From IMG/VR virus record IMGVR_UViG_3300048091_000425: DNA of 64,000 nucleotides; one strand, 5' to 3'. Made by a program: the position numbers and the translations under genes. This document shows, one piece after another, positions 1 through 64,000 of this stretch; positions within the stretch are counted from its first letter, which is position 1; each line of letters opens with the position of its first letter. The stretch is from a virus. Below the pieces are notes generated by a model. The model was not told where the DNA came from and did not search any database. It saw nothing but the letters and a program-made list of their open reading frames with translations.

Positions 1-37
1 CAACGAAGACGTGAATTTTCATTTTTCGCTTCCTGCT

Positions 38-931
38 TTATGGGTGATTACGCCATTTCGCTGCTAGGCCCTTAAGTTCGTCGCGGATGACGTTCAAATT
101 AAGTGGGCTTAGACGCTTCTTATCGGCAATAAAAGCGGTCAGCAGAAACCCCTCCCCGAACCATTTGCGCCCAGGTTTGACGTAGCAAGAAACCGGAGCA
201 TTGATTGTCTCTTGAAGAGCCAGCATGTCAGCCGAGACAGGAACATACTTCTTGTTCAACAGAACCCAAACAATAACACCCTCAGTCTTCAGCTGGTAAT
301 CATAAGCAACCAGCGCATGACCATGGAAATCTCCACTGAAAGTTTTGTAGACCGAGGCGATAAACTCCTGAGAAAGCAGATTATCCTCATCCAAAATCCC
401 GCAATCTTCGGAAAACGAGAAGGTCTTGAAATAGCCTTCCAACAGCGGCAATCCGTGAATACCTCGATCCATTTTAGTCGCCGGGTAATCGAAAAGCTTG
501 CGCTCCGGATCCACCTGGCGCATCAGCATGAACAACGGCTCGACGCCACACAGTTCAGTGACCTCCACAAGATCGGTCAGCGGAATACTCCGGTCAGTGC
601 CCACGTAACGCTCGAAAATATTCTTGAGCAAGGCCCTGGCGCTGTGCAGGCCTGGTTTTGCCTCCAACTGCGCAAGCGAGGTCACATCCACCGTAGTTCT
701 GGCTCTGGCGAGATCGTAGGAGGTCTGCAGGCTCATCCAGAAATCAGCCTTCTCGTTGAGTACCTTCTCGAGGCGGATGGCTGTCTCCGGGGTGATTGCG
801 GCCTTGCCGGTCAGAATCCGACTGATGCTGGCGGGAGACATGCCCATGGCCACTGCCAGTTCTGAAGGCCGGACATTCATATGGGGCAGGATGTCAGAAG
901 AGATGATTTCGCCGGGGGATCTGATCGTCAT
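38..931 (-). CDS. higA: HigA-family XRE-HTH antitoxin fused to a ~200-aa C-terminal domain of unknown function
   Basis: N-terminus SPGEIISSDIL...SELAVAMGMSPASISRILTGKAAITPETAIRLEKVL...FWMSLQTSYDL is typical HigA; C-terminal region not recognised. Confidence 0.85.
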   Translation of the reverse strand: MTIRSPGEIISSDILPHMNVRPSELAVAMGMSPASISRILTGKAAITPETAIRLEKVLNEKADFWMSLQTSYDLARARTTVDVTSLAQLEAKPGLHSARALLKNIFERYVGTDRSIPLTDLVEVTELCGVEPLFMLMRQVDPERKLFDYPATKMDRGIHGLPLLEGYFKTFSFSEDCGILDEDNLLSQEFIASVYKTFSGDFHGHALVAYDYQLKTEGVIVWVLLNKKYVPVSADMLALQETINAPVSCYVKPGRKWFGEGFLLTAFIADKKRLSPLNLNVIRDELKGLAAKWRNHP

Positions 932-960
932 GATGAGGCTTATCCTGAGGTAATGATCCG

Positions 961-993
961 ATTGTAGTTGCTCCTTGCGTAAGGCGCAACTAC
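961..993 (-). promoter_or_regulatory. sigma70 promoter of higA overlapped by a 30-bp palindromic operator
   Basis: Minus strand TTGCGC-17-TACAAT (989-961); palindrome GTAGTTGCTCCTTGCGTAAGGCGCAACTAC at 964-993. Confidence 0.7.
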
Positions 994-1025
994 ATAGTCA
1001 ATACTCAGCAAATAACTTGCTTAAC

Positions 1026-1319
1026 CTACCAAGTGCCCGTGAAGGAGTACTCGAGCTGACGGGCAGCCTCGGAACGCATGTTGCGCCAGACTATGAGCCA
1101 CTCATCCAAGGTGTAATCACTCAAGCGAGGCACCATCACCGAGCAGCTCGACCAGTTGGCCGCTCCGCCACCGGTGAAGTACAGGTAGCCATTCCCTTTG
1201 ACCAAACGCTCTTTTGCGCCGATCTTGGCCAGCGCGTCGTTGACAGCGGCAAAGGTCAGTCGAGGACGCTGCTCCGATGCGGTCTTGTCTTTAACGGTGG
1301 TGCGTTTGGAGGTCGACAT
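1026..1319 (-). CDS. hypothetical protein
   Basis: 97-aa ORF directly downstream of a CTAG-box promoter. Confidence 0.65.
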   Translation of the reverse strand: MSTSKRTTVKDKTASEQRPRLTFAAVNDALAKIGAKERLVKGNGYLYFTGGGAANWSSCSVMVPRLSDYTLDEWLIVWRNMRSEAARQLEYSFTGTW

Positions 1320-1353
1320 ACCAGGCTTCCTGCTGAATGGGTCATTGAGGAAG

Positions 1354-1382
1354 ATAGTATTACGCTAGGGGTTAATTAGCAA
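1354..1382 (-). promoter_or_regulatory. CTAG-box sigma70 promoter, copy 1
   Basis: TTGCTA-attaacccctagcgtaa-TACTAT. Confidence 0.75.
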
Positions 1383-1492
1383 GCATCCGCACAATTATTT
1401 TGATTGTTTGGGAGGCTCTGTTAACCTGGATGGCTCTGTTGAATTCAGGGCGAGTTCGCGAGTGGCGTGCTCCTAGAGTCCTGGTACCGAAC

Positions 1493-1729
1493 ATGAGCAG
1501 ATCACGCCGCAAGACCCCGATAATCGGCCACACCACAGCCGTCTCCGAATCCTTCGACAAAGCCAAGTGGCACCGCGCTTTTCGCCGAGCTGAGAATAAA
1601 CGCCTGAGCTGCGACCCTGAAAGCGAATCGCACCACCTGAAAGAGTTCTTTAATCCGTACAGCATGCACAAGGACGGCAAGCAGTGGATTGGGATTCCGT
1701 GCCGCCACCCGGAAGAAATGCGAAAGTGA
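1493..1729 (+). CDS. small basic conserved hypothetical protein
   Basis: MSRSRRKTPIIGHTTA...KDGKQW; ATG at 1493 preferred to the TTG at 1400. Confidence 0.6.
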   Translation: MSRSRRKTPIIGHTTAVSESFDKAKWHRAFRRAENKRLSCDPESESHHLKEFFNPYSMHKDGKQWIGIPCRHPEEMRK

Positions 1730-1764
1730 CCTCGCGCTCTGCCTAACCGCCTGATCCTGGTCAG

Positions 1765-2202
1765 CTAGAGCGCGTAGTCTTCCTCATCAAAACACAACTC
1801 GGCACCCCGGAGAATATTGGTCTCCACCACGGGCACGCCAGCGGCAGCATGCTCAGCCGTGAAGAACTCGGCCAATCCACGTTCAGTGGCTGCCATTTTA
1901 CATTCGCCATCGTAGATGTTGCAGCCAATCAAGACGATATCCCCCATCCCCTTCCCGTGCGGTTGCATCATCACAATCGTGGCGACACCTACGCGGGCCA
2001 ATTGCTCCTTGGTGAACACGCTGAAAACGGACAGTTTCGGATTGTTGAACTGCCTGATCCATCGGGCGGCGTCTTCGTGGGTCGAGAACCGACGATAGCG
2101 AGCCGCTGGGAAGCCATGAACCTGCTCGTACGCACCGTAGTACCAAGACTCGTACACACCGGGATTAAGGCCTTTGGCAACAGCGTAGTATTTGTGTCCC
2201 AT
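1765..2202 (-). CDS. RNase H1 N-terminal hybrid-binding (viroplasmin) domain protein without a catalytic domain
   Basis: KYYAVAKGLNPGVYESW...VHGFPAARYRRFSTHEDAARW matches the viroplasmin motif; no RNase H fold follows. Confidence 0.8.
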   Translation of the reverse strand: MGHKYYAVAKGLNPGVYESWYYGAYEQVHGFPAARYRRFSTHEDAARWIRQFNNPKLSVFSVFTKEQLARVGVATIVMMQPHGKGMGDIVLIGCNIYDGECKMAATERGLAEFFTAEHAAAGVPVVETNILRGAELCFDEEDYAL

Positions 2203-2210
2203 ATCGGCTC

Positions 2211-2402
2211 CTATCGCCGTAGAGCTTTACGCTTGGCCTTGGCAAAGCGTTCGTTTATCGATTTCTCAGTTTCCGAGCTGACAAGCTCACGTGCAAAATC
2301 GCTCACAGGCGCTTTTGACTCGTAGCGGCGCAAAACTCTCGTGAGGAAGTCGTCCTTTTTGCCGAAGCGGATGACCTTGATCAAATTCATGAACCACTTC
2401 AT
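2211..2402 (-). CDS. hypothetical protein
   Basis: 63-aa ORF in a coupled operon. Confidence 0.5.
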   Translation of the reverse strand: MKWFMNLIKVIRFGKKDDFLTRVLRRYESKAPVSDFARELVSSETEKSINERFAKAKRKALRR

Positions 2403-2635
2403 TCCCGCTGCTCCGGCGCGAGTGAAACCACTCGGTTGTTATAGTCGACGACCATCGCTTGCGAGCACTTGCTGTTACGGCACACTAGCTCCTGGAATTG
2501 CAGCATCGTCGTTGGCGGTTCAAACGACTTTGTACACGCCGGGCACGTCACGCTCCAGCGATTCGTTCGTTTGTCACTCGACGCCCCCAGATACTCCGGA
2601 GTCGTCTCTGCTTTGGCCATAATAATTGCCTTCAA
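2399..2635 (-). CDS. zinc-ribbon hypothetical protein
   Basis: CPAC...CRNSKC; 4-nt overlaps with both neighbours. Confidence 0.6.
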   Translation of the reverse strand: MKAIIMAKAETTPEYLGASSDKRTNRWSVTCPACTKSFEPPTTMLQFQELVCRNSKCSQAMVVDYNNRVVSLAPEQRE

Positions 2636-3456
2636 ATGACTTGTCCGCTAGCTACTGCCGCCCGCGCCTGCCGGAAGTCGCGCTTGAGGTGCACGTACAC
2701 CACATAGGCGCCCAGGGCTGCCACCAGGTGCTTGATCGAATGACCGCTCACGTACATGAAGGCCTCGTAGATCGCGCCGTCCCAGTGCTCGCAGGCCTTG
2801 GCCGTGGCGTAGTACACGATCACCAGCCAGATCGTTTTCGACTTCAAGAACTCGGCCTTGGTCTTGCTGATGAGGATTGGAACCAAAACCAGGGGCAGGA
2901 ACTGCACCAGGACGTATGGACGCAAGTCGCCATGGCCCTGCCCTTCGGTATACCACCAGTAGCCCACCGAGCCGATACCCAGCACCAGCAGCGGCCCAAG
3001 CAAGGCTTTGGCCAGCGGCATGCTCGCGTGGTACCCGATCACCATGCAGAAGAAGGCCATGAACGAAATGGTCATCGGCAGCCTGTCCCATACCAGGGTC
3101 AGGTTGGTCGGATTGGAGTGGTAGTACGCTGATCCGAGCCCAGTCAGCAGGATGCCGATGAAGAACGTGATGAACAGAGAAGTCGCCTCTTTGCCGGCGA
3201 ACCGCCAGGCCTGCCGAAACTTGACCATGCACGTCAGAACCAGGCCGGACACGCCCAGCGTGATGAACGGCAGATTGGAGGCCACATTCCAGAAGTTGTC
3301 GACGCCCAGCAGGTGCCGGTGGTCAACAAACAGGTGGTAGGCAGGATCCTGACTGATCGCCGGGATGAAGAACAACGCCATGAAAGCGACCACCGCAACG
3401 GCGGCCATGACCCAGGCTTTCACAGCCGAAATGCTGAACTGCACGGTAACGCTCAT
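2632..3456 (-). CDS. alkaline ceramidase-like (CREST superfamily) membrane hydrolase
   Basis: About 7 TM segments; NVASNLPF, GSAYYH (SxxxH), WDRLPM and GHSIKH (HxxxH) motifs. Confidence 0.8.
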   Translation of the reverse strand: MSVTVQFSISAVKAWVMAAVAVVAFMALFFIPAISQDPAYHLFVDHRHLLGVDNFWNVASNLPFITLGVSGLVLTCMVKFRQAWRFAGKEATSLFITFFIGILLTGLGSAYYHSNPTNLTLVWDRLPMTISFMAFFCMVIGYHASMPLAKALLGPLLVLGIGSVGYWWYTEGQGHGDLRPYVLVQFLPLVLVPILISKTKAEFLKSKTIWLVIVYYATAKACEHWDGAIYEAFMYVSGHSIKHLVAALGAYVVYVHLKRDFRQARAAVASGQVI

Positions 3457-4064
3457 TATTGTTCCTTACGATCTTCAGGGATTGCAGTTTCAGTCGGTGG
3501 CTTTACCCATGGCCCCCAATACCGTTTGGACATAAGCTCGTGCCACTTGGTATCGCCATGAAAGAGACCGGAAGCCATGTTCCGTTCCGGGCAATACCAA
3601 ACCCAATCGCCGGGGAACGGTGCCCAATACCAACCACGTGGAACCGCCTGCATCGCAGACTCTGCGTGCCAGCCTGGCGTAAGTGGCACCTGGTCTGCTT
3701 TGAGCGCCTCACCGACGAGATAGCTTAGCCACATCTGGCGCTCTTTAAACATCCCTTCTGGAGGTTCATTGCCGGCTTCGATGTGAACAGCCATCCGGTT
3801 GCCCACATTGACGAGCTTTTCCTCAAGCTCAGCACGCCCGTCCGAGCCAGCGCGGGTGTTCCATGCGCGGCGAGTAGCGGCATCGAAGCCATCCAAGTCA
3901 AACTTACTGGCACTGTCCACGAAATCACTGCGGTTTACGGCTGGCCCGCGAGCCCCGCAAAAACACAGTACGAAGCCACGCCCATGCTCCGAGGCAAGCC
4001 CCATCCCTTCGTGTTCCCCGCAATGGGCGCAGTGTGCGTAGTGCTTGTCCGGAAACATCGTCAT
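3456..4064 (-). CDS. Lar-like restriction-alleviation zinc-finger domain plus C-terminal extension
   Basis: CAHCG...CFCGARGP...AWNTRA pattern of the Lar family. Confidence 0.6.
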   Translation of the reverse strand: MTMFPDKHYAHCAHCGEHEGMGLASEHGRGFVLCFCGARGPAVNRSDFVDSASKFDLDGFDAATRRAWNTRAGSDGRAELEEKLVNVGNRMAVHIEAGNEPPEGMFKERQMWLSYLVGEALKADQVPLTPGWHAESAMQAVPRGWYWAPFPGDWVWYCPERNMASGLFHGDTKWHELMSKRYWGPWVKPPTETAIPEDRKEQ

Positions 4065-4154
4065 GGCAATTTCCTTGAAAAGTTAAGCTGGTGACGTGTG
4101 GCGTTATGGGAAAGAGCCAGCCTCCTGCGGAGGAGTGTCGACTCTCTCGATCCC

Positions 4155-4928
4155 TCACCAGCCCTGCGTTCGGCCAACCAGGTCAACGAACACCGGCGCT
4201 TGGATGTGCTGCCAGGTCTCGACGAAGGATTCTGAATCCCAGCCACCGGTGCAGGTGTTGTAGGCATCCCGGTAAAAGTCGTAGGCACGAGCCGTACTGA
4301 AGCTTTCACCATCGTATCGACGCACGCAATACAGATAGGCATCTTTGTCCATGACGGCGTACTCAAAGCGACCAATGAACAACGCCTTGCCTGGATTAGC
4401 CTCCAGCAACTTGCGGTAACGGCCCAGCAACTGGTTATAGGTCAAAATCTCGGCCAGGAGGTCGGCATAGGCCTGCAGCAACTGGGCTTCTGTGTAGGCA
4501 CCGCCGCTCCCATCTTCTGCCAACAAGCCATGGTCGTCACAGATGGCGAGGAAATCTTTGGCCTCGGAAATGTCGTGAACCGTCACACCGCAGTCGTGAA
4601 GGACGTTCATCGCCGCCAGTTTGATATCGCTAGCCTGGACGGCGGTGGTGACACTGGCGGCCACGCCAGCCTTCCTGTCACGCCGACCGGCGTCAGCCCA
4701 GCCAATCACTCGACACAAAGGGATTTCGAACTTTTCGTGCAGGCCACCAGCGGGGTTCGTGGTGCTCAGCGCACCCGCTGGGAACGTTTTCGAACTCCGC
4801 AACACATCGCCGGCGTGGATCGAACCATCATCGAGCAAGAAAATGCAGGGGCCATCAAATGGGCCTGGCAGTCCTGCTGTGAAGGTTACATTTACAGGCT
4901 GCCCATCGGGCCGGGTAACGTTTGGCAT
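4155..4928 (-). CDS. hypothetical protein, paralog of 4983-5483 with an extra N-terminal domain
   Basis: Shared CDxHGLL...AYTEA..LL...PGKAL.IG...YAV.DKD.YLY...AYNTC.GGW...FVETW. Confidence 0.7.
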   Translation of the reverse strand: MPNVTRPDGQPVNVTFTAGLPGPFDGPCIFLLDDGSIHAGDVLRSSKTFPAGALSTTNPAGGLHEKFEIPLCRVIGWADAGRRDRKAGVAASVTTAVQASDIKLAAMNVLHDCGVTVHDISEAKDFLAICDDHGLLAEDGSGGAYTEAQLLQAYADLLAEILTYNQLLGRYRKLLEANPGKALFIGRFEYAVMDKDAYLYCVRRYDGESFSTARAYDFYRDAYNTCTGGWDSESFVETWQHIQAPVFVDLVGRTQGW

Positions 4929-4982
4929 GATGCTTTTCCTTTATGCACGGCGCCGAATCTCTCAATCCGGCGCGGTTCCATG

Positions 4983-5483
4983 TTATTGGGCGAAATCGAG
5001 AAACACAGGATCTTCGATATACCGCCAGGTCTCAACGAAGGTATCCGCATTCCAACCACCGACGCAGGTGTTGTACGCCGAGCTATCAAAATCGTAGACG
5101 CCGGCCTCGGTGAAGGTTTCCGTGTTGGATTTGTTAACCCCGTACAAGTAACCATCCTTGTCCAGGACAGCGTAGTCATCTTGGCCGATGTGCAGCGCCT
5201 TGCCTGGATGAAGCTCCAGCAGGCGACGGTAGTGACCCAGAACCTGATCGTAGGTCAAAACTTCGACCAGCAGCTCACGATAGGCCGTCAGAAGCCCGGC
5301 TTCGGTGTAGGCGTCCTGATCGGTGTCGGTGGCCAGAAGTCCATGCTCATCGCAGAAGGCAACAAACGCTTTGGCATCAGCAAACTCGCGAATCACCTTG
5401 CTGGTGTTGTCGAGGACGTTCAGTACGGCCTCTTTTACGTCATCTACTTGATGAACGGTGGCGCTTTTGTCGTTTGCGGTCAT
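4983..5483 (-). CDS. hypothetical protein, paralog of 4155-4928
   Basis: Same conserved block; first gene after a CTAG-box promoter. Confidence 0.7.
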   Translation of the reverse strand: MTANDKSATVHQVDDVKEAVLNVLDNTSKVIREFADAKAFVAFCDEHGLLATDTDQDAYTEAGLLTAYRELLVEVLTYDQVLGHYRRLLELHPGKALHIGQDDYAVLDKDGYLYGVNKSNTETFTEAGVYDFDSSAYNTCVGGWNADTFVETWRYIEDPVFLDFAQ

Positions 5484-5548
5484 GGAGTCTTCCGTCCTGG
5501 TCGATTGCGGCCACGCCGGGAAGGGCTTGGCCGCTGGAAAGTAGGACT

Positions 5549-5577
5549 ATTGTATTATTCTAGGGATTCATTAGCAA
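5549..5577 (-). promoter_or_regulatory. CTAG-box sigma70 promoter, copy 2
   Basis: TTGCTA-atgaatccctagaataa-TACAAT. Confidence 0.8.
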
Positions 5578-5598
5578 GCAGTTATCGCCAATTCACTG

Positions 5599-6054
5599 CT
5601 ATTTATCGACTTTTGGCTTGAGGTCATCCCAAGAAAGCTCGCGAAGAACCCCGGAACAATTTCCCGAGAATACATCGCTACATAGCTTCCCAGCTTTACT
5701 TGGGCCAATCATGGGAGAGATCATTTGTCCGCAGTCCGGGCAAAGGTTCCAGTCAGACCGAAGTTCAAGTCCAGGCGCATCAGCGAATAGGAAACTCTCT
5801 GCGTAGCGCAAATGAGCGCGTCGAATGTTCGCATCATCATAACCGTTGCGAGCCAATTCCAAGGCTTGACGCCCCTTCTCTACCGCTTCACCGCCAGTTC
5901 CGTGCCTCCAGAAGCCACTGTTGTCTTTAAGCATTCCTGCTACAGAACTGAGTGCAGACGTCGCGCTATACAGGCGAGCGCAGTGTTGAATGAGCTCTTC
6001 GCGAGTGCATTCATCGAACGGGGTTTGTCCCCATTGAAGCTCTTTGTCGGCCAT
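5599..6054 (-). CDS. hypothetical protein with C-terminal Cys cluster
   Basis: 151-aa ORF, CPDC...C...C. Confidence 0.6.
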   Translation of the reverse strand: MADKELQWGQTPFDECTREELIQHCARLYSATSALSSVAGMLKDNSGFWRHGTGGEAVEKGRQALELARNGYDDANIRRAHLRYAESFLFADAPGLELRSDWNLCPDCGQMISPMIGPSKAGKLCSDVFSGNCSGVLRELSWDDLKPKVDK

Positions 6055-6090
6055 GCGTGAGAAGCCCTCCAGGCTAGTTTTCGTGGTCAG

Positions 6091-6348
6091 TTATTCGTCC
6101 TTACGGGTTTCGACGGTGAAGTCGATGGTGTCGTAGCCACCAAAGCCGCTGTGCAGCTCATCCCGGATGTTCATCGCATGAAAGGCGCCGAACTCGCAGA
6201 CGTCTTGGCAGAAGCGAGCTTCGCTGATGCCGGCAGGCTTGATAACCTTTACACCGGTCTTGAAGTCGCAGCGCTCAGCTTTGAATTTGGTGCCATTGCG
6301 ACTGGTGTGCCCAAACTTGCGTTCAGCCATCGGAGTGTTGTTCAACAT
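6091..6348 (-). CDS. hypothetical protein
   Basis: 85-aa ORF downstream of a CTAG-box promoter. Confidence 0.55.
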   Translation of the reverse strand: MLNNTPMAERKFGHTSRNGTKFKAERCDFKTGVKVIKPAGISEARFCQDVCEFGAFHAMNIRDELHSGFGGYDTIDFTVETRKDE

Positions 6349-6428
6349 ATCAAGCCTTCCTTGTGTTCGGCACGGGCGGCGCCGGTCAATTGGAGCGCAG
6401 CTTTGTCCGCTCCGCTCTTTCGCCTACA

Positions 6429-6457
6429 AATGTATTACCCTAGGGCTTCACGCGCAA
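6429..6457 (-). promoter_or_regulatory. CTAG-box sigma70 promoter, copy 3
   Basis: TTGCGC-gtgaagccctagggtaa-TACATT. Confidence 0.75.
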
Positions 6458-6529
6458 GCTATTTATTGCTATTCTTTGTGGCAAGCCAACACTGGCTCCT
6501 TAAGCACACTGGAAACCGTGGAAGAATAA

Positions 6530-6769
6530 ATGGACGACATCGACTACAAAGAAACCGATATGGCCGAACTCAACATGAATGAGTTCGTTTCCCATAACAT
6601 CACACTGCAACGGATCGTGTCCGACGGGCGAATGAAGTTCAAGGTGATCGCTGGGCGCAATCGTTATGGCTTAAACACTGAATACGAACACGACACCGAG
6701 CTGGCAGCCAAGCAGGACTTCATGACCCGTGTGCGCGAGACCCTGGCACTCCCTGAAGGTACCTATTAA
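6530..6769 (+). CDS. hypothetical protein
   Basis: 79-aa ORF, TAATG-coupled to the next gene. Confidence 0.55.
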   Translation: MDDIDYKETDMAELNMNEFVSHNITLQRIVSDGRMKFKVIAGRNRYGLNTEYEHDTELAAKQDFMTRVRETLALPEGTY

Positions 6770-7047
6770 TGGAAGTTAAGTATGGCGATGGCCAGACCAA
6801 GTTCGGCCCAGGCGTCCTCATCGAAATGACCGGGGATGAGGTGGCGACAGCGATTGACGCCTACCTCGTTGCCCACGGAGTTAGCGTACGCGGCCCGCGT
6901 ACCATCAGGCTCAACGAAACGCTCTGCACCCACATGGACATGGAGATGTACGTCGATCCAAGTGGTTCGGTCGTCGCCGGCGAGACACGCTTCTCTGGCA
7001 GCGGCCCGGAAACGGATGAAGCAGACCGCCGTGCTTTGTTAGACTGA
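6769..7047 (+). CDS. hypothetical protein
   Basis: 92-aa ORF in operon. Confidence 0.6.
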   Translation: MEVKYGDGQTKFGPGVLIEMTGDEVATAIDAYLVAHGVSVRGPRTIRLNETLCTHMDMEMYVDPSGSVVAGETRFSGSGPETDEADRRALLD

Positions 7048-7056
7048 CAACCAGCG

Positions 7057-7521
7057 ATGAAAAAACGGAGCCTCAGAATGCCGATCACCACTAAAGAATT
7101 TGCCCTCAAACTCCAAGCCTGGCTTGATCCTCTGGACGCTGCGCAGGTCGAGTGTGATGGTATGTGCCGGTTGATCTCGGCAGTGCTGAGCGCCAACGAC
7201 ATCGAGCATGAGGTGATTGGCGGCATCTTGAGCGACCGGGATGGGGCAACCCCTGAAATGACGCACTTCTGGGTTGAGCTCCCTAACGGATACACCATCG
7301 ACTACCGAGCTCGCATGTGGATGGGAGAAGAAGCGCAACACGGGGTGTTCATCAGATCCAGTGATCGCTTCGTTTATGAATCGCGTGGTGAGGTCGTCTT
7401 CAATTACCTGCCTAACTGGATACTTCAGGCTATGAGTGGTATCGACCTTGAAAGCTACCCTGTCCTGGATGTGGTTGGCGCCATCGAAACCAGAGACCAT
7501 GACGAAAGCCCAACCCCATGA
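7057..7521 (+). CDS. putative papain/transglutaminase-like Cys-His-Asp protein
   Basis: ECDG...THFWV...IDY order of candidate triad residues (inference). Confidence 0.5.
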   Translation: MKKRSLRMPITTKEFALKLQAWLDPLDAAQVECDGMCRLISAVLSANDIEHEVIGGILSDRDGATPEMTHFWVELPNGYTIDYRARMWMGEEAQHGVFIRSSDRFVYESRGEVVFNYLPNWILQAMSGIDLESYPVLDVVGAIETRDHDESPTP

Positions 7522-7699
7522 ACGACCAATGGCTGGGTTCCCCTACCCGGCTTTGCCAGTTCTCCTGAGCGTCGACGATATTGGTAAATTGTCAGCCGTT
7601 TGAGTACCATCTGGTCTCTTTCGAGCGGTTGTCATTACTGTAGCAAATCGACTTCGCTATGCTCTGCACACCTCGAAAACGAATCACACGGACGCCCTG

Positions 7700-8272
7700 A
7701 TGAACAACCAATCGACCGAAGCAAAACTCGACTGTCCACTCGCCCAGAAGGTGATGGACTTTTTGAATGAGGCAGGCCTGCCGGTCTCGGTTGTTCCAGG
7801 AGTGACTGGTTTCGTGAAGAACATCGCGCTCGTTGAGGGTAAAGTGCAGGTCGACCCAAAGTGCTTGCCGTCCGTCTTGCTCCACGAAGCCGGACACCTG
7901 GCGGTAATTCCGTCACGATACCGACACATGATGAGTGGCAACCTGTACGCCAGCATGCGGCAGATCTTTGCAGATCCGGAAATCGACCTCATGAACCCCG
8001 ATGAACCGGTCTCCCGCGCCCTCCTCCAATGCGGCGACTCTGAAGTCACCGCTTGGGCCTGGGCGGTCGGGAAGCATCTTGGCATCGATGAAGACCAGAT
8101 CATCCTGGACGATCAGTATCAGGAAGGTGGGGATTTCATTCGGATTCAGCTTCAAACACGGGGTTACATCGGCATTAACGGGTTGTCGCACGGTGGATTT
8201 TGCGTCCCGCGTGCCAACTCTTACCGGCCTTTACCCGTCTACCCGCAATTAGCTTTTTGGCTACAACCTTAA
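7700..8272 (+). CDS. HExxH zincin-like protein
   Basis: LLHEAGHLAV plus downstream E (DSEVTAWAW). Confidence 0.6.
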   Translation: MNNQSTEAKLDCPLAQKVMDFLNEAGLPVSVVPGVTGFVKNIALVEGKVQVDPKCLPSVLLHEAGHLAVIPSRYRHMMSGNLYASMRQIFADPEIDLMNPDEPVSRALLQCGDSEVTAWAWAVGKHLGIDEDQIILDDQYQEGGDFIRIQLQTRGYIGINGLSHGGFCVPRANSYRPLPVYPQLAFWLQP

Positions 8273-8313
8273 ACACTATGCGTTGCCACCGAAATTTATA
8301 AGAGGCTTGCAAG

Positions 8314-8853
8314 ATGCTTCCTGAAACACTTTCACAATGTGCAGAAACCAGGAAAAAACTGCGCGATATCAAGAGCGCTCATGAATATGCGCTGTCTTTT
8401 GGTGATGTTCCAGCTGTTAATTGGGCTGAAGCCTCAATCTACGCAATTAGTTGGTCAGTATTTTTAGTGTCACTTTGTGCGGCTGTTTCAATCATTCCAA
8501 AGGACGCTGTACTGTTGATTATTCTAGGATTTATAATCAGCATTTCAATGGGTGCGGCAACCTGGTTCATCGCCTCCAAGTTTATTGAGCACCATATAAG
8601 AAACAAACCAACATGGGTCATGATGCTCGAAGAAAAACTCTGCTCGTATACACCAATTGATGCTGGTAGATTTCAAAAATTTCAAAATGCAGTCAAAATA
8701 AAAGGCTGTATTGAAGAGGCTGAATTCAAATCATGGTTCGAAGACGAGCGCCAGGCGATTAAGTCTCATAATGCGCATCTTCAGTATTTGTCCACGAACG
8801 TCAACATTAGCCCCAAAGGGCCGTTTATGACAATGCCAATAGTGAAAGATTGA
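8314..8853 (+). CDS. 2-TM membrane protein, homolog of 26175-26621
   Basis: Two hydrophobic helices then W...L..Y.P.D......Q......G........W...E. Confidence 0.65.
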   Translation: MLPETLSQCAETRKKLRDIKSAHEYALSFGDVPAVNWAEASIYAISWSVFLVSLCAAVSIIPKDAVLLIILGFIISISMGAATWFIASKFIEHHIRNKPTWVMMLEEKLCSYTPIDAGRFQKFQNAVKIKGCIEEAEFKSWFEDERQAIKSHNAHLQYLSTNVNISPKGPFMTMPIVKD

Positions 8854-8966
8854 CGCTTCTGTTTAATATTAAAAAACCAGGCGTCAACGATAATTTGAGC
8901 GCCTGGTTTAAGCCAACCATGATTTCAATAAGCCCGTCTTACGCGGGAAGTACGAGCTCTCTCCGA

Positions 8967-9239
8967 TCAACACGGCTGAAAATCAGACGACTCCCCACGA
9001 CCACCGGACTTCATGGCCTCAATCGCCAGCTGTGCAATTTCTGCCTGGGCGGCCACCACCGAGGACATCACCCAATTGCTGACAACGTAGCAGGTTCCGC
9101 GTGGGGTCTGCAGGCCATGGGCGTACGTCGCACCGCCAGAAAAGAATGGACTCTGCAGCTTCCAGACCTTAGCGCCGGCCTTAACTGAGCGCACGGCCCG
9201 GTTGGCGTCGATGGGTTTCCACTTTGTAGGGTCTGACAC
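8967..9239 (-). CDS. hypothetical protein
   Basis: 90-aa ORF with upstream GAGGAGGGGG RBS-like sequence. Confidence 0.55.
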   Translation of the reverse strand: MSDPTKWKPIDANRAVRSVKAGAKVWKLQSPFFSGGATYAHGLQTPRGTCYVVSNWVMSSVVAAQAEIAQLAIEAMKSGGRGESSDFQPC

Positions 9240-9256
9240 GACTTCCCCCTCCTCGA

Positions 9257-9721
9257 TTACAGCGATGGGCCGGAAGGCTCGATATGGTTCTGACTTCGAT
9301 CTTTATGAAAACCTTTCAGGTGATCGGCATACTGCTGGATCACCTCAGGGTCTTTCTTGTTGATTTTTGCCCATTGAACAAAATCATTGAGCTTTCGGTA
9401 GGCGAACCGGTATGCAAAATCGCTGACCGTATCTTTTAAGTTCTCAGTTTCTTTCAGAGTTTCTTTTAAGGCGTCAGTTGAAAATGGAAACTCGTTGCTG
9501 AACTGCATCTTTTCAGCAGCCTTGTAGACTGACTGTAATTTCTCAATGGCATCCGTTTCTTCTGGGTGGTTTTTGACCAAAGAATGGTAGGCATCAGAAG
9601 CCATGTAATAGGCGCCGAGGAAGGCAAACGATTTAAGCCTGGTCTCCTGATCCTTGCACTGCTCAATCGTCTGTTCAATTTTTCTGATCTGCGACCTGGA
9701 AAAATCACTCATCTTCTTCAT
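9257..9721 (-). CDS. helical hypothetical protein
   Basis: 154-aa ORF. Confidence 0.6.
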   Translation of the reverse strand: MKKMSDFSRSQIRKIEQTIEQCKDQETRLKSFAFLGAYYMASDAYHSLVKNHPEETDAIEKLQSVYKAAEKMQFSNEFPFSTDALKETLKETENLKDTVSDFAYRFAYRKLNDFVQWAKINKKDPEVIQQYADHLKGFHKDRSQNHIEPSGPSL

Positions 9722-9856
9722 TCAGCCGTACCCTATTATTTCAGTTGCTGGTAAATCCCATGATACCGGTGGAGCAACACATGCATCCACGGAGCAACAT
9801 AGGCTCGTTACCCCCATGGCTGGCGACGACCAGTAACGGCCTAGACATGGCTGACT

Positions 9857-10177
9857 TTAGGCCGTAAGCACTTTAGCTGTTGTAAACATCAGCAAAATAA
9901 TGACCGTTATAGCACCGCTCGCTACCACCACGGTATTAAGTCCTGATTCCATTCTTGACCTTTTCGGGTGATCTGCAATCAAAGGCCGCATATGGGCCAT
10001 GAACAAACATCCGTGCCCAAGATGCAACACTAACATCAGCAGGCAAACTGGCAATACTGTAAAGAACGAGATAAATGGCATGAAAGCAATTGTCGCCGAG
10101 CCAATAACACTGAACAAAGCTATTACTACTGCAAACTCAACCAGCGGGTTATTCATTGTCACGTTAACCTTTCTCAA
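9857..10177 (-). CDS. 3-TM membrane protein
   Basis: Three hydrophobic segments. Confidence 0.6.
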   Translation of the reverse strand: MRKVNVTMNNPLVEFAVVIALFSVIGSATIAFMPFISFFTVLPVCLLMLVLHLGHGCLFMAHMRPLIADHPKRSRMESGLNTVVVASGAITVIILLMFTTAKVLTA

Positions 10178-10192
10178 TAAATGATCGACTGC

Positions 10193-10828
10193 TTAATTAC
10201 CGTCTACGCTCAAGCCGAAGCTCAATTCGCTCATGTGCACAGGTTTTTTATAGCCATCTTCTACCACGTAAACATACGGGAAAAGCGCGTAGAAAAAGTT
10301 ACAGTCTGAACCTGGGAGATTCAGTTCTCTTCGGATTTCATAGGGGATGTGGGCGATTTCAACTTCGCGATTTTGATAATAACCACGACGGTGCAGGCAG
10401 CTATCTGAATATTTGCGAGTTTGTCTTTCATCGGTTTGCTGATCGCCGATAAAATCCGGCTCACAAAGCTCAGCAGGAATACGGAAAAAGTCCATATAGA
10501 CTTTAATTTTGTTGTACGAATTCTGATCAACAAAGTAGATTTTAGTCACACCTGTGCGTGCGGTAAGCTCGCAAGTAAACACCAATTCGTCATCGAGAAA
10601 ATATGCCATTTCCCCAACGTGCGTGTCGGTGCAATTCCATTTGTTGATCCAATAGCCTTTCAGGCGATGGCGATACTCGTTGGTTTCCGTCCAAGTGTTC
10701 CACAGCTTGTGGCGGTCGAGCCCATCAATTTCAAAAAGACTTTCCAGTGCGCTTTCAAATTTCGGAATGTCGTCGCAATTTTCTTTGGTCTTGGTGACTC
10801 GGCGAGCGGCATCAATGGTCAGCATCAT
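10193..10828 (-). CDS. hypothetical protein
   Basis: 211-aa ORF. Confidence 0.65.
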   Translation of the reverse strand: MMLTIDAARRVTKTKENCDDIPKFESALESLFEIDGLDRHKLWNTWTETNEYRHRLKGYWINKWNCTDTHVGEMAYFLDDELVFTCELTARTGVTKIYFVDQNSYNKIKVYMDFFRIPAELCEPDFIGDQQTDERQTRKYSDSCLHRRGYYQNREVEIAHIPYEIRRELNLPGSDCNFFYALFPYVYVVEDGYKKPVHMSELSFGLSVDGN

Positions 10829-10915
10829 TCAGTTCCTTTTCTAATTAATCCGGCCATGAAAGAATTAAGTTGCACCAAACCAAACGGTGCGTTATTTAGC
10901 GTGGGTGTATATGTC

Positions 10916-11641
10916 TTACTTCCCGAGCCGAGCGGCCAGATTGTCGATGGAGCTATCCAGTTCTTCACTGGAATCGACGTACTGGGTGTAGCAATCATGA
11001 TCAATCGATATGGATAGTTGATCCATACCGACCAGTGCGCGGATTTTCTCATAGCGCCGGGCATTGGCTGCCATCTGCGCGAGATGACCGTTTAACTGGA
11101 TCGTCTCATCGATACACTCGTTCCAGGCATCTCGCGTGCGCGGTGAGGGATAGTCGTCAGGCCTACGGGCCGGGAGGATCAATGCTCCGACCCTCTCAAC
11201 TGGAGAGATCTGCTGATCTGCCGAGACGTGAGCCGGCTCAATAGTGTCTGGAAGCCGACAGCCATGGAAATAAACCGTGTCTACGCCAGCCGCTCGCCAA
11301 TCACGGGTCAGCACTCTCAGGCGCTCCATGAGGGCCAGGATCGCCTCATGGTGGATGGGAAAGCCTCTGAAGCATATGTCCTCGCGAAAGGTCACCAGCG
11401 GCAGCCAGGTGGTCAGCATCGGGCCGTGCGCAGCGTTAGTACACAGACTTAGCAGGTTGCCCTCGAATTCCTGTTTCCAGTAACTGAGCACCCACGCAAA
11501 AAACGTCTCTGCATCCTCGCCTTCTAGGATGATGTCTTGAGTCCCCGGCACGCCTACTGTGACGCCGCCTTGGTCAAGCTTATATTGAGCCGACTCGAGT
11601 ACCAGCGGTCGAGTAAGGTCGATCTGAATTATTGAAGCCAT
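10916..11641 (-). CDS. hypothetical mosaic phage-like protein
   Basis: 241-aa ORF containing the AWNECIDE motif common in phage early proteins. Confidence 0.6.
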   Translation of the reverse strand: MASIIQIDLTRPLVLESAQYKLDQGGVTVGVPGTQDIILEGEDAETFFAWVLSYWKQEFEGNLLSLCTNAAHGPMLTTWLPLVTFREDICFRGFPIHHEAILALMERLRVLTRDWRAAGVDTVYFHGCRLPDTIEPAHVSADQQISPVERVGALILPARRPDDYPSPRTRDAWNECIDETIQLNGHLAQMAANARRYEKIRALVGMDQLSISIDHDCYTQYVDSSEELDSSIDNLAARLGK

Positions 11642-12042
11642 GCACCTTGCTCCCCTTCAAGACCGAGTCGCTCTCGCAGTTCAGTGAGGGATTCTTTGCC
11701 CCGAGCGATGCGGGCCGCTTCTTTCTCTGGTGTAACTTCGTAGGTGTACAGACGCTGCGCAGCCTCAACCACCAGACGAGCAGAAACGCCCTTCTGGAAC
11801 CGAGTATCAGCCACTTTTGCCGGCATTTCGAGCACCGGCCAGTTGGCATCGGCCTGCGGCGGTGTGAAGTTAACCGGCACCAGCAGGTTACGCAGTTCGT
11901 TGGCTTTGAAGCGGTAGTGCTGGGCCAGGTAGCGCCCTTCCCCGTCATCCGGCTCTTTGTCGGCCAGGTGCTCGTACACCTTGATCATCTCTTCGACGTC
12001 TTTCTGCGGGACTCCAATCAATTTGCCCATGTTCGTATCCAT
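11629..12042 (-). CDS. hypothetical protein
   Basis: 137-aa ORF. Confidence 0.6.
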   Translation of the reverse strand: MDTNMGKLIGVPQKDVEEMIKVYEHLADKEPDDGEGRYLAQHYRFKANELRNLLVPVNFTPPQADANWPVLEMPAKVADTRFQKGVSARLVVEAAQRLYTYEVTPEKEAARIARGKESLTELRERLGLEGEQGAWLQ

Positions 12043-12208
12043 GCAATGTCTAGGTCACTATCAGTTGAGAATGGCAATTTAACACCATTATCTGTGAAAA
12101 TCACCTGAAAATGTGGTCGCCGCCGTGATGAACTACGGTAGAAAGGCACCCTAGCTGGCAATTTATGGTTAAATAAATCATCGCTTCAAAGCCCATCAAG
12201 GTAAGGTT

Positions 12209-12748
12209 ATGAACATTCTTTTGTACGCCAAAAAGACCCTGTGTTTCTGGTTAGGACGGGAGGTCGATTATGCGACCCCGGATGACGTTAAGCCGGAAGA
12301 ATTCGTGATACGAGAGATCGATGGCCGGCGCTATCTGACCATCCGGAAGGCCAAGAGCCTTGCCCAACAGATCATCTACCCGGAGCAGCGAGAGGAAAAC
12401 ATCTGGCACGACCACGCGATGGCCAAGCTCATCAAATCAGTCGAAAAGATGTTCAACGGGGGAAGCTTCTTCGATGTCTGCGTCGTAAACGAGGCCGTGA
12501 AGGATTTTGACCTGCAATCAACACCTTCTGTGGCGCAAGCGATAAAACATCTGAACCTGATTCACTGCACCAATTTCAGCGAGATGTCGCCAGAGGTTTT
12601 CCAGGCAATTCCTCGGTATCTGACCCATATTTTCAGCGAAGGGCGAATTCCTCTGGAGGCAACCGCACGCAGTGGGGAAATGGTGAATCTGGAGAAGAAA
12701 CCAGAACCACCAACAGCTGAAGATGGTTCTGTTATCGCCTTGGAGTAA
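12209..12748 (+). CDS. hypothetical protein
   Basis: 179-aa ORF after AAGGT RBS; FDVC...IHC..F..M pattern seen in phage hypotheticals. Confidence 0.65.
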   Translation: MNILLYAKKTLCFWLGREVDYATPDDVKPEEFVIREIDGRRYLTIRKAKSLAQQIIYPEQREENIWHDHAMAKLIKSVEKMFNGGSFFDVCVVNEAVKDFDLQSTPSVAQAIKHLNLIHCTNFSEMSPEVFQAIPRYLTHIFSEGRIPLEATARSGEMVNLEKKPEPPTAEDGSVIALE

Positions 12749-12787
12749 TCGAAGCATGGGCCTGTTTCTGTTACGCCTGGATGAGGC

Positions 12788-13156
12788 TCAGGCGTCAACC
12801 TCAGGCTCGTCCTTGATCTGGCGCCGGCATGGATGGTGAAAGCTTCCATTGAAAATCGCACCGATCCAGGAACTGGCCCGATCACCGACATTGACCCAGG
12901 TCTCGGTGTCGTCAAGCAGCCAATAGTCGCTAGGCAGAATCTTGTCCCCGTCCTCCAGCAGTCGGTACCTTGGCTTCGGCTTATCACCGCCCTCGACGCT
13001 ATTTCCCAAAGTGGCCTTCCCCGCATCCCAATCACTCAGGGCCTCCTGCAGCGGGCCGACGTCGTAGCAGGTGTCGCTGTCCATGCTGTTCAGCAGATCC
13101 GTTGCGGCTTTGGCGACAGTATCACCGAGTCGTAGCGTCATTTCTGCTTGCTCCAT
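12788..13156 (-). CDS. hypothetical protein
   Basis: 122-aa ORF. Confidence 0.6.
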   Translation of the reverse strand: MEQAEMTLRLGDTVAKAATDLLNSMDSDTCYDVGPLQEALSDWDAGKATLGNSVEGGDKPKPRYRLLEDGDKILPSDYWLLDDTETWVNVGDRASSWIGAIFNGSFHHPCRRQIKDEPEVDA

Positions 13157-13160
13157 TTCG

Positions 13161-13457
13161 TTAGCACCTTTCCCATCCAGTAGAAATCGTGCAGGGGAAC
13201 CAATCGTAGCGTCTCACCAGCAAATAGCTGGGAAGCCACAGGAAGCCGCCAGGGCGAATGCGCCGCAACCGTGAATGTTCAGGTTTCGTTAAGAAACCTT
13301 GCATCCCGAATTCGCGCACCGCTGCGAGGAATAGCTCAGGATCGTGCTGCCCCCGGCTGAAGTATATGGCGCCGCCATCAGGCGACGCATCGCACTCAAT
13401 TTTGAGGGGATACGTTTTCACGCCATAGACTCCTCGTAGGTGCGCTCGCCTTTGCAC
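13161..13457 (-). CDS. hypothetical protein
   Basis: 98-aa ORF, start uncertain. Confidence 0.45.
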   Translation of the reverse strand: MQRRAHLRGVYGVKTYPLKIECDASPDGGAIYFSRGQHDPELFLAAVREFGMQGFLTKPEHSRLRRIRPGGFLWLPSYLLVRRYDWFPCTISTGWERC

Positions 13458-13777
13458 AGCCAGTCAACAACCAGGACTGCAGCGTCGTAGAAGTTGCGGT
13501 GGGAGAAGGAGTAGACCTCCGCCGAGTCCTTCGGATCACCGGATGGGAACTCGAAATCCTGCCGCTCACCGACGGTGACGATGATCGAGTTGCTGTTACC
13601 ATGGCCGTGCACGTTGCACTTGCGAGAGCCGTCCCAGATCATGAGCGAAAGCCCAGGGTTTCGACCACTGACGTAGATATCGTGGGTATCTGGAAGGTCT
13701 TCGTCCATCAAGGTATGAGCAATCGCAAGTACCGCTTGAGCCTTTGCGTGAGCGCCGAAAGTTCTGATTTTAGCCAC
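13418..13777 (-). CDS. hypothetical protein
   Basis: 119-aa ORF. Confidence 0.6.
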   Translation of the reverse strand: MAKIRTFGAHAKAQAVLAIAHTLMDEDLPDTHDIYVSGRNPGLSLMIWDGSRKCNVHGHGNSNSIIVTVGERQDFEFPSGDPKDSAEVYSFSHRNFYDAAVLVVDWLCKGERTYEESMA

Positions 13778-13785
13778 TGTGAAAC

Positions 13786-14739
13786 CTATCCCTGAACTGA
13801 ATTGTTAGCTGGCGACCCAGCCTGCCCGCACATGCAGCCAGCGGACAACCGTATGACTTCCGACAGACGAACCACAGGTTCGATATCGGAACACTCATCG
13901 CCAAATAGCGATTTCACGTAATCACGGCCAAAAGCCAGGGAGCGCGGGCCTTCACCTTCCTGCGTGAAACGCGAGTGAGCTACCCCGTTATCCGTCCAGA
14001 ACACACCGTAGGCTTCAGCTTTAAGGCCATCCCACCAGTTTGTACCCGATACAGCTGGTGGTGGAGCAAAATCAATGCACTCCCCAACCTTACGCTTACT
14101 CATCAACGCCTCGAGTAAATCGATTCGCCCCCACGCCTGAGTTAGCCTTTCGGTTTGGGCCGCCACCCATTGCCCATAGTGCAGGAGCTTTTTGTTGGCA
14201 TCTTCCAGGTCGGTGCAAGTCCTGACCGGATTGTTTACGTCGGCCAGTTTGAGCGCCTTGACTTCGGTTTCCAGCTCCGTATTGCGGATGAGCAGCTTGG
14301 ACACATGCTCACGGTGATCCCCCAGGCGCACCAGGGAAACAATTTCGGTACCCGTTTCACCTTCGTCGTAGGCCTTGCGAACATCATCCTCGTTCGAGCT
14401 GCCCAGCCAGATACCACCGCCGCTGCCGATCAGCTCGTGCACATGAATGAAAACCTCTGGCTCGCCGGCGCTGCCACGAAGAGTGGAAATGGAGCGAGGG
14501 TTGTTCAGAGAAGTCGCCTTCTCAACGCAGGCGTTCCAGCCCTTATCAAAAGTATCCAGCTCCTGACCCTCGTCAGCCACGCGCAGAGCCGGCAGCCTTG
14601 CGCCGGCCACGCGGTATTCGTTGGCGCCAGCCAGGAGCGCCTGCAGGTCGGCCAGAAATGGGCTATCGGCGGGCAAATCACCCTCGATACCCTTCAACAG
14701 CGCCCGTGTCGCAGTAATCAGCTCAAATTCCATTTTCAA
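13786..14739 (-). CDS. mosaic phage early-region-like protein
   Basis: 317 aa, GWNACVE motif and coiled coil. Confidence 0.6.
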   Translation of the reverse strand: MKMEFELITATRALLKGIEGDLPADSPFLADLQALLAGANEYRVAGARLPALRVADEGQELDTFDKGWNACVEKATSLNNPRSISTLRGSAGEPEVFIHVHELIGSGGGIWLGSSNEDDVRKAYDEGETGTEIVSLVRLGDHREHVSKLLIRNTELETEVKALKLADVNNPVRTCTDLEDANKKLLHYGQWVAAQTERLTQAWGRIDLLEALMSKRKVGECIDFAPPPAVSGTNWWDGLKAEAYGVFWTDNGVAHSRFTQEGEGPRSLAFGRDYVKSLFGDECSDIEPVVRLSEVIRLSAGCMCGQAGSPANNSVQG

Positions 14740-14891
14740 CCACCTTAATCGTTTTCATATTGGTGTTTTTGCAGTGGCCGATGGCTTGCGAGGCATAGGT
14801 GCCGTGCTTTGTGCAACGGTCGTTACTCTTCGCGTTCTTGTGGCCTTTCGGCCAGCCGGCGTTGTAGTGGTGCATGCAGCCTTTGCAGTGC

Positions 14892-15677
14892 TTATCCATG
14901 GGCTCCCTCCCCGCTGCTCGCAGCAGCTGATCCCTGACTCTGGGCCTTGGCGGCCTCAAGCGCGTCGATCACCGTATAGTCCAGGCGCTCGTGGTTGGTC
15001 GCAAACTCAACCTCGCAATCATCCGGGTCGAACAGATTGACGGTGCCGGCGCCCCGCTCGATGCCCATCTGGATCTCCCAGCCTTCCGGAAGCTCGCCAG
15101 CGGCCCGCTCGACCGCCGCGTACAACGGCGGAACTTTCGTCAGCACCTTGAACTTCGCCTGCAGATCCTGGTGAGCTTTTTCCAGCAGCACATTGCGCTG
15201 GCGCAGGACATCGACCTCGAGGCCGTCGGTACCTTCGTTGAGGTGCGCGATCATGTCGATCAACACCATGTTTGCCGATTCGACGTCATTGTGGAATCGG
15301 GCTGCCACTGGGGCGACGCCGGCGATGGTCGCCGACACATAGTGCCCGCTCGGGTTCCGATTGAGGGTGGCCCTGCGCCGCTGTCCGGTGTCGTATAGGA
15401 AGGTCATCAGGCGCTGGAGCGTCTCGGACACAGCAGTCAGCCCCGCCGCCATTCTTTCCTGGTTGCCCCCAACTTCCTCAGCATTTGGCTGTTCAGCCGA
15501 AGCCAGCGCAGCCCGTAAGGTTTGGGCAGCCAGCGCTGTGCGGAACTCGTTCACCGTCTCCGTGACGTGCGGCAGAAAGCCAATGCCGCCAGAGCCGTCG
15601 TTTCCAACGCTTTCCGGCCAGAGCGCCGACATGCGATTGAGAAGATCGAGGGGCATTTCTACGGTTTTTATGGTCAT
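14892..15677 (-). CDS. hypothetical coiled-coil protein
   Basis: 261-aa ORF. Confidence 0.6.
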   Translation of the reverse strand: MTIKTVEMPLDLLNRMSALWPESVGNDGSGGIGFLPHVTETVNEFRTALAAQTLRAALASAEQPNAEEVGGNQERMAAGLTAVSETLQRLMTFLYDTGQRRRATLNRNPSGHYVSATIAGVAPVAARFHNDVESANMVLIDMIAHLNEGTDGLEVDVLRQRNVLLEKAHQDLQAKFKVLTKVPPLYAAVERAAGELPEGWEIQMGIERGAGTVNLFDPDDCEVEFATNHERLDYTVIDALEAAKAQSQGSAAASSGEGAHG

Positions 15678-15837
15678 CGCTTCACTTTCCTGGCATTGGG
15701 CAAGTTTTTGTAGTGATCCGTTTTCTTGCAGCGCTTGCAGGTGATCGACTCCCTTACACCGCTATTCCCGGCAAATCCCTGTATCCCGCAGGCAACCTCG
15801 GTTGTGTACGGGATGTGCACGTGCACCATGGACTTGC

Positions 15838-16269
15838 TCATGACCGGAAAGCATCTTCGAGGGCGGCATAGGCGCTCTGAATACGAGCCAGTTTTTCTTC
15901 TGCCACTTTCAGTTGGTGCTCAGAGTACGACGAAGTGATAGGCAGGTTACCAACCGACGTTTCGCAGGCGACACCCGCGAAGGCCTTCAGAATCTTGTCG
16001 ACCTCAGGGGAGCCGCCAAAATCGCGGGATCCGATAGAAAGCAAGGTGCAGATCTGACGCATATTGGTAAAGCCGATTTTTACAGCAGTGCCGCCACAGT
16101 GAATCAGAGCGAAACCTTCGTCCGCACGCGGCGCCAGATCAATCGGGCCGCTGTTCAGACCTACCCCGTTGTAACTCGGGGCAGTTACTGTGGCTGGCTT
16201 TTCCTTTGCGCTCTTGTTGTCCCAGCTATTCGGCTTGTAGCCGTTGTTCAAAAGTCCCATACCAGGCAT
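15838..16269 (-). CDS. hypothetical protein
   Basis: 143-aa ORF with AGGAAC RBS. Confidence 0.6.
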   Translation of the reverse strand: MPGMGLLNNGYKPNSWDNKSAKEKPATVTAPSYNGVGLNSGPIDLAPRADEGFALIHCGGTAVKIGFTNMRQICTLLSIGSRDFGGSPEVDKILKAFAGVACETSVGNLPITSSYSEHQLKVAEEKLARIQSAYAALEDAFRS

Positions 16270-16300
16270 GACTGTTCCTTACTTTTAGAATTGAATGGCG

Positions 16301-17383
16301 TTATGTGGACGGCACATCGGAGCCAGCGCCCAGCGCTGAAGTCACGACTTGTCTCAGCACACGACCCAACTGGGTGTCGGCGGGCATCAGCTGCTCAAAG
16401 ACAGCGGCAGCGACGCCGTATTCGTAGCCAGGCTTGATCGGCGGCTCGGCGTGGGCGCGGTTCCAGTCCAACAGCCTGATCTGCAGGCCGAGCAAATCAG
16501 CAACTTCAGCTTTGGCCTGCTCCGGCTCTGCCGCTGAAACATGACCTTCGGCCAAAAGCGATGTAAGAGGCTCACCGTCTCCAGATGGAGCGAACGAAGC
16601 CAGGACTATCAATGCGCTGTTTCGAGCGGACGAGCCGTCTACAGAGATCCCATAGGTACTAATGAACCTACGAATAGCCAATTGAAGCTGAAGCACTTGC
16701 GCGTTAGTAGCGTCGCGCTGAGCCTCTACTTGAAGCAGTTCTTCTGCGGCGCTGTAGTTCGGTTTTGGATCTTCCGCCAGGATGCTGAAGCTATCTCCCT
16801 CGCGCATCAGCTCAGCGACGGTACAGAAAATGCGATTGCCTGCATCGTGGTCACAGGTCGACACATCAACGCTGATCGTTTTACCGACGATCTTGCTCTC
16901 CAGATAGTCGATGAGCACCACGTTGTCGGTAGGGTCGCCGTGCACCACCTCAGCTTTCGCTTCCTGGAGGACAGCATTGATCTCCTCGGCATGCGCCAGC
17001 CCGTCCCTTCGGCCCCAGTCATACAAGAAATTCGAGCTGGTTTCGAGGAGGTCTACAAACCTCGCGTTCTGCTCCTTCAAGAAGTCCCGTTCAGCCTCGG
17101 CCTCACGAATCAGGCGTAGGAACTCTGATTCGTACTTTTCCAGCATGGCCACGCGCCCACGGATTAGCTGCAGCTCTTCACTCGGGTCGCGGAACAACGC
17201 GATGCGTCTTTCCCCGCTTGGACTATCCCCACCGTGGCGCCAAAGCGTTGCATAAAGTCCATTGCCATTGCCATCGACCTGATCTAAGTCGAATTCGTCA
17301 ACGTAGCCCGCAGGCTTTTGAGCTTTGTGCATCAGGGCATCCTCAGCAGCGTAGCCAATGGTGATAGTCCGAAATTCAGGCAT
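16301..17383 (-). CDS. mosaic phage-like protein
   Basis: 360 aa; GKTISVDVST.D.DAGNRIF module typical of phage early hypotheticals. Confidence 0.6.
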   Translation of the reverse strand: MPEFRTITIGYAAEDALMHKAQKPAGYVDEFDLDQVDGNGNGLYATLWRHGGDSPSGERRIALFRDPSEELQLIRGRVAMLEKYESEFLRLIREAEAERDFLKEQNARFVDLLETSSNFLYDWGRRDGLAHAEEINAVLQEAKAEVVHGDPTDNVVLIDYLESKIVGKTISVDVSTCDHDAGNRIFCTVAELMREGDSFSILAEDPKPNYSAAEELLQVEAQRDATNAQVLQLQLAIRRFISTYGISVDGSSARNSALIVLASFAPSGDGEPLTSLLAEGHVSAAEPEQAKAEVADLLGLQIRLLDWNRAHAEPPIKPGYEYGVAAAVFEQLMPADTQLGRVLRQVVTSALGAGSDVPST

Positions 17384-17385
17384 GG

Positions 17386-18876
17386 TTAAACGCTCTCCGT
17401 TGGCGAATTCAACCGTCGATAGTCCTCGAGGAACCGCTCCGACGCCGCGAGCGTAAAGCCGCGCATGGTTTCGTTGTTGATCCAGTGGCGAATGATCACG
17501 TCGGCGGTCTCCAGCAGCTTGGCAAAGCTGTCCAGGCGGGCCGTCATGGCTTCAAAGGAGTAGGCACTACGGCGCAGCTCCCATTTACGGTGGAAATTCC
17601 AGCCCAGGCCAGTTGGCGCCGGCTCGTGCGGCAATCGCACAGCCAACTTGCCGGGCTCGCCCTGGTACAGAATGGCTTCAGCGGGTACCACCTCACCCTG
17701 TGAAATAACCTGGGCCGCCAGCGCATCGAAGTCAGAGGCCAGCACATACGAGCCGAATTCGTCCTGGTGTTTGTCACCAAAACGGTCGAATTCATAGCGT
17801 TTGACCTCGCCCACCGCCTCAGTCGCCATGCTTGGCACTTTCACGCCGATCATCTTGAACGCCAGTGCGTCACTCGATTTCAACGCCCGCGCATATTCCA
17901 GCAGCGCCGCGTTAACACGGGTGCACAACGAGTCATCGTCTTCATCTTCAACGCATGCAACAGATGCGTACATTGCAATCGTTTGACGTAAGGTCTCAGC
18001 CAGAGAATCTGCTTGCTGGCGCAGACCGTTCGAAACGTTGCGGTGGTGATCGCGCTGCAGCTGCATTGCAGAGTGCAGGGATTGCCAGCGCCCCTCCTCC
18101 CCATCAGCCAGGCTTCTGGCGGCCTCAGCACAGGCTTTCCAGGTGTTCAGTCGCGCATTGTAGGAGTCGGCAAGCGGATAGAAGCTGGCATCCATAACCA
18201 TTACAACGTAGCAGTTGTGGACGTCGGAGAACTTCAGGAAATTCGGGATCGGAAATTTCGCCTCGAAAGCCGCACGGTCGTGAAGCTCACACCCATTCGG
18301 GAGATCAGCCGCAGCGGACAGGATCATTCCCGCTGGGAGGTTTTCGATATCCCAGTCACCGAGCGATTCCAGCCGCACCGACTCCGGCAAGCCATCGGAG
18401 CCCAGAGGCCCGTGCACTACCTTGAAAAGACCTTGCGCAGGTTTCACGTCCAGACATTCGGCCCCGTTAGCAGGAAGTGGTTCAGTGTTGGCCGAACTGC
18501 GGACGTTGACATCTTTCAGCAGCGTGGCCTTACTAAAGCCTCCCATTGGCATCATGTTGCCGGATTGGGCGCTTGCGTGAATGACCGAACCCATGTCCGA
18601 CACTTTCGCAAGGCTGTTACCCATGTCCAGAGTCGACTGAAAGTCTTGCCCTTCGATGCAGTTATGTTGCGCACCAAAAATGGATGGGCTACTGACATTG
18701 ATGCCTTTGCGTTGGCCGGGTTTCAGATCTTGAGGTAACGAGGCCTGAAAATCCTTTTCGATTTGCAACCATGGGTTACGCTGCTCATGCATTTGCGATG
18801 GATCGCTGCCCTGCTGGCTGACATCCTGAGCGTTATTGGAAGTCTCATCGCCTGAGTCGCTGATGTGCTTGGTCAT
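17386..18876 (-). CDS. mosaic phage-like protein (Ead/Ea22-type modules)
   Basis: 496 aa; RAAFEAKF, VKRY...YVLASDFDAL modules. Confidence 0.6.
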   Translation of the reverse strand: MTKHISDSGDETSNNAQDVSQQGSDPSQMHEQRNPWLQIEKDFQASLPQDLKPGQRKGINVSSPSIFGAQHNCIEGQDFQSTLDMGNSLAKVSDMGSVIHASAQSGNMMPMGGFSKATLLKDVNVRSSANTEPLPANGAECLDVKPAQGLFKVVHGPLGSDGLPESVRLESLGDWDIENLPAGMILSAAADLPNGCELHDRAAFEAKFPIPNFLKFSDVHNCYVVMVMDASFYPLADSYNARLNTWKACAEAARSLADGEEGRWQSLHSAMQLQRDHHRNVSNGLRQQADSLAETLRQTIAMYASVACVEDEDDDSLCTRVNAALLEYARALKSSDALAFKMIGVKVPSMATEAVGEVKRYEFDRFGDKHQDEFGSYVLASDFDALAAQVISQGEVVPAEAILYQGEPGKLAVRLPHEPAPTGLGWNFHRKWELRRSAYSFEAMTARLDSFAKLLETADVIIRHWINNETMRGFTLAASERFLEDYRRLNSPTESV

Positions 18877-18959
18877 GGGTAAACAGTCCTTTCTAAATTC
18901 GATTTCCGCGTCGTCGGTTAGACGCTCTGCGATGTTCCGGTGTGGGTTGATCAGCCGAG

Positions 18960-19391
18960 TTACAAGAGATCAACTTTCCCAAACTTCGCAAGCTCAGACT
19001 GAAGGTTCTTCTTATCGCCTTCCAGTTGAGCAACCTTTTCGCGCAGCTCGGCGATCAGCCGGCGAGCATGCTTGGCCGGGTAATCCGGGTCATCCAGCAG
19101 TGCCAACAGCGCATCGTAGTCGCCAGCGTCGACAACCATCAGGTTGGCCGGGCCTAGGTAGCCAGGGCGGCAGACCTTCATGCGCTCGACCCCGTGTGGA
19201 TTTTGGGACAGTGGGTGGACAGGAGCTGCCGCGAGGGCCGCATTCCAGATCTCGAAAGCACCACCGCCACAGCAGCGTGCACGGCTCGCAATGGATTCAG
19301 CGATGTCGTCATCAAGATCGACCGGCACAAGCTGCCACCGCTCTTTAATAGCTGGCTTGGTGGAGGTTTCTGCTTGCTTGGTGGTGTCCAT
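18960..19391 (-). CDS. phage-like hypothetical protein
   Basis: WQLVP...IWNAALAAAP module. Confidence 0.6.
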   Translation of the reverse strand: MDTTKQAETSTKPAIKERWQLVPVDLDDDIAESIASRARCCGGGAFEIWNAALAAAPVHPLSQNPHGVERMKVCRPGYLGPANLMVVDAGDYDALLALLDDPDYPAKHARRLIAELREKVAQLEGDKKNLQSELAKFGKVDLL

Positions 19392-19459
19392 GGCAATTCT
19401 CTCGAAATGTTATGTTTATGGCGCCAGCATAGACGCCTCGAATGAAGTCGTTGGAGTTC

Positions 19460-19819
19460 TTAAGCTTGCGGCGCCTTCCGGGCCATGAGCGCAGAGAGAT
19501 CGTAGATCGGGCCGCTGGAGATGATCGGCTGGCCACCCTCGACACTGATCACCTGCACCAGAAAGGCATTGCCGGCGATCCAGTACACAAAGCAAAAAGC
19601 CCATACGCAGAGCTTAATCTTGCGGGTGTTCAGGTAGGTGATTTTAGCGTCATTGCACCAAAGCAAGAGCATCACTACGGGCAGGGTGAAGTAGGCCGCA
19701 CCCCTTGCCTGATCAAGGAAAACCATGCACCAAGCCAGAGCAATGGTCATTATGGCGATGCCGAGGGTGAACCACCGCGATGGAAAATCAATTCGGCTTT
19801 TTTCAATGGCAAAGGACAT
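19460..19819 (-). CDS. membrane protein
   Basis: Three hydrophobic segments. Confidence 0.6.
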   Translation of the reverse strand: MSFAIEKSRIDFPSRWFTLGIAIMTIALAWCMVFLDQARGAAYFTLPVVMLLLWCNDAKITYLNTRKIKLCVWAFCFVYWIAGNAFLVQVISVEGGQPIISSGPIYDLSALMARKAPQA

Positions 19820-19827
19820 GGCTAGAC

Positions 19828-20046
19828 TCAGTTGGAGGGCTGCGTGATTCGGGACAGGCTCAATTCAGCGCTACGCTGACGGCCACGGGCCTTTTCCAGC
19901 TGGGCGGTGAGCCGCTTGTGGGGCAAGGTGCCTGGAATGAATTTCACGACGGCCTGTTCGAGCCGAGAAACTTCCCGTGCCGCTTCGTCTGCCATGGCTT
20001 TGATGGCGTTGCGCTTAGATGGCTTCATTCCTGAGATTCCATTCAT
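19828..20046 (-). CDS. hypothetical protein
   Basis: 72 aa, first gene after a CTAG-box promoter. Confidence 0.5.
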   Translation of the reverse strand: MNGISGMKPSKRNAIKAMADEAAREVSRLEQAVVKFIPGTLPHKRLTAQLEKARGRQRSAELSLSRITQPSN

Positions 20047-20078
20047 TATATGGATTAAAACAGATCTGTCTGACGCAC

Positions 20079-20107
20079 AATGTATGCCTCTAGGGATTAA
20101 CTGGCAA
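20079..20107 (-). promoter_or_regulatory. CTAG-box sigma70 promoter, copy 4
   Basis: TTGCCA-gttaatccctagaggca-TACATT. Confidence 0.7.
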
Positions 20108-20171
20108 CCATTTATTTGGAATTGTTCGCCGTCGCGTCGAGGTTTTGCCAGGCCTTGGCCACAAAAACAAA

Positions 20172-20197
20172 AAAACCGCCCTGAGAGAGGCGGTTTT
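20172..20197. terminator. Rho-independent terminator, probably bidirectional
   Basis: AAAACCGCC-CTGAGAGA-GGCGGTTTT flanked by A and T tracts. Confidence 0.75.
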
Positions 20198-20312
20198 CGT
20201 TTGCTGAATTCGGCTTGCGGGCCTCATCCTGCGACATCCACGGGATGCAGTCACGTCAATTGATCATATTTGACCAGCAACAACGCGTCAATAATGGTCG
20301 GTCAGTCCAGAG

Positions 20313-20397
20313 CTATTCGATGGGAAACGGGATCTTATGGAACGTTTCGCATGGTTGGCCGGCATCACGGCACACGTGACAGCAGAACCAGTCCTCA
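20313..20397 (-). pseudogene. truncated duplicate of the 3' third of 20806-21060
   Basis: Reads EDWFCCHVCRDAGQPCETFHKIPFPIE* versus EDWFCCHVCRDAAKPCETFHKIPFPVE*; no in-frame start. Confidence 0.8.
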
Positions 20398-20796
20398 TTA
20401 GCCTTCGAACGAAACTTTTCCCGGAAAATTTATTGAGAATTGAACGCCTGACTTGATCGCCAACTCACGAAACGTCTGTTCGGCCTGCGCAAGAAACGGT
20501 GGTACCTCCAAGAGTTCAAGCACCACCTGCGGCTTCATGCCCAAGAACGCAAAGAGCCGCGTGAAGGCATCGGCCACGTCTTCACGCACGGAAGGGTCTG
20601 TGTTCAGCGATTCATCCAGGCAGGCTTTGCAGGCTGCGTGGATCGGCTCAAGACTGGCCTTCTTCTCGTCATCACCAGCGGCGATCCGGTCGGCATCGCA
20701 ACTCAGGAATATCCGAAGCATGTCCAAGACTGATTCATGTCGATAGCTCATGCGAAGCAGCTCATAAGCATCGGAGTTTGAATACACCTTCATCAT
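20398..20796 (-). CDS. hypothetical protein
   Basis: 132-aa ORF between the two CCHVC copies. Confidence 0.6.
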   Translation of the reverse strand: MMKVYSNSDAYELLRMSYRHESVLDMLRIFLSCDADRIAAGDDEKKASLEPIHAACKACLDESLNTDPSVREDVADAFTRLFAFLGMKPQVVLELLEVPPFLAQAEQTFRELAIKSGVQFSINFPGKVSFEG

Positions 20797-20805
20797 TTTG
20801 CGCGA

Positions 20806-21060
20806 CTACTCAACAGGAAAAGGGATTTTGTGGAAAGTCTCACACGGTTTTGCTGCGTCACGGCACACATGGCAGCAGAACCAGTCCTCCCAGCCTTCAA
20901 ATGATTCTTCGTCGCCGGTGTGCACGCATTCCCAGTTACCTTTGGTGTCATCCGCGCCGCAATACATGCAGGCCACTTCATGAACCGGGGCGGCAGTCTG
21001 AAGGACGCCATTGTTGGCGCCCTCCTCGGTCAATTTGATGTCTTCATTCGGGTCGGCCAT
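20806..21060 (-). CDS. Cys-rich zinc-binding hypothetical protein
   Basis: CMYC...CCHVC...C. Confidence 0.65.
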   Translation of the reverse strand: MADPNEDIKLTEEGANNGVLQTAAPVHEVACMYCGADDTKGNWECVHTGDEESFEGWEDWFCCHVCRDAAKPCETFHKIPFPVE

Positions 21061-21106
21061 GGAAAGGACTCACAATGCTCTTTCATGTCATTTTAGTAGC
21101 ATTGTT

Positions 21107-21652
21107 TTACTTTGCAAGCTCAGCGAGTCTGTTCATTTCATCGGCGATGAACAAGCCGGCGCAGTGCTTTTTGATTTCCGGCCACTCATGCTCAATATCG
21201 AAACCCGTCTTCGCCCACTCCCCAGGATGGAGAAGCGGCCCAATCTGATCGTCGATGACGAGCATCTGAGCGATCAGGATTTGCCCAGGGTGATCAATCC
21301 GGAAGAACTCGACCATCGTTCCCTCCACGCCTCCCCCGAACTCTTCTTTCAGAAGCACACTGGGGAAGTGGCTTGCATCGATTGAGCGGCCTTTGACCAC
21401 GCCAACAGACAGCGTCGTGCCAAGCCCAAAGCCCTTGACCGCCGCCAGCAACTGCGTACTGCCGGCCAGATCATTGGCCTGGCGAACAGATTGCTCGCAA
21501 TCATGCATACCGCAGAAAATGAAAGGTTTTCCATCGAGCAAAACGCAGATCCCTTTCGACGAACAGATCGCCTCGGTCATCCGCCAACGGCCTACCATAA
21601 GGTCGCAGCGGTCGTAACACTGCACTAGTCGATCATTGAAGTTTTCGGACAT
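21107..21652 (-). CDS. hypothetical protein
   Basis: 181-aa ORF. Confidence 0.6.
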   Translation of the reverse strand: MSENFNDRLVQCYDRCDLMVGRWRMTEAICSSKGICVLLDGKPFIFCGMHDCEQSVRQANDLAGSTQLLAAVKGFGLGTTLSVGVVKGRSIDASHFPSVLLKEEFGGGVEGTMVEFFRIDHPGQILIAQMLVIDDQIGPLLHPGEWAKTGFDIEHEWPEIKKHCAGLFIADEMNRLAELAK

Positions 21653-21661
21653 GACAGCCCC

Positions 21662-21919
21662 TTAATCGGCAATGACGGTGGCCGATACGACCTTGTGTTC
21701 CGGGAACATGATCGCCCGGATATCACTCTCTTTAGCGTCCAGCGTCACCACCGCCAGGCGCTCGAACTCTTTCGTCGCCTCGTATTTAGCCTTTTGCTCA
21801 GGAATGTAGTCCGGGTTACCGTCCATGTCCGCCTCAGAAGCGCAGGCTAAAGCTTCGAGTGCGTATTCGCCGGGATAGTTGATGCAGATGCGTTGGCCGA
21901 ACAGAACGTAAAGATTCAT
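21662..21919 (-). CDS. hypothetical protein
   Basis: 85-aa ORF with GGAGG RBS. Confidence 0.6.
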   Translation of the reverse strand: MNLYVLFGQRICINYPGEYALEALACASEADMDGNPDYIPEQKAKYEATKEFERLAVVTLDAKESDIRAIMFPEHKVVSATVIAD

Positions 21920-21970
21920 GAAACCTCCAGAAAGCCCAGGAAGCCTGGGCGAAAAATGAAATCGACCAGC

Positions 21971-22804
21971 CTACAGAAGCGACAGCGCCCCTGCCGTGTA
22001 CAGATCCGATTCCTTACCAGTTATGGTCGCCATGCGCTCGGGGAACTCAGGGCCGATTACCAGCAACTTGCTGGTGCCAGAATCGAAGCCAACGTAATGC
22101 ACGTTGGAAGTGTCGAGGGTCTCTTTCAACACCTCGAGGTCAGCGTCTGTCTTGATGCCCATGCCGATCTTACCGAAACCTGCCGTCAACCAACCGCGCA
22201 GTGCGGGATCGGACAGGCACAGCTTCATGGAGCCGTCACTGGAGCCCTCCAGCGGCGTCAGGAGGCTCGCCATCATCGTCAGGCAACCCAGTGCTGCCAT
22301 TTTGGCCGCAACCTCCTTGGGCAGCGGCTGCTGCTTGGAGAAAACGAACCACTGGCGAGCGATCAGGTCGGCGCCGGCGAGCGGAACAGCCTTTTGAGCA
22401 GATGGCGTGAATACGCCCTGGGCAGCAGTGGTCACCGTCGGCACACCACCAAACTCGGTAAGCCCGCGATCCGTGATGACCGTCGACAGCTCTGGATTCT
22501 CAAGCGAGCCCCGGAGTTCAGCCTCGTCAGCCACCATTTCGACCACAACCGCGTCATGTTCGATCAGCTGCAACAGCCTCTGGTAGTTCAGCGCCGAGAG
22601 AACCCGGTACTCGCCGAAGTCATCCATAGAGTTGAGCAGCTGAGCGCAGGCCGCGTGAGCCACTTGGGCCGCCAGCTTCCCCTTGCGCATGTTGAGATCG
22701 CGACGGGCGAAGATCTCCATGAGCCACATCGGCACGTCAGATTGACCCTCTGCAGGTTCAAGAATGCTGATGGATGGTGAACCATTTGGATTACATTCAG
22801 CCAT
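21971..22804 (-). CDS. pth2: peptidyl-tRNA hydrolase, Pth2 (archaeal/eukaryotic type), with a second degenerate Pth2 domain
   Basis: RRDLNMRKGKLAAQVAHA and VITDRGLTEF motifs; second half has W...GFGKI and VIGP...ITG..LSLL. Confidence 0.85.
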   Translation of the reverse strand: MAECNPNGSPSISILEPAEGQSDVPMWLMEIFARRDLNMRKGKLAAQVAHAACAQLLNSMDDFGEYRVLSALNYQRLLQLIEHDAVVVEMVADEAELRGSLENPELSTVITDRGLTEFGGVPTVTTAAQGVFTPSAQKAVPLAGADLIARQWFVFSKQQPLPKEVAAKMAALGCLTMMASLLTPLEGSSDGSMKLCLSDPALRGWLTAGFGKIGMGIKTDADLEVLKETLDTSNVHYVGFDSGTSKLLVIGPEFPERMATITGKESDLYTAGALSLL

Positions 22805-22868
22805 TTTTTAAACCTTCTTCAGCTTTACCGCAATTCACAGCGCCGCGCTGGCCGCCTTATAGATTTGT

Positions 22869-22897
22869 AGCGTATTACGCTAGGGGTTTACTTGCAA
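22869..22897 (-). promoter_or_regulatory. CTAG-box sigma70 promoter, copy 5
   Basis: TTGCAA-gtaaacccctagcgtaa-TACGCT. Confidence 0.75.
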
Positions 22898-22947
22898 GCA
22901 CCCCGATGCTAATTTGAACTGGTCAGCATCCACGAAAAAGGAAAACC

Positions 22948-23181
22948 ATGAAACAGCTCAACGCAGAACGCATTGCCAAGGTGATGCAGGAAATGGCCGA
23001 AGATTTGCGCAGCCGGGCCGCGCTGATCGAGCAGCAAGCGAAGGAGTTGATCGAGACCGGCGACTTGGATACAGCAGTTGTGGCGCTCAGTGCAGCGGTC
23101 GGCACCCAGAACCTCAATGTCGGTAAGCTACTGAATACCACGATCCGTGAGCTTAACCGCGTCAACGATTCGTCGGAATGA
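22948..23181 (+). CDS. helical hypothetical protein
   Basis: 77 aa, AAGGA RBS. Confidence 0.6.
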   Translation: MKQLNAERIAKVMQEMAEDLRSRAALIEQQAKELIETGDLDTAVVALSAAVGTQNLNVGKLLNTTIRELNRVNDSSE

Positions 23182-23246
23182 ACAAGCATGCCGTCAGCTC
23201 GAATTAAGCAGCTGAACTGCAGGACGTGTGCCCTAACCGTTGGTTT

Positions 23247-23666
23247 CTAGCGAAGTCCGATCTCGGCCTGCTCAGGCGTCTTCCTGTCGGTTAACCAACG
23301 AGGACATGTCACGCCAGCCCAGTTGTAGACTTCCTTAAGTCCAATCGGGCCCACACCGATGTTCTCAATGAAATCAGGCGTCAGTGTCGCCAGTGACTTG
23401 GCAACCTCATCCCTATCCATACTTCCGAGACAATTCAGTACGGTTGTTGGGCCATCTGGTAAGCCTGCACAGCGGAATTCCGCTATTGACTGGATTTCCC
23501 AATGGCGGATTGCTCGCTCGGCCTTAACAATCATTGCTCTGATGGCCGAGACACCGACACCCTCTTCCTTTGCGATCTTGGTGTACGATCCTACCTCCCG
23601 GTAGCGGAAGGCAACTTTGAACCGGCGATAGCTAGCAGCGGTGAAGATCTGTTCTGGATAACGCAT
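23247..23666 (-). CDS. putative DNA-binding protein: HTH plus RNA polymerase alpha-CTD-like domain
   Basis: SYTKIAKEEGVGVSAIRAMI (HTH-like); GLP...VLNCL...NIGVGPIGLKEV resembles alpha-CTD (inference). Confidence 0.5.
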   Translation of the reverse strand: MRYPEQIFTAASYRRFKVAFRYREVGSYTKIAKEEGVGVSAIRAMIVKAERAIRHWEIQSIAEFRCAGLPDGPTTVLNCLGSMDRDEVAKSLATLTPDFIENIGVGPIGLKEVYNWAGVTCPRWLTDRKTPEQAEIGLR

Positions 23667-23792
23667 ACGTCACCTCATATCTTGTTGATGAGGTCAGTGT
23701 ATCGAGCATCCAAAACCGTTCCGATGGTGACTTTTTGGATATATTTCTGAAAAATCCCCCTTTCTGTCGGCGGGGTTTTATGCAGGCGCTGT

Positions 23793-23981
23793 CTACTTCC
23801 GCTTGCTGCGATTCCTGGCCTTCTCACCCTTGCTGCGAATAGCCGGCGAAAACGGATCGCCCTTACGTTTTTCATTTTCGCGATAGAACGACGTCCGAAG
23901 GTCGGCGATCTTTCCCAGCGACGTCACAACGCGGCTGTGTTCGTTGTTTTGGTAATACGACATTCCCGAGCCTTCGGTCAT
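23793..23981 (-). CDS. small basic protein, paralog of 25339-25521; separated from its RBS by the IS
   Basis: R.SF.RENE.RK.DPF.PA.RSKGEKARNR.KR shared. Confidence 0.6.
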   Translation of the reverse strand: MTEGSGMSYYQNNEHSRVVTSLGKIADLRTSFYRENEKRKGDPFSPAIRSKGEKARNRSKRK

Positions 23982-25272
23982 CCAGTCCTAGCCTTGGAAA
24001 CCCCTTCCTTCAGGTGGGGGAGGAAAAGGCTTCAATGAAGTTGAAATTAGTTGTACATATATACAGCATTATGCAATAGTCAATTTATGACAAAACGCGC
24101 CTACAAATATAGGTTTTACCCTACTCAAGAGCAGGTTTTGCTCCTGGAGAAAACCTTTGGCTGCGTTCGATTCGTATACAATCATGTCCTGAATTTCAGG
24201 TCAAAACAATACTCAGAAAATGCCGTTCGAATTGGCTTCACACAGGCCAATGCTGAGCTCACTCGCCTGAAAAAAGACCCTGAAAAATCCTGGCTCTCAG
24301 AGGTCTCATGCGTGCCGCTTCAGCAGGTGCTACGGCACCAGCAGACCGCTTTCACAAATTTCTTCGAAAAACGCGCTGGATACCCATCCTTCAAGAAAAA
24401 GCACCATCGGCAGTCGGCTGAGTTCACGCGCAGCGCGTTCAAGTATGTCGGCGGCCAACTGTTCATGGCCAAGAGCAAAATCCCCCTGAATATCCGCTGG
24501 AGCCGCGAGCTGCCCAGCGATCCGTCGACCGTCACGATTTCCAAGGATTGGGCCGGGCGCTACTTCGTGTCCATGCTTTGCGAATTCACACCAGAAGCGC
24601 TACCTGTGACACCGGAAATGGTTGGAATCGACCTTGGCTTGACCCACCTATTTATCCGTGACGACGGCAAGAAAGAAGAAAATCCAAAACACACGGCCCG
24701 CTACGCGGCCCGATTGGCGCTGCTCCAGCGCCGGCTGTCAAAGAAAAAGCTGGGCTCTGCGAATCGCCAGAAGGCGAAGCGCAAGGTGGCCAAGTTGCAC
24801 GCGAAGATTGCCGATACTCGCCAGGACAACCTTCACCAGGTGTCACGCAGATTGATCAACGAAAACCAAGTGATCTGTGTCGAGTCTCTTAAAATCAAAA
24901 ATATGGTAAAAAACCGTCGATTATCCAAGGCTATAAGTGATGCCGGTTGGGGAGAATTTATCCGCCAGCTGGACTACAAAGGCACTTGGGCTGGTCGTCA
25001 GCTGGTCAAAATTGACCAATGGGCGCCCAGTAGCAAGAAATGCTCTTGCTGCGGTCACGTGATGGAAAAGATGCCGCTGAATGTTCGATTCTGGACGTGC
25101 CCTGCCTGCCAGGAAAAGCACGACCGCGATGTGAACGCAGCGCGAAATATTAGAGCCGTGGGACTCACGGTGCTAGCCTGTGGAGAGGCCAGAAGTCCAA
25201 ACGCTCTAGCAGCGTAAGGCAGGCCTCTGCGAAGCAGGAATCCCCTTCTCTTCAGGGAGGGGAGGATGTCAA
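23982..25272 (+). mobile_element. IS200/IS605-family element carrying tnpB only (IS1341-like)
   Basis: Left-end hairpin CCCCTTCCTTCAGGTGGGGG (about 24001); right-end hairpin CCCCTTCTCTTCAGGGAGGGG followed by AGGATGTCAA ending at 25272; removing the element restores an RBS-ATG junction. Confidence 0.8.
24087..25217 (+). CDS. tnpB: RNA-guided endonuclease TnpB
   Basis: AYKYRFYPT HTH, GIDLG (RuvC I), CVESL (RuvC II), CSCC...CPAC zinc finger, HDRDVNAARNI (RuvC III). Confidence 0.95.
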   Translation: MTKRAYKYRFYPTQEQVLLLEKTFGCVRFVYNHVLNFRSKQYSENAVRIGFTQANAELTRLKKDPEKSWLSEVSCVPLQQVLRHQQTAFTNFFEKRAGYPSFKKKHHRQSAEFTRSAFKYVGGQLFMAKSKIPLNIRWSRELPSDPSTVTISKDWAGRYFVSMLCEFTPEALPVTPEMVGIDLGLTHLFIRDDGKKEENPKHTARYAARLALLQRRLSKKKLGSANRQKAKRKVAKLHAKIADTRQDNLHQVSRRLINENQVICVESLKIKNMVKNRRLSKAISDAGWGEFIRQLDYKGTWAGRQLVKIDQWAPSSKKCSCCGHVMEKMPLNVRFWTCPACQEKHDRDVNAARNIRAVGLTVLACGEARSPNALAA

Positions 25273-25290
25273 GATAACGCTCCGTAGCTG
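25130..25290 (+). ncRNA. predicted omegaRNA/reRNA of TnpB, guide starting GAUAACGCUCCGUAGC
   Basis: By established TnpB biology the scaffold spans the tnpB 3' end and right end, and the guide is the flank after TCAA; 5' boundary is a guess. Confidence 0.5.
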
Positions 25291-25338
25291 CACGCTGATA
25301 GACGATCACCATATATTGGCATCGCCTGCTGAAGGGTA

Positions 25339-25521
25339 CTAGTTCCGCTTGTGGCGATTGCGGGCTTTCTCGCCTTTGCTGCGAAAGGCCGGAGTGAACG
25401 GATCAAGCTTGCGCTGTTCATTCTCCCGATGAAAAGCTGCACGAAGACCGACTGACGGAAATCCAATTTCATTGAGTCGGTTGATCGTAAGGTGAAACGA
25501 TTTCCCAAAACCTACTTCCAT
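25339..25521 (-). CDS. small basic protein, paralog of 23793-23981
   Basis: Shared C-terminal half. Confidence 0.6.
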   Translation of the reverse strand: MEVGFGKSFHLTINRLNEIGFPSVGLRAAFHRENEQRKLDPFTPAFRSKGEKARNRHKRN

Positions 25522-25525
25522 GTTC

Positions 25526-25702
25526 CTATCGCTCGCGAGTCATGAAATCGGTGAAGAACTCGAGCCACAAGCCTGCGTTGTCATCCCCCAGTTCCAGCGG
25601 GAAAATCTCGGGGTTGGCGGCGTGCGAAGCGCGATACTCAGCAGCAAAGGCTTCGATATCGACCTTCACCTCCTCGACGAATTGTTCCAGAGTCTGTGCC
25701 AT
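25526..25702 (-). CDS. acidic hypothetical protein
   Basis: MAQTLEQF... with AGGAG RBS. Confidence 0.6.
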   Translation of the reverse strand: MAQTLEQFVEEVKVDIEAFAAEYRASHAANPEIFPLELGDDNAGLWLEFFTDFMTRER

Positions 25703-25795
25703 GGGTTCTCCTGGGATTTCCTGGGGCGGAAATGCCCCTTCTCTACGCACACGGCCCCGCGTGTGCGGGGCTTGTGAGTTTAGCGTTGGGCTCAA

Positions 25796-26107
25796 TCAGA
25801 GGCCCAGATCCGAGGCTGGGATACCAATCGTTTCTGCCCATTTTCGACCATAGCCTTCAACTTCAGCACCTTCGGCATCGTCCAGAATTTCGATGGCCTC
25901 CACCGGGTAATTGAGGGTTCCTTCATGGCCCTGTCGCGACACATACTTGATCGACTGGCCAACGGCGGTGATCGGCGTGACCACCTTCGACCCGATGAAG
26001 ACTCGGGCACCGAACGGCTGTACGTCAATCACCACGCCATCGCGCACGTACCATTCAGTGAAGTCCTGGCCACGGTCGACCAGAGTGAGTTTCTGTACTT
26101 GTGCCAT
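25796..26107 (-). CDS. hypothetical protein
   Basis: 103-aa ORF. Confidence 0.6.
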   Translation of the reverse strand: MAQVQKLTLVDRGQDFTEWYVRDGVVIDVQPFGARVFIGSKVVTPITAVGQSIKYVSRQGHEGTLNYPVEAIEILDDAEGAEVEGYGRKWAETIGIPASDLGL

Positions 26108-26174
26108 GCTGATTTCCCTTCTATTGCTTTGACAGGTTAGTCATTTCTAACTTGCTCAGTTCCCGCCCCTCGGT

Positions 26175-26621
26175 TCAACGAACCTGGGGGAGTTCCTTGC
26201 GCATGAACCGCTGACCCACGCCATCTGTAGGCTTTGGTATATTGGCTCGAATGACCATTTCTTCATGCGCAGCCCACTTCAGCACTGCACTAAAACCGAG
26301 TTCGCCACATTCTTTCGTCTGTTCCTGCAACTTTGCATAGGCCAAAAAGTCGACCGGCTCGTAATCGGTCAATCTGTTATCCATTGCTTCGCCCCACGAC
26401 TTCGGCAATTTGCACATTTTGAATGCCAGAAAGAAAGCGAGCGTACAGATGATCAAAGACCAAACCAATGATTGGAGTGGTACAGACACGATCCCGGAAA
26501 CAATCATCGCTGCGAGTACGACTTGGGTATGCTGGGAAAATTCACCTTCCCGCACATTCACAGCAGCAGCCTGAATAGAGCCCAGCAGGTTGAGTTTTTC
26601 TTCGATGAATTTCTTGTCCAA
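26175..26621 (-). CDS. 2-TM membrane protein, homolog of 8314-8853
   Basis: PKSWGEAMDNRLTDYEPVD...W motif shared. Confidence 0.65.
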   Translation of the reverse strand: MDKKFIEEKLNLLGSIQAAAVNVREGEFSQHTQVVLAAMIVSGIVSVPLQSLVWSLIICTLAFFLAFKMCKLPKSWGEAMDNRLTDYEPVDFLAYAKLQEQTKECGELGFSAVLKWAAHEEMVIRANIPKPTDGVGQRFMRKELPQVR

Positions 26622-26675
26622 GTGATGCTCCAGGTCTGGTCTATGGGGCTGAATCGGCGCCTCCCCTACTGACTT

Positions 26676-26699
26676 AGCCCCGCTTTTGAGGGCGGGGCT
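26676..26699. terminator. GC hairpin, putative terminator
   Basis: AGCCCCGC-TTTTGAGG-GCGGGGCT. Confidence 0.55.
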
Positions 26700-26723
26700 T
26701 CGATCTGAAGCGAAACAAATAGT

Positions 26724-27083
26724 CTATTGATCAGGTTCATGATCAGGTTTTTCAGCACATGCCTCGATTTCAGCGTTCTTGCGCTTGGCAAGAAGCATGT
26801 CCCTGACGATGAACGCGGTGATCAGCAGGGAGATTAGGCTACCCACCATGAGCATGGTCAACGGCACCCTCCAGTCATACCACAGCCAGCCTGACTCCCA
26901 TATCAGACTATCCATTCCAAATAGTAGTTGGAAGACGCTACCCGCCATTAGGATCGAGACCACCACCGTTAGAAATCGGTACCCGGCCAGCCAGAAACCC
27001 AGGCACATCATGCTCAAGCCAACGCAGACTATTACCCAATCGCAGGTGGAGCCGTATTCCGACAGTGTTAGCGAAGTTTCCAC
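26724..27083 (-). CDS. 3-TM membrane protein
   Basis: Three hydrophobic segments. Confidence 0.65.
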   Translation of the reverse strand: METSLTLSEYGSTCDWVIVCVGLSMMCLGFWLAGYRFLTVVVSILMAGSVFQLLFGMDSLIWESGWLWYDWRVPLTMLMVGSLISLLITAFIVRDMLLAKRKNAEIEACAEKPDHEPDQ

Positions 27084-27178
27084 ATCACCACCTCTTGGGA
27101 CGAGCGTTAATTGACGTTAAATCTATCGAAATTGGGCAAATTATGCATTCAGCATAAACTCCCTAATTTCCCTACATT

Positions 27179-27388
27179 TCAGGCCATCAGTTTTTGAAGA
27201 CCGTCAGCGTAGCCTTCCCAAGTATCTACGCAGCCGTTCGTGACGACCGAGACAAGCCTAGTTTCGGTGTCTAGCCAATACACCTTCCCCCTGGCTCCGT
27301 GGGCGTTGTGGCCGTGATCCTGGATCACCACTGTGTCCTCCAGCGCCAAATCATCGAACGTCACGCTGGCAAATTGTTCATTGGCCAT
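27179..27388 (-). CDS. small beta-barrel-like hypothetical protein
   Basis: 69 aa, overlaps the upstream ORF. Confidence 0.5.
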   Translation of the reverse strand: MANEQFASVTFDDLALEDTVVIQDHGHNAHGARGKVYWLDTETRLVSVVTNGCVDTWEGYADGLQKLMA

Positions 27389-27782
27389 CGGACAGCCTCG
27401 CTATCTTGAGCAAGCACCTATCACACGTCACAGCTTCTGACTCGGTGCAGCTCCAGTCAGAGGAGCCTTGTGGGTGGGCGCCGCAAAACGCGTCCCAGGC
27501 GCCAGGCTTGACCGCGTGAACCACGCTGCCGTGATCCCGCTCATTTCCGTTCGCTCGCCGGCCAGTCTTCTGCAGGGCCAGATAGCGTTTGGACTGCGCC
27601 ACTGGCGTAGCCTCAGGTGGGAGCTCAGCGGTGGATTCAGGCTGGCGCTCGACGAGCTGGCCGGAGTCCTTCACCGATTTCATCAGTAGATCAAACGTAG
27701 TCATTGAGGATCTCCTCCAGCCTGAGAGCTCAGCCCTGTTCCAGGGAATCAGCCGATTCGCTTCTTTCTGAGCTTCTTGCAC
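27378..27782 (-). CDS. hypothetical protein with Cys/His cluster (start uncertain)
   Basis: H...FCG...C..VTCDRC. Confidence 0.5.
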   Translation of the reverse strand: MQEAQKEANRLIPWNRAELSGWRRSSMTTFDLLMKSVKDSGQLVERQPESTAELPPEATPVAQSKRYLALQKTGRRANGNERDHGSVVHAVKPGAWDAFCGAHPQGSSDWSCTESEAVTCDRCLLKIARLSDGQ

Positions 27783-28237
27783 TTCTTTCTGAGCTGCTTC
27801 ATGCGCTCTGGATTTGCCCTCATTGTTTTAGCCATTGCATCGAAGAATTTATCCAAGGTATCAGCAAACTGATGGGCGCCAGCCTCGGTGCTGAACCTGG
27901 AACTGATGGCCACCCCATGGGAGAACCCAGCCTTTTCCAACTCCATGAATTTTGGGGTCAGGCGGACGTAAAAATCGCTGTCGAAGTAGACCATCGTCCA
28001 GAGGCTATCGCGGCGAAATGGATCACGACGCACGGTGCCTGGGATTTTGGTGATGTCGCCCTCAAGACCATGTTCCTTCATGTAATGGTCTTGAGGGATG
28101 AAAACCATCACGTCCACAGGCTTGGCACGCTCACGGGCTGCGACCAGCTTCCCACAGCACGGGGCAGTAAACGCCGGAACTGAGTAGCCTTTAAGCTTTT
28201 CGTTGCAGTACGGGCAACTCAAAAGATCTGGGGTCAT
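27749..28237 (-). CDS. hypothetical protein with N-terminal zinc ribbon
   Basis: CPYC...PCC. Confidence 0.6.
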   Translation of the reverse strand: MTPDLLSCPYCNEKLKGYSVPAFTAPCCGKLVAARERAKPVDVMVFIPQDHYMKEHGLEGDITKIPGTVRRDPFRRDSLWTMVYFDSDFYVRLTPKFMELEKAGFSHGVAISSRFSTEAGAHQFADTLDKFFDAMAKTMRANPERMKQLRKKCKKLRKKRIG

Positions 28238-28250
28238 TATGAATACCGGC

Positions 28251-28424
28251 TCAATCTGAAGGTTTAAGGATTTTGAGGAACGCCATCATGAACAAAGTCG
28301 AGAGTACGGCGGCAACGCCAGACCTGGACAAGTATCCTTCCGGGACAGGCGGGAGCGTGATAACTGCCAATATGGCAGAAATCATTGCGCTGAAAAGAAG
28401 GGAAGTGACAAGTTTAAGTATCAT
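28251..28424 (-). CDS. small 2-TM protein (57 aa, not in the ORF track)
   Basis: MILKLVTSLLFSAMISAILAVITLPPVPEGYLSRSGVAAVLSTLFMMAFLKILKPSD, directly downstream of promoter copy 6. Confidence 0.6.
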   Translation of the reverse strand: MILKLVTSLLFSAMISAILAVITLPPVPEGYLSRSGVAAVLSTLFMMAFLKILKPSD

Positions 28425-28467
28425 TCAGAAATCTCGACATTCGATGGCAGAAGGAATCAATGGAGTG

Positions 28468-28496
28468 ATTGTATTACTCTAGGGATTCACTTGCAA
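28468..28496 (-). promoter_or_regulatory. CTAG-box sigma70 promoter, copy 6
   Basis: TTGCAA-gtgaatccctagagtaa-TACAAT. Confidence 0.8.
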
Positions 28497-28762
28497 CCAA
28501 ATAATGCCAACAATTTGAACATCTTTCTCGCGCTGAAGATGCGGCGGCGCTCGTCACGCCGGCCTGTAAATTCATCAGTGCGAAGATAGCCATGCTCGGC
28601 AGCAAGGCCTTCACCCCGTCTAATGTTCACCTCGTCGGCCATGCCCAAGTCGACCGCCTGCCAGCCCTTCTCCAGGTACGTGTACAGGCTATGGCGCTGG
28701 GCACCGGTTATGCCAGGAAGACGCGCTTCCACCTCAGTAGGCAACGCGTCAACAAGGCCCAA
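28487..28762 (-). CDS. hypothetical protein
   Basis: 91-aa ORF, start uncertain. Confidence 0.45.
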   Translation of the reverse strand: MGLVDALPTEVEARLPGITGAQRHSLYTYLEKGWQAVDLGMADEVNIRRGEGLAAEHGYLRTDEFTGRRDERRRIFSARKMFKLLALFGCK

Positions 28763-28764
28763 GG

Positions 28765-29370
28765 CTACATGGCAGATTCAGGAGAGATCGCCAATCCGCG
28801 AGCGGCACGCAAGCGGCTACGCTCTTCACGTAGACCAGCTTCGATATCGGCACGGCATTTTTTCAGGAAGTCCTGACCTGAAACCACGTAGACACTGTGG
28901 GGGGACGCCAGCCACATCAAGACCTGCTCCATGGTTTCGCAGTCATCCGCGCTCAGTTTCGGCGGCTTCACAGCGCCCGGCTCCATCATCACCGCTTCCA
29001 AACTGCGGACACCGCTGTTTGTGGTACTGCTCCGGCGATTTTCCAGCGCCCACTCGGCGATGTAGCCCTCTTCCTTGTCCCCAATCACGTCGCACATCAG
29101 GTCGGCTTTCTGCAAGAAGCCCAGGCCATTGTTTGTTCCCAACCAGCGCACCATACTGGCCGCGACCGTGGCATGACGCTGGGTCAGAATACCGTCGCCC
29201 GGCGAAACAACGTGCATCAGCATGCCGTTCGGGCCGTCGAAATCCGGGTGATAACCATTGTCTTGCGCCAGCAGCTCCTGCCAGTTCTTTAGAAACACCT
29301 GCTCACCCAGACAGCCTTCGCGGGCCGGTCTGACGGGGTCGTGCTGGAAAGCCTGGTTCGCTTTGCTCAT
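28765..29370 (-). CDS. phage-like hypothetical protein
   Basis: AASMVRWLGTNNGLGFL motif. Confidence 0.65.
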   Translation of the reverse strand: MSKANQAFQHDPVRPAREGCLGEQVFLKNWQELLAQDNGYHPDFDGPNGMLMHVVSPGDGILTQRHATVAASMVRWLGTNNGLGFLQKADLMCDVIGDKEEGYIAEWALENRRSSTTNSGVRSLEAVMMEPGAVKPPKLSADDCETMEQVLMWLASPHSVYVVSGQDFLKKCRADIEAGLREERSRLRAARGLAISPESAM

Positions 29371-29479
29371 TATTCAAATCCTGATGGTGGGGATATCCAT
29401 ACCCCATTAAGCGCGAATGACGATGCTGGATGCAAGCAGCCGGGCTGGCGCCGGAAGTGGCGACTTCTCTCTTGCCGCT

Positions 29480-29911
29480 CTACTCCTCGCTGTCTTCGTC
29501 ACTCGCCGGTGCGAGATCGTACTCAAGAGTGGCAACGGCGCCGGCATCCAGGGATCGCAAGCAGTCTTTGTCGTTTTCGCAGGGCTTCACGACAGGGAAC
29601 TCGCCGAGGAAGGCAGTGCCTTTGACCTCTTCAACCAAGATGCCGACGTCGTTTGGACAGGATTTGCGCTCAACCTCGACCTTGAAGGTATTTTCGCTTT
29701 CAGCTCGCACCAAAGCGCCGGTGAACGTGCACCGCCCCTTCATGTCGATCAAGCCTGCCTGGGAATTACCGCCGTGCAGGTTGTCGAGGCTGGTCATGGT
29801 CGAAACCTGGGTGGTTTCCGCCAGCGCCGGCTGTGCCAGGCACATCAGGCCAAAAGACATGACTGTGATGAGTGCTGCCGAGGTGCGCATTTTCATGAAA
29901 ATCCATTCCAT
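29480..29911 (-). CDS. secreted hypothetical protein with two Cys pairs
   Basis: Signal peptide ending AQPALA. Confidence 0.65.
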   Translation of the reverse strand: MEWIFMKMRTSAALITVMSFGLMCLAQPALAETTQVSTMTSLDNLHGGNSQAGLIDMKGRCTFTGALVRAESENTFKVEVERKSCPNDVGILVEEVKGTAFLGEFPVVKPCENDKDCLRSLDAGAVATLEYDLAPASDEDSEE

Positions 29912-29926
29912 AACTGTTGTGTCAGC

Positions 29927-29955
29927 AATGTATTACCCTAGGGGTTCAGTTGCAA
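29927..29955 (-). promoter_or_regulatory. CTAG-box sigma70 promoter, copy 7
   Basis: TTGCAA-ctgaacccctagggtaa-TACATT. Confidence 0.8.
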
Positions 29956-30038
29956 GCGGTTATGGCATTTTAATGCAATTATTTTTAGGCGGTTGGCTTG
30001 CGGGCACCTTCGGGCTCGGCTCAAAAACAAGTAACCCC

Positions 30039-30117
30039 CTGGTGCGCAGTGCCGGACAAATCCGACCCGAGGCGTGGGGGTTTTTAACAACAGTCCACTG
30101 GTGCGCAGCACCGGACA
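30039..30117 (+). repeat. pair of 20-nt direct repeats, each a small hairpin
   Basis: CTGGTGCGCAGTGCCGGACA (30039) and CTGGTGCGCAGCACCGGACA (30098). Confidence 0.7.
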
Positions 30118-30181
30118 TGGCCGGCCTGATGCGTGAGGATAGTGCACATTCGATGGTAAAGCGCGACCTGGTAGCCGTCAA

Positions 30182-30760
30182 TCACACCACTACCGCAAAG
30201 TCTTCGCAGGGAAAACGACCTTTCAACGCCTCAGCCAGAGCCAGGTTCTCCTCGGGCGAGTACTTGCTCGACCAGGTTATTTCGCTGGTCAGTAGCACCG
30301 GTTCCTTGATGCTGCGATAGATCTGGGTACTATCTTCACCTGGCTGAATTTTTTGCAACCATTCCGCAGGGATCTGTTCAAAGTGACGTGTCTGGCCGGC
30401 ACGTTTGTCCGCATTATGAGCCTTATTTTGGTCAAGGTATGGAGTCAGATGAACGTATGTTCTACATACCAAGACCAGCGAGCTCTCCTCGGTAATACCA
30501 AACGATTCAGCGAAATCGTGTGCTTCCTTGTGGTTCAGGGACGTAAAAAATCCGTAGTAGTCATTGTAATGGGCGCCTTTTTTTAAGATCTTCCCACCGT
30601 GGTGATACTCGATCTCGGTAGAAGACTCAGCCACCCATACGAATTGCTTGCTGAATTCGAATGCCTGGTTTTTACCGCCCACCAGCGAAAATTGCAGCAA
30701 ATCTTCGTCAGTGACTTTGTAGATAGGGCCCTTGGTCTGAATGGCCATGTTCTGTTGCAT
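30182..30760 (-). CDS. hypothetical protein
   Basis: 192-aa ORF. Confidence 0.65.
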   Translation of the reverse strand: MQQNMAIQTKGPIYKVTDEDLLQFSLVGGKNQAFEFSKQFVWVAESSTEIEYHHGGKILKKGAHYNDYYGFFTSLNHKEAHDFAESFGITEESSLVLVCRTYVHLTPYLDQNKAHNADKRAGQTRHFEQIPAEWLQKIQPGEDSTQIYRSIKEPVLLTSEITWSSKYSPEENLALAEALKGRFPCEDFAVVV

Positions 30761-30816
30761 GGTGCTGTCCTTCTTGTCTTGTGATGATGCCTTAGCCGGC
30801 GTGCAGCCTCAGTGTT

Positions 30817-31113
30817 TCAATCCCAGCCGTAGATGTACGCTGGCGCGTTCAGGGCTGCCACGTCCTGGCGCAGTGATGTTTCGAGCTTTTCAGTTTTTCC
30901 CTCGTCCACGTTAAACACATCCAGGGAATCGAGGTGCTTATCGCCTACCAACTGGACTTCATCGAGGGTGTAGTCTTCCCGTGGATAACCGAATTTCTCA
31001 CACAGAATTTCGATTGCCCCTTCCGGCGTGAACGCTGCAACGATGTCGTAATCACCGACCTGGTAAGCCTTCAGGGTTTGAGTGCTCGCTTCTGTCATTA
31101 TGATCTCCGGCAA
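30817..31113 (-). CDS. acidic hypothetical protein
   Basis: 98-aa ORF. Confidence 0.6.
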   Translation of the reverse strand: MPEIIMTEASTQTLKAYQVGDYDIVAAFTPEGAIEILCEKFGYPREDYTLDEVQLVGDKHLDSLDVFNVDEGKTEKLETSLRQDVAALNAPAYIYGWD

Positions 31114-31118
31114 TTAAG

Positions 31119-31652
31119 TCAGTTCAGCGTTGGATTTGGCGCCGGCGCCAGCGAGGCGATGGCGGCTTTGAAGTTGATGTGAACCTCGCTGAAAGCCGCA
31201 GAGTGCGAAAACACCCATTCGTACATCTCGTCTTTTGGCTTTTCTTTCAGGTCGTACGGGGCTTGCAACCGCATCATCTCGCCTCGTCGCATTTCCAGCC
31301 ACTGACGGAACGTCTCAAGGTTGTGCACGCCGGCGTGTATATGAAACCCATCCAGCGGCCCACTGGCCAGCAACTCGGCCACCGAGTACAGGTTGGCGGC
31401 CTTGAGGCGCTCGTCCAGGCCCAGCTTGTCTTCGTTCGCGCTCAGGCGCTGGATCACCGAAGAACCCACGTCCGTGAACTCGTAGCGTGAGAAACCCGTC
31501 GAGCGAATCATGCCAGCACGCGCCAGCGACGTCATACGCTCGGCGGGAACGTCATACCCCTGCCCGTCTTCCGAGGTCTCATGAAAGCGCTGGAGATCTT
31601 TCACCTGCCGCTCGGTGAGCGTGACTGTCAATTCAATGGTTTTATCGGTCAT
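31119..31652 (-). CDS. hypothetical protein with winged-helix-like N-terminus
   Basis: MTDKTIEL... start at 31652 preferred. Confidence 0.55.
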   Translation of the reverse strand: MTDKTIELTVTLTERQVKDLQRFHETSEDGQGYDVPAERMTSLARAGMIRSTGFSRYEFTDVGSSVIQRLSANEDKLGLDERLKAANLYSVAELLASGPLDGFHIHAGVHNLETFRQWLEMRRGEMMRLQAPYDLKEKPKDEMYEWVFSHSAAFSEVHINFKAAIASLAPAPNPTLN

Positions 31653-31665
31653 CTGTTCGTCCCTG

Positions 31666-31917
31666 TCAGCAGAAAAAGTTGAGCAACTCAGCCCGGTCGG
31701 CCAGTTCTTTCTCACGTCCGGCCTCAAAGGCCTCAGTCCAGGCTGCCGGTGCTGGCGCCTGGGCGGCTTCGCCACGGTACCCCCTAACCCAGGCTGACTC
31801 AAGGTCACCTTTGCCGATATACGGATTTGCAGCGAGCCTTCCGGCGATGCAGGTGCATGGCACTGGAAGGTCGCTGGCGACGTACGCACAGTTCGGCTCA
31901 TGCTGGGTCTCGATCAT
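31666..31917 (-). CDS. small protein with an Rmf-like NPY...W..GY segment
   Basis: NPYIGKGDLESAWVRGY. Confidence 0.45.
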   Translation of the reverse strand: MIETQHEPNCAYVASDLPVPCTCIAGRLAANPYIGKGDLESAWVRGYRGEAAQAPAPAAWTEAFEAGREKELADRAELLNFFC

Positions 31918-32336
31918 GACTCACCTTCATCGGTTTGAGGGGCAGCGCCGATAAGGCTGCCATCCGCACGACGGAGTACCGTTCGGTCATCAGAGCGCTC
32001 GACTGACCAGACTTCAACCGACAAGCTTTCAGGCAGCAACACCTGCACCAATACCGATTTTGTTTCTGGTGTAACGAACGTACACAGCGGTTTGCCTACA
32101 GCCGGATCCACATCACCAAAAAAGGTGGTTACCGGTGGGCAGATTTCATTTCCGACTACCATCGCAGGTTTACCGCCGATCATGAACTTGGTGTAAGGCC
32201 AGAACACGATAGTCATTCGCTCTGTATCCGGCGACAATTTTGCGAACTCAGTGCCAACCCTTACAGCCATATCCTTTGCTATATCGCAACCTGACAGGCT
32301 GAGCGCCGCCAGCAACACCAGTGTCATGCGCTTCAT
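31914..32336 (-). CDS. lipoprotein
   Basis: Lipobox LSGC after MKR plus hydrophobic stretch. Confidence 0.7.
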   Translation of the reverse strand: MKRMTLVLLAALSLSGCDIAKDMAVRVGTEFAKLSPDTERMTIVFWPYTKFMIGGKPAMVVGNEICPPVTTFFGDVDPAVGKPLCTFVTPETKSVLVQVLLPESLSVEVWSVERSDDRTVLRRADGSLIGAAPQTDEGES

Positions 32337-32563
32337 TGTTTATCGTCCGTGGTGATGATCTTGGGTGACTCTTCTTGCGTAACGCGGCCTGTACCAACCT
32401 TCCAGCCCCTGATGTATGCCCGGCGCAGGTTATCGTCCTTTGGCCACGGACAGGCATGCCGGCAAGCCGTGATCGACATGTCACCTTGCGCCCGTCCCTC
32501 TTTGCCAACCGAGAGACCTTTTTCGAACGCAGCTTCCGGCGTGATTTCCATTGGCTTTTCCAT
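32333..32563 (-). CDS. ribosome modulation factor (Rmf/CrpP)-like protein
   Basis: AFEKG...G.EG...CPW......R.AYIRGWK.G matches the Rmf pattern. Confidence 0.55.
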   Translation of the reverse strand: MEKPMEITPEAAFEKGLSVGKEGRAQGDMSITACRHACPWPKDDNLRRAYIRGWKVGTGRVTQEESPKIITTDDKQ

Positions 32564-32592
32564 ATCAGAGCAGGCCCTGTGGGCAGTACCGA

Positions 32593-32955
32593 TTATACCG
32601 GCAGATAACAGGCTACCAGCGGCATACACAACCGAATGGTCGTCACCCGGTGCAACTGGGTTGGCGCATCAACGAATTTCGACAGGAACCCCAACCAAGA
32701 GCTTACAAGCCGAAACGAAGGCTCTGTATCCGCTTCGAATTCAACTTTTGCAGCTTCAAACTGCGCTTCAGCGCGAACAAACACACGAGTGAGTTCGCAT
32801 GCCTTCGCGATAAGACGGATGGTGTCGGCCTGGGCAACAAGCGCAGCATGGATATCTTCGTTCGACTCAGCATCTTCCATGCCGAGGAACACCTGTTCTG
32901 CCATGGCGTCGATGTCGATACCTGCGGGGTCAATACTCGTCATTGTTTCACTCAC
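32593..32955 (-). CDS. hypothetical protein
   Basis: 120-aa ORF. Confidence 0.6.
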   Translation of the reverse strand: MSETMTSIDPAGIDIDAMAEQVFLGMEDAESNEDIHAALVAQADTIRLIAKACELTRVFVRAEAQFEAAKVEFEADTEPSFRLVSSWLGFLSKFVDAPTQLHRVTTIRLCMPLVACYLPV

Positions 32956-33615
32956 TTATCGATAACCCTGGCTCATGATTTTGGCGCCCCAGAGCGCCCG
33001 CTCCGGCAAACCTTTGGCGACAGGCTCATTCACCCCTACCACCCAAAAACCGTCTTGAAAGAAGGTCGTGGGCGTCATCGACTCGTGAACATCAAAAACG
33101 AACTGAATTTGCGCCTCGAAGTTTTTCAATTCCTGGTCACTGCAAGACGACGCCTTCACAGCCTTGCCATTCACAACGTCATCGAACGCTTGTTTCGGGT
33201 TGCTGCCGCACCAGATGTTCCGATAAGTGACCCAGGCCGGATCATTCCTATCTCCCGCAGGAGTCGCCACGTAGCGCACCTCGATGCCTTTGGCATTGAA
33301 CTCGGGAACATGCTTGTGCATTTCACGGGTGGCCTGGCAGCTCGGGTCGGCCAGCATGTAGACATGCGCCTGGGGATTCGCTGGGCTGAAGGAGATGTAT
33401 TTGTCCGGTGCCAGCTTATCCATCGCATCGCGCACAAAGCGCAGCTGCTGGGCTGGTTTGGGCACCGGTGGCGAGGTGATTTCGGAAAGGAAGCCGCCGA
33501 AACTCTTGGCCGCATCACCGAGACCACCTTCAGCATGAGCGAGGGGTGCAGTGAGGGTCAGCATTGCGACAAGACCGATGCCAGAAAAGCCGAACGAAGT
33601 TCTTTTAGTAACCAT
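32956..33615 (-). CDS. DsbC-like periplasmic thioredoxin-fold protein with a degenerate CxxT site
   Basis: Signal peptide; ADPSCQAT, IEVRY, IWCGSNP...C, MTPT cis-Pro loop. Confidence 0.75.
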   Translation of the reverse strand: MVTKRTSFGFSGIGLVAMLTLTAPLAHAEGGLGDAAKSFGGFLSEITSPPVPKPAQQLRFVRDAMDKLAPDKYISFSPANPQAHVYMLADPSCQATREMHKHVPEFNAKGIEVRYVATPAGDRNDPAWVTYRNIWCGSNPKQAFDDVVNGKAVKASSCSDQELKNFEAQIQFVFDVHESMTPTTFFQDGFWVVGVNEPVAKGLPERALWGAKIMSQGYR

Positions 33616-34010
33616 TATTTGACCTGTTTTTCATGATCAATTTCAGACGGACGCAAGTCGAACGCGTTGAGCGTCTCAGAACACGTCATTTTGGTGCCAG
33701 ACAAAGCGCCAGGCTCATCACCGCGCATGGCACCCTTCTCAGTCATCATCCACGGAACGCTGCCAGCCTCAGAAAATTTGGAGAAAGCCATGCCCTGCTT
33801 GTCGCAGAAAACATAAATTGGGTTCGATGGCGCCAGGCTGAAGAACATCTGCACCATCAGCAAACAAACGACGAAAACCCAGAATGGCACTCCGGTTCCC
33901 AGAAAGTTGTCACCAACCAGGTTGTACCGAATCTGGTAGATCCACCGGTTACGGCGGAGGATTTCAGCCTTCCTGACTGCGAACGACTTGAACGTGCTCT
34001 GACTGCTCAT
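33615..34010 (-). CDS. single-TM protein
   Basis: One hydrophobic helix, coupled to the next gene. Confidence 0.55.
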   Translation of the reverse strand: MSSQSTFKSFAVRKAEILRRNRWIYQIRYNLVGDNFLGTGVPFWVFVVCLLMVQMFFSLAPSNPIYVFCDKQGMAFSKFSEAGSVPWMMTEKGAMRGDEPGALSGTKMTCSETLNAFDLRPSEIDHEKQVK

Positions 34011-34013
34011 GCA

Positions 34014-34331
34014 TCAAGCCTCTGGCCGAGTTGATTTATCCAGCTTGAATTTGTCCCGAACAGTCTCAGCCATGGCTTCCAACCACTGAGCGACGGTTTC
34101 GGCCCCTTCAGCGTCTACAGCTTCTTCCAGAAAGATCGCTTCAGCATCTACTGTTAAGAGCCCAAAGCTCTTGTCGTCGATCCGCCCGCTTTCTTGGGCG
34201 GCAAGGAGAGGAAGAACATTGATGAAAAAACTCGGTTTATCGCCGGCATCGACTGCTTCCTGCTGAGGCACTGAGTAACTGAGGGCGACCAGCTCGCCAG
34301 CGTTTGTCCGCTCGGTGCATTGAGTCAGCAT
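34014..34331 (-). CDS. hypothetical protein
   Basis: 105-aa ORF. Confidence 0.55.
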   Translation of the reverse strand: MLTQCTERTNAGELVALSYSVPQQEAVDAGDKPSFFINVLPLLAAQESGRIDDKSFGLLTVDAEAIFLEEAVDAEGAETVAQWLEAMAETVRDKFKLDKSTRPEA

Positions 34332-34765
34332 TTTTTAAAACTCTCGATGTACGCAATCACCGAGTCTTCGGTGGGTTGAGCCAGGCCATGATACGAGAAG
34401 AAATGGAACTCTTCTTCGTCTTCATCCCACTGGGCCAGCTGAGCAGCATCGAACGACCAACGCTGGCCATCGTGCGAAAAATCAGTCCAGCCTTCAGCCA
34501 GTTTTTCAGCGTCCACGACATCTTCCTGGACTTGAATCGGCTCGGTGGTAGGTAGTGGGTCTGGATTAAGCCGCTTCATCTCTGCGGCAACCAGTTCGCC
34601 GGCCTCCACAGCCCAGTCGACCCATTCCTTGCGCTGCCAGTAGCAAGGTTCATCCTCCCCAGGGAGGCGAACTTCGTGTTGTTTACCGCGATTGACCGAA
34701 CGAGCGACACTGATCAGATCGAGCAGCGCTTCGCGGGGGATTTTGACCAAGGTGTCGTCGCTCAC
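34325..34765 (-). CDS. phage-like hypothetical protein
   Basis: 146 aa, EPCYWQRKEW motif. Confidence 0.6.
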   Translation of the reverse strand: MSDDTLVKIPREALLDLISVARSVNRGKQHEVRLPGEDEPCYWQRKEWVDWAVEAGELVAAEMKRLNPDPLPTTEPIQVQEDVVDAEKLAEGWTDFSHDGQRWSFDAAQLAQWDEDEEEFHFFSYHGLAQPTEDSVIAYIESFKKC

Positions 34766-35139
34766 AGTGAATTCCTTTTTGAAGGCCTTAAAGCCCCCGG
34801 CGCACCAGGGGCGATCCGATTAAGCCGCTCGAGCTTGCTTCATGAACTCGTCGCGTCGCATGCGAAACTCAGCAGCGATCTTGAGTTGGCGTTTTTCCCC
34901 GCTGATGCGGTAGCCGATGGCCTGGTGATTCAGGTTCCGTGCACGTTGGACGCATTCTTCTTTGCTCATCTGGCAAGCCCTCCAAGGCCTTTGGTGTCAC
35001 AGATTGCTTTGGGGCCTCTTCGGCACCTTGAAATCATCAACTCACGCCAACCGCATAAAGCAGTCGGCCAAACCCTTATGTACTGTAACTCCGTACAGGA
35101 TAATGGTGGTTTAGAAAGAGTGCAATGAATCTCTAGCGT

Positions 35140-35538
35140 TTATTTATCCATCCAGGTCGCCGGGTACGACCCGCTGGTTGTCTTGCCGTGTTCGTTGGCG
35201 TAGTGCAGATGCACCGCTTTGCTTCGCCAGGTGAAGCCGCGCTCGTCGATCACACTTGGCAATTCATGGGCAACCATTTCACGCAGATTGCCGTCATCGT
35301 CGAAGAGGAATTCGTGCATCCGTCGACTTTCCATCTGCCATGGAAGCTTCGGATCGGTGACATCATAACGGTACGAGCGGTGGGCGTCGAAATTGCGCAT
35401 GACAAAATTGCCATTGTTGTCGAACAGAGCATTTACGTGGCGGCGAACCTCCAGGCGCACTTTGGCGACAAAATTATCGTCTTCGATGTGGCGAAAATTC
35501 TTTTCCAGCTCGATTATTTCTTCGTATGTTAGGTTCAT
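35140..35538 (-). CDS. hypothetical protein
   Basis: 132-aa ORF. Confidence 0.6.
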   Translation of the reverse strand: MNLTYEEIIELEKNFRHIEDDNFVAKVRLEVRRHVNALFDNNGNFVMRNFDAHRSYRYDVTDPKLPWQMESRRMHEFLFDDDGNLREMVAHELPSVIDERGFTWRSKAVHLHYANEHGKTTSGSYPATWMDK

Positions 35539-35652
35539 GGTGCCAGTCCAGTTGAACAGTTTAAGGATTTTCTGCGGCGGAAGGATCCGCCGCTCAATCG
35601 GTCAGCAAATACCCGGTCAGAACCAGGCATAACCGGTCGGTAATACAGCGGT

Positions 35653-36222
35653 TTAATACATAATACGAATCTTATCGTTTTTGTATTCACCGACCAGGTC
35701 GTAAATAACTTCAAATATCTCTTCAGTCCATGCCAATTCGAAATCCTGTTGGTGGCTGCGAAGATATTGGCGATGTAATGCAATACGGCTCTGGTCATCA
35801 ATTTCCGAGAGATTATCTATGTATTGCCTAACAAATTCATAGTCCTGCACCTGCTTACGACTAGGTTTTCCGGTGGCTTTTTTGATTTTTTCGTGGATGG
35901 CAGAGATCACCAGTTTTTTACTACCGCCAACCGATTTGAATTTGGCAAAAACCCTCCAAACGTGCCAGAAATTCTGGTAGAGAGGTCGTTTGACTTCCCC
36001 AGCTGGATCGTTTCGGTACTCGGAATACCAAATTTGTGAAGATCCAATCGCCTTCCCTTCTGGATCTTTTCCACGATAACCTTTTCTTCTAGCCCACCTA
36101 TCAAAATGTGAGCCAGAATTATTAAAATCGTGAATACTTTTCCCTGTTCTAGCTGCAACTTCTTTCAGCAAGTCACTGAAAACAATGACCGGTTCACCTT
36201 TAACTATTTTGACCAATGACAT
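35653..36222 (-). CDS. hypothetical protein (visibly AT-rich gene)
   Basis: 189-aa ORF. Confidence 0.6.
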   Translation of the reverse strand: MSLVKIVKGEPVIVFSDLLKEVAARTGKSIHDFNNSGSHFDRWARRKGYRGKDPEGKAIGSSQIWYSEYRNDPAGEVKRPLYQNFWHVWRVFAKFKSVGGSKKLVISAIHEKIKKATGKPSRKQVQDYEFVRQYIDNLSEIDDQSRIALHRQYLRSHQQDFELAWTEEIFEVIYDLVGEYKNDKIRIMY

Positions 36223-36281
36223 GAACTGAAACCTTTATAGAAAAGTTATTACGTCAGTGATTGAGTTTTAAGATATCAGGC

Positions 36282-36860
36282 CTAGCTAATCCAGCGCTCG
36301 AAGCTCTCAGCCTGGGTGCGAAAGCAATACCAGCCATTGCCGGTATCGTTAAGTCCCCAGAACGCGCCAGCGGCCTTTACAGCTTCAACGTCGTCACGCG
36401 GTACGCTGAGTAGCAGGCGATCTTCTTCGCCGGCTGCAGTGATCAGCGGGGACGTCAGCCACTGCAAGAACGGCCCGCCCTCCTCGGCCTCAGCTGGTGT
36501 GCAACCCCAGTGCTTGAAGATTGGTAACCACTCCGCGCCAGCGGCTTTAGCTTCGCCCCTGCCTTCAAACGGAACCTTGAGGATCACCCATGTCTGGTCG
36601 AACAACAGGACGGGCGCTGGCGACGGATCAACAAGCTTCAGACCTTTGATGGCTTTGTCGGTGAGCTGGCGCAAACCACGCTGCCCGTCGTGCAGGCAGT
36701 GGGTGTAGAGGCCCGCCGAACCGAATGAGCAGTAACAATCGCGCTCCGTCAGGCTGCGCAGTTGCCAGCCTGATTTGATCAGGCTCTTTGCCTGGGTACT
36801 GCTCACCTTGTCGCTGTTGAGCAAGTCCTTGATGTGCAGAGGGTGTTCGAGTGAATCCAT
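36282..36860 (-). CDS. protein with two DUF5710-like modules
   Basis: ILKVPFEGRGEAKAAGAEW and LLSVPRDDVEAVKAAGAFW. Confidence 0.6.
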   Translation of the reverse strand: MDSLEHPLHIKDLLNSDKVSSTQAKSLIKSGWQLRSLTERDCYCSFGSAGLYTHCLHDGQRGLRQLTDKAIKGLKLVDPSPAPVLLFDQTWVILKVPFEGRGEAKAAGAEWLPIFKHWGCTPAEAEEGGPFLQWLTSPLITAAGEEDRLLLSVPRDDVEAVKAAGAFWGLNDTGNGWYCFRTQAESFERWIS

Positions 36861-36877
36861 TCCAAACTCCTATACCG

Positions 36878-37222
36878 CTAATCAATGAGTGCCTGAATGC
36901 GTGCCAGGACATCGTTAACCACCTCGATAGGTAACAACCCATCGAAAACAGCGTCCCTGGCCACAAGGTCAACAGTGAAGACCTGATTGCACAGAACAAC
37001 AGCCTGCGAACTCGTGCCGAAGTACTCGCTGATAGGGACTGCAAAGCCTGCATGCCTTGCGAAGTCGCCACCCAGGGAGATCGGAGCCACAAGCGCGAGT
37101 CCGCTGGCGTTGTACAGCGCAGGTGTAAGAACAAGCGCAGGCCGGGACTCGAGGTATTCATCACCGGCAGCACTCATCATGACCATGATGATGTCGCCTC
37201 GGGCGAATTTGGCTCCGCTCAT
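36878..37222 (-). CDS. mazF: MazF/PemK/ChpB endoribonuclease toxin
   Basis: RGDI..V...AG.E...RPALVLTP..YN...GGDFARHAGFAV...CNQ..T.D..AR. Confidence 0.9.
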   Translation of the reverse strand: MSGAKFARGDIIMVMMSAAGDEYLESRPALVLTPALYNASGLALVAPISLGGDFARHAGFAVPISEYFGTSSQAVVLCNQVFTVDLVARDAVFDGLLPIEVVNDVLARIQALID

Positions 37223-37473
37223 ACTTCACGACCTTGAGGTACCATTGTCTTCCAGGCGGCGAGATCTGCAGGTTCTGGAGCAGTCAGATCACATTGAGCC
37301 ACGAGGTCGGCCAGACGATAATGTGGCCTGACGTTAAGCGGCTTGAGCGTCATCGCCTCGGCAGACACATCGAGCGACAGAAGATCGCCACTGACCAAGC
37401 CCATTTGCTTGAGCACCGTCGCCGGCAATCGAATGCCGACGCTATTGCCCCACTGCTGAATTTTCACTTGCAT
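37219..37473 (-). CDS. mazE: AbrB/MazE/ChpS antitoxin
   Basis: MQVKIQQWGNSVGIRLPA...YRLADLVAQCD; 4-nt overlap with the toxin gene. Confidence 0.9.
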   Translation of the reverse strand: MQVKIQQWGNSVGIRLPATVLKQMGLVSGDLLSLDVSAEAMTLKPLNVRPHYRLADLVAQCDLTAPEPADLAAWKTMVPQGREV

Positions 37474-37531
37474 AACCACCTCCTGCTGAGAGTCGAGAAT
37501 AGCCCCAAGCCAGCAAGATCCGCAAGCATTT

Positions 37532-37552
37532 TGTATATACATTGTTTATACA
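37532..37552. promoter_or_regulatory. putative mazEF operator
   Basis: Palindrome TGTATATACA and TGTATA...TATACA inverted repeat upstream of mazE. Confidence 0.55.
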
Positions 37553-37663
37553 TTTGTTTGAAGGGCTGAGGCCTGGCGTGCAGAGGCATTGATCAGAAAA
37601 AAGATCGCCCATTCCGCGCCAGCGGCTACCGCTTTGCTCCCGCCCTAAGGCCGGCCTCAAAGA

Positions 37664-38014
37664 TCAAAAATATGGGTGAGTCTCTTCAGTCTTTCCTGAA
37701 AGCTTTAGCGCCACCGCGTGGCCGACCCTGGTCAACTTCACGAACTGGGTGTCCCGATGCCATTGCTCCCAGATCGACTGATGCACCAGCCCTTTTTCGA
37801 CCAGAGACTGCGCCGTTCGCCGGCTGATTTCGAAGCCAAACTTGCCCCGGTGGTACCAGCATTGCTCTTTTGAGCCTGAGCGGCGGTTTTGGTCGTATGA
37901 AAAAGTCATTGCCTCAATCAGGACGGCCTGCTGATTCGGGGTCAGCGATTTTGCAGCGAGATCGATATCCACGACCTGGTCTGCTGCACCGTCGGCATGA
38001 GTTTGCGCAACCAT
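37664..38014 (-). CDS. winged-helix-like hypothetical protein
   Basis: LTPNQQAVL...TAQSLVEKGLV...LTRVG. Confidence 0.55.
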   Translation of the reverse strand: MVAQTHADGAADQVVDIDLAAKSLTPNQQAVLIEAMTFSYDQNRRSGSKEQCWYHRGKFGFEISRRTAQSLVEKGLVHQSIWEQWHRDTQFVKLTRVGHAVALKLSGKTEETHPYF

Positions 38015-38078
38015 GTTTTTGAGTCCTTTCCGGCAAGGCCGGGCTTCCGGCCTTTGTTCGCTGTTAATTTGTATCGAC

Positions 38079-38444
38079 CTACTCTTTGATCGACATGCCC
38101 AGCAGCACGGCGGCGTAGAAGATCGCCAAACGGGTGGCGGCTACCTTGTCGTCACCATGCAACACAGTGACGGCGCAGTCGAATCGCCCTCTCGGGTGGC
38201 AAACTACTTCCGTGGTCTTGCCGCTGGTTTTGCCAATCTGTTCGATCTGAATATCCAGGGCCGCCGCCAGCGCCAGGGCATCATCGCCGTTGGTTTTTGG
38301 CCGCCAGTACTCAAACGACGGCATGATCGCCGGTGGCATATCATCCATGCGCGGCCATTCGATAGTCAGGCCTACGGCTTTAGCGGCGAAGTCGACCTGC
38401 TCTCGCTCAGTGAGATTCTGCATTTTGGTCAGTTCTTGGTTCAT
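38079..38444 (-). CDS. phage-like hypothetical protein
   Basis: WRP..NGDDALALAAAL motif. Confidence 0.6.
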   Translation of the reverse strand: MNQELTKMQNLTEREQVDFAAKAVGLTIEWPRMDDMPPAIMPSFEYWRPKTNGDDALALAAALDIQIEQIGKTSGKTTEVVCHPRGRFDCAVTVLHGDDKVAATRLAIFYAAVLLGMSIKE

Positions 38445-38488
38445 CGTGTGCGTCCTTGTTTTCAGTTGAGATCGAGTTTATCGAAATA

Positions 38489-39343
38489 TCAAGTGTTCGG
38501 GGCAAAAGCCTGGTTTGACGACATGACTTCCAGGTGGAGCCCCAAATTCGTGACGCCGGCCCGCGCAAACTGAGCTGCAACAGCCGCCGACTTGAGCTCA
38601 CGCTTTGGTAGCAAAATTACCGTGGCCCGGTGCGGCACCGGCATATCAACCCGAAAATAAGTGGCCGTCAGAGCACGCATCGAATTGAATAAATCGAGGT
38701 CGAACTCGATGGACTTGTTCAATACGTACAGATCATAGTCTTCACAAAGTCCCCGCACCGCTTTGTTGCTGATGTGGTAGCTGTGCAGAGCGCCTGTAAC
38801 CGGAACTTTGGCATTCAGCTTGCCGGCGATGTAGCGAGCAGCGGCGAGCCGCTCAATACCGACTTCTCCGTCAAGGAACATGCGCCCGTCCCAACCGTAG
38901 AACCTGAAGACCCCTTCTCCGCTCATCAAAACACGCAAATCAGGATCTTCCAGCGCCTTAGCCAAGGCTTCCTCGCTGATTTCTTCCACCAGGTGAGGGT
39001 AATTTAGCTTCACGAAGCGATCCAGGCAGTCGAAACCCTGCAGGAAATATGTTGAGGACGTCATACCTGCGATATCGCGGAGATCGCCTTCCCAGCGCTC
39101 AACTTCGTCGACCGAAAAATTGGCGATGTCGTAGAAACACTCATGAAAATTACCCCACAACCCGTTCTCTTGACGCACACCCATCAGGTAACCAGGCTTG
39201 CCGGAAGGTGTGTCGTACTGGCCGAAGTGCTGCCACTGGGTCACGCTGGTGGCGACAATGTCTTTGGCAGCAGTCGGCGTAAAAAATAGATCGCTGTGCT
39301 TCTTGAGCAACTGCTGGATGGTCAGTGCAGTGGACTCGGTCAT
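38489..39343 (-). CDS. hypothetical protein
   Basis: 284-aa ORF. Confidence 0.65.
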   Translation of the reverse strand: MTESTALTIQQLLKKHSDLFFTPTAAKDIVATSVTQWQHFGQYDTPSGKPGYLMGVRQENGLWGNFHECFYDIANFSVDEVERWEGDLRDIAGMTSSTYFLQGFDCLDRFVKLNYPHLVEEISEEALAKALEDPDLRVLMSGEGVFRFYGWDGRMFLDGEVGIERLAAARYIAGKLNAKVPVTGALHSYHISNKAVRGLCEDYDLYVLNKSIEFDLDLFNSMRALTATYFRVDMPVPHRATVILLPKRELKSAAVAAQFARAGVTNLGLHLEVMSSNQAFAPNT

Positions 39344-39618
39344 TTTTTAACGGCCTGCAATTGAGAGATGGCCGCTTCAAAAGCGCCAGCGCCAAGGTCG
39401 CGGTCATACAGCCAGGTTTCGACTTCGTCTGAACTCAGATCCACTTTCATCACGAACCCGTCGAGATAGTCGAAGTAGCAGTCACCAACCAACAGGCTAC
39501 GGGCCTTTTCCAGGCTCAATCCGTTCACTACCTGGCCAAGCTGGATCTTCTGCGAGGCGTAAAACAAAGCGATCAGCACTTCTGCCTTGTCGAGCTTTGC
39601 GATATTGATGATGCTCAT
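39340..39618 (-). CDS. conserved phage-type hypothetical protein
   Basis: LDKAEVL.AL...FDYL.G.VMKVDL...LYDRD.G.GA. Confidence 0.65.
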   Translation of the reverse strand: MSIINIAKLDKAEVLIALFYASQKIQLGQVVNGLSLEKARSLLVGDCYFDYLDGFVMKVDLSSDEVETWLYDRDLGAGAFEAAISQLQAVKK

Positions 39619-39642
39619 AGGAGTCCTATTGTAAATGCGGTA

Positions 39643-39966
39643 TTAGAGTAGAAAGCGAATCTTGACCGGATTTTTCTCGGTGGGTTCGTACTTCTGCTCC
39701 GGGTGAAAGTGCAGGAAAGTACGCGAACTGCTTTTGATCGGGCATTTTCCTGCTTGGTGATCAGCCTCAACCTTCCCGCAGTGCTTGCAGCGATACCGCA
39801 AAATCAGCTGATAGGTATTTTCCGGATGGAATGTCGCCTGTTCGCCTTCGGCAGTAGGCATAGGGCAACGCAGGTCAGTTGCGTGGTGCTTACCCTTCAG
39901 CTTTCCGCAGTGCTTGCAGGTGTAGATCGCGTCCTGCTCAGCCTGGGTCAGTTTTTTGGTGGCCAT
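39643..39966 (-). CDS. protein with two CKHCGK...H...CP zinc-finger repeats
   Basis: Internal duplication visible in the translation. Confidence 0.65.
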   Translation of the reverse strand: MATKKLTQAEQDAIYTCKHCGKLKGKHHATDLRCPMPTAEGEQATFHPENTYQLILRYRCKHCGKVEADHQAGKCPIKSSSRTFLHFHPEQKYEPTEKNPVKIRFLL

Positions 39967-39988
39967 GATGAATTCCGTGTCTAAAGGG

Positions 39989-40321
39989 TTAGGCTTGAGC
40001 GCCGTCGTAGTAACGCAGGTAATCGTAGATCGCTGTGTTCAGGTTGATTGCGAAGAACCTGGCAACAGTCGTGTAGCCATCGGATTCAAGGATCCCGAGC
40101 TTTGGATGTTTTGCATCGAGCTTGGCGAGAGCAGAAAAGATTTCCTCGGCAATATCGCCCCAGGTACGTTCGCCAGCTTTGGCGAATTCAAGCGCTGCGA
40201 CGAGCACCTCGTTGAGCTCTTTGACCACTTCATCATTGCCTTCCGGCAATCGCCAGTCGTCGTTGTCTGGAAGCGCAACCGTCAGGAGCAACGCGTTTTC
40301 TTTCTCGTTCAGTGTCGGCAT
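39989..40321 (-). CDS. acidic hypothetical protein
   Basis: 110 aa, first gene after promoter copy 8. Confidence 0.6.
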   Translation of the reverse strand: MPTLNEKENALLLTVALPDNDDWRLPEGNDEVVKELNEVLVAALEFAKAGERTWGDIAEEIFSALAKLDAKHPKLGILESDGYTTVARFFAINLNTAIYDYLRYYDGAQA

Positions 40322-40357
40322 TCGCTGAATCCTTCAAATGTATGCTTCGATGGCTAC

Positions 40358-40386
40358 AATATACAGCTCTAGCGTTATACACGCAA
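40358..40386 (-). promoter_or_regulatory. CTAG-box promoter, copy 8 (CGCTAG subtype)
   Basis: TTGCGT-gtataacgctagagctg-TATATT. Confidence 0.7.
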
Positions 40387-40434
40387 GCCGACTTTAGCGG
40401 TGACCTTTCGCGAAACTGGTCTATGGAGCCGGGC

Positions 40435-40845
40435 TCAGTCGCAGCCCTGCTTCATCGTCTTCTGTTGGTGCATCCGCACCTTTTCCTCGACTTCTTTTGC
40501 GTCCTTGCGCTCCATGAACTTGTTGAAGGCTGAGAGGCTTTTAAACGACCCCTTGAAGTCGGCCATGAACAGACTCAGCTCCTCCCCTTCCAGGCCGGTG
40601 ACGGCGCTGACCATCTCGCCGGTGAACTTCGTCTTTACGAGGTTCTTGCGCTCAAGACCCAGGAGGCACTTCTGGTAGTCGGCATCCGCCTTTGGAAATG
40701 GCGTCATGCGCAGGGCGCTCCTTGCCGGTACTCGGCGAGGGCCTTTTTCAGGCGGGGTTTCAGCCTGAAGCTGCTGGTGGTCTTTCTCGCTCGGCGTCTT
40801 CACGGTCAGAGTCCTTAAATATTCATTAGGCTGGCGTAAAGCCAC
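40435..40845 (-). CDS. hypothetical protein
   Basis: 136 aa, start uncertain. Confidence 0.55.
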   Translation of the reverse strand: MALRQPNEYLRTLTVKTPSEKDHQQLQAETPPEKGPRRVPARSALRMTPFPKADADYQKCLLGLERKNLVKTKFTGEMVSAVTGLEGEELSLFMADFKGSFKSLSAFNKFMERKDAKEVEEKVRMHQQKTMKQGCD

Positions 40846-40862
40846 CGTTTCTCTATGAGCTC

Positions 40863-40891
40863 AATGTACACCTCTAGCGTTATACGTGCAA
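40863..40891 (-). promoter_or_regulatory. CTAG-box promoter, copy 9 (CGCTAG subtype)
   Basis: TTGCAC-gtataacgctagaggtg-TACATT. Confidence 0.7.
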
Positions 40892-41106
40892 GAGGTTCAT
40901 CAACTTGAGTCACTCCGGCCTAAAATGTTACTTTTTTTCTGCGAGACTCCCGTCGGTGGCGTTAGCGATGGACGCCCGAAGGGCCGAGACCGAAGGGCTC
41001 GGTTCACGACAGCGCGGGCCGCCAGGCAACGCAGAAACCCTGCCCCGCATCCGCCCCCTCTGTCCGACCTGTAGGGGGAGCACATAGAGAGTCAGTAAGA
41101 GGAGAA

Positions 41107-41326
41107 GACTTAAAACTTAAACCTCGGGACTTAAACCGACTTAACCCTGACCTCGACCGCCAACCACCTCCAAAGCCCTTTACTTACAGGGCAATCGGCT
41201 TACAAAACCTGCGCGTCAATTCATGCGATAAGTCTTGACCGTATGACTCTAGGGATTTATTCTTAAGTCCAAGCAAAAACCCCACGAGTTTTAAGTATCG
41301 GGTATACAGCCGGGTTAAGTTTTAAC
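41107..41326. repeat. ACTTAA repeat cluster with inverted copies (long imperfect foldback)
   Basis: ACTTAA at 41108, 41115, 41129, 41139; TTAAGT at 41263, 41291, 41315. Confidence 0.65.
41235..41263 (+). promoter_or_regulatory. CTAG-box promoter, copy 10, driving the plus-strand block
   Basis: TTGACC-gtatgactctagggatt-TATTCT. Confidence 0.7.
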
Positions 41327-41375
41327 GCTGCCAGGTGAAGCTCAATCCATTATTTTAGTTTTCGGATGGCCGACG

Positions 41376-41570
41376 ATGACAATTCACGCCAATGCGACAG
41401 CCATTAAGCAGTTTGGCCAATGGTTTGTCGTGACAGCAGAGACCGTGGATGAACGCCGAAAGGTAGAGGCCCGTGCGAACCTGCTATGGGTAGACCACCG
41501 TGAGCCGACTTTGCAGGAGTGGGAGAGCCTGGAGACAATTACCGCCAGCCAATGGTTGCACGGCGAATGA
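41376..41570 (+). CDS. hypothetical protein
   Basis: 64 aa. Confidence 0.5.
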   Translation: MTIHANATAIKQFGQWFVVTAETVDERRKVEARANLLWVDHREPTLQEWESLETITASQWLHGE

Positions 41571-41591
41571 CCACTTTGTTCATAGGGAAGC

Positions 41592-41993
41592 ATGCAGATG
41601 CCTGAGACACCAGAGATCACCAAGGAGATGTGGTGGAAGATGTGCGACGCTCATATGAGTCGTCCAGCTCCCCTGAATGAGGCGGATCTGACACGGGAGT
41701 TCATTTATGAGCGTTCGTGGGGAGTGTCCTACGTGCCGTTCGGTTACCACCAGATCGCAATGTCGCTGCTATTGGCGTTCCAGCATGGTCTGCTCCATGG
41801 CATCGATGTGTCCGACAAGCTGAACCTCGAGTTCTCTTCAGGCACGGCTGATCACTGGCTGGAGCACTCCCCCGGCGCCGCCTTCCTGTCCTCCCAGAGC
41901 CCGAAGATCTATGTTGGAAACATCAAGGGCCTGACGATCTTGGAAAGGCGTTTGTTTGGCGAGTACGGCGAAATCTTCTGTCCGTTCGAGTAA
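41592..41993 (+). CDS. hypothetical protein
   Basis: 133 aa. Confidence 0.6.
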   Translation: MQMPETPEITKEMWWKMCDAHMSRPAPLNEADLTREFIYERSWGVSYVPFGYHQIAMSLLLAFQHGLLHGIDVSDKLNLEFSSGTADHWLEHSPGAAFLSSQSPKIYVGNIKGLTILERRLFGEYGEIFCPFE

Positions 41994-42014
41994 CCTGCTA
42001 TCCAACTTAAGGAA

Positions 42015-42242
42015 GTGACCATGAAGGTTGAAGGAATCGAGATCACTGAGGCTCAAATCAGCGCCATGCTCAGCGTAATGAGCAAGCGCTTTCGCGCCTC
42101 CGATGTCCGTGAAGCTGCTATTAAGGCCGGCGTCCCTGATGCGGTTGAAATGCGTGCCGCAGACCGTCTACTCATCCGGCAGCGCCAGAAAGGCCTTATT
42201 CAGCCGATTCCTGACGATAAGCCGTACTGGACGAAGCTGTAA
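42015..42242 (+). CDS. small winged-helix-like protein
   Basis: AADRLLIRQRQKGLI...W. Confidence 0.6.
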   Translation: MTMKVEGIEITEAQISAMLSVMSKRFRASDVREAAIKAGVPDAVEMRAADRLLIRQRQKGLIQPIPDDKPYWTKL

Positions 42243-42423
42243 GAAAGAAATTGCGCCTTTCTGGAAAAACTTTTCCGATAGCGAGAAACACGAAAGCCCG
42301 CAAGATTGCTCAGGCGGGCCTCGGAGATTGGGCAAAATCGGCAGAACCGAAGGTGCGTTGTGTACAGGTTATTGGCCGGTAGGCATGCTCGTCAACCAGC
42401 CGCAGCAAAAGAGTGAATGTCGT

Positions 42424-42660
42424 ATGTCTCTACCCAGCGTAACGCTCAAGGCCGGCCAACTGGCTTGCTGCCCGGATTGCAAACAACCACAGAGCGATCC
42501 TGTTGAGGACTACCTCTCGGCTACCCAATCTGCTGTGAATGATCGCTGCGAGAGTTGCCATATCAGTCTGCGCTTTATTCGAACGGAGTCCGGCGAGGTT
42601 GAGATCCATGCCCGGCAGACCCGTGCCGAGCTGCTGGAGCAGCGTCGTACGCTCAGATAG
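42424..42660 (+). CDS. zinc-ribbon protein
   Basis: CPDC...CESC. Confidence 0.55.
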   Translation: MSLPSVTLKAGQLACCPDCKQPQSDPVEDYLSATQSAVNDRCESCHISLRFIRTESGEVEIHARQTRAELLEQRRTLR

Positions 42661-42702
42661 CGACAAGGCCTACCCTTCCCAAAAATCATAGGATTAATCA
42701 AC

Positions 42703-43038
42703 ATGGCGCACGACTGGCTACCGTATACGCACCCCACCTGGGGCCCAGGCAAGATGCTGATGGGTGATCCACACCGTCAATGCCAGAACTGCGGTGCGGT
42801 TCAAAAGCGGTTAACCGAGCACGCCTGGATGCGGGTCACCGGCTATCGTTGGCTCCCGCTTGTAGGCCGCTGCGCGGAAGTTACCGATTCTCTCTCTTGG
42901 CAGGTCTTTCTTAACGGCGAGCAGAAAGACCCGGTGCAGGCTCGACATCATTCCGAAGCAGTACTTGAAGCCAAGGAGGCGCTCAAGCTGATTGACGGTG
43001 TCGACCTTGAGGTTCTGCCGGCAGCTTCTGCGCCTTGA
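42703..43038 (+). CDS. hypothetical protein
   Basis: H...CQNC...C. Confidence 0.55.
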   Translation: MAHDWLPYTHPTWGPGKMLMGDPHRQCQNCGAVQKRLTEHAWMRVTGYRWLPLVGRCAEVTDSLSWQVFLNGEQKDPVQARHHSEAVLEAKEALKLIDGVDLEVLPAASAP

Positions 43039-43059
43039 ACATATTGACTAAATTGACTT

Positions 43060-43338
43060 GTGATATCATTATGTCACCATCATAAATTGACATCGGTGAT
43101 TCATATGCCTTGTGCAACAGTTGCAGACCTGAAAATCCTGATTGAAAACGCAAAGGATACGGACGTACTGTATTTCTCTATCCGATCAGAAGACGATCCA
43201 GAAACCGTTCGTTATGCCAGCGAAATCAGTGATGTCGCTACCCTCACCGCTGTGGGTAAACGCTCCTTCCAGACCGCAGACGGTGATCGCGATATCATCA
43301 AAATAAATCTCTGCATCGACCTTGATCCAAAAGATTGA
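43060..43338 (+). CDS. hypothetical protein
   Basis: Start uncertain. Confidence 0.45.
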   Translation: MISLCHHHKLTSVIHMPCATVADLKILIENAKDTDVLYFSIRSEDDPETVRYASEISDVATLTAVGKRSFQTADGDRDIIKINLCIDLDPKD

Positions 43339-43377
43339 CTGAACACTCAGCAATCAACCGATCAAACAAGGAGATCT

Positions 43378-43614
43378 TTGCGGATGACGGCTTCTGCCCG
43401 CGCTAAAACGCACAAGTACAACTACTGGATCACCGCTAATCCCCAGATGCCCGATCATGTGCGTGAGCAATACAGTCGCGAGGGGCTCAAAGGCACGCTT
43501 TGCGGATACCTGCGCCCGAGCACGACGACTGAGGCCAGCGAGGTCACATGTTTCTATTGCAAGCACATGATGGCCAAAGCCTCTGAGCAACCTGGGAAAA
43601 ACCAATGTATTTGA
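43378..43614 (+). CDS. Cys/His hypothetical protein
   Basis: H...TLCG...VTCFYC. Confidence 0.5.
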   Translation: MRMTASARAKTHKYNYWITANPQMPDHVREQYSREGLKGTLCGYLRPSTTTEASEVTCFYCKHMMAKASEQPGKNQCI

Positions 43615-44078
43615 AAAGTTGTGACCCCCTCCGGATTGGTACCAGGAATTTGGAACCTGAAGCCGCAATCTCCACTGGGGCTGTTGAGCCTGGAGTGCTG
43701 GGGCTTGTGATCGCACTTAATGGCGTCGATGGCGTTTCAACAATGGCATCCTGTCACGGCCATGGCCGAACCGCAGCGTTGTTTAGTCGCGCTGTGATTG
43801 AATCCACGCCTTACGTTCTTTTTAGGGCTCCAACGGAGTTAGCGCAAAAGCTCGCCAAATTGATTGCTGGGCCGAAACGAGACGGGCGCTTGTATTACGG
43901 CTGGCACTTGGGTGGGTATTTTCACCCGTCGGATTCCGAACTGGTGTGGTTTATAGAGCCCGATGATGTGCGAATCGCTAACCAATTCGATACACAAAGC
44001 AAGCATCAGTGGGATCGTGCAAGGATTGACGTCGATTTGAACCTGCTGGCGGACATCGTTAATTCCGTCACCACTTAA
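43605..44078 (+). CDS. hypothetical protein with T-x-x-SC-x-GH motif
   Basis: GVSTMASCHGH. Confidence 0.6.
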   Translation: MYLKSCDPLRIGTRNLEPEAAISTGAVEPGVLGLVIALNGVDGVSTMASCHGHGRTAALFSRAVIESTPYVLFRAPTELAQKLAKLIAGPKRDGRLYYGWHLGGYFHPSDSELVWFIEPDDVRIANQFDTQSKHQWDRARIDVDLNLLADIVNSVTT

Positions 44079-44099
44079 TCAAGTGGAAGGAGATTCCTG

Positions 44100-44345
44100 G
44101 TGAAGACCTCTATTACGCTTTACACCCTGCGCAACGCAAAAGGCGAGTATTACAGCTTCGCTGATGCGGCGACCTATGACGGCCCGCAGCTCAGCCGCGA
44201 TCCTCGCAATGCCAAGCAGATGACTGCCCAAGGCTGCGGTGCTGTGAAACGCTGGCTGGCCAATCCAAAATATCATGGGGTGGAATTCGAGCGTGTGGCG
44301 GTTACCGACATGATCACATCCGGCCTGTTGCCCCAGCCGGTCTAA
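44100..44345 (+). CDS. hypothetical protein
   Basis: 81 aa, GGAG RBS, GTG start. Confidence 0.55.
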   Translation: MKTSITLYTLRNAKGEYYSFADAATYDGPQLSRDPRNAKQMTAQGCGAVKRWLANPKYHGVEFERVAVTDMITSGLLPQPV

Positions 44346-44373
44346 ATATCTGAAGCAATTGGAGAAGCGCAGC

Positions 44374-45504
44374 ATGATTACTGCAGTTTACGCACTTTCC
44401 GGAGACCCTATTACTTTCGGTCATATTGACATCATCAACCGAGCCGCCGCTGGGTTTGATAATCTCATTGTTGGCCTTGGCGTAAACCCCAACAAAAAAT
44501 ACATGCTAACCCCTAATGAGCGGATAGCTGTTGCCAAACAATCGCTATCCCACCTCAATAATGTTGAGGTGATGTTCTTCGAAGGCCTGCTTGTGGATTT
44601 CGCATTTGAACAAGGTGCCACAATCATTGTTCGTGGCATCAGAAACGCCTCGGATGCAGTGGCCGAACAAGCCCTCGATCAGATCAATGGCTCTCAGATG
44701 AACATTGATACTTTTTTCATGTTTTCACGTTCCAAGCTTGCACATGTAAGTTCCAGCAACGTGAAAGCACTACAGGCCGAGAACGGACTCATTCATGAAT
44801 ATGTTCCGCTCCCAGTTAAGAAAATGCTCGAACGCAAGATCTCACACCAGCTTGTCTACGGGGTAACAGGCGTAATGGGATCTGGGAAATCATACGTTGC
44901 CGAGCAACTTGCTATCTATGCCGAGACACAACATGCGGTATCAGAAAGCAACCCGCTGGTTCACAACATTGAACTTGATAATCTGGCTCATCAAGTATAT
45001 GAATCAGATAAACCGGGCTACAAAGACATTCGTGAAAAAATCCAAAATCACTTTGGAACGCTAGACCGGTCAGAAATTGGGCAGATCGCCTTCGGCAGCG
45101 AGAACAGCAAGGAGCACGTTGACTTTTTAAACAACATTTTCAAAGACCCTGTCATGGTTCTGCTGCGTCAAGAACTACGTGGCAGGCAAGGCATCGTGCT
45201 GATTAATGCAGCCTTGCTTGTTGAGAGTGACCTGCTCAATCTCTGCAACAACCATGTAATTTTAGTCAACGCTGAAGACGCAGTGCGCCATGAGCGTCTG
45301 GTGAAATTCAGGAACATTGACCCAGTTGTTGCTGAAGAACGTATCAAACACATGAAAAGCAACAGCGCCAAGAGAGCGCAGATCAAGAGGTCTATTTCCA
45401 GCTCTCGCTTCGGTAATATTGTAGATTTTGACAATTCCTCAAGTAACCTTGAGATGATTGCCAATCTGTATGAACAGCTTAAAAATGAATACTTCGGAAA
45501 GTAG
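44374..45504 (+). CDS. coaD-coaE: bifunctional phosphopantetheine adenylyltransferase / dephospho-CoA kinase (CoaD-CoaE fusion)
   Basis: YALSGDPITFGHIDII, IIVRGIR, HVSSSNVK (CoaD); GVTGVMGSGKS P-loop, AALLVE, V.AEDAVRHERL (CoaE); GGAG RBS. Confidence 0.9.
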   Translation: MITAVYALSGDPITFGHIDIINRAAAGFDNLIVGLGVNPNKKYMLTPNERIAVAKQSLSHLNNVEVMFFEGLLVDFAFEQGATIIVRGIRNASDAVAEQALDQINGSQMNIDTFFMFSRSKLAHVSSSNVKALQAENGLIHEYVPLPVKKMLERKISHQLVYGVTGVMGSGKSYVAEQLAIYAETQHAVSESNPLVHNIELDNLAHQVYESDKPGYKDIREKIQNHFGTLDRSEIGQIAFGSENSKEHVDFLNNIFKDPVMVLLRQELRGRQGIVLINAALLVESDLLNLCNNHVILVNAEDAVRHERLVKFRNIDPVVAEERIKHMKSNSAKRAQIKRSISSSRFGNIVDFDNSSSNLEMIANLYEQLKNEYFGK

Positions 45505-45613
45505 AACAACCTGCAATATAATTTTGGTCATTTACATGTTCGCGGCAGGCCTGTTGAAACCGGCTTCCTGACCACTGAATCAGAAGAAATCAAGCATCAA
45601 AAGGACAGAAAAT

Positions 45614-46096
45614 ATGGAACGGCTCAAAGGGTACTACCGAGTCAAATATGAAGGAATCTGGACAATAGCGGAATACAAACCGACTGTGAACAGCCGCCCA
45701 GGCCACTGGCTATGGGTCGACGGCGACATGTATTGCGAGGAGTTCGATGAGATCTCTGATCGGCGGATTCCAATGCCTGACGATCCTGAAGAGCTCCAGG
45801 TCGTCGCTGTTACCTCAGCAACGGCGCCAGAGCAGACCCTAGCCATCGCTCAGCCGGCCATCGAGGGAGAGTTAATGCCTCGGTACAAATTCACAGACGC
45901 GGAGATGCTGGACTACATTCAGCGCCATCACACGCTTCACAAAACAATCGGGTTTCTGTATGTCGTTGACGGGTACCACGCCACAGTCATGTGGGATGAT
46001 TCGCCCATGTCCGAGGATTTCAAAGGTGAGACATTGCGTGGAGCAATTGATGCAATGATGACAAACGGCGATATTATGACCCGACAAGGTCGCTGA
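45614..46096 (+). CDS. mosaic phage-like hypothetical protein
   Basis: GYYRVKYEG.W.IAEY N-terminal module; DAEMLDYI...TLRGAIDAMM C-terminal module. Confidence 0.6.
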   Translation: MERLKGYYRVKYEGIWTIAEYKPTVNSRPGHWLWVDGDMYCEEFDEISDRRIPMPDDPEELQVVAVTSATAPEQTLAIAQPAIEGELMPRYKFTDAEMLDYIQRHHTLHKTIGFLYVVDGYHATVMWDDSPMSEDFKGETLRGAIDAMMTNGDIMTRQGR

Positions 46097-46284
46097 ACAT
46101 CTTCAGTCACCTTCTTTCATCGACGGCCAATAGATACCGTGGAAAACTGAACCTTCGTTTTTACAGATAACCAGCGCATGCCTTTAAAAATAGGCTTTTG
46201 CGCAAAATCCGTGCAAACAAAGGTTAGAGGCAGAAACCCCTTATTCTGCCTTTGATTTAAAGGGTTTAATGCAATATTCTGTCA
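46097..46284 (+). promoter_or_regulatory. CRISPR leader, type I-F-like
   Basis: AT-rich non-coding; inverted repeat AACCTTCGTTT (46150) / AAACAAAGGTT (46215); IHF-like TTTAAAGGGTTT about 29 nt before repeat 1. Confidence 0.65.
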
Positions 46285-46552
46285 GTTCACCACCGTGCAG
46301 GTGGTTTTGAAAATCATCAGCATCGACTTGTGGTCGAAGACCGTGTTCACCACCGTGCAGGTGGTTTTGAAAAAAGTGAGAGCTTGAAATAGACCTCTTG
46401 ATCTGTTTACCACCATCTAGGTGGTTTTGAAATCGCCGGTAGCAGGATGCTGGGGTATGAAGCGGTTTACCACCCTACAGGTGGTTTTGAAAAGCTACGG
46501 TGGTGATGGTACACGCCCTCCCATGTTCTCCACCTAACAGGTGGTTGGTAAT
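46285..46552 (+). CRISPR. CRISPR array, 5 repeats of 28 nt and 4 spacers of 32 nt, type I-F-like, no cas genes in the window
   Basis: Repeats start at 46285, 46345, 46405, 46465, 46525 (period 60); consensus GTTCACCACCGTGCAGGTGGTTTTGAAA; terminal repeat degenerate. Confidence 0.93.
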
Positions 46553-46616
46553 ACAGAGGCTCTGTCCGACCTCGCCTTTCTGGTCTACCGTTAGGCGAAC
46601 GAGGAGGAGCCAAAAC

Positions 46617-46832
46617 ATGAAGACTTTCAGCATAAGCCAAGCAAAGAGACGGTTAACCAGGCTCGCGAAACTGGCCGCGACTGGCGAAGTGGTGATCATC
46701 ACAAAAGGCGGCAAGCCAGTCGCTCAACTGGTGTCGCTGCACTACGGCGAAGACCACATAGGGAAACTCACGCACCTAGCAGAAGTGGACTATCAGGTCA
46801 AAGATGTCCACTGGGCCGGCGACAAGACCTGA
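46617..46832 (+). CDS. Phd/YefM-family antitoxin, no toxin partner
   Basis: MKTFSISQAKRRLTRL...GEVVIITKGGKPVAQLV; GAGGAGG RBS. Confidence 0.85.
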   Translation: MKTFSISQAKRRLTRLAKLAATGEVVIITKGGKPVAQLVSLHYGEDHIGKLTHLAEVDYQVKDVHWAGDKT

Positions 46833-46842
46833 CGGGAAGTGT

Positions 46843-47298
46843 CTACACCAGACCGACGGCCTGCCCCTGCGCCGCCAGCGCATTCATCATCCAGGCACTC
46901 TCCGCGTTTCGCTTCGTTTTGTACGCAACCACATCCACCAGGCGCAGCCGGCGATGTTTACCGACCTTGGTAAACGGAATGACGCCCCGCTCTACCAGCC
47001 TGATCAGGTAAGGCCTGGACACGTTTAGCAGGTCAGCCGCTTCCTGTGTGGTCAGTTCGGCCTGTACCGGCACAACTTGAGCACCGTTACCCTTCGCAAT
47101 CTCCTCCAGCGCATGCTGAAGCAGCCAGAGCGCAATAGCCGGTACCTCGACCTCTCTTTCAACGTTTTCATCCAACAGGCGTATCCGGTGAGTGACTGCG
47201 CCCGTATCAAGCAGGTCACGCAGGGGTGGCAATGCCTTTTCAGCGGTTGCACGCTCGAAAGCGCCGGGGATTGTGTAAAGGGTTGGCATGGCAAGCAC
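46843..47298 (-). CDS. excisionase-family HTH protein (antitoxin type normally paired with a PIN toxin)
   Basis: ELTTQEAADLLNVSRPYLIRLVERGVIPFTKVGKHRR. Confidence 0.85.
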   Translation of the reverse strand: MLAMPTLYTIPGAFERATAEKALPPLRDLLDTGAVTHRIRLLDENVEREVEVPAIALWLLQHALEEIAKGNGAQVVPVQAELTTQEAADLLNVSRPYLIRLVERGVIPFTKVGKHRRLRLVDVVAYKTKRNAESAWMMNALAAQGQAVGLV

Positions 47299-47486
47299 CG
47301 CATTGGTAGGAAGATGAACTAGATCTTAATCGAATTATTCGAATTGAACAGCGGAATTCATAGTGAATATATTGCCGAGACGTCGTTTGGGGTGGTAATT
47401 TGCCACTAGGCTCTCCGCGCCACAGTTTATGGCCTGGATTGGCACCAAATCGCCGCCCTAGCCGCGCAAAGAAAAGGAAATCCAAG

Positions 47487-47681
47487 ATGGATCAGACACG
47501 CAAGATCGAACAAATCACCGCGATCAACCAAAAGGTGGCAGAAACCAAGGATCATCAGTTGGTGGTCATTGCCCGGTGCAACGACAACACGGTCTGGATG
47601 ACTCGTCCGGATGCCTACAATCCATACTGGAGCCAGTTGCCGGACATCCCTCAGCCTGATGTGAAGGGAGATCCGCAATGA
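47487..47681 (+). CDS. hypothetical protein
   Basis: 64 aa, coupled to the next gene. Confidence 0.55.
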   Translation: MDQTRKIEQITAINQKVAETKDHQLVVIARCNDNTVWMTRPDAYNPYWSQLPDIPQPDVKGDPQ

Positions 47682-48079
47682 ACACGCTGGCGAAGATCTG
47701 GAAGCCCTCCCAGGCGCAATGCAAGGTCATCAAGGCTGCCGCCGCTCTAGAGTCGGGCATCAAGGCTGATCAGATCAAGCTGCAACCTGGCGTGCGCCTG
47801 AACATGCAAGATCACACCGTCGAGTCGAGCATCAACATCGCTCGCGTCACTCGCAGCACTGACGGCACCTGGGAAGACACGGATCTCGAAGATCGGGTTG
47901 AGTGGCTCAGCTTCAAGAAAGGCGTCCCGCTCACCGACGATGGCCGGGCTATTGTGGACTTCTACATCCATCGTTACGGCATCCGCGACGATCTGGAAGG
48001 CAACGTGGTGGTGTTCTTCGAGAACGGCCAGCTGAGCCGAATCCGTGGCTACGGCGTCAAAGACCACGCGGTCAAATAA
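47678..48079 (+). CDS. hypothetical protein
   Basis: 133 aa. Confidence 0.65.
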   Translation: MNTLAKIWKPSQAQCKVIKAAAALESGIKADQIKLQPGVRLNMQDHTVESSINIARVTRSTDGTWEDTDLEDRVEWLSFKKGVPLTDDGRAIVDFYIHRYGIRDDLEGNVVVFFENGQLSRIRGYGVKDHAVK

Positions 48080-48135
48080 CCAACCTGCGTAGAAATGCTG
48101 ACGGCAGCCGCTCCCGGTGAATCTGGTGTAGAATC

Positions 48136-48474
48136 ATGGCGATTCACTACCTTCTGCACCCAGGGCTGCCAATGCACACCGACGACAAAGAACAATTGAA
48201 CCGCCAGCTGACCAGCTTGAGAGTAGCGGCTTCGCTGATACAAGGCTGGGTCACCAAAAGTGATGACCCCCATCCTGAGAAAAGCTATGCCCGCATGCTG
48301 GCCCAGCTCAATGCCGAGCTAGAAAATACCCAAAGTATCGTGCAGGAACACCGGGAAAATCTGCTCTTATCCATTGCAAATCGGCATAATCAATCCGATG
48401 CAGCGTTCAAGACTGCGGCGGTGTTCTCGATCAGCGATGCGAAGAATCGCCGGGCAGCTAAGGCCGCTGAGTAG
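48136..48474 (+). CDS. helical hypothetical protein
   Basis: 112 aa. Confidence 0.55.
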   Translation: MAIHYLLHPGLPMHTDDKEQLNRQLTSLRVAASLIQGWVTKSDDPHPEKSYARMLAQLNAELENTQSIVQEHRENLLLSIANRHNQSDAAFKTAAVFSISDAKNRRAAKAAE

Positions 48475-48652
48475 CACGATCCAGCTAGGCCCAGGCGCCG
48501 AAAACCCCATATAAAACCCCCGGATCTTTCGAAACGGGGGGTGCACACTACTGCACTTCGCCTGTGTTTTTGACGCACATTCGAGTAAGCCAATCGGCCT
48601 ACGAGATGTCATTCTAGATCAGGCCTTCCAGGCAGCAACGACTGTCCGTCCG

Positions 48653-49231
48653 TTAAATGCCATCTCGCACTGCTTTCGGCCTGATACGGTAGTGTTCCAG
48701 GACACCCTTCGCCGGCAATGTCAGGAAGTTGATCACGTGCGAACCATCCTTGCGAAAATCCTTCCGGAAATCTGCGGCACCGATCATGCGTAAGCGCCGC
48801 ATCTTGCGGTTGATGGTTTCCGGGGTGCTGGCGGTCAGCTCGGCAAGCTCTGCGTCGGTCATGTCTTTGGCCAGTAGGAGCTTCAGCAGATCGCGATGCT
48901 TGCGCTCCAGCAGGGTCGGTTCAAAGTTATCGTCAACACGCTTGCTGCAAATGGAGCTGATCAAACTCTGCGCCAGCGACAACTGACCCAGTACATACGC
49001 CTGGCGCAGCTCCGTGGAAACTGGCTGGTGTTGGACAATCGCCGCACGGACTTCAGGGGAGACTGCTCTCAACTGCGCAATGAACGTTTCCTGCAGAAAA
49101 TCGGAGAACTGGCCCAGCTCAGCCTTCGTCCCGCCGAAACAGTCCTCGATCATGTCTGAGAGAATGGCGAAATAGCTCGACTCCAACTGCTCAAGCGGCT
49201 TGTCGATGCGCAAAAAATCAAAGATATCCAT
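48653..49231 (-). CDS. winged-helix transcriptional regulator (ArsR/MarR-like C-terminal domain)
   Basis: LLKLL...MTDAELAELT..TPETINRKMRRLR..G. Confidence 0.65.
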   Translation of the reverse strand: MDIFDFLRIDKPLEQLESSYFAILSDMIEDCFGGTKAELGQFSDFLQETFIAQLRAVSPEVRAAIVQHQPVSTELRQAYVLGQLSLAQSLISSICSKRVDDNFEPTLLERKHRDLLKLLLAKDMTDAELAELTASTPETINRKMRRLRMIGAADFRKDFRKDGSHVINFLTLPAKGVLEHYRIRPKAVRDGI

Positions 49232-49284
49232 CTGCGTTCCCTACGGCTGATTTTGGTCAACATTAACGCCTGGCTATGCAAGGC

Positions 49285-49716
49285 TCAAGGGAATGGCTGT
49301 ACATAGCTAGAACCTGGTTTGGCATCTGCAGGCTTACGCATTTTTTTCAACCGAACAAGTTCGTCCAGTTCCTTTTGACTTGGAGAAGCGGCCTTGCAAG
49401 AAAGGGATGACAATTCAGGCGCACAGAAGGCTATCGCAGTGTTTATCGTCGGCGTCGACCATACCATATCGCATTGATGGCCCTGATAGGTCGTCATCAC
49501 CTTGGAGGTCAGCTCGGTGTCGTTTTCGAGTTTACTGACGCTTAGGACGTCAACGGTGATCAGATTTGTATCAATCGAGTACAATTTCCCCATGATGTCG
49601 CTGGCTGATTCCACCACGCCTGAGCATGGCAGCGGCGGAAGAAAGTGCTCATTCTCCTCAGCCATGGCTGGAAACGCGCAGAGCATCGAGCAAAACAGCA
49701 ATACTTGCTTATTCAT
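49285..49716 (-). CDS. secreted protein, paralog of 49709-50125
   Basis: Signal peptide MNKQVLL...PAMA; conserved Cys residues. Confidence 0.65.
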   Translation of the reverse strand: MNKQVLLFCSMLCAFPAMAEENEHFLPPLPCSGVVESASDIMGKLYSIDTNLITVDVLSVSKLENDTELTSKVMTTYQGHQCDMVWSTPTINTAIAFCAPELSSLSCKAASPSQKELDELVRLKKMRKPADAKPGSSYVQPFP

Positions 49717-50125
49717 GTACCTGGTCTGCCTTTTTGAATTCGAGTGACGGTAGAGGCCTGATCGCAGCTTCAAGGCGCTTCAGATGCGCCCGCAACTCCT
49801 GCCGCTCTTTGAGTGATGTGCAGTAGATGGATCTGAGCTGGCTCATGCAGCCCGACGGAGGCGTCAACCATTCGATAATACAATTCTGATCTTTAAAGCT
49901 GGTTTCGACGACGCTGAGCACGTCAGGGAGATTTTCCGGTTTGCTTAGCCGCTGAATTTCAACGCGCACGGCGTTCTGAGGTATCGAGTAAAACGTAGCC
50001 ATTGTCGATGCCGACAAATCCGTAACAGACTGGCAGGCCTGGGTCTGCTCCCCTTCTGGATGCTTGGCCGCCAGCGCCGGCAACACTACGAGCATCGAGC
50101 TCAACAGCAATACACGCTTAATCAT
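49709..50125 (-). CDS. secreted protein, paralog of 49285-49716
   Basis: Signal peptide MIKRVLL...PALA; conserved Cys residues. Confidence 0.65.
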   Translation of the reverse strand: MIKRVLLLSSMLVVLPALAAKHPEGEQTQACQSVTDLSASTMATFYSIPQNAVRVEIQRLSKPENLPDVLSVVETSFKDQNCIIEWLTPPSGCMSQLRSIYCTSLKERQELRAHLKRLEAAIRPLPSLEFKKADQVHE

Positions 50126-50163
50126 TCCATTTCCTATCTTTAGTATGTGGTCGAAGGCACCCA

Positions 50164-50367
50164 TCAAATGAACAAAAACCCACTGATGATGCCGTCGTTG
50201 TTGACCCGAATGTTCAGGCGATCCGACCTGTAATCTTCCGTCGCTAAGACAAGTCCGCAGTAGCGCACGGTGCGACCCGTTTGCTCGGCGATGTCCATAC
50301 GAAGGCACTCGGAATACGCTTTGCCGACCAGGTGCCCGAAGTCATCCAGTATTTCTTGATTTGTCAT
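50164..50367 (-). CDS. peptidase inhibitor I78-like protein
   Basis: LVGK...VR...TEDYRSDRLNIRV...G.I. Confidence 0.65.
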   Translation of the reverse strand: MTNQEILDDFGHLVGKAYSECLRMDIAEQTGRTVRYCGLVLATEDYRSDRLNIRVNNDGIISGFLFI

Positions 50368-50433
50368 GCAGATTCCGCAGGAATGAGGCCTACAGTACAT
50401 ACCCGCAACCGCTAATGCAGACTCGGGCAATTC

Positions 50434-50757
50434 ATGGCCAACGATGATACCATTACGGCACCACCAGAGGATGTTAAAACCATGGATGCAGCGCACAAAG
50501 AAATGCTCACGGATTCAATCGTCGACAAAATCATGTTGCTGGAAAGAACCGCTGAAAGTCTGAAAACGCGGGTCTCCGGCCAGGCACTATCGGATGATGA
50601 GCAAAAGCTGGCGGACGCCGAAATGGGAGCCCTGCGCGGCTTCGTTGGAGAAGTCTCCAAGTTATCGGCGCTCAAGGAGTTCGACGCCGCTCAAATTTCG
50701 GCTGTCTATGAGCGCTTGGAAGCAGTGGTCGAGCGGGCCGATTCGTTCATGGCCTGA
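50434..50757 (+). CDS. helical hypothetical protein
   Basis: 107 aa. Confidence 0.55.
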   Translation: MANDDTITAPPEDVKTMDAAHKEMLTDSIVDKIMLLERTAESLKTRVSGQALSDDEQKLADAEMGALRGFVGEVSKLSALKEFDAAQISAVYERLEAVVERADSFMA

Positions 50758-50811
50758 AAAGAAAAAATCGCCACCTATGTGACGATTCTTTTGCTGGGGC
50801 GGTGTTCCGGC

Positions 50812-51300
50812 TCAGCCTCTACTCGGCAAACCATCAAACTCAGCCACGATGGTGCGGGATCTCTCCGACAGAGGGCCGGCTGGATAAAGCCCCTTCGCGA
50901 TGGACTGGGCCTTGAACAGACTGGCCAGTGACGCGTCCCCGGTAATGCTGGCAACCAGGGCCTCTGGCGTTTCGAACAGGGCTGAAGGCTTGTAGTTCTT
51001 GAGCCCGCCGTGTTGCGCCATCACCCGGTCAATGACCCTGGTGTGAACACTGATCGTGTCCTTCATGCTCTGGGACGAATCGATCAGTGCCTGCACAGAA
51101 CCCTTACCGTTGCTCATGATCGTGCCAAAGCTGTCAGCTGGCGCGTGTGCGTGCTCTGCGACATTGAATTGCACCACATCCACCACGAATGCCTGATCAC
51201 GGTAGGCAGCCGGAGTGTCCTCCATAACTGGGGAGTTCAGATTGCCAGGCGTGCGCTCGGCCAGATTGATCTCAATCGGCTCGTCAAATACTAGGCTCAT
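50812..51300 (-). CDS. hypothetical protein
   Basis: 162 aa, AGGA RBS. Confidence 0.6.
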   Translation of the reverse strand: MSLVFDEPIEINLAERTPGNLNSPVMEDTPAAYRDQAFVVDVVQFNVAEHAHAPADSFGTIMSNGKGSVQALIDSSQSMKDTISVHTRVIDRVMAQHGGLKNYKPSALFETPEALVASITGDASLASLFKAQSIAKGLYPAGPLSERSRTIVAEFDGLPSRG

Positions 51301-51471
51301 TGTCCAGTGTCCTTGTCTTTTATTGTTCTTTTAATGCCTATATTGACACTAGCATTGGCCCGCCATCACAAACAAGATCAGGTGGTTTCCCCCGCGACAC
51401 ACGTCACAGACAGCTACCGAATTCGTGATGTAGAATGATGGTAATTCACCAGCCATGGGTCAGGACAACCG

Positions 51472-51870
51472 ATGAACCTCGCCGACCAGGAAGAACTGCA
51501 GCGCCAATTGTCCGCCCTGAAAACGGCAGCGACCAGTCTGGAGCTGTACCTTGAGAAACCGGATGAGGAATACAGCGAGGAAAGCTATGACGCGCTGCTG
51601 GCTGGGCTTATTGGCGTTGCGGCAGACTCCCTGCACCTGGCGACCAAACACCGGGAGGGCTTGAACATCGCCGTCGCACGCCGTGCCCTTCAGCATCAAA
51701 AGGTGATGGAGGCTGGCGCTGCAGCCCTGGAACAGGAAGCGGAGAAGCTTCGCAATCGCGGTAACCATGTCGGCGCTGAGATTTCGATCAACAGCGCCAG
51801 GCTTGTCCGGGAGAAGATCCAAGAACTGACGGTTAACGAGCGGCGGGCCAGCCTGAAGCTGGTCAGGTAG
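51472..51870 (+). CDS. coiled-coil hypothetical protein
   Basis: 132 aa. Confidence 0.6.
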   Translation: MNLADQEELQRQLSALKTAATSLELYLEKPDEEYSEESYDALLAGLIGVAADSLHLATKHREGLNIAVARRALQHQKVMEAGAAALEQEAEKLRNRGNHVGAEISINSARLVREKIQELTVNERRASLKLVR

Positions 51871-51881
51871 CCCGCAGCGCA

Positions 51882-52577
51882 TCATTCCATCAACAGCGGA
51901 CGTAGCACCATCAGCGTGAGGGTGTTCCCGACAGGTTGGCCAGAAGGTGCGATCTCCGGCCAGGCCGTTGCGATGCCTTCCCCGCCGCTGATCACCACCA
52001 GGTGCTTCACGTAGGGATTACTTTCGACCTGTCGAGCTTCCTCAACAGTCCAGCAACTGCTCATCCGCTGCTGCCAATCGCGCATTGCGAAGTTCGAATC
52101 GAACGACACCCAAGATTGCGGGGGATTTCCCGGCAAGGTCTGGACTGAGGCCATTGGCGAAATGGGTTCAGCTTCATGCTTACTCGCATCACAGGTCTTC
52201 TTGACCATGTAACCGGTCGCACCCTGCCCTATTGGCACATCTTGCCCAAACTCTGCGTAGCCAATGGAACTGGTAATAAAGGTCAGTTCACCCTGCTTGC
52301 GCAGGCCATCCATGAGATCTTCGGCCTTCAATGTTTTCGGCAGGATCACTGTCCCAGGCCCTTCAGTGCTCGTTACAGCTCCGATCTTGCTCCAGTCGAT
52401 CACACCTGGGCCATCCGGCATTTTAAAGCTATAGAGGGTCGAGACCAGGCCCACCGAGCGATACAGCACAACACCGGATGACGAAGATTCGCTTAAGGTA
52501 AATGAGGCTTGGCACCCGGCCAGCGTGGTCAGTGCAAAGGCCGCACAGAGCGCAGCGGTCAGTTTCTTGATCTTCAT
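51882..52577 (-). CDS. mini-secretin-like lipoprotein 4 (most diverged)
   Basis: Lipobox LAGC; IDWSK; C-terminal LTLMVLRPLL. Confidence 0.5.
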   Translation of the reverse strand: MKIKKLTAALCAAFALTTLAGCQASFTLSESSSSGVVLYRSVGLVSTLYSFKMPDGPGVIDWSKIGAVTSTEGPGTVILPKTLKAEDLMDGLRKQGELTFITSSIGYAEFGQDVPIGQGATGYMVKKTCDASKHEAEPISPMASVQTLPGNPPQSWVSFDSNFAMRDWQQRMSSCWTVEEARQVESNPYVKHLVVISGGEGIATAWPEIAPSGQPVGNTLTLMVLRPLLME

Positions 52578-52654
52578 GAGTGCTTCCGTACGGGTTGAGG
52601 GGTTGAAGCCAGCGATGCAGCCGCTGGCAAGCCTACCTTCGGTAGAAAGGTCGA

Positions 52655-53491
52655 TTAATCGGCTGGAACGATCTGGATCAAGACCACAGTCACTTCGTTC
52701 GATTTGGCATCTTCCGCGTAACGCGAGCTTGAGTTAATCGATTTCAGGTGGAAGCCAGAGACCGCCAATGTCTGTCCTTGCTCAAGCACCGTCATAGCGG
52801 CATGACGATTAACCGGGAGCTCTTCATCGGTCACGGTTTGGACAGTGGTCACTGCCGGGCGACGGTACTCCGACAACTCATCCGCGTCACCGTAACCAGT
52901 ACGTGGCACCTCATGCTCCTGGCAGATCACCCTATGAACCTTGCCGGAAAACTCGATGTTGTAACTGACGATAACCTTTTCCTGTCTACCCGCTGTCGGA
53001 GTTACTTTCACTCGCTCCCGCATTTGAATAAAACCAGGCTCAACCTGAACACCTAAGCATTCCTTAGCAGTTATGGCCGTAACGGTGTCCTTATCAAACG
53101 GCATCGGACTACCGTTCCCGCCTACGAGCACATCGCTCTCCGTCGCTTTTTCCACTTTGCCTTGTTTAGAAAGGGCATCTTCGAAGGCGGTAGTGCTCAG
53201 ATTGCTGCTGAGCAGTGCTTCGGTCAGGTCGCCTTCCTGATCACGCTTGTAGGTATTACGCAGCGTCAGCTCGACCCCATGGTCAATTTGTCGTGCATCT
53301 TCCCGGAACCGGCTCCAGTCCACATCGGTGGCTCGGGAATCGTTGAGTGTCACTTTGAAGGTCAACACCCTGGTGTTGTAGGTCGCCGTGTAGTGTTCCT
53401 GCTTGGTATGAATTATGGCATACGCATTACTGGCGGCCAGTAACAGGGTCAGGGCGGCCAGCGCAGCTGCCGTCAATTTTCGGAAATTCAT
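52655..53491 (-). CDS. mini-secretin-like exported protein 3 (PilN/BfpB-type secretin domain only)
   Basis: Signal peptide; VTLND...DVDW, VKVTP, VLEQGQTLAVSGF, NEVTVVLIQI. Confidence 0.65.
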   Translation of the reverse strand: MNFRKLTAAALAALTLLLAASNAYAIIHTKQEHYTATYNTRVLTFKVTLNDSRATDVDWSRFREDARQIDHGVELTLRNTYKRDQEGDLTEALLSSNLSTTAFEDALSKQGKVEKATESDVLVGGNGSPMPFDKDTVTAITAKECLGVQVEPGFIQMRERVKVTPTAGRQEKVIVSYNIEFSGKVHRVICQEHEVPRTGYGDADELSEYRRPAVTTVQTVTDEELPVNRHAAMTVLEQGQTLAVSGFHLKSINSSSRYAEDAKSNEVTVVLIQIVPAD

Positions 53492-53516
53492 GATCTTTTC
53501 TCCTGGTGCACCACGG

Positions 53517-53550
53517 AAAAAGGCACGCGAGCCATAAAGCCCACCTGCCC
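53517..53550 (-). terminator. terminator after mini-secretin 2
   Basis: GC hairpin followed by a U-tract on the minus strand; related to 54392-54422. Confidence 0.5.
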
Positions 53551-53569
53551 TGCTTGCCCCAATGCGTGA

Positions 53570-54352
53570 TTACTGGCGGATGGTTGGCTTGATCACCACG
53601 ATCTTGATTTCGTTGTCAGCATTGTCCGCATAGCTCTGGGTCACCGGATCCATCACCTGCTCACGCAGCCCTGAAACGACCACGGAGTTCCCTTTAAGGA
53701 CTGTCGATGCCGACACGCGCTTCATACCGTGTGCACCCGGCAGGATGCTTCGAGTGTCCGTATCAGGGCAGCCTGGTATCAAAATCTCCGGGGTGAACTT
53801 GATCTCGTAGGTCAACAGAATGTTGTCCTCGCTACGAATCAATGGATTCAGTGTGATGGCTTGGGTTGACGAGAACTTGCCGGGCGCCAGCTCGTCCTGG
53901 TGACACAACGGCAACTTCAGAAAAGCTCGAGAGGCGGTGTAGCCCAACTTCATATCCAGGCCGTTTACGGTCGTGGCATGGGTGGACTCGGTTACAACCT
54001 TTCCCTGATGCTCTAACGCTTTACGGAAGATCTCCGGGGTAACTTCCGCACTCAGGTGGACTTCCTGGCTCTGGGCGTAGCTGCTCTTGAAATTCCCGCG
54101 CATCAGGATTTGAGCACCCGATGCTTGCGCCAGGATGTCATTTTCCAGGCGCTGCCAGTCAACGTCCGGGGCCTTGGAGTCTTTCAGCGTCACGCTGTAG
54201 ATGTCAAAATCGATATCCACGTTGGCCTGTGGGATGGCTGACTCAGCCACTGGAGGCTTGGTAGTGGCCGGCGAATGGAGCATCTGACACCCTGCCGAAA
54301 CTGCCAGGGCCAGGACAGCCAGAGCACTTGCTGCGAACTTGATAGCCTTCAT
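53570..54352 (-). CDS. mini-secretin-like lipoprotein 2
   Basis: Lipobox SAGC; VTLKD...DVDW, ITLNPLI, VVVSGL, NEIKIVVIKPTI. Confidence 0.65.
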   Translation of the reverse strand: MKAIKFAASALAVLALAVSAGCQMLHSPATTKPPVAESAIPQANVDIDFDIYSVTLKDSKAPDVDWQRLENDILAQASGAQILMRGNFKSSYAQSQEVHLSAEVTPEIFRKALEHQGKVVTESTHATTVNGLDMKLGYTASRAFLKLPLCHQDELAPGKFSSTQAITLNPLIRSEDNILLTYEIKFTPEILIPGCPDTDTRSILPGAHGMKRVSASTVLKGNSVVVSGLREQVMDPVTQSYADNADNEIKIVVIKPTIRQ

Positions 54353-54391
54353 GTGAATTCCGCTTGAATGAAATGGTTGGTCTAAGCCAAT

Positions 54392-54422
54392 AAAAGGCGG
54401 GCGAGCCTTTATGCTCGCCTTC
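54392..54422 (-). terminator. terminator after mini-secretin 1
   Basis: GGCGAGC-loop-GCTCGCC stem with a T-tract on the minus strand. Confidence 0.5.
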
Positions 54423-54439
54423 CTTCCTCGTCTAAATGA

Positions 54440-55216
54440 CTACTTCTTGCCGATGGTGGGCGTGACGACCACGATCTGTACTTCGTTGTCCGGGCCGTCG
54501 GCGTAGGTCTTAGTCTTTGGATCCTTGATCTGCATACGCAGGCCAGACACTGCCATGGACTCCCCTTGGGGGATGAGCGTTATAGACGTGCGTTCTGTGA
54601 TCTGGCTATCGGGGGCGGTAATGGCTAGCGGCAGGTCTTCGGCATTAGCCGGCGAGATTTCCAAGCCTGAGCTTATCGCGTAGTACATCCAAACGTCGCC
54701 AGTCCCGCGAATCACCGGCATAAACTTCATTGCTCTCGAAGACTTCGCGGTTCCCGGTGCTGCGGCCAAAATGCTGCAATGCGGAGGTACCATGCCTGAA
54801 GTGGTGGTTTCCCAGCCCGACGAAAGCGTGCTGTTAACCGCATGGATCTGGTGAGGGTCAGTCTCTTTTGCCAATTCACCTTGTCGGGCCAACGCTTTGC
54901 GCATGACCGCAGGGGTCACATCGGCGGTGAGGTGAATTTCCTGGCTCTGATTGAATTCGCCTTTGTAGAAATCGCGAATCGTCACGCCAGCAGCCGGAAC
55001 CTGGGCCAGGATGTCCTGTTTCAGACGATCCCAGTCAACATCCGTGGCCTTAGGGTCTTTCAGCTTCAGAAAGTACGAGGTGGCCTCAATGCTGACGTCG
55101 GTTGCAGTCACAGGCGCCAGATTTTCATGACGTGGCGCATGAAACACCTGACAACCTGAAGAGACAGCCAGGGCCAGGAGGGTCAGAGCACTTGCGGCGA
55201 ACTTGATTGCTTTCAT
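54440..55216 (-). CDS. mini-secretin-like lipoprotein 1
   Basis: MKAIKFAASAL...SSGC; DVDW, MKFMPVI, PQGESMAVSGL, NEVQIVVVTPTI. Confidence 0.65.
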   Translation of the reverse strand: MKAIKFAASALTLLALAVSSGCQVFHAPRHENLAPVTATDVSIEATSYFLKLKDPKATDVDWDRLKQDILAQVPAAGVTIRDFYKGEFNQSQEIHLTADVTPAVMRKALARQGELAKETDPHQIHAVNSTLSSGWETTTSGMVPPHCSILAAAPGTAKSSRAMKFMPVIRGTGDVWMYYAISSGLEISPANAEDLPLAITAPDSQITERTSITLIPQGESMAVSGLRMQIKDPKTKTYADGPDNEVQIVVVTPTIGKK

Positions 55217-55259
55217 GGGCATTTCCAGTGGTTTGAAAATCAGTGGGCGCTGAGGCGAA

Positions 55260-55643
55260 CTACCAGCCTGGTGGGTACGACGGATAGGAGATCCAGAACG
55301 ATATTGAGCTTGAGGCGTTTGCCGGGCCCCAGATGTAAATCCCGGTGGTGTGTAGGTAATACACCGGCTGATCGTCGATCTGGCCAATCACTTCGGGATT
55401 TCGCCCTCGGCCTTCATAGACTTTGAGGATATCGCAGGCCCTGAAGGTGTCCTCGTAGACATTCTCTGCCACCAGTTGCGCAGGCGTGGCATCGAGGTCG
55501 ACGTCTGGCCTAGGAGTAATCCCCTCGACCTGCTCGAACGCCCGAGCTCGCAGCCAGATCCACCATTCCGGTGGCAATTTCTGGTCAATATGAGTCAGGA
55601 CAATGGTGCGAAAATCAGCAAACTGCTCGGGGGTTATCTGCAA
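55260..55643 (-). CDS. hypothetical protein
   Basis: 127 aa, Trp-rich; start uncertain. Confidence 0.55.
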   Translation of the reverse strand: MQITPEQFADFRTIVLTHIDQKLPPEWWIWLRARAFEQVEGITPRPDVDLDATPAQLVAENVYEDTFRACDILKVYEGRGRNPEVIGQIDDQPVYYLHTTGIYIWGPANASSSISFWISYPSYPPGW

Positions 55644-55717
55644 CTTCAGCGGCTCCAGGAAACGGCAGCACCCTGTAACCAGGGCAATAGGAGTATCTGT
55701 GGTTGATGCTGGGCGAC

Positions 55718-55981
55718 TCAGGCAAAGACTTTCTCAAGCCAGGCATCGTCAACGTCTTCAACGCTCAGGGGTTCTTTGCTGCTCATGAGCTTCTTCACAA
55801 TCGCGGACGTCCAGGGTTGGCTCGCCGCCATCAACTGCTGCGCTTCGCTCAGGGCCTTACGGCACTGATGACCTTTCTCGATTTGGTCGTTGACGGCTGC
55901 GGCCTGGGCCTTGAGGCCTTTGAGTGCGTTATAGGCTTGTTCAGGCAAGGACTTGTCCATCGGGGACACCTCTTTGTTCAA
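55718..55981 (-). CDS. hypothetical protein
   Basis: 87 aa. Confidence 0.55.
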   Translation of the reverse strand: MNKEVSPMDKSLPEQAYNALKGLKAQAAAVNDQIEKGHQCRKALSEAQQLMAASQPWTSAIVKKLMSSKEPLSVEDVDDAWLEKVFA

Positions 55982-56008
55982 ATGGCTTTGACTGGCTCAG
56001 CTGAAGCA

Positions 56009-56221
56009 CTAGCGCTGGTGGAGAATGGTGGCCACGCTAAATATGCCGACCAGTATCAGCACGGTCACAATGTGGGCCATCACACGGGGCGCCTTGAATC
56101 TAAACTTGAGGATCCGGTGGGCGATCAACAGCGTGAACACGGGCGACAGGCTGAGGAGCCCGAGGATTGAGGCCACGTGAGCCGGCAGCAATGTCAACAG
56201 CTGGTCGATGACGCCGCTCAT
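56009..56221 (-). CDS. small 2-TM membrane protein
   Basis: MSGVIDQLL..., 70 aa. Confidence 0.55.
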   Translation of the reverse strand: MSGVIDQLLTLLPAHVASILGLLSLSPVFTLLIAHRILKFRFKAPRVMAHIVTVLILVGIFSVATILHQR

Positions 56222-56436
56222 GCCGCCCTGTCCTCGCTGGCGCTGGTCACCAGCTCGGTCTTGATCAGTTTCTTGGCATCGCGCTTGGCCTGCAGGCGGT
56301 CGTGCTTCGGCGCCTTGGAGTCCTTGCACTTGTGGCCATGGTCAGAACCGGTGCGGGCATCGAGAAACGTACAGATACCGCCGCTGAAGGTGCCTTTGAT
56401 CTTTAGGAAGCTGACGCAGCCACCACAATCAGACAT
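56218..56436 (-). CDS. Cys-rich small protein
   Basis: CGGC...C...C. Confidence 0.55.
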   Translation of the reverse strand: MSDCGGCVSFLKIKGTFSGGICTFLDARTGSDHGHKCKDSKAPKHDRLQAKRDAKKLIKTELVTSASEDRAA

Positions 56437-56992
56437 TGTCCTCTCCTTGAGCCGTAGCAACGATCCCGGTGTCATCCAGGGAGAATTGCATCATGGAACG
56501 GTAAATTTCTTGATCCCTTTTTGGATCGCGCACTAAACCCAGATCAAGCGGTTTCAGGGTCGGAACGGTGTAACTCGGCTGCGGCAGAGTTTCTTTCAGC
56601 AGTTCACCGTTGGCCATCACGAATCGGCCATTGAGCTTGACCTCCCGCATAGCCGATCTGTAGATCGCATTAACGACCTGGTCTGGCACAAACCTGACAC
56701 CCCTCACCTGCAACTCCGCCTGGCGCAGCTGGTGCTTGATGAAGGTCTCATTGCCTTTGATAACAGCGTCGAGGTATTGCTCGAGCCTCTTGCGACCGTC
56801 CTGGGACGGGGTCGTTTGGGGCAGCAGCGAGGAGATCGAGAACGGCATGACACCGATGGTGCCGACTTTAAGCGTCCGCCGCTGTTCAACCCGCTCGCGC
56901 AGGGCAGCAGCATTGAACGGCTTGCCATTAGATCCGGACGAGGTCTTGCCGGTCTTTGAGCCACGGGCATCATCGGTGCTGTGCATGTTCAA
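56429..56992 (-). CDS. hypothetical protein
   Basis: 187 aa. Confidence 0.6.
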   Translation of the reverse strand: MNMHSTDDARGSKTGKTSSGSNGKPFNAAALRERVEQRRTLKVGTIGVMPFSISSLLPQTTPSQDGRKRLEQYLDAVIKGNETFIKHQLRQAELQVRGVRFVPDQVVNAIYRSAMREVKLNGRFVMANGELLKETLPQPSYTVPTLKPLDLGLVRDPKRDQEIYRSMMQFSLDDTGIVATAQGEDNV

Positions 56993-57029
56993 TACCCCTC
57001 ATAAGTTTCAGCGGTTGATCTGTCCAAGC

Positions 57030-57398
57030 TTAATCCCATGTGATGTTCGCTTGAAAGCCTTCGGCTTCCTTCTCGGCAGCATTGATCTCCGCCGTCGTCC
57101 ATTGTTCCGATTTGAGGCCTTGGCGGGAGTGATCGTGCGTGATTTCGCCGCTGCTCCACATCACATCGTACTGCTCATAGGCCGTACCAACGAAGTCGGG
57201 GCTACCGAAGTCGCAAGAACGACGATTGACCGCTACACGGGCAATCTGGCCAATCTCACGGCCCAACGATGGATCGAACAGGGCAACATCGCGGGAGACC
57301 AGCTGGTTTTCGCGGTACGGCTGCTGATCAGGGTCGAGATTGATGGCGTAAGGTAGTCCGGGCATCAGTGAAATTCCGTAAAAGGCAATATTGAGCAT
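57030..57398 (-). CDS. hypothetical protein
   Basis: 122 aa. Confidence 0.6.
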   Translation of the reverse strand: MLNIAFYGISLMPGLPYAINLDPDQQPYRENQLVSRDVALFDPSLGREIGQIARVAVNRRSCDFGSPDFVGTAYEQYDVMWSSGEITHDHSRQGLKSEQWTTAEINAAEKEAEGFQANITWD

Positions 57399-57410
57399 TT
57401 GTTCTTAAAA

Positions 57411-58010
57411 TCAGGCCTTCTGACAGGACTTCAGGTTGTTCAAGTAAGCATAACGACTGCGGACTTCGCCAAGGCGCCCTTCATAACGCGTCTTGAGCGT
57501 GTCAAAGCAGGTGTTCAATTGAGCCACTTGGCTGTCATCCAGAGTGCTGTCTTGTGGTTTGGAGACAAAACGCTCTTGGGCGAAGCTCAGCAGCAACAGT
57601 AGATCCGGGTCTTGCATCGACGTCAGGGCCTGCATCAGGTGGGCATCCTGGTCGCGGGGGGCGCCGGCCTGTGCGTAAGCGGTCATCAGCAGGACATTGG
57701 TCAGCGGCAAGCCCGACTTGGCCATGTCACGCAGCATCAGCACGTCGGCGAAGGTGCCATCCTGCAGATGGTTGAACACCCGAAGTGCATTGCGTTCTGC
57801 GGGAATCCGGGCCTCCATTTTCTCCACGACCTGCTTGTCCACGTAGTGCGAACTAATGGCAGAGGCCATAACGCACACGCCGAAAGTAGCCATCGAGAAA
57901 ATGCTGATGGACGCTACCAGGGACGTATATTTTGGTGAGCTCTGGGCCATGACGTGTACCGGATGTTTTAAGAAGGCGACCAGTATAGACACAAAAACAA
58001 CTTGCATCAA
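57411..58010 (-). CDS. membrane-anchored helical protein
   Basis: N-terminal TM; start probably MAQSSPK. Confidence 0.55.
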   Translation of the reverse strand: MMQVVFVSILVAFLKHPVHVMAQSSPKYTSLVASISIFSMATFGVCVMASAISSHYVDKQVVEKMEARIPAERNALRVFNHLQDGTFADVLMLRDMAKSGLPLTNVLLMTAYAQAGAPRDQDAHLMQALTSMQDPDLLLLLSFAQERFVSKPQDSTLDDSQVAQLNTCFDTLKTRYEGRLGEVRSRYAYLNNLKSCQKA

Positions 58011-58132
58011 TTGACATCATCCGTGGTAAAAAACACCCGCCACCCTTCCCCGTCAGGCTTTCTAGTCCAACCGGACACGCTCATTGGAGGCTTGAAGTGA
58101 GGCCGACCGCTGTTGGCAGCCGGCCAATTCGA

Positions 58133-59056
58133 TCAGCCCTGGACTTTCAATCGCACGAACTCTTTGGAGGCATGCTTAACGGTGATTTCCAGGCGATTCT
58201 CGACCCTCACCGCCTCAGCCGAAACAATGGTCTTGGAGATGAAATTGCGAGCGATGTCGCGATCTGGCCGGCGATCCGTACGCACAACGCCGGATTTCTG
58301 ATCGGTTTCCAGCAGATCAAAAACCTGCATCGTCATATAACCATGATTTTCATAGCATTTTGGCGAGAGATTGTTTTCTTGAGCTTCCTGGATGTAGAAG
58401 GCAGGTAAAGCATCGAGGTATGCCATAAGCGCTTGCTGATCGACGTATTCGTTATCGATCAGAGTCAGATATGCGTCCAACGGCATGTGATCTTTAAACC
58501 ATGCCACTGATAGCACGCAGGCTCCAGCATCACGCATGGAGATTGCGCCAGCGATGAGTGGCTTGAGCATGACCATGGCTCGCGATTGCCAAAATTGCCC
58601 ATCGCCCTGGCCTTCCGCACGGAAAACCCAACCGGTGAAAAAGTCGGTTAGCTCATCGGCAGTGCACGTGCTCCAGCGTACATGCTGATGCGATTTTGCG
58701 AATTTGGCGAGTTTCAGCTGCTCAGCAGTCGAGTACCGAGGACGACTGAAAAAGCGGGTGACGTTGGGGATCAGGTAGTCCTCGCAGTAAGGCCTGATAT
58801 TCAGCCTGACCGACTGCTCGTTGTAACTGACCTCAAACTCGGAGGAATCAAGATCTTTCAAGTCAAACGTGAGAACGGTTGAGTCTGGGGATGAGGAAAC
58901 TTCGAACTGCGGCCAATCAGCCACATCCGCCGCCTTTTCGATGACTTTGGCGGACTCCTTAAGAATCGTTGAGATACCGCTTGCCGACTGCTTTAGCAGC
59001 GTAGAAGTGCCAACAGCCATCAGTTGAACAAACTCTTTTGCGAATGAATTACTCAT
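58133..59056 (-). CDS. Hsp20/alpha-crystallin-like protein with a DotL/IcmO-like helical insertion
   Basis: VLTFDLKDLDSSEFEVSY...SAEAVRVENRLEITVK plus FWQSRA...MRDAG...YLDALP...NHGYMTMQ. Confidence 0.55.
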   Translation of the reverse strand: MSNSFAKEFVQLMAVGTSTLLKQSASGISTILKESAKVIEKAADVADWPQFEVSSSPDSTVLTFDLKDLDSSEFEVSYNEQSVRLNIRPYCEDYLIPNVTRFFSRPRYSTAEQLKLAKFAKSHQHVRWSTCTADELTDFFTGWVFRAEGQGDGQFWQSRAMVMLKPLIAGAISMRDAGACVLSVAWFKDHMPLDAYLTLIDNEYVDQQALMAYLDALPAFYIQEAQENNLSPKCYENHGYMTMQVFDLLETDQKSGVVRTDRRPDRDIARNFISKTIVSAEAVRVENRLEITVKHASKEFVRLKVQG

Positions 59057-59093
59057 GAAGGTTTTTACCTTTCTTGTTGTTTTAGTGGAAGAT

Positions 59094-60047
59094 TTACCAG
59101 TGATATGGGATAGCTGAACTGAGCTCCAGTTTTACGAAGTCGTCTGGGGCCGGGTGTGTTAATTCAACGATTAACATCTTGCCGCGCAAATCAGCCTTGG
59201 CCGAAGAGATTGGCTTTCTCGATGGAAAACAGGCTGATGAACTGAAAATGCGCTCACGACGGTACTTGCCAACGCCAGGCGCGTGGTCACGCATAAGGCC
59301 GACCAGTTGCATCAGGACGTAGCCGTGAATCGAGTAGGCCTTTGGCTGTGACTCTGACGGACTTCCTCGCCTGTACCCCGGCAAAGCGTCCAGATACAGC
59401 TTGAATTCGTCAGCATTAAACGACGGTGGGCAGTCGCCCGTGCTGTATTGCTCATACACATCAAGGATCAGATGCTCGAAGAACATTTCAGTGGTGAGCC
59501 TCACGCGGTGCGTATCCCGAAGCCGAATCAATCCCTCGGCCACCGGGGTAACCAGCAGTTTCACTAGATCAGGGAAATTCTGGCTTACGGAAAGCTCCAA
59601 TTCTTCAAACCATCCCGAAATGAGCGCGATCAACTCTGAAGCTCTGCAGTCAGCCCAATGCAGCTCCAAGTTATTCTCCAGGTGGGTGCGCTCACGCACA
59701 GAGAGCTTCTTGTCGGTTTTTCCTAACTTGGCAGGGATCAAAAAACCATGGCAAACAGGATCAACCTCAATCCAGAGCTGCTTGCTGTTGTAGCTCATCC
59801 GCAACTCAGAAGGATCGATATCACCCACCTTGATGGAAAAAATGCTCTTTCCATCGAGATACTCGAACTGGTTTAGGTCGTTTCCCGCACCAGCAGTATC
59901 GACTAACAGATCAGGTAGATTTCTATCATTCATCCAGGGGATTCCGCGAATATTTCGGTGCACTATACCACGGAGATATTGCGAAAGAATTGCCACAGGG
60001 GTGACGGTCAAATACCCGTCAAATAGAAATTCTGGCTCAAAGGTCAA
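59094..60047 (-). CDS. paralog of 58133-59056 (start uncertain, possibly MNDRNL)
   Basis: FSIKVGDIDPSELRMSY...SAKADLRGKMLIV plus LRD...YLDALPGY...HGYVLMQL. Confidence 0.55.
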   Translation of the reverse strand: MTFEPEFLFDGYLTVTPVAILSQYLRGIVHRNIRGIPWMNDRNLPDLLVDTAGAGNDLNQFEYLDGKSIFSIKVGDIDPSELRMSYNSKQLWIEVDPVCHGFLIPAKLGKTDKKLSVRERTHLENNLELHWADCRASELIALISGWFEELELSVSQNFPDLVKLLVTPVAEGLIRLRDTHRVRLTTEMFFEHLILDVYEQYSTGDCPPSFNADEFKLYLDALPGYRRGSPSESQPKAYSIHGYVLMQLVGLMRDHAPGVGKYRRERIFSSSACFPSRKPISSAKADLRGKMLIVELTHPAPDDFVKLELSSAIPYHW

Positions 60048-60114
60048 TAAATTCGAGGCTTGGGAGATTTTTTTGAGTGGCCAATCAAATAGCCGTCAAA
60101 CAACTTCTGGAGGC

Positions 60115-60390
60115 TCAACCAGCGCGAAGCACCGGCCACGATTGAAGCGCTTGCTCGGCATCTTTAAAGATACGTGAGAGTCGCAGGGAGCCGCTGTCGC
60201 TGACGCTGACGCTGGCACTTGGGGATCGGGATTGGTTGTAGAGCCTGGTGATCAGGCTGAAGCAGGCTTTGGCGCCCGCCTCGTTGCCCTGTGCCAGGTC
60301 ACGCAGCAACACCTGCAGCTCGTTGCCGACAATGGCGATCAGGGACTGCTCCCGCAGCGGCAGCCCCTCGCCCACCGCGACCAGACTCAA
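60115..60390 (-). CDS. hypothetical protein
   Basis: 91 aa, coupled. Confidence 0.5.
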   Translation of the reverse strand: MSLVAVGEGLPLREQSLIAIVGNELQVLLRDLAQGNEAGAKACFSLITRLYNQSRSPSASVSVSDSGSLRLSRIFKDAEQALQSWPVLRAG

Positions 60391-60641
60391 GAGGCCAGGC
60401 GTTCCGGCTGTGCCGCTTTCGCCTGGAGGGCGCTTTCGAACCAGACGGCGTCAGGGGTCAGAAAGTCGGTGACATCGGTATTGCCGGATACACCAATCCA
60501 GCGGTCGCCAACGAAGCGGCAGGCCATCGCCAGAGGCTGGTCACGTTGGTAATCCTGCAACACGACAACGCGGTTATCGTTCGGCACTTCTTCGTTGATT
60601 TTGAACACTTCCATGGTTACTTCCTCATATTGAAGGTACAA
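60387..60641 (-). CDS. phage-like (DUF551-type) protein
   Basis: KINEEVPNDNRVVVL...W. Confidence 0.5.
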   Translation of the reverse strand: MYLQYEEVTMEVFKINEEVPNDNRVVVLQDYQRDQPLAMACRFVGDRWIGVSGNTDVTDFLTPDAVWFESALQAKAAQPERLAS

Positions 60642-60674
60642 ACTGCTTACTGCGTGGGTGATCAGGCCGGCGAA

Positions 60675-60989
60675 TTAGCCCCAGCCAAAGTGTTTGGTAA
60701 CAACCTGCATCTGGTCGTACACCGCGTCGTTGTATTCGTCCCAGCCGTCGGGGTCGTCGTCGAACTCCACAGCCGGGGCCGTTGGCATCACCAGTCCCCA
60801 GGTTTCGATGACGATTTGCTCGATCCCCTTACCGTCATGGGATTTCAAGTCCATACAGCCGCCGCTGTCGATGTCCCTGTCGCGGTACGGCTCCATCAGA
60901 ACAGACAGCAGATCCTTGTCCAACTTACCGAGGTCGTACGCAGCAACCACTGATGCCTCGAAAGCGGTGTAGCTCTTATTGCATCCCAT
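60675..60989 (-). CDS. acidic hypothetical protein
   Basis: 104 aa. Confidence 0.6.
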   Translation of the reverse strand: MGCNKSYTAFEASVVAAYDLGKLDKDLLSVLMEPYRDRDIDSGGCMDLKSHDGKGIEQIVIETWGLVMPTAPAVEFDDDPDGWDEYNDAVYDQMQVVTKHFGWG

Positions 60990-61043
60990 TGCGGTTCCCC
61001 ATTTACCAGCAGGTGGTTTCTGTCAGTCCACCAAGCGCGTAAA

Positions 61044-61265
61044 TCAGCCCGTAGATACCCGGCGTACCATGAAGGCAGGCCTCGCATCACTGATGATTGG
61101 CTTGGCCTTCAAACGACCCTTGGCTACCGAGAACTGGATGCTTTGGATTGCGCCATCAACGGTGCAATGCGTGATGAGGTTACGAGACTGCACCGATAAC
61201 GCGAAGGTACGAGCGCCGCTCTCTACGGAGTATCCCATCGCTCGAAGCTGTTCCAAGATGTTCAT
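61044..61265 (-). CDS. hypothetical protein
   Basis: 73 aa with AGGA RBS. Confidence 0.5.
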   Translation of the reverse strand: MNILEQLRAMGYSVESGARTFALSVQSRNLITHCTVDGAIQSIQFSVAKGRLKAKPIISDARPAFMVRRVSTG

Positions 61266-61312
61266 CCAACGTGTTCCTGTCTTTGAATGTCAATTTTATG
61301 AATAAGTTGAAT

Positions 61313-61882
61313 TTAGCCTTTCGGCCTGCGGGTCAGCATCCAGGCACCGGCCACCACCACGAACAACGCGGCAAAGGTATAGCCGCCAACGCCCAGCAGT
61401 ACCCAGTTTACTTTCGTTGCACTGACATACGGCAGGCAGAGAAAACCGACGCTCATGACTGCCAAATTGCTGTACACAACCCGGTACAGAACTTTGAAGC
61501 TGACGACCTTGCGGGCGATCTGCACTCGCTTGCTCAACCAGCTCTGATTTTTCTGGCCGCGCTCAAGCGGCACCGGCGAGCCAGACGTCATAGCCCTGTC
61601 CACATAGCTGGCCAGGATGTAACGATTCATGTGTCGAAACGGCTCAGGCATCTTCAACGACGGGTAGACCGATTCACACCAGTGCAGTTCTTCGGCAGAC
61701 ACGTGCTTGGACAAGCGATAGATCAACCACATGCACAGCACGTAGGCGATCAGGATCGTGGCCACCGACATGACCGCCAGCGCCAGGCTCAGCTGTGGGG
61801 GCGCCCATGGAGCCAGGCCTAACGCGCAAAGAATGGCAAGAAACATCGGGATGACTGCGCTGTACTTGAGTATGGTCGCCAT
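61313..61882 (-). CDS. 4-TM membrane protein
   Basis: Two pairs of hydrophobic helices; start MATILKY preferred. Confidence 0.6.
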   Translation of the reverse strand: MATILKYSAVIPMFLAILCALGLAPWAPPQLSLALAVMSVATILIAYVLCMWLIYRLSKHVSAEELHWCESVYPSLKMPEPFRHMNRYILASYVDRAMTSGSPVPLERGQKNQSWLSKRVQIARKVVSFKVLYRVVYSNLAVMSVGFLCLPYVSATKVNWVLLGVGGYTFAALFVVVAGAWMLTRRPKG

Positions 61883-61991
61883 CTTGGCCACCCACCCTTC
61901 GAAGCGCAGTAGCACCGGGGCGCGTTGACCGAACCCCAGCAAGGACTTGGGGAGAATCCCCAACACCTGGAAATACCTGAACATCAATAAA

Positions 61992-62255
61992 TCACCCATG
62001 AGGTTGCACTCTGGCGGAATTTTCCCACATCCAGGACAAAAGGTCTTCCGGGGTGATCCACAGATCAAACGAGCGACCCGGTTCTTTTTCGCAGTAAAAA
62101 TGCACCGACCAACCTTTGGCGGCCTGTTCCGTTTCATAGATCTCGAAACGAACAACGGGCCCTTTTTGGTCGAGCACGTAGTTGTTCAGCGGATCTGCCA
62201 TGTAGGCTTTGATCAGCTTTTCAAATTGCTCGTGTTTGATCGGGTATGCCGACAT
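61992..62255 (-). CDS. hypothetical protein
   Basis: 87 aa. Confidence 0.55.
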   Translation of the reverse strand: MSAYPIKHEQFEKLIKAYMADPLNNYVLDQKGPVVRFEIYETEQAAKGWSVHFYCEKEPGRSFDLWITPEDLLSWMWENSARVQPHG

Positions 62256-62334
62256 GTCCGTATCCTGCCTGGTGCCTTGATGTCATTTCAACATTAAGCG
62301 TAAATTGTCAGCTTGTCAAATCCTACAGATACAA

Positions 62335-62364
62335 AAAGGCCCCACCCGAAAGAGTGAGGCCTTT
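62335..62364 (-). terminator. Rho-independent terminator
   Basis: AAAGGCC-C-CAC-loop-GTG-A-GGCCTTT directly after the 62382 stop codon. Confidence 0.6.
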
Positions 62365-62381
62365 CTTTGTGCTCCGATGAC

Positions 62382-63263
62382 CTACCCGCCGCAGAGAGCG
62401 CCTCTGTCATCCACCGGGTTGGCAGCCGCGTGCTTCACCCATTGCGCGTACAGCGCCTTTTGCTCCTCCGAAGCAAACACCAGGTCAACCTCCTGGGCTC
62501 GTTCAGCGGGCAGAGCATCGCGAATTTGCTCAGTCAACTTGAAGAACTCACTCATATCGCCAGCTTTGCCGTCGAGGTAAGTCAACTCGCAGGCGGAAGA
62601 GCTGATTTCGCCCATCGCTCCATCTGTACTGGCCAAAACGGCGGAATGTTGGGACATAGGATTCACATCTTCCACTTTTCCAAGTGCCGACACGAACTCA
62701 AACTCCCCGACCAGCACGCTGATTTCGTCGCCGTCGTCATCCAGCACCAGCATCGACTCATGCTCGTCCGGGGCTTCGTGGATCAGGTAGTCACTGTCGA
62801 TGGTCATCCGGGCGTGGCACCAGCGATCCTCGTCACCGCCGCTGCCCAAGTAACGCACGGTGTCGCCGACCGCCCACACGCGCCAATCAACAACTGGCCG
62901 GATTGGCAATTCAGGTGCTTTATCGGACGTCGCCTGCGGTTTCGCAGCTGCACAGTTTTGGCAAACACCGCCGCTGGCATCCATGAACCCAGCGTCCAAA
63001 GAGCCTTTCGGGTAGCCATCGCCACAACCGCACCAGATCATTTCGGACTGGGCAGACGTGCAACTGTGGCACACCCCCTTATTCGCCAACATGTACCCGG
63101 CGTTGTAGCTGTCTGGCGGATAGTGCTTCGAGCACTGAGCGCACTTTACACCGATGATCGATGCAACCGACGGTAAAGGGACTGCATGACAACCACCATG
63201 GGGAGCGCACATGCCAGGCGTTTGGCAACGCATCATCGACGTCCTGCAGATCAGATCAGTCAT
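62382..63263 (-). CDS. Cys-rich mosaic protein with duplicated zinc-finger module
   Basis: C..C...YP..S..AG[YF]M.A..GVC..C occurs twice. Confidence 0.65.
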   Translation of the reverse strand: MTDLICRTSMMRCQTPGMCAPHGGCHAVPLPSVASIIGVKCAQCSKHYPPDSYNAGYMLANKGVCHSCTSAQSEMIWCGCGDGYPKGSLDAGFMDASGGVCQNCAAAKPQATSDKAPELPIRPVVDWRVWAVGDTVRYLGSGGDEDRWCHARMTIDSDYLIHEAPDEHESMLVLDDDGDEISVLVGEFEFVSALGKVEDVNPMSQHSAVLASTDGAMGEISSSACELTYLDGKAGDMSEFFKLTEQIRDALPAERAQEVDLVFASEEQKALYAQWVKHAAANPVDDRGALCGG

Positions 63264-63511
63264 GTCTGCTCTCCTCCGTCACCCTTCGCCCTTTCAGCGA
63301 TATAAGCCTCGCACCTGGTCACTTCGGCCAGCGCCAGCTCGATACCTGCCTTGTAGGCGGCGCGGGCGAGCATCCACTTGTCCTCGACCAGCACTTGCTG
63401 CCGCCCTGGTTCCAGCTCCAGAAACCAATCGTTCACATCGCGTTTCAACAGCTGCTCTACTATGATTTTGCAGGCCGTAATTGCATCTTCGGCGTTCACT
63501 GGCTTGCTCAT
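63260..63511 (-). CDS. hypothetical protein
   Basis: 83 aa, coupled. Confidence 0.55.
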   Translation of the reverse strand: MSKPVNAEDAITACKIIVEQLLKRDVNDWFLELEPGRQQVLVEDKWMLARAAYKAGIELALAEVTRCEAYIAERAKGDGGEQT

Positions 63512-63978
63512 TGACCTTGCTCCTGCAGGTAAGCTTGGATGTCATTGACCAGCTTGCTCAGGTTGAAACCTTGATCAGTTCTGGCCGATTTGTCGAACTC
63601 CACTACTCGGGCCAGCAATTGGTTCGCCCTGTCCCCTTGTGGCACGCAACCGCAACGCGCTGGGTGCGCCTGAGGCTGGTCACAGGCCTTGCTCACCCCC
63701 TGCTCTGCTTTGTCAGCAACCGGCACTTCGCTGGAGGTCACCGAGGGCGAGGTACCGGACTGTGGCAGCCTGCCAACCTGAAACACATCCCAGTCATCAA
63801 ACTTGCTCAGCTCTTTGGCGATGGCTTCAGTGACGATGATCGGCTCGCCGCCACTCTTGGCGCAATGGGCAATCCAGCCCCAGGGCTCTTGAGCCGGCGC
63901 TGATTCCAGCAGCAATTTTTTGAGCTTAGAAACCACGGCAGCCTCAGTCATCTGACCAGTGGAGGCTCGGGTGATCAA
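63508..63978 (-). CDS. phage-like hypothetical protein (start may lie near the window edge)
   Basis: AQEPWGWI module. Confidence 0.5.
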   Translation of the reverse strand: MITRASTGQMTEAAVVSKLKKLLLESAPAQEPWGWIAHCAKSGGEPIIVTEAIAKELSKFDDWDVFQVGRLPQSGTSPSVTSSEVPVADKAEQGVSKACDQPQAHPARCGCVPQGDRANQLLARVVEFDKSARTDQGFNLSKLVNDIQAYLQEQGQ

Positions 63979-64000
63979 TTTCCAAAGTTCCGAGGTCGTT

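What the first reader, a model, noticed from the sequence alone, without database searches (positions are those of the whole stretch)
46097..46552. Cas-less type I-F-like CRISPR array with a conserved stem, a free-varying loop and an intact-looking leader
Seen in the sequence: five 28-nt repeats and four 32-nt spacers, with period exactly 60. Every repeat keeps the stem CCACC/GGTGG while the 5-nt loop differs (GTGCA, GTGCA, ATCTA, CTACA, TAACA), which looks like selection on RNA structure rather than decay. The leader has an 11-nt inverted repeat and an IHF-like site near repeat 1. Established: GTT...GAAA 28-nt repeats with 32-nt spacers are the I-F geometry processed by Cas6f. The canonical I-F stem is CTGCC/GGCAG with a CTAAGAAA handle, so this is a divergent variant (CCACC stem, TTTTGAAA handle). 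No cas gene lies within about 46 kb upstream or 17 kb downstream. Inference: the array works in trans with a distant element-encoded or host Cas set, either against competing mobile elements, as a regulatory mini-array, or as a Cas-sequestering decoy. Spacers: ATCATCAGCATCGACTTGTGGTCGAAGACCGT, AAAGTGAGAGCTTGAAATAGACCTCTTGATCT, TCGCCGGTAGCAGGATGCTGGGGTATGAAGCG, AGCTACGGTGGTGATGGTACACGCCCTCCCAT.
Basis: partly seen in the sequence, partly recalled or inferred. Interest (0 to 1): 0.8.

Follow-up and report, generated by a model that had tools for sequence, protein, structure and literature searches.

The report
Satellite CRISPR mini-array on a Pseudomonas megaplasmid
This is a real, intact-looking four-spacer CRISPR array on a roughly 1 Mb Pseudomonas megaplasmid. 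It is not truly Cas-less, because the plasmid family carries a matching type I-F Cas gene set far away, and one spacer is aimed at sibling megaplasmids.

Summary
There are five 28-nt repeats and four 32-nt spacers with an exact 60-nt period on the + strand. The CCACC/GGTGG stem is kept, the loops vary, and no cas gene lies in the 64-kb window.

The "Cas-less" reading does not hold:
- The window belongs to a ~1.08 Mb Pseudomonas megaplasmid. It is syntenic with the P. serbica, P. silesiensis pPL1 and Pseudomonas sp. PLMAX megaplasmids.
- All examined relatives carry a type I-F interference module beside an array of this same repeat: cas8f-cas5f-cas7f-cas6f, in most with a divergent cas3f beside it. 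No type I-F cas1 was found.
- That module occurs in the same three samples that hold the window's exact sequence. It is also recorded on a contig of the window's own length (1,077,129 bp).
- So this is a satellite array of an element-encoded system.

Spacer 2 matches a coaD/coaE-like gene of two sibling plasmids 32/32 with a 5'-CC PAM. The resident copy, about 0.9 kb upstream, differs at spacer positions 1, 5 and 13. The best reading is exclusion of sibling plasmids.

Loop hypervariability is family-wide: 57 distinct loops among 91 distinct repeats.

Other first-stage notes of this scan made the same points on this same stretch; none concerned other DNA. This is a new member of a known kind, of moderate interest.

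The parts
46097..46284 (+). CRISPR leader. The part from about 46138 to 46284 is conserved in the family.
   Evidence: It is 60% A+T. It aligns with the leaders of the large arrays of the P. serbica plasmid and pPL1, sharing the CTTTAAAAAT..AGGCTTTT motif about 100 nt upstream of repeat 1. The same motif lies before the canonical type I-F array of pBASL58.
46285..46552 (+). Array of five 28-nt repeats (46285, 46345, 46405, 46465, 46525) and four 32-nt spacers (46313-46344, 46373-46404, 46433-46464, 46493-46524).
46373..46404 (+). Spacer 2, the only spacer with an identified target.
   Evidence: It matches 32/32 with a 5'-CC PAM in pPLMAXa (L026 7022-7053, minus strand) and in a 360-kb JGI contig (L054). 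It matches 31/32 in pPL1.
45380..45413 (-). Resident copy of the spacer-2 protospacer (45380-45411) plus its CC PAM (45412-45413). It has mismatches at spacer positions 1, 5 and 13.
44359..45504 (+). Target gene: a CoaE plus cytidylyltransferase-like fusion, named pantetheine-phosphate adenylyltransferase by public sources.
   Evidence: Pfam PF01121 and PF01467.
45614..46096 (+). A 160-aa hypothetical gene that ends at the start of the leader. It served as the anchor for synteny and for the sample look-up.
46617..46832 (+). Phd/YefM-type antitoxin-like gene (71 aa) directly after the array. It is absent at this site in the P. serbica plasmid and in pPL1.
   Evidence: Pfam PF02604, E 2e-9. Synteny.
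46843..47298 (-). HTH_17 DNA-binding protein gene. It forms the right border of the variable intergenic site.
   Evidence: Pfam PF12728. Synteny.

Best explanation
The locus is a functional-type satellite CRISPR array of a megaplasmid-borne type I-F system that has no adaptation genes of its own. Inferred steps: the array is transcribed from its own family-type leader. The pre-crRNA is cut at the base of each CCACC/GGTGG hairpin by the plasmid's divergent Cas6f. This gives four 60-nt crRNAs, each with a UUUUGAAA 5' handle, a 32-nt guide and a 3' hairpin. These load into the plasmid's Cas8f-Cas5f-Cas7f-Cas6f complex, which recruits Cas3f to DNA that carries a 5'-CC PAM. Shown step: crRNA 2 perfectly matches, with that PAM, the coaD/coaE-like gene allele carried by sibling megaplasmids. 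The resident allele has two seed mismatches (positions 1 and 5). The array should therefore destroy or exclude incoming sibling plasmids while sparing its own replicon. The free-varying loops reflect old repeats drifting at the only positions that Cas6f and the complex do not read.
For: Replicon: the window is syntenic at 85-97% nucleotide identity with about 1 Mb Pseudomonas megaplasmids. Its own protein sits on a 1,077,129-bp contig. Cas partner: the P. serbica plasmid has a divergently oriented cas3f, then an array, then cas8f-cas5f-cas7f-cas6f. All are recognised by type I-F profiles, for example Cas7f at E 1e-69 and Cas3f at E 8e-177. The array plus cas8f-5f-7f-6f recurs in pPL1, pPLMAXa and three further contigs. 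The identical Cas7f (P0121) lies in JGI 3300046471, JGI 3300066486 and SRR26076568, the three samples that carry 100% identical copies of the window's array. It also lies on a 1,077,129-bp contig. All five cas frames are open in that copy. Repeat and Cas6f go together: pBASL58 lacks both this repeat and this Cas6f type. Constraint: among 91 distinct family repeats, positions 6-10 and 16-23 are nearly invariant (entropy H below 0.5 bit), while the loops have H of 1.5-1.8 bits. Leader homology is shown. Target: two 32/32 matches with a CC PAM; the PAM is kept in all nine alleles examined; only the resident allele has two seed mismatches. Plasmid-borne arrays preferentially target plasmids (PMC9071438).
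Against: The window's own assembly is withheld. Three of the four spacers, and all three spacers of the pPL1 mini-array, have no target in three relatives' genomes, in phages or plasmids, in IMG/VR, or (for spacer 1) in JGI metagenomes. The array next to cas is itself eroded, with repeat spacings of 41-143 nt, so the system could be in decline. The three resident mismatches are not more than ordinary divergence predicts: 22% of 34-nt windows in the gene have three or more differences.
Confidence: 0.7

Rival explanations
1. The array is a relic: an old fragment no longer expressed or used, left at a recombination-prone intergenic site.
For: It has only four spacers. Adjacent repeats differ in their loops, which suggests age. 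No type I-F cas1 was found in the relatives. The site is empty in the P. serbica plasmid and in five further relatives. The cas-adjacent array is eroded. Three spacers have no target.
Against: The 60-nt period is exact, every stem is intact, and only the dispensable 3' end of the last repeat is degenerate. The full-length leader is conserved. A 32/32 match with PAM to extant plasmids is present. The sequence is identical in three independent samples.
Confidence: 0.12
2. Spacer 2 was captured from the resident plasmid's own leader-adjacent DNA. The resident gene then escaped by seed mutations. The array thus records past autoimmunity rather than anti-sibling defence.
For: The protospacer lies about 0.9 kb from repeat 1 on a roughly 1,077-kb replicon, which by chance would happen about 0.2% of the time. 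All three resident differences are derived on the window's lineage, two are in the seed, and one is non-synonymous, His to Arg. The protospacer window is in the top 3.6% of the gene for variable columns across nine alleles. Array-adjacent acquisition hot spots are known for type I-E (Levy et al. 2015, recalled from memory, not checked here).
Against: No type I-F cas1 was found to perform such a capture. The number of mismatches fits ordinary divergence. Whatever its origin, the crRNA would still hit sibling alleles today, so this rival concerns history more than present function.
Confidence: 0.1
3. The array is served by a chromosomal type I-F system of the host rather than by the plasmid's own module.
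For: The repeat ends (GTTCAC...GAAA) and its geometry match canonical type I-F. Elements without adaptation genes are thought to borrow host machinery (PMC9071438).
Against: Two stem base pairs and the 5' handle differ from the canonical repeat. The nearest relative's whole genome contains only the two plasmid Cas6f genes. This repeat co-occurs with the module's Cas6f, and both are absent from pBASL58, which uses canonical repeats.
Confidence: 0.05
4. crRNA 2 acts as a regulator: it binds the resident coaD/coaE-like gene or its mRNA through partial pairing. Alternatively, the array acts as a Cas-sequestering decoy.
For: The resident site keeps the PAM and 29 of 32 bases. The guide is antisense to the mRNA.
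Against: Two seed mismatches should block type I-F binding (established knowledge of the positions 1-5, 7, 8 seed). Perfect targets exist on siblings. Nothing specific points to a decoy.
Confidence: 0.03

Closest known systems
Type I-F CRISPR arrays (Rfam RF01317 CRISPR-DR4; P. aeruginosa/Pectobacterium Csy system)
   Same: 28-nt repeat, 32-nt spacers, GTTCAC 5' end and GAAA 3' end, a 5-bp stem with a 5-nt loop at positions 6-20, and a 5'-CC PAM. The partners are Cas8f, Cas5f, Cas7f, Cas6f and Cas3f.
   Different: Two stem pairs are swapped in a compensated way (U7-A19 to C7-G19, and G8-C18 to A8-U18). The handle is UUUUGAAA instead of CUUAGAAA. The score is 33 bits against a 35-bit threshold. 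No type I-F cas1 is present. The repeats within an array differ strongly in their loops. The cognate Cas6f is remote from solved Csy4 (E 0.02).
CRISPR-Cas loci of the pMPPla107/pBASL58 Pseudomonas megaplasmid family (Smith, Leligdon and Baltrus 2019, PMC6482414)
   Same: Pseudomonas megaplasmids of about 0.9-1.2 Mb carrying cas3 and csy genes, with repeat regions far from the cas genes.
   Different: pBASL58's complete system has cas1f and perfectly uniform canonical repeats. It has neither the CCACC repeat nor this Cas6f type. Membership of the window's plasmid in that published family was not tested. It rests on similar size, the cas3-csy3-csy4 module they describe, and a shared leader motif.
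Plasmid-borne CRISPR systems that target other plasmids, including type IV-A (PMC9071438, PMC7038947, bioRxiv 10.1101/2023.06.23.546257)
   Same: The system is element-encoded and lacks its own adaptation module. It has short arrays distant from cas, and a spacer aimed at related plasmids.
   Different: The effector here is a Cas3-containing type I-F module, not the DinG-containing type IV. No Csf or DinG genes were seen. The target is a close sibling of the carrier itself.
Orphan type I-F (CRISPR4) arrays of E. coli with anti-cas spacers (Almendros et al. 2016, cited in PMC9071438)
   Same: Short type I-F-type arrays with no adjacent cas genes.
   Different: Those genomes truly lack type I-F cas genes. 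Here the cognate cas module is on the same replicon family and in the same samples.

Membership tests
CRISPR array, type I-F repeat class | Regularly spaced direct repeats of 28 nt separated by unique spacers of about 32 nt | tested here: met
   Five repeats with spacing 60, 60, 60, 60 and four unrelated spacers.
CRISPR array, type I-F repeat class | The repeat matches the curated type I-F repeat model (Rfam RF01317) at its gathering score | tested here: inconclusive
   33 bits against a 35-bit gathering score, E 1.2e-5, full length 1-28. Two compensated stem changes account for the shortfall.
CRISPR array, type I-F repeat class | A stem-loop at repeat positions 6-20 that leaves an 8-nt 5' handle | tested here: met
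   Minimum-free-energy folds. The stem is paired in 96-100% of 91 family repeats.
CRISPR array, type I-F repeat class | A 5'-CC PAM next to the protospacers | tested here: met
   The one identifiable protospacer has CC in all nine alleles. There is only one target, and the CC overlaps a Gly codon, so this is weak as statistics.
CRISPR array, type I-F repeat class | Cognate type I-F cas genes (cas6f, cas7f, cas5f, cas8f, cas3) in the same genome | tested here: met
   Present next to same-repeat arrays in all relatives. Present in the same three samples, and on a contig of the window's own length. A direct read of the own replicon was not possible.
CRISPR array, type I-F repeat class | Transcription and Cas6f processing into crRNAs | not testable with these tools
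Orphan (Cas-less) CRISPR array | No cognate cas genes anywhere in the replicon or host | tested here: not met
Complete adaptive type I-F1 system | cas1 and a cas2-3 fusion present | tested here: not met
   No Cas1 (PF01867) in the whole genomes of the P. serbica strain and of strain PLMAX. pPL1's only Cas1 belongs to a separate type I-E operon. The Cas2 domain of Cas3f was not specifically tested.
Type IV-A plasmid CRISPR-Cas | Csf1/2/3 effector with a DinG helicase, and no Cas3 | tested here: not met
   The effector genes hit Cas8f, Cas5f and Cas7f profiles, and the helicase-nuclease hits Cas3f. Type IV Cas6 profiles score far lower than Cas6f.

The most novel reading that the evidence does not exclude
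The CCACC-repeat type I-F module and its scattered arrays form a hard-wired, Cas1-independent exclusion system between sibling megaplasmids. Mini-arrays dropped into variable intergenic sites encode allele-specific guides against core genes of close relatives, and each carrier is protected by seed substitutions in its own allele. This drives local hypervariability of the protospacer, which is in the top 3.6% of the gene. It would amount to a CRISPR-based incompatibility determinant. The loop-hypervariable repeats would then be a natural mutational scan of what this Cas6f needs.
Probability: 0.25. Interest if true: 0.6.

Novelty: new member of a known kind. Interest (0 to 1): 0.4.

Why it matters
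It turns an apparent orphan array into a testable case of one giant plasmid policing its closest relatives with a Cas3-type CRISPR system that cannot acquire spacers on its own. The perfect and mismatched alleles of the target gene are available in sequenced plasmids, so interference and self-tolerance can be compared directly. The family's 57 natural loop variants on an invariant stem also map which repeat positions a divergent Cas6f and its complex actually read.

Tried and rejected
No expression, processing or same-molecule check was therefore possible.
- Rfam at gathering thresholds found nothing in the window.
- Spacers 1, 3 and 4 had no credible match in any of these: the phage and plasmid collections; the genomes of the P. 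serbica strain, strain PLMAX and pPL1, with each sixth base free and up to three mismatches allowed; or IMG/VR. Spacer 1 also had no match in JGI metagenome contigs.
- Spacer 2 had no hit within three mismatches in 201 genomes of the genus.
- The three spacers of the pPL1 mini-array match only themselves.
- The large array of the P. serbica plasmid, used as a BLAST query, gave only repeat-to-repeat hits on pPL1 and pPLMAXa.
- Of 62 regular family spacers, none other than spacer 2 hit the window or any held locus outside arrays.
- A metagenome scan for the repeat-spacer-repeat pattern gave one short contig.
- Considered and rejected: type IV-A and Tn7-like type I-F3 (Cas3f is present, and no DinG was seen; TniQ/Tns genes were not searched for); the pPL1 Cas1 as a type I-F adaptation gene (it is type I-E); and an IHF site in the leader.
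- The alignment of Cas6f to solved Csy4 is too weak (E 0.02) to support more than a lead. In it the catalytic His and Ser align, and Gln104 is replaced by Arg opposite the A19-to-G19 change in the repeat.

Full report
**Observation.** The window holds five 28-nt direct repeats at 46285, 46345, 46405, 46465 and 46525, all spaced exactly 60 nt apart, with four unrelated 32-nt spacers. The core CCACC-N5-GGTGGTT occurs five times in the window and nowhere else, against zero in 100 shuffles. As RNA, repeats 1-4 fold into a 6-bp stem with a 5-nt loop, at -8 to -10 kcal/mol; repeat 5 folds as a 6-bp stem with a 3-nt loop at -7.8. Only the last eight bases of repeat 5 are degenerate, and the fourth crRNA does not need that part. 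Repeats 1 and 2 align end to end with Rfam RF01317 (CRISPR-DR4, the type I-F repeat) at 33 bits, E 1.2e-5, just under the 35-bit gathering score. The shortfall comes from two compensated stem changes and the handle. No homologue of ten type I-F Cas proteins is encoded in the 64-kb window. The leader contains an inverted repeat (8 perfect pairs, 11 with G-T) and a 12-nt palindrome, but no IHF consensus within one mismatch.

**What replicon this is.** The window's own assembly is withheld. The window is collinear with three megaplasmids:
- a 1,059,468-bp plasmid of Pseudomonas serbica IT-P366 (89-97% identity around the array);
- P. silesiensis pPL1 (1,168,067 bp);
- Pseudomonas sp. PLMAX pPLMAXa (948,989 bp).

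The window's own coaD/coaE-like protein is recorded on a 1,077,129-bp contig. Pseudomonas megaplasmids of this size with cas3/csy loci and distant repeat regions have been described (pMPPla107 and pBASL58; PMC6482414).

**The Cas partner.** The P. serbica plasmid carries arrays of the same repeat at about 220.5-221.5 kb and 852-855 kb.
- Flanking the first array is a module made of a divergently oriented cas3f, the array, then cas8f, cas5f, cas7f and cas6f. All are recognised by type I-F profiles.
- A second type I-F-like module has no array nearby.
- The array plus cas8f-5f-7f-6f recurs in pPL1, pPLMAXa and three other contigs. cas3f is adjacent in most of them.
- No Cas1 is found in the whole P. 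serbica or PLMAX genomes. pPL1's only Cas1 belongs to a separate, complete type I-E operon.

Segments 100% identical to the window, including the array, occur in JGI metagenomes 3300046471 and 3300066486 and in run SRR26076568. A Cas7f identical to the P. serbica one (P0121) is encoded in exactly those three samples, within an intact cas3f-array-cas8f-cas5f-cas7f-cas6f locus. Its longest recorded contig is also 1,077,129 bp. I take this as strong indirect evidence that the same replicon carries the module. On the relatives the module lies roughly half a megabase from the mini-array site, which explains why the window looks Cas-less.

**Repeat and Cas6f go together.** pBASL58 has a complete canonical type I-F system with cas1f and 37 perfectly uniform CTTCACTGCC...GGCAGCTTAGAAA repeats. 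It has neither the CCACC repeat nor a homologue of this module's Cas6f. The module's Cas6f passes Pfam PF09618 (40.9 bits) but is remote from solved Csy4 (E 0.02). In that weak alignment the catalytic His and Ser align.

**The free-varying loop is a family trait.** I collected 103 repeats (91 distinct) from eight arrays.
- Positions 6-10 and 16-23 are almost invariant, with entropy H below 0.5 bit.
- The five loop positions have H of 1.5-1.8 bits, and 57 distinct loops occur.
- Stem changes are mostly C-to-T, which keeps G-U pairing.
- Caveat: repeats were picked by their match to the non-loop consensus, which lowers non-loop entropy somewhat. Even so, the scored positions 1, 3-5, 24, 27 and 28 still vary far more than the stem does.

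Leader-proximal repeats are uniform in pPL1's 300-kb array and in contig L041, so faithful duplication does happen. Older units diverge. The cas-adjacent array is eroded, with spacings of 41-143 nt, yet is 98% conserved between the own-sample contig and P. serbica. In contrast the window's mini-array is pristine in register.

**Leader and site.** About 150 nt upstream of repeat 1 aligns with the leaders of the large arrays of the P. serbica plasmid and pPL1, including a CTTTAAAAAT..AGGCTTTT motif near -100. That motif also precedes the pBASL58 array. The site lies between the 160-aa gene and the HTH_17 gene, and it is a variable spot:
- it is empty in P. serbica, where about 90 nt separate the two genes;
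- in pPL1 it holds a four-repeat mini-array with other spacers and only the proximal leader;
- in the window it holds leader, array and a Phd-like gene;
- in further relatives it holds hipA-type and other genes.

**Targets.** Spacer 2 matches the minus strand of the coaD/coaE-like gene.
- It matches 32/32 with a 5'-CC PAM in pPLMAXa and in a 360-kb JGI contig.
- It matches 31/32 in pPL1.
- Five other alleles carry one to four mismatches.
- The resident copy at 45380-45411 matches 29/32, with mismatches at positions 1, 5 and 13 and the PAM kept.

Positions 1-5, 7 and 8 form the type I-F seed (established knowledge), so the resident copy should be spared while at least two extant siblings are fully targetable.

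The three resident differences do not exceed ordinary divergence. Gene-wide divergence is 5.6%, and 22% of 34-nt windows have three or more differences. However, the protospacer window ranks in the top 3.6% for variable columns across nine alleles. The target also lies only about 0.9 kb from the array. This coincidence of roughly 0.2% leaves open that the spacer was first taken from the resident plasmid itself. Spacers 1, 3 and 4 have no identifiable target.

**Mechanism and rivals.** The best reading, at about 0.7, is a satellite array processed by the plasmid's own Cas6f. It arms the plasmid's type I-F complex and Cas3f against sibling megaplasmids and unknown elements. Which parts are shown and which are not:
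- Shown: the array's anatomy, the family-wide constraint on the repeat, the cognate module in relatives and in the same samples, and a perfect target with PAM.
- Inferred: transcription, processing, interference, and in-trans acquisition of spacers.

The rivals are as follows:
- a relic array (0.12);
- self-capture of the spacer followed by escape, which concerns history rather than present function (0.10);
- service by a host type I-F system (0.05);
- a regulatory or decoy role (0.03).

**Comparison and verdict.** The locus works like a type I-F array and meets the structural features of that class, apart from narrowly missing the Rfam threshold. It fails the definition of an orphan array. 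Plasmid-borne arrays that lack adaptation modules and target plasmids are a documented pattern (PMC9071438). The finding is therefore a new member of a known kind. Three features remain worth a bench test: allele-specific targeting of siblings, extreme loop heterogeneity on an invariant stem, and a pristine remote mini-array beside a decayed cas-adjacent one. Other first-stage notes of this scan on the same stretch reached the same spacer-2 and loop observations. I had found both independently beforehand.

Noticed in passing
window 46617-47298: A Phd/YefM-type antitoxin-like gene (71 aa) and an HTH_17 gene (151 aa, minus strand) follow the array with no obvious toxin partner. The Phd-like gene is absent at this site in the P. 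serbica plasmid and in pPL1. Other relatives carry hipA-type toxin genes here.
   Followed up: partly
window 24051-25217: A TnpB / IS605 OrfB-like protein (388 aa) with PF01385, PF07282 and PF12323.
   Followed up: no
L025 12526-14217 (P. serbica plasmid, second type I-F-like module): A 563-aa protein with no Pfam or PADLOC match sits where Cas8f would be, between Cas5f-like and Cas3f-like genes. This module has no array within 20 kb.
   Followed up: partly
L043 6815-7786 and L024 4527-5498: The array between cas3f and cas8f is eroded, with repeat spacings of 41-143 nt and many truncated spacers. It is nevertheless 98% identical between the two plasmids.
   Followed up: partly
L051 2105-7745 (pPL1, record 762-768 kb): pPL1 also carries a complete type I-E operon (cas8e, cas11e, cas6e, cas7e, cas5e, cas1e, cas2e) about 15 kb from its type I-F module.
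   Followed up: partly
L010/L011 (P. serbica plasmid 852-855 kb) and L030 (pPL1 300-302 kb): The large arrays contain internally duplicated repeat-spacer units. They share at least one spacer (30 of 31 bases) and a homologous leader, so they are orthologous arrays.
   Followed up: no
L052 7657-7681 (pBASL58): The canonical type I-F array of pBASL58 has the same CTCTTTAAAAAT leader motif about 100 nt upstream of its first repeat as the CCACC-type arrays. This suggests a shared promoter or integration signal.
   Followed up: no
window 45380-45413 and orthologues (L026, L027, L009, L053-L057): The spacer-2 protospacer has 9 variable columns in 34 nt across nine alleles, against a gene mean of 4.6. 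The CC PAM, which overlaps a Gly codon, never varies.
   Followed up: yes
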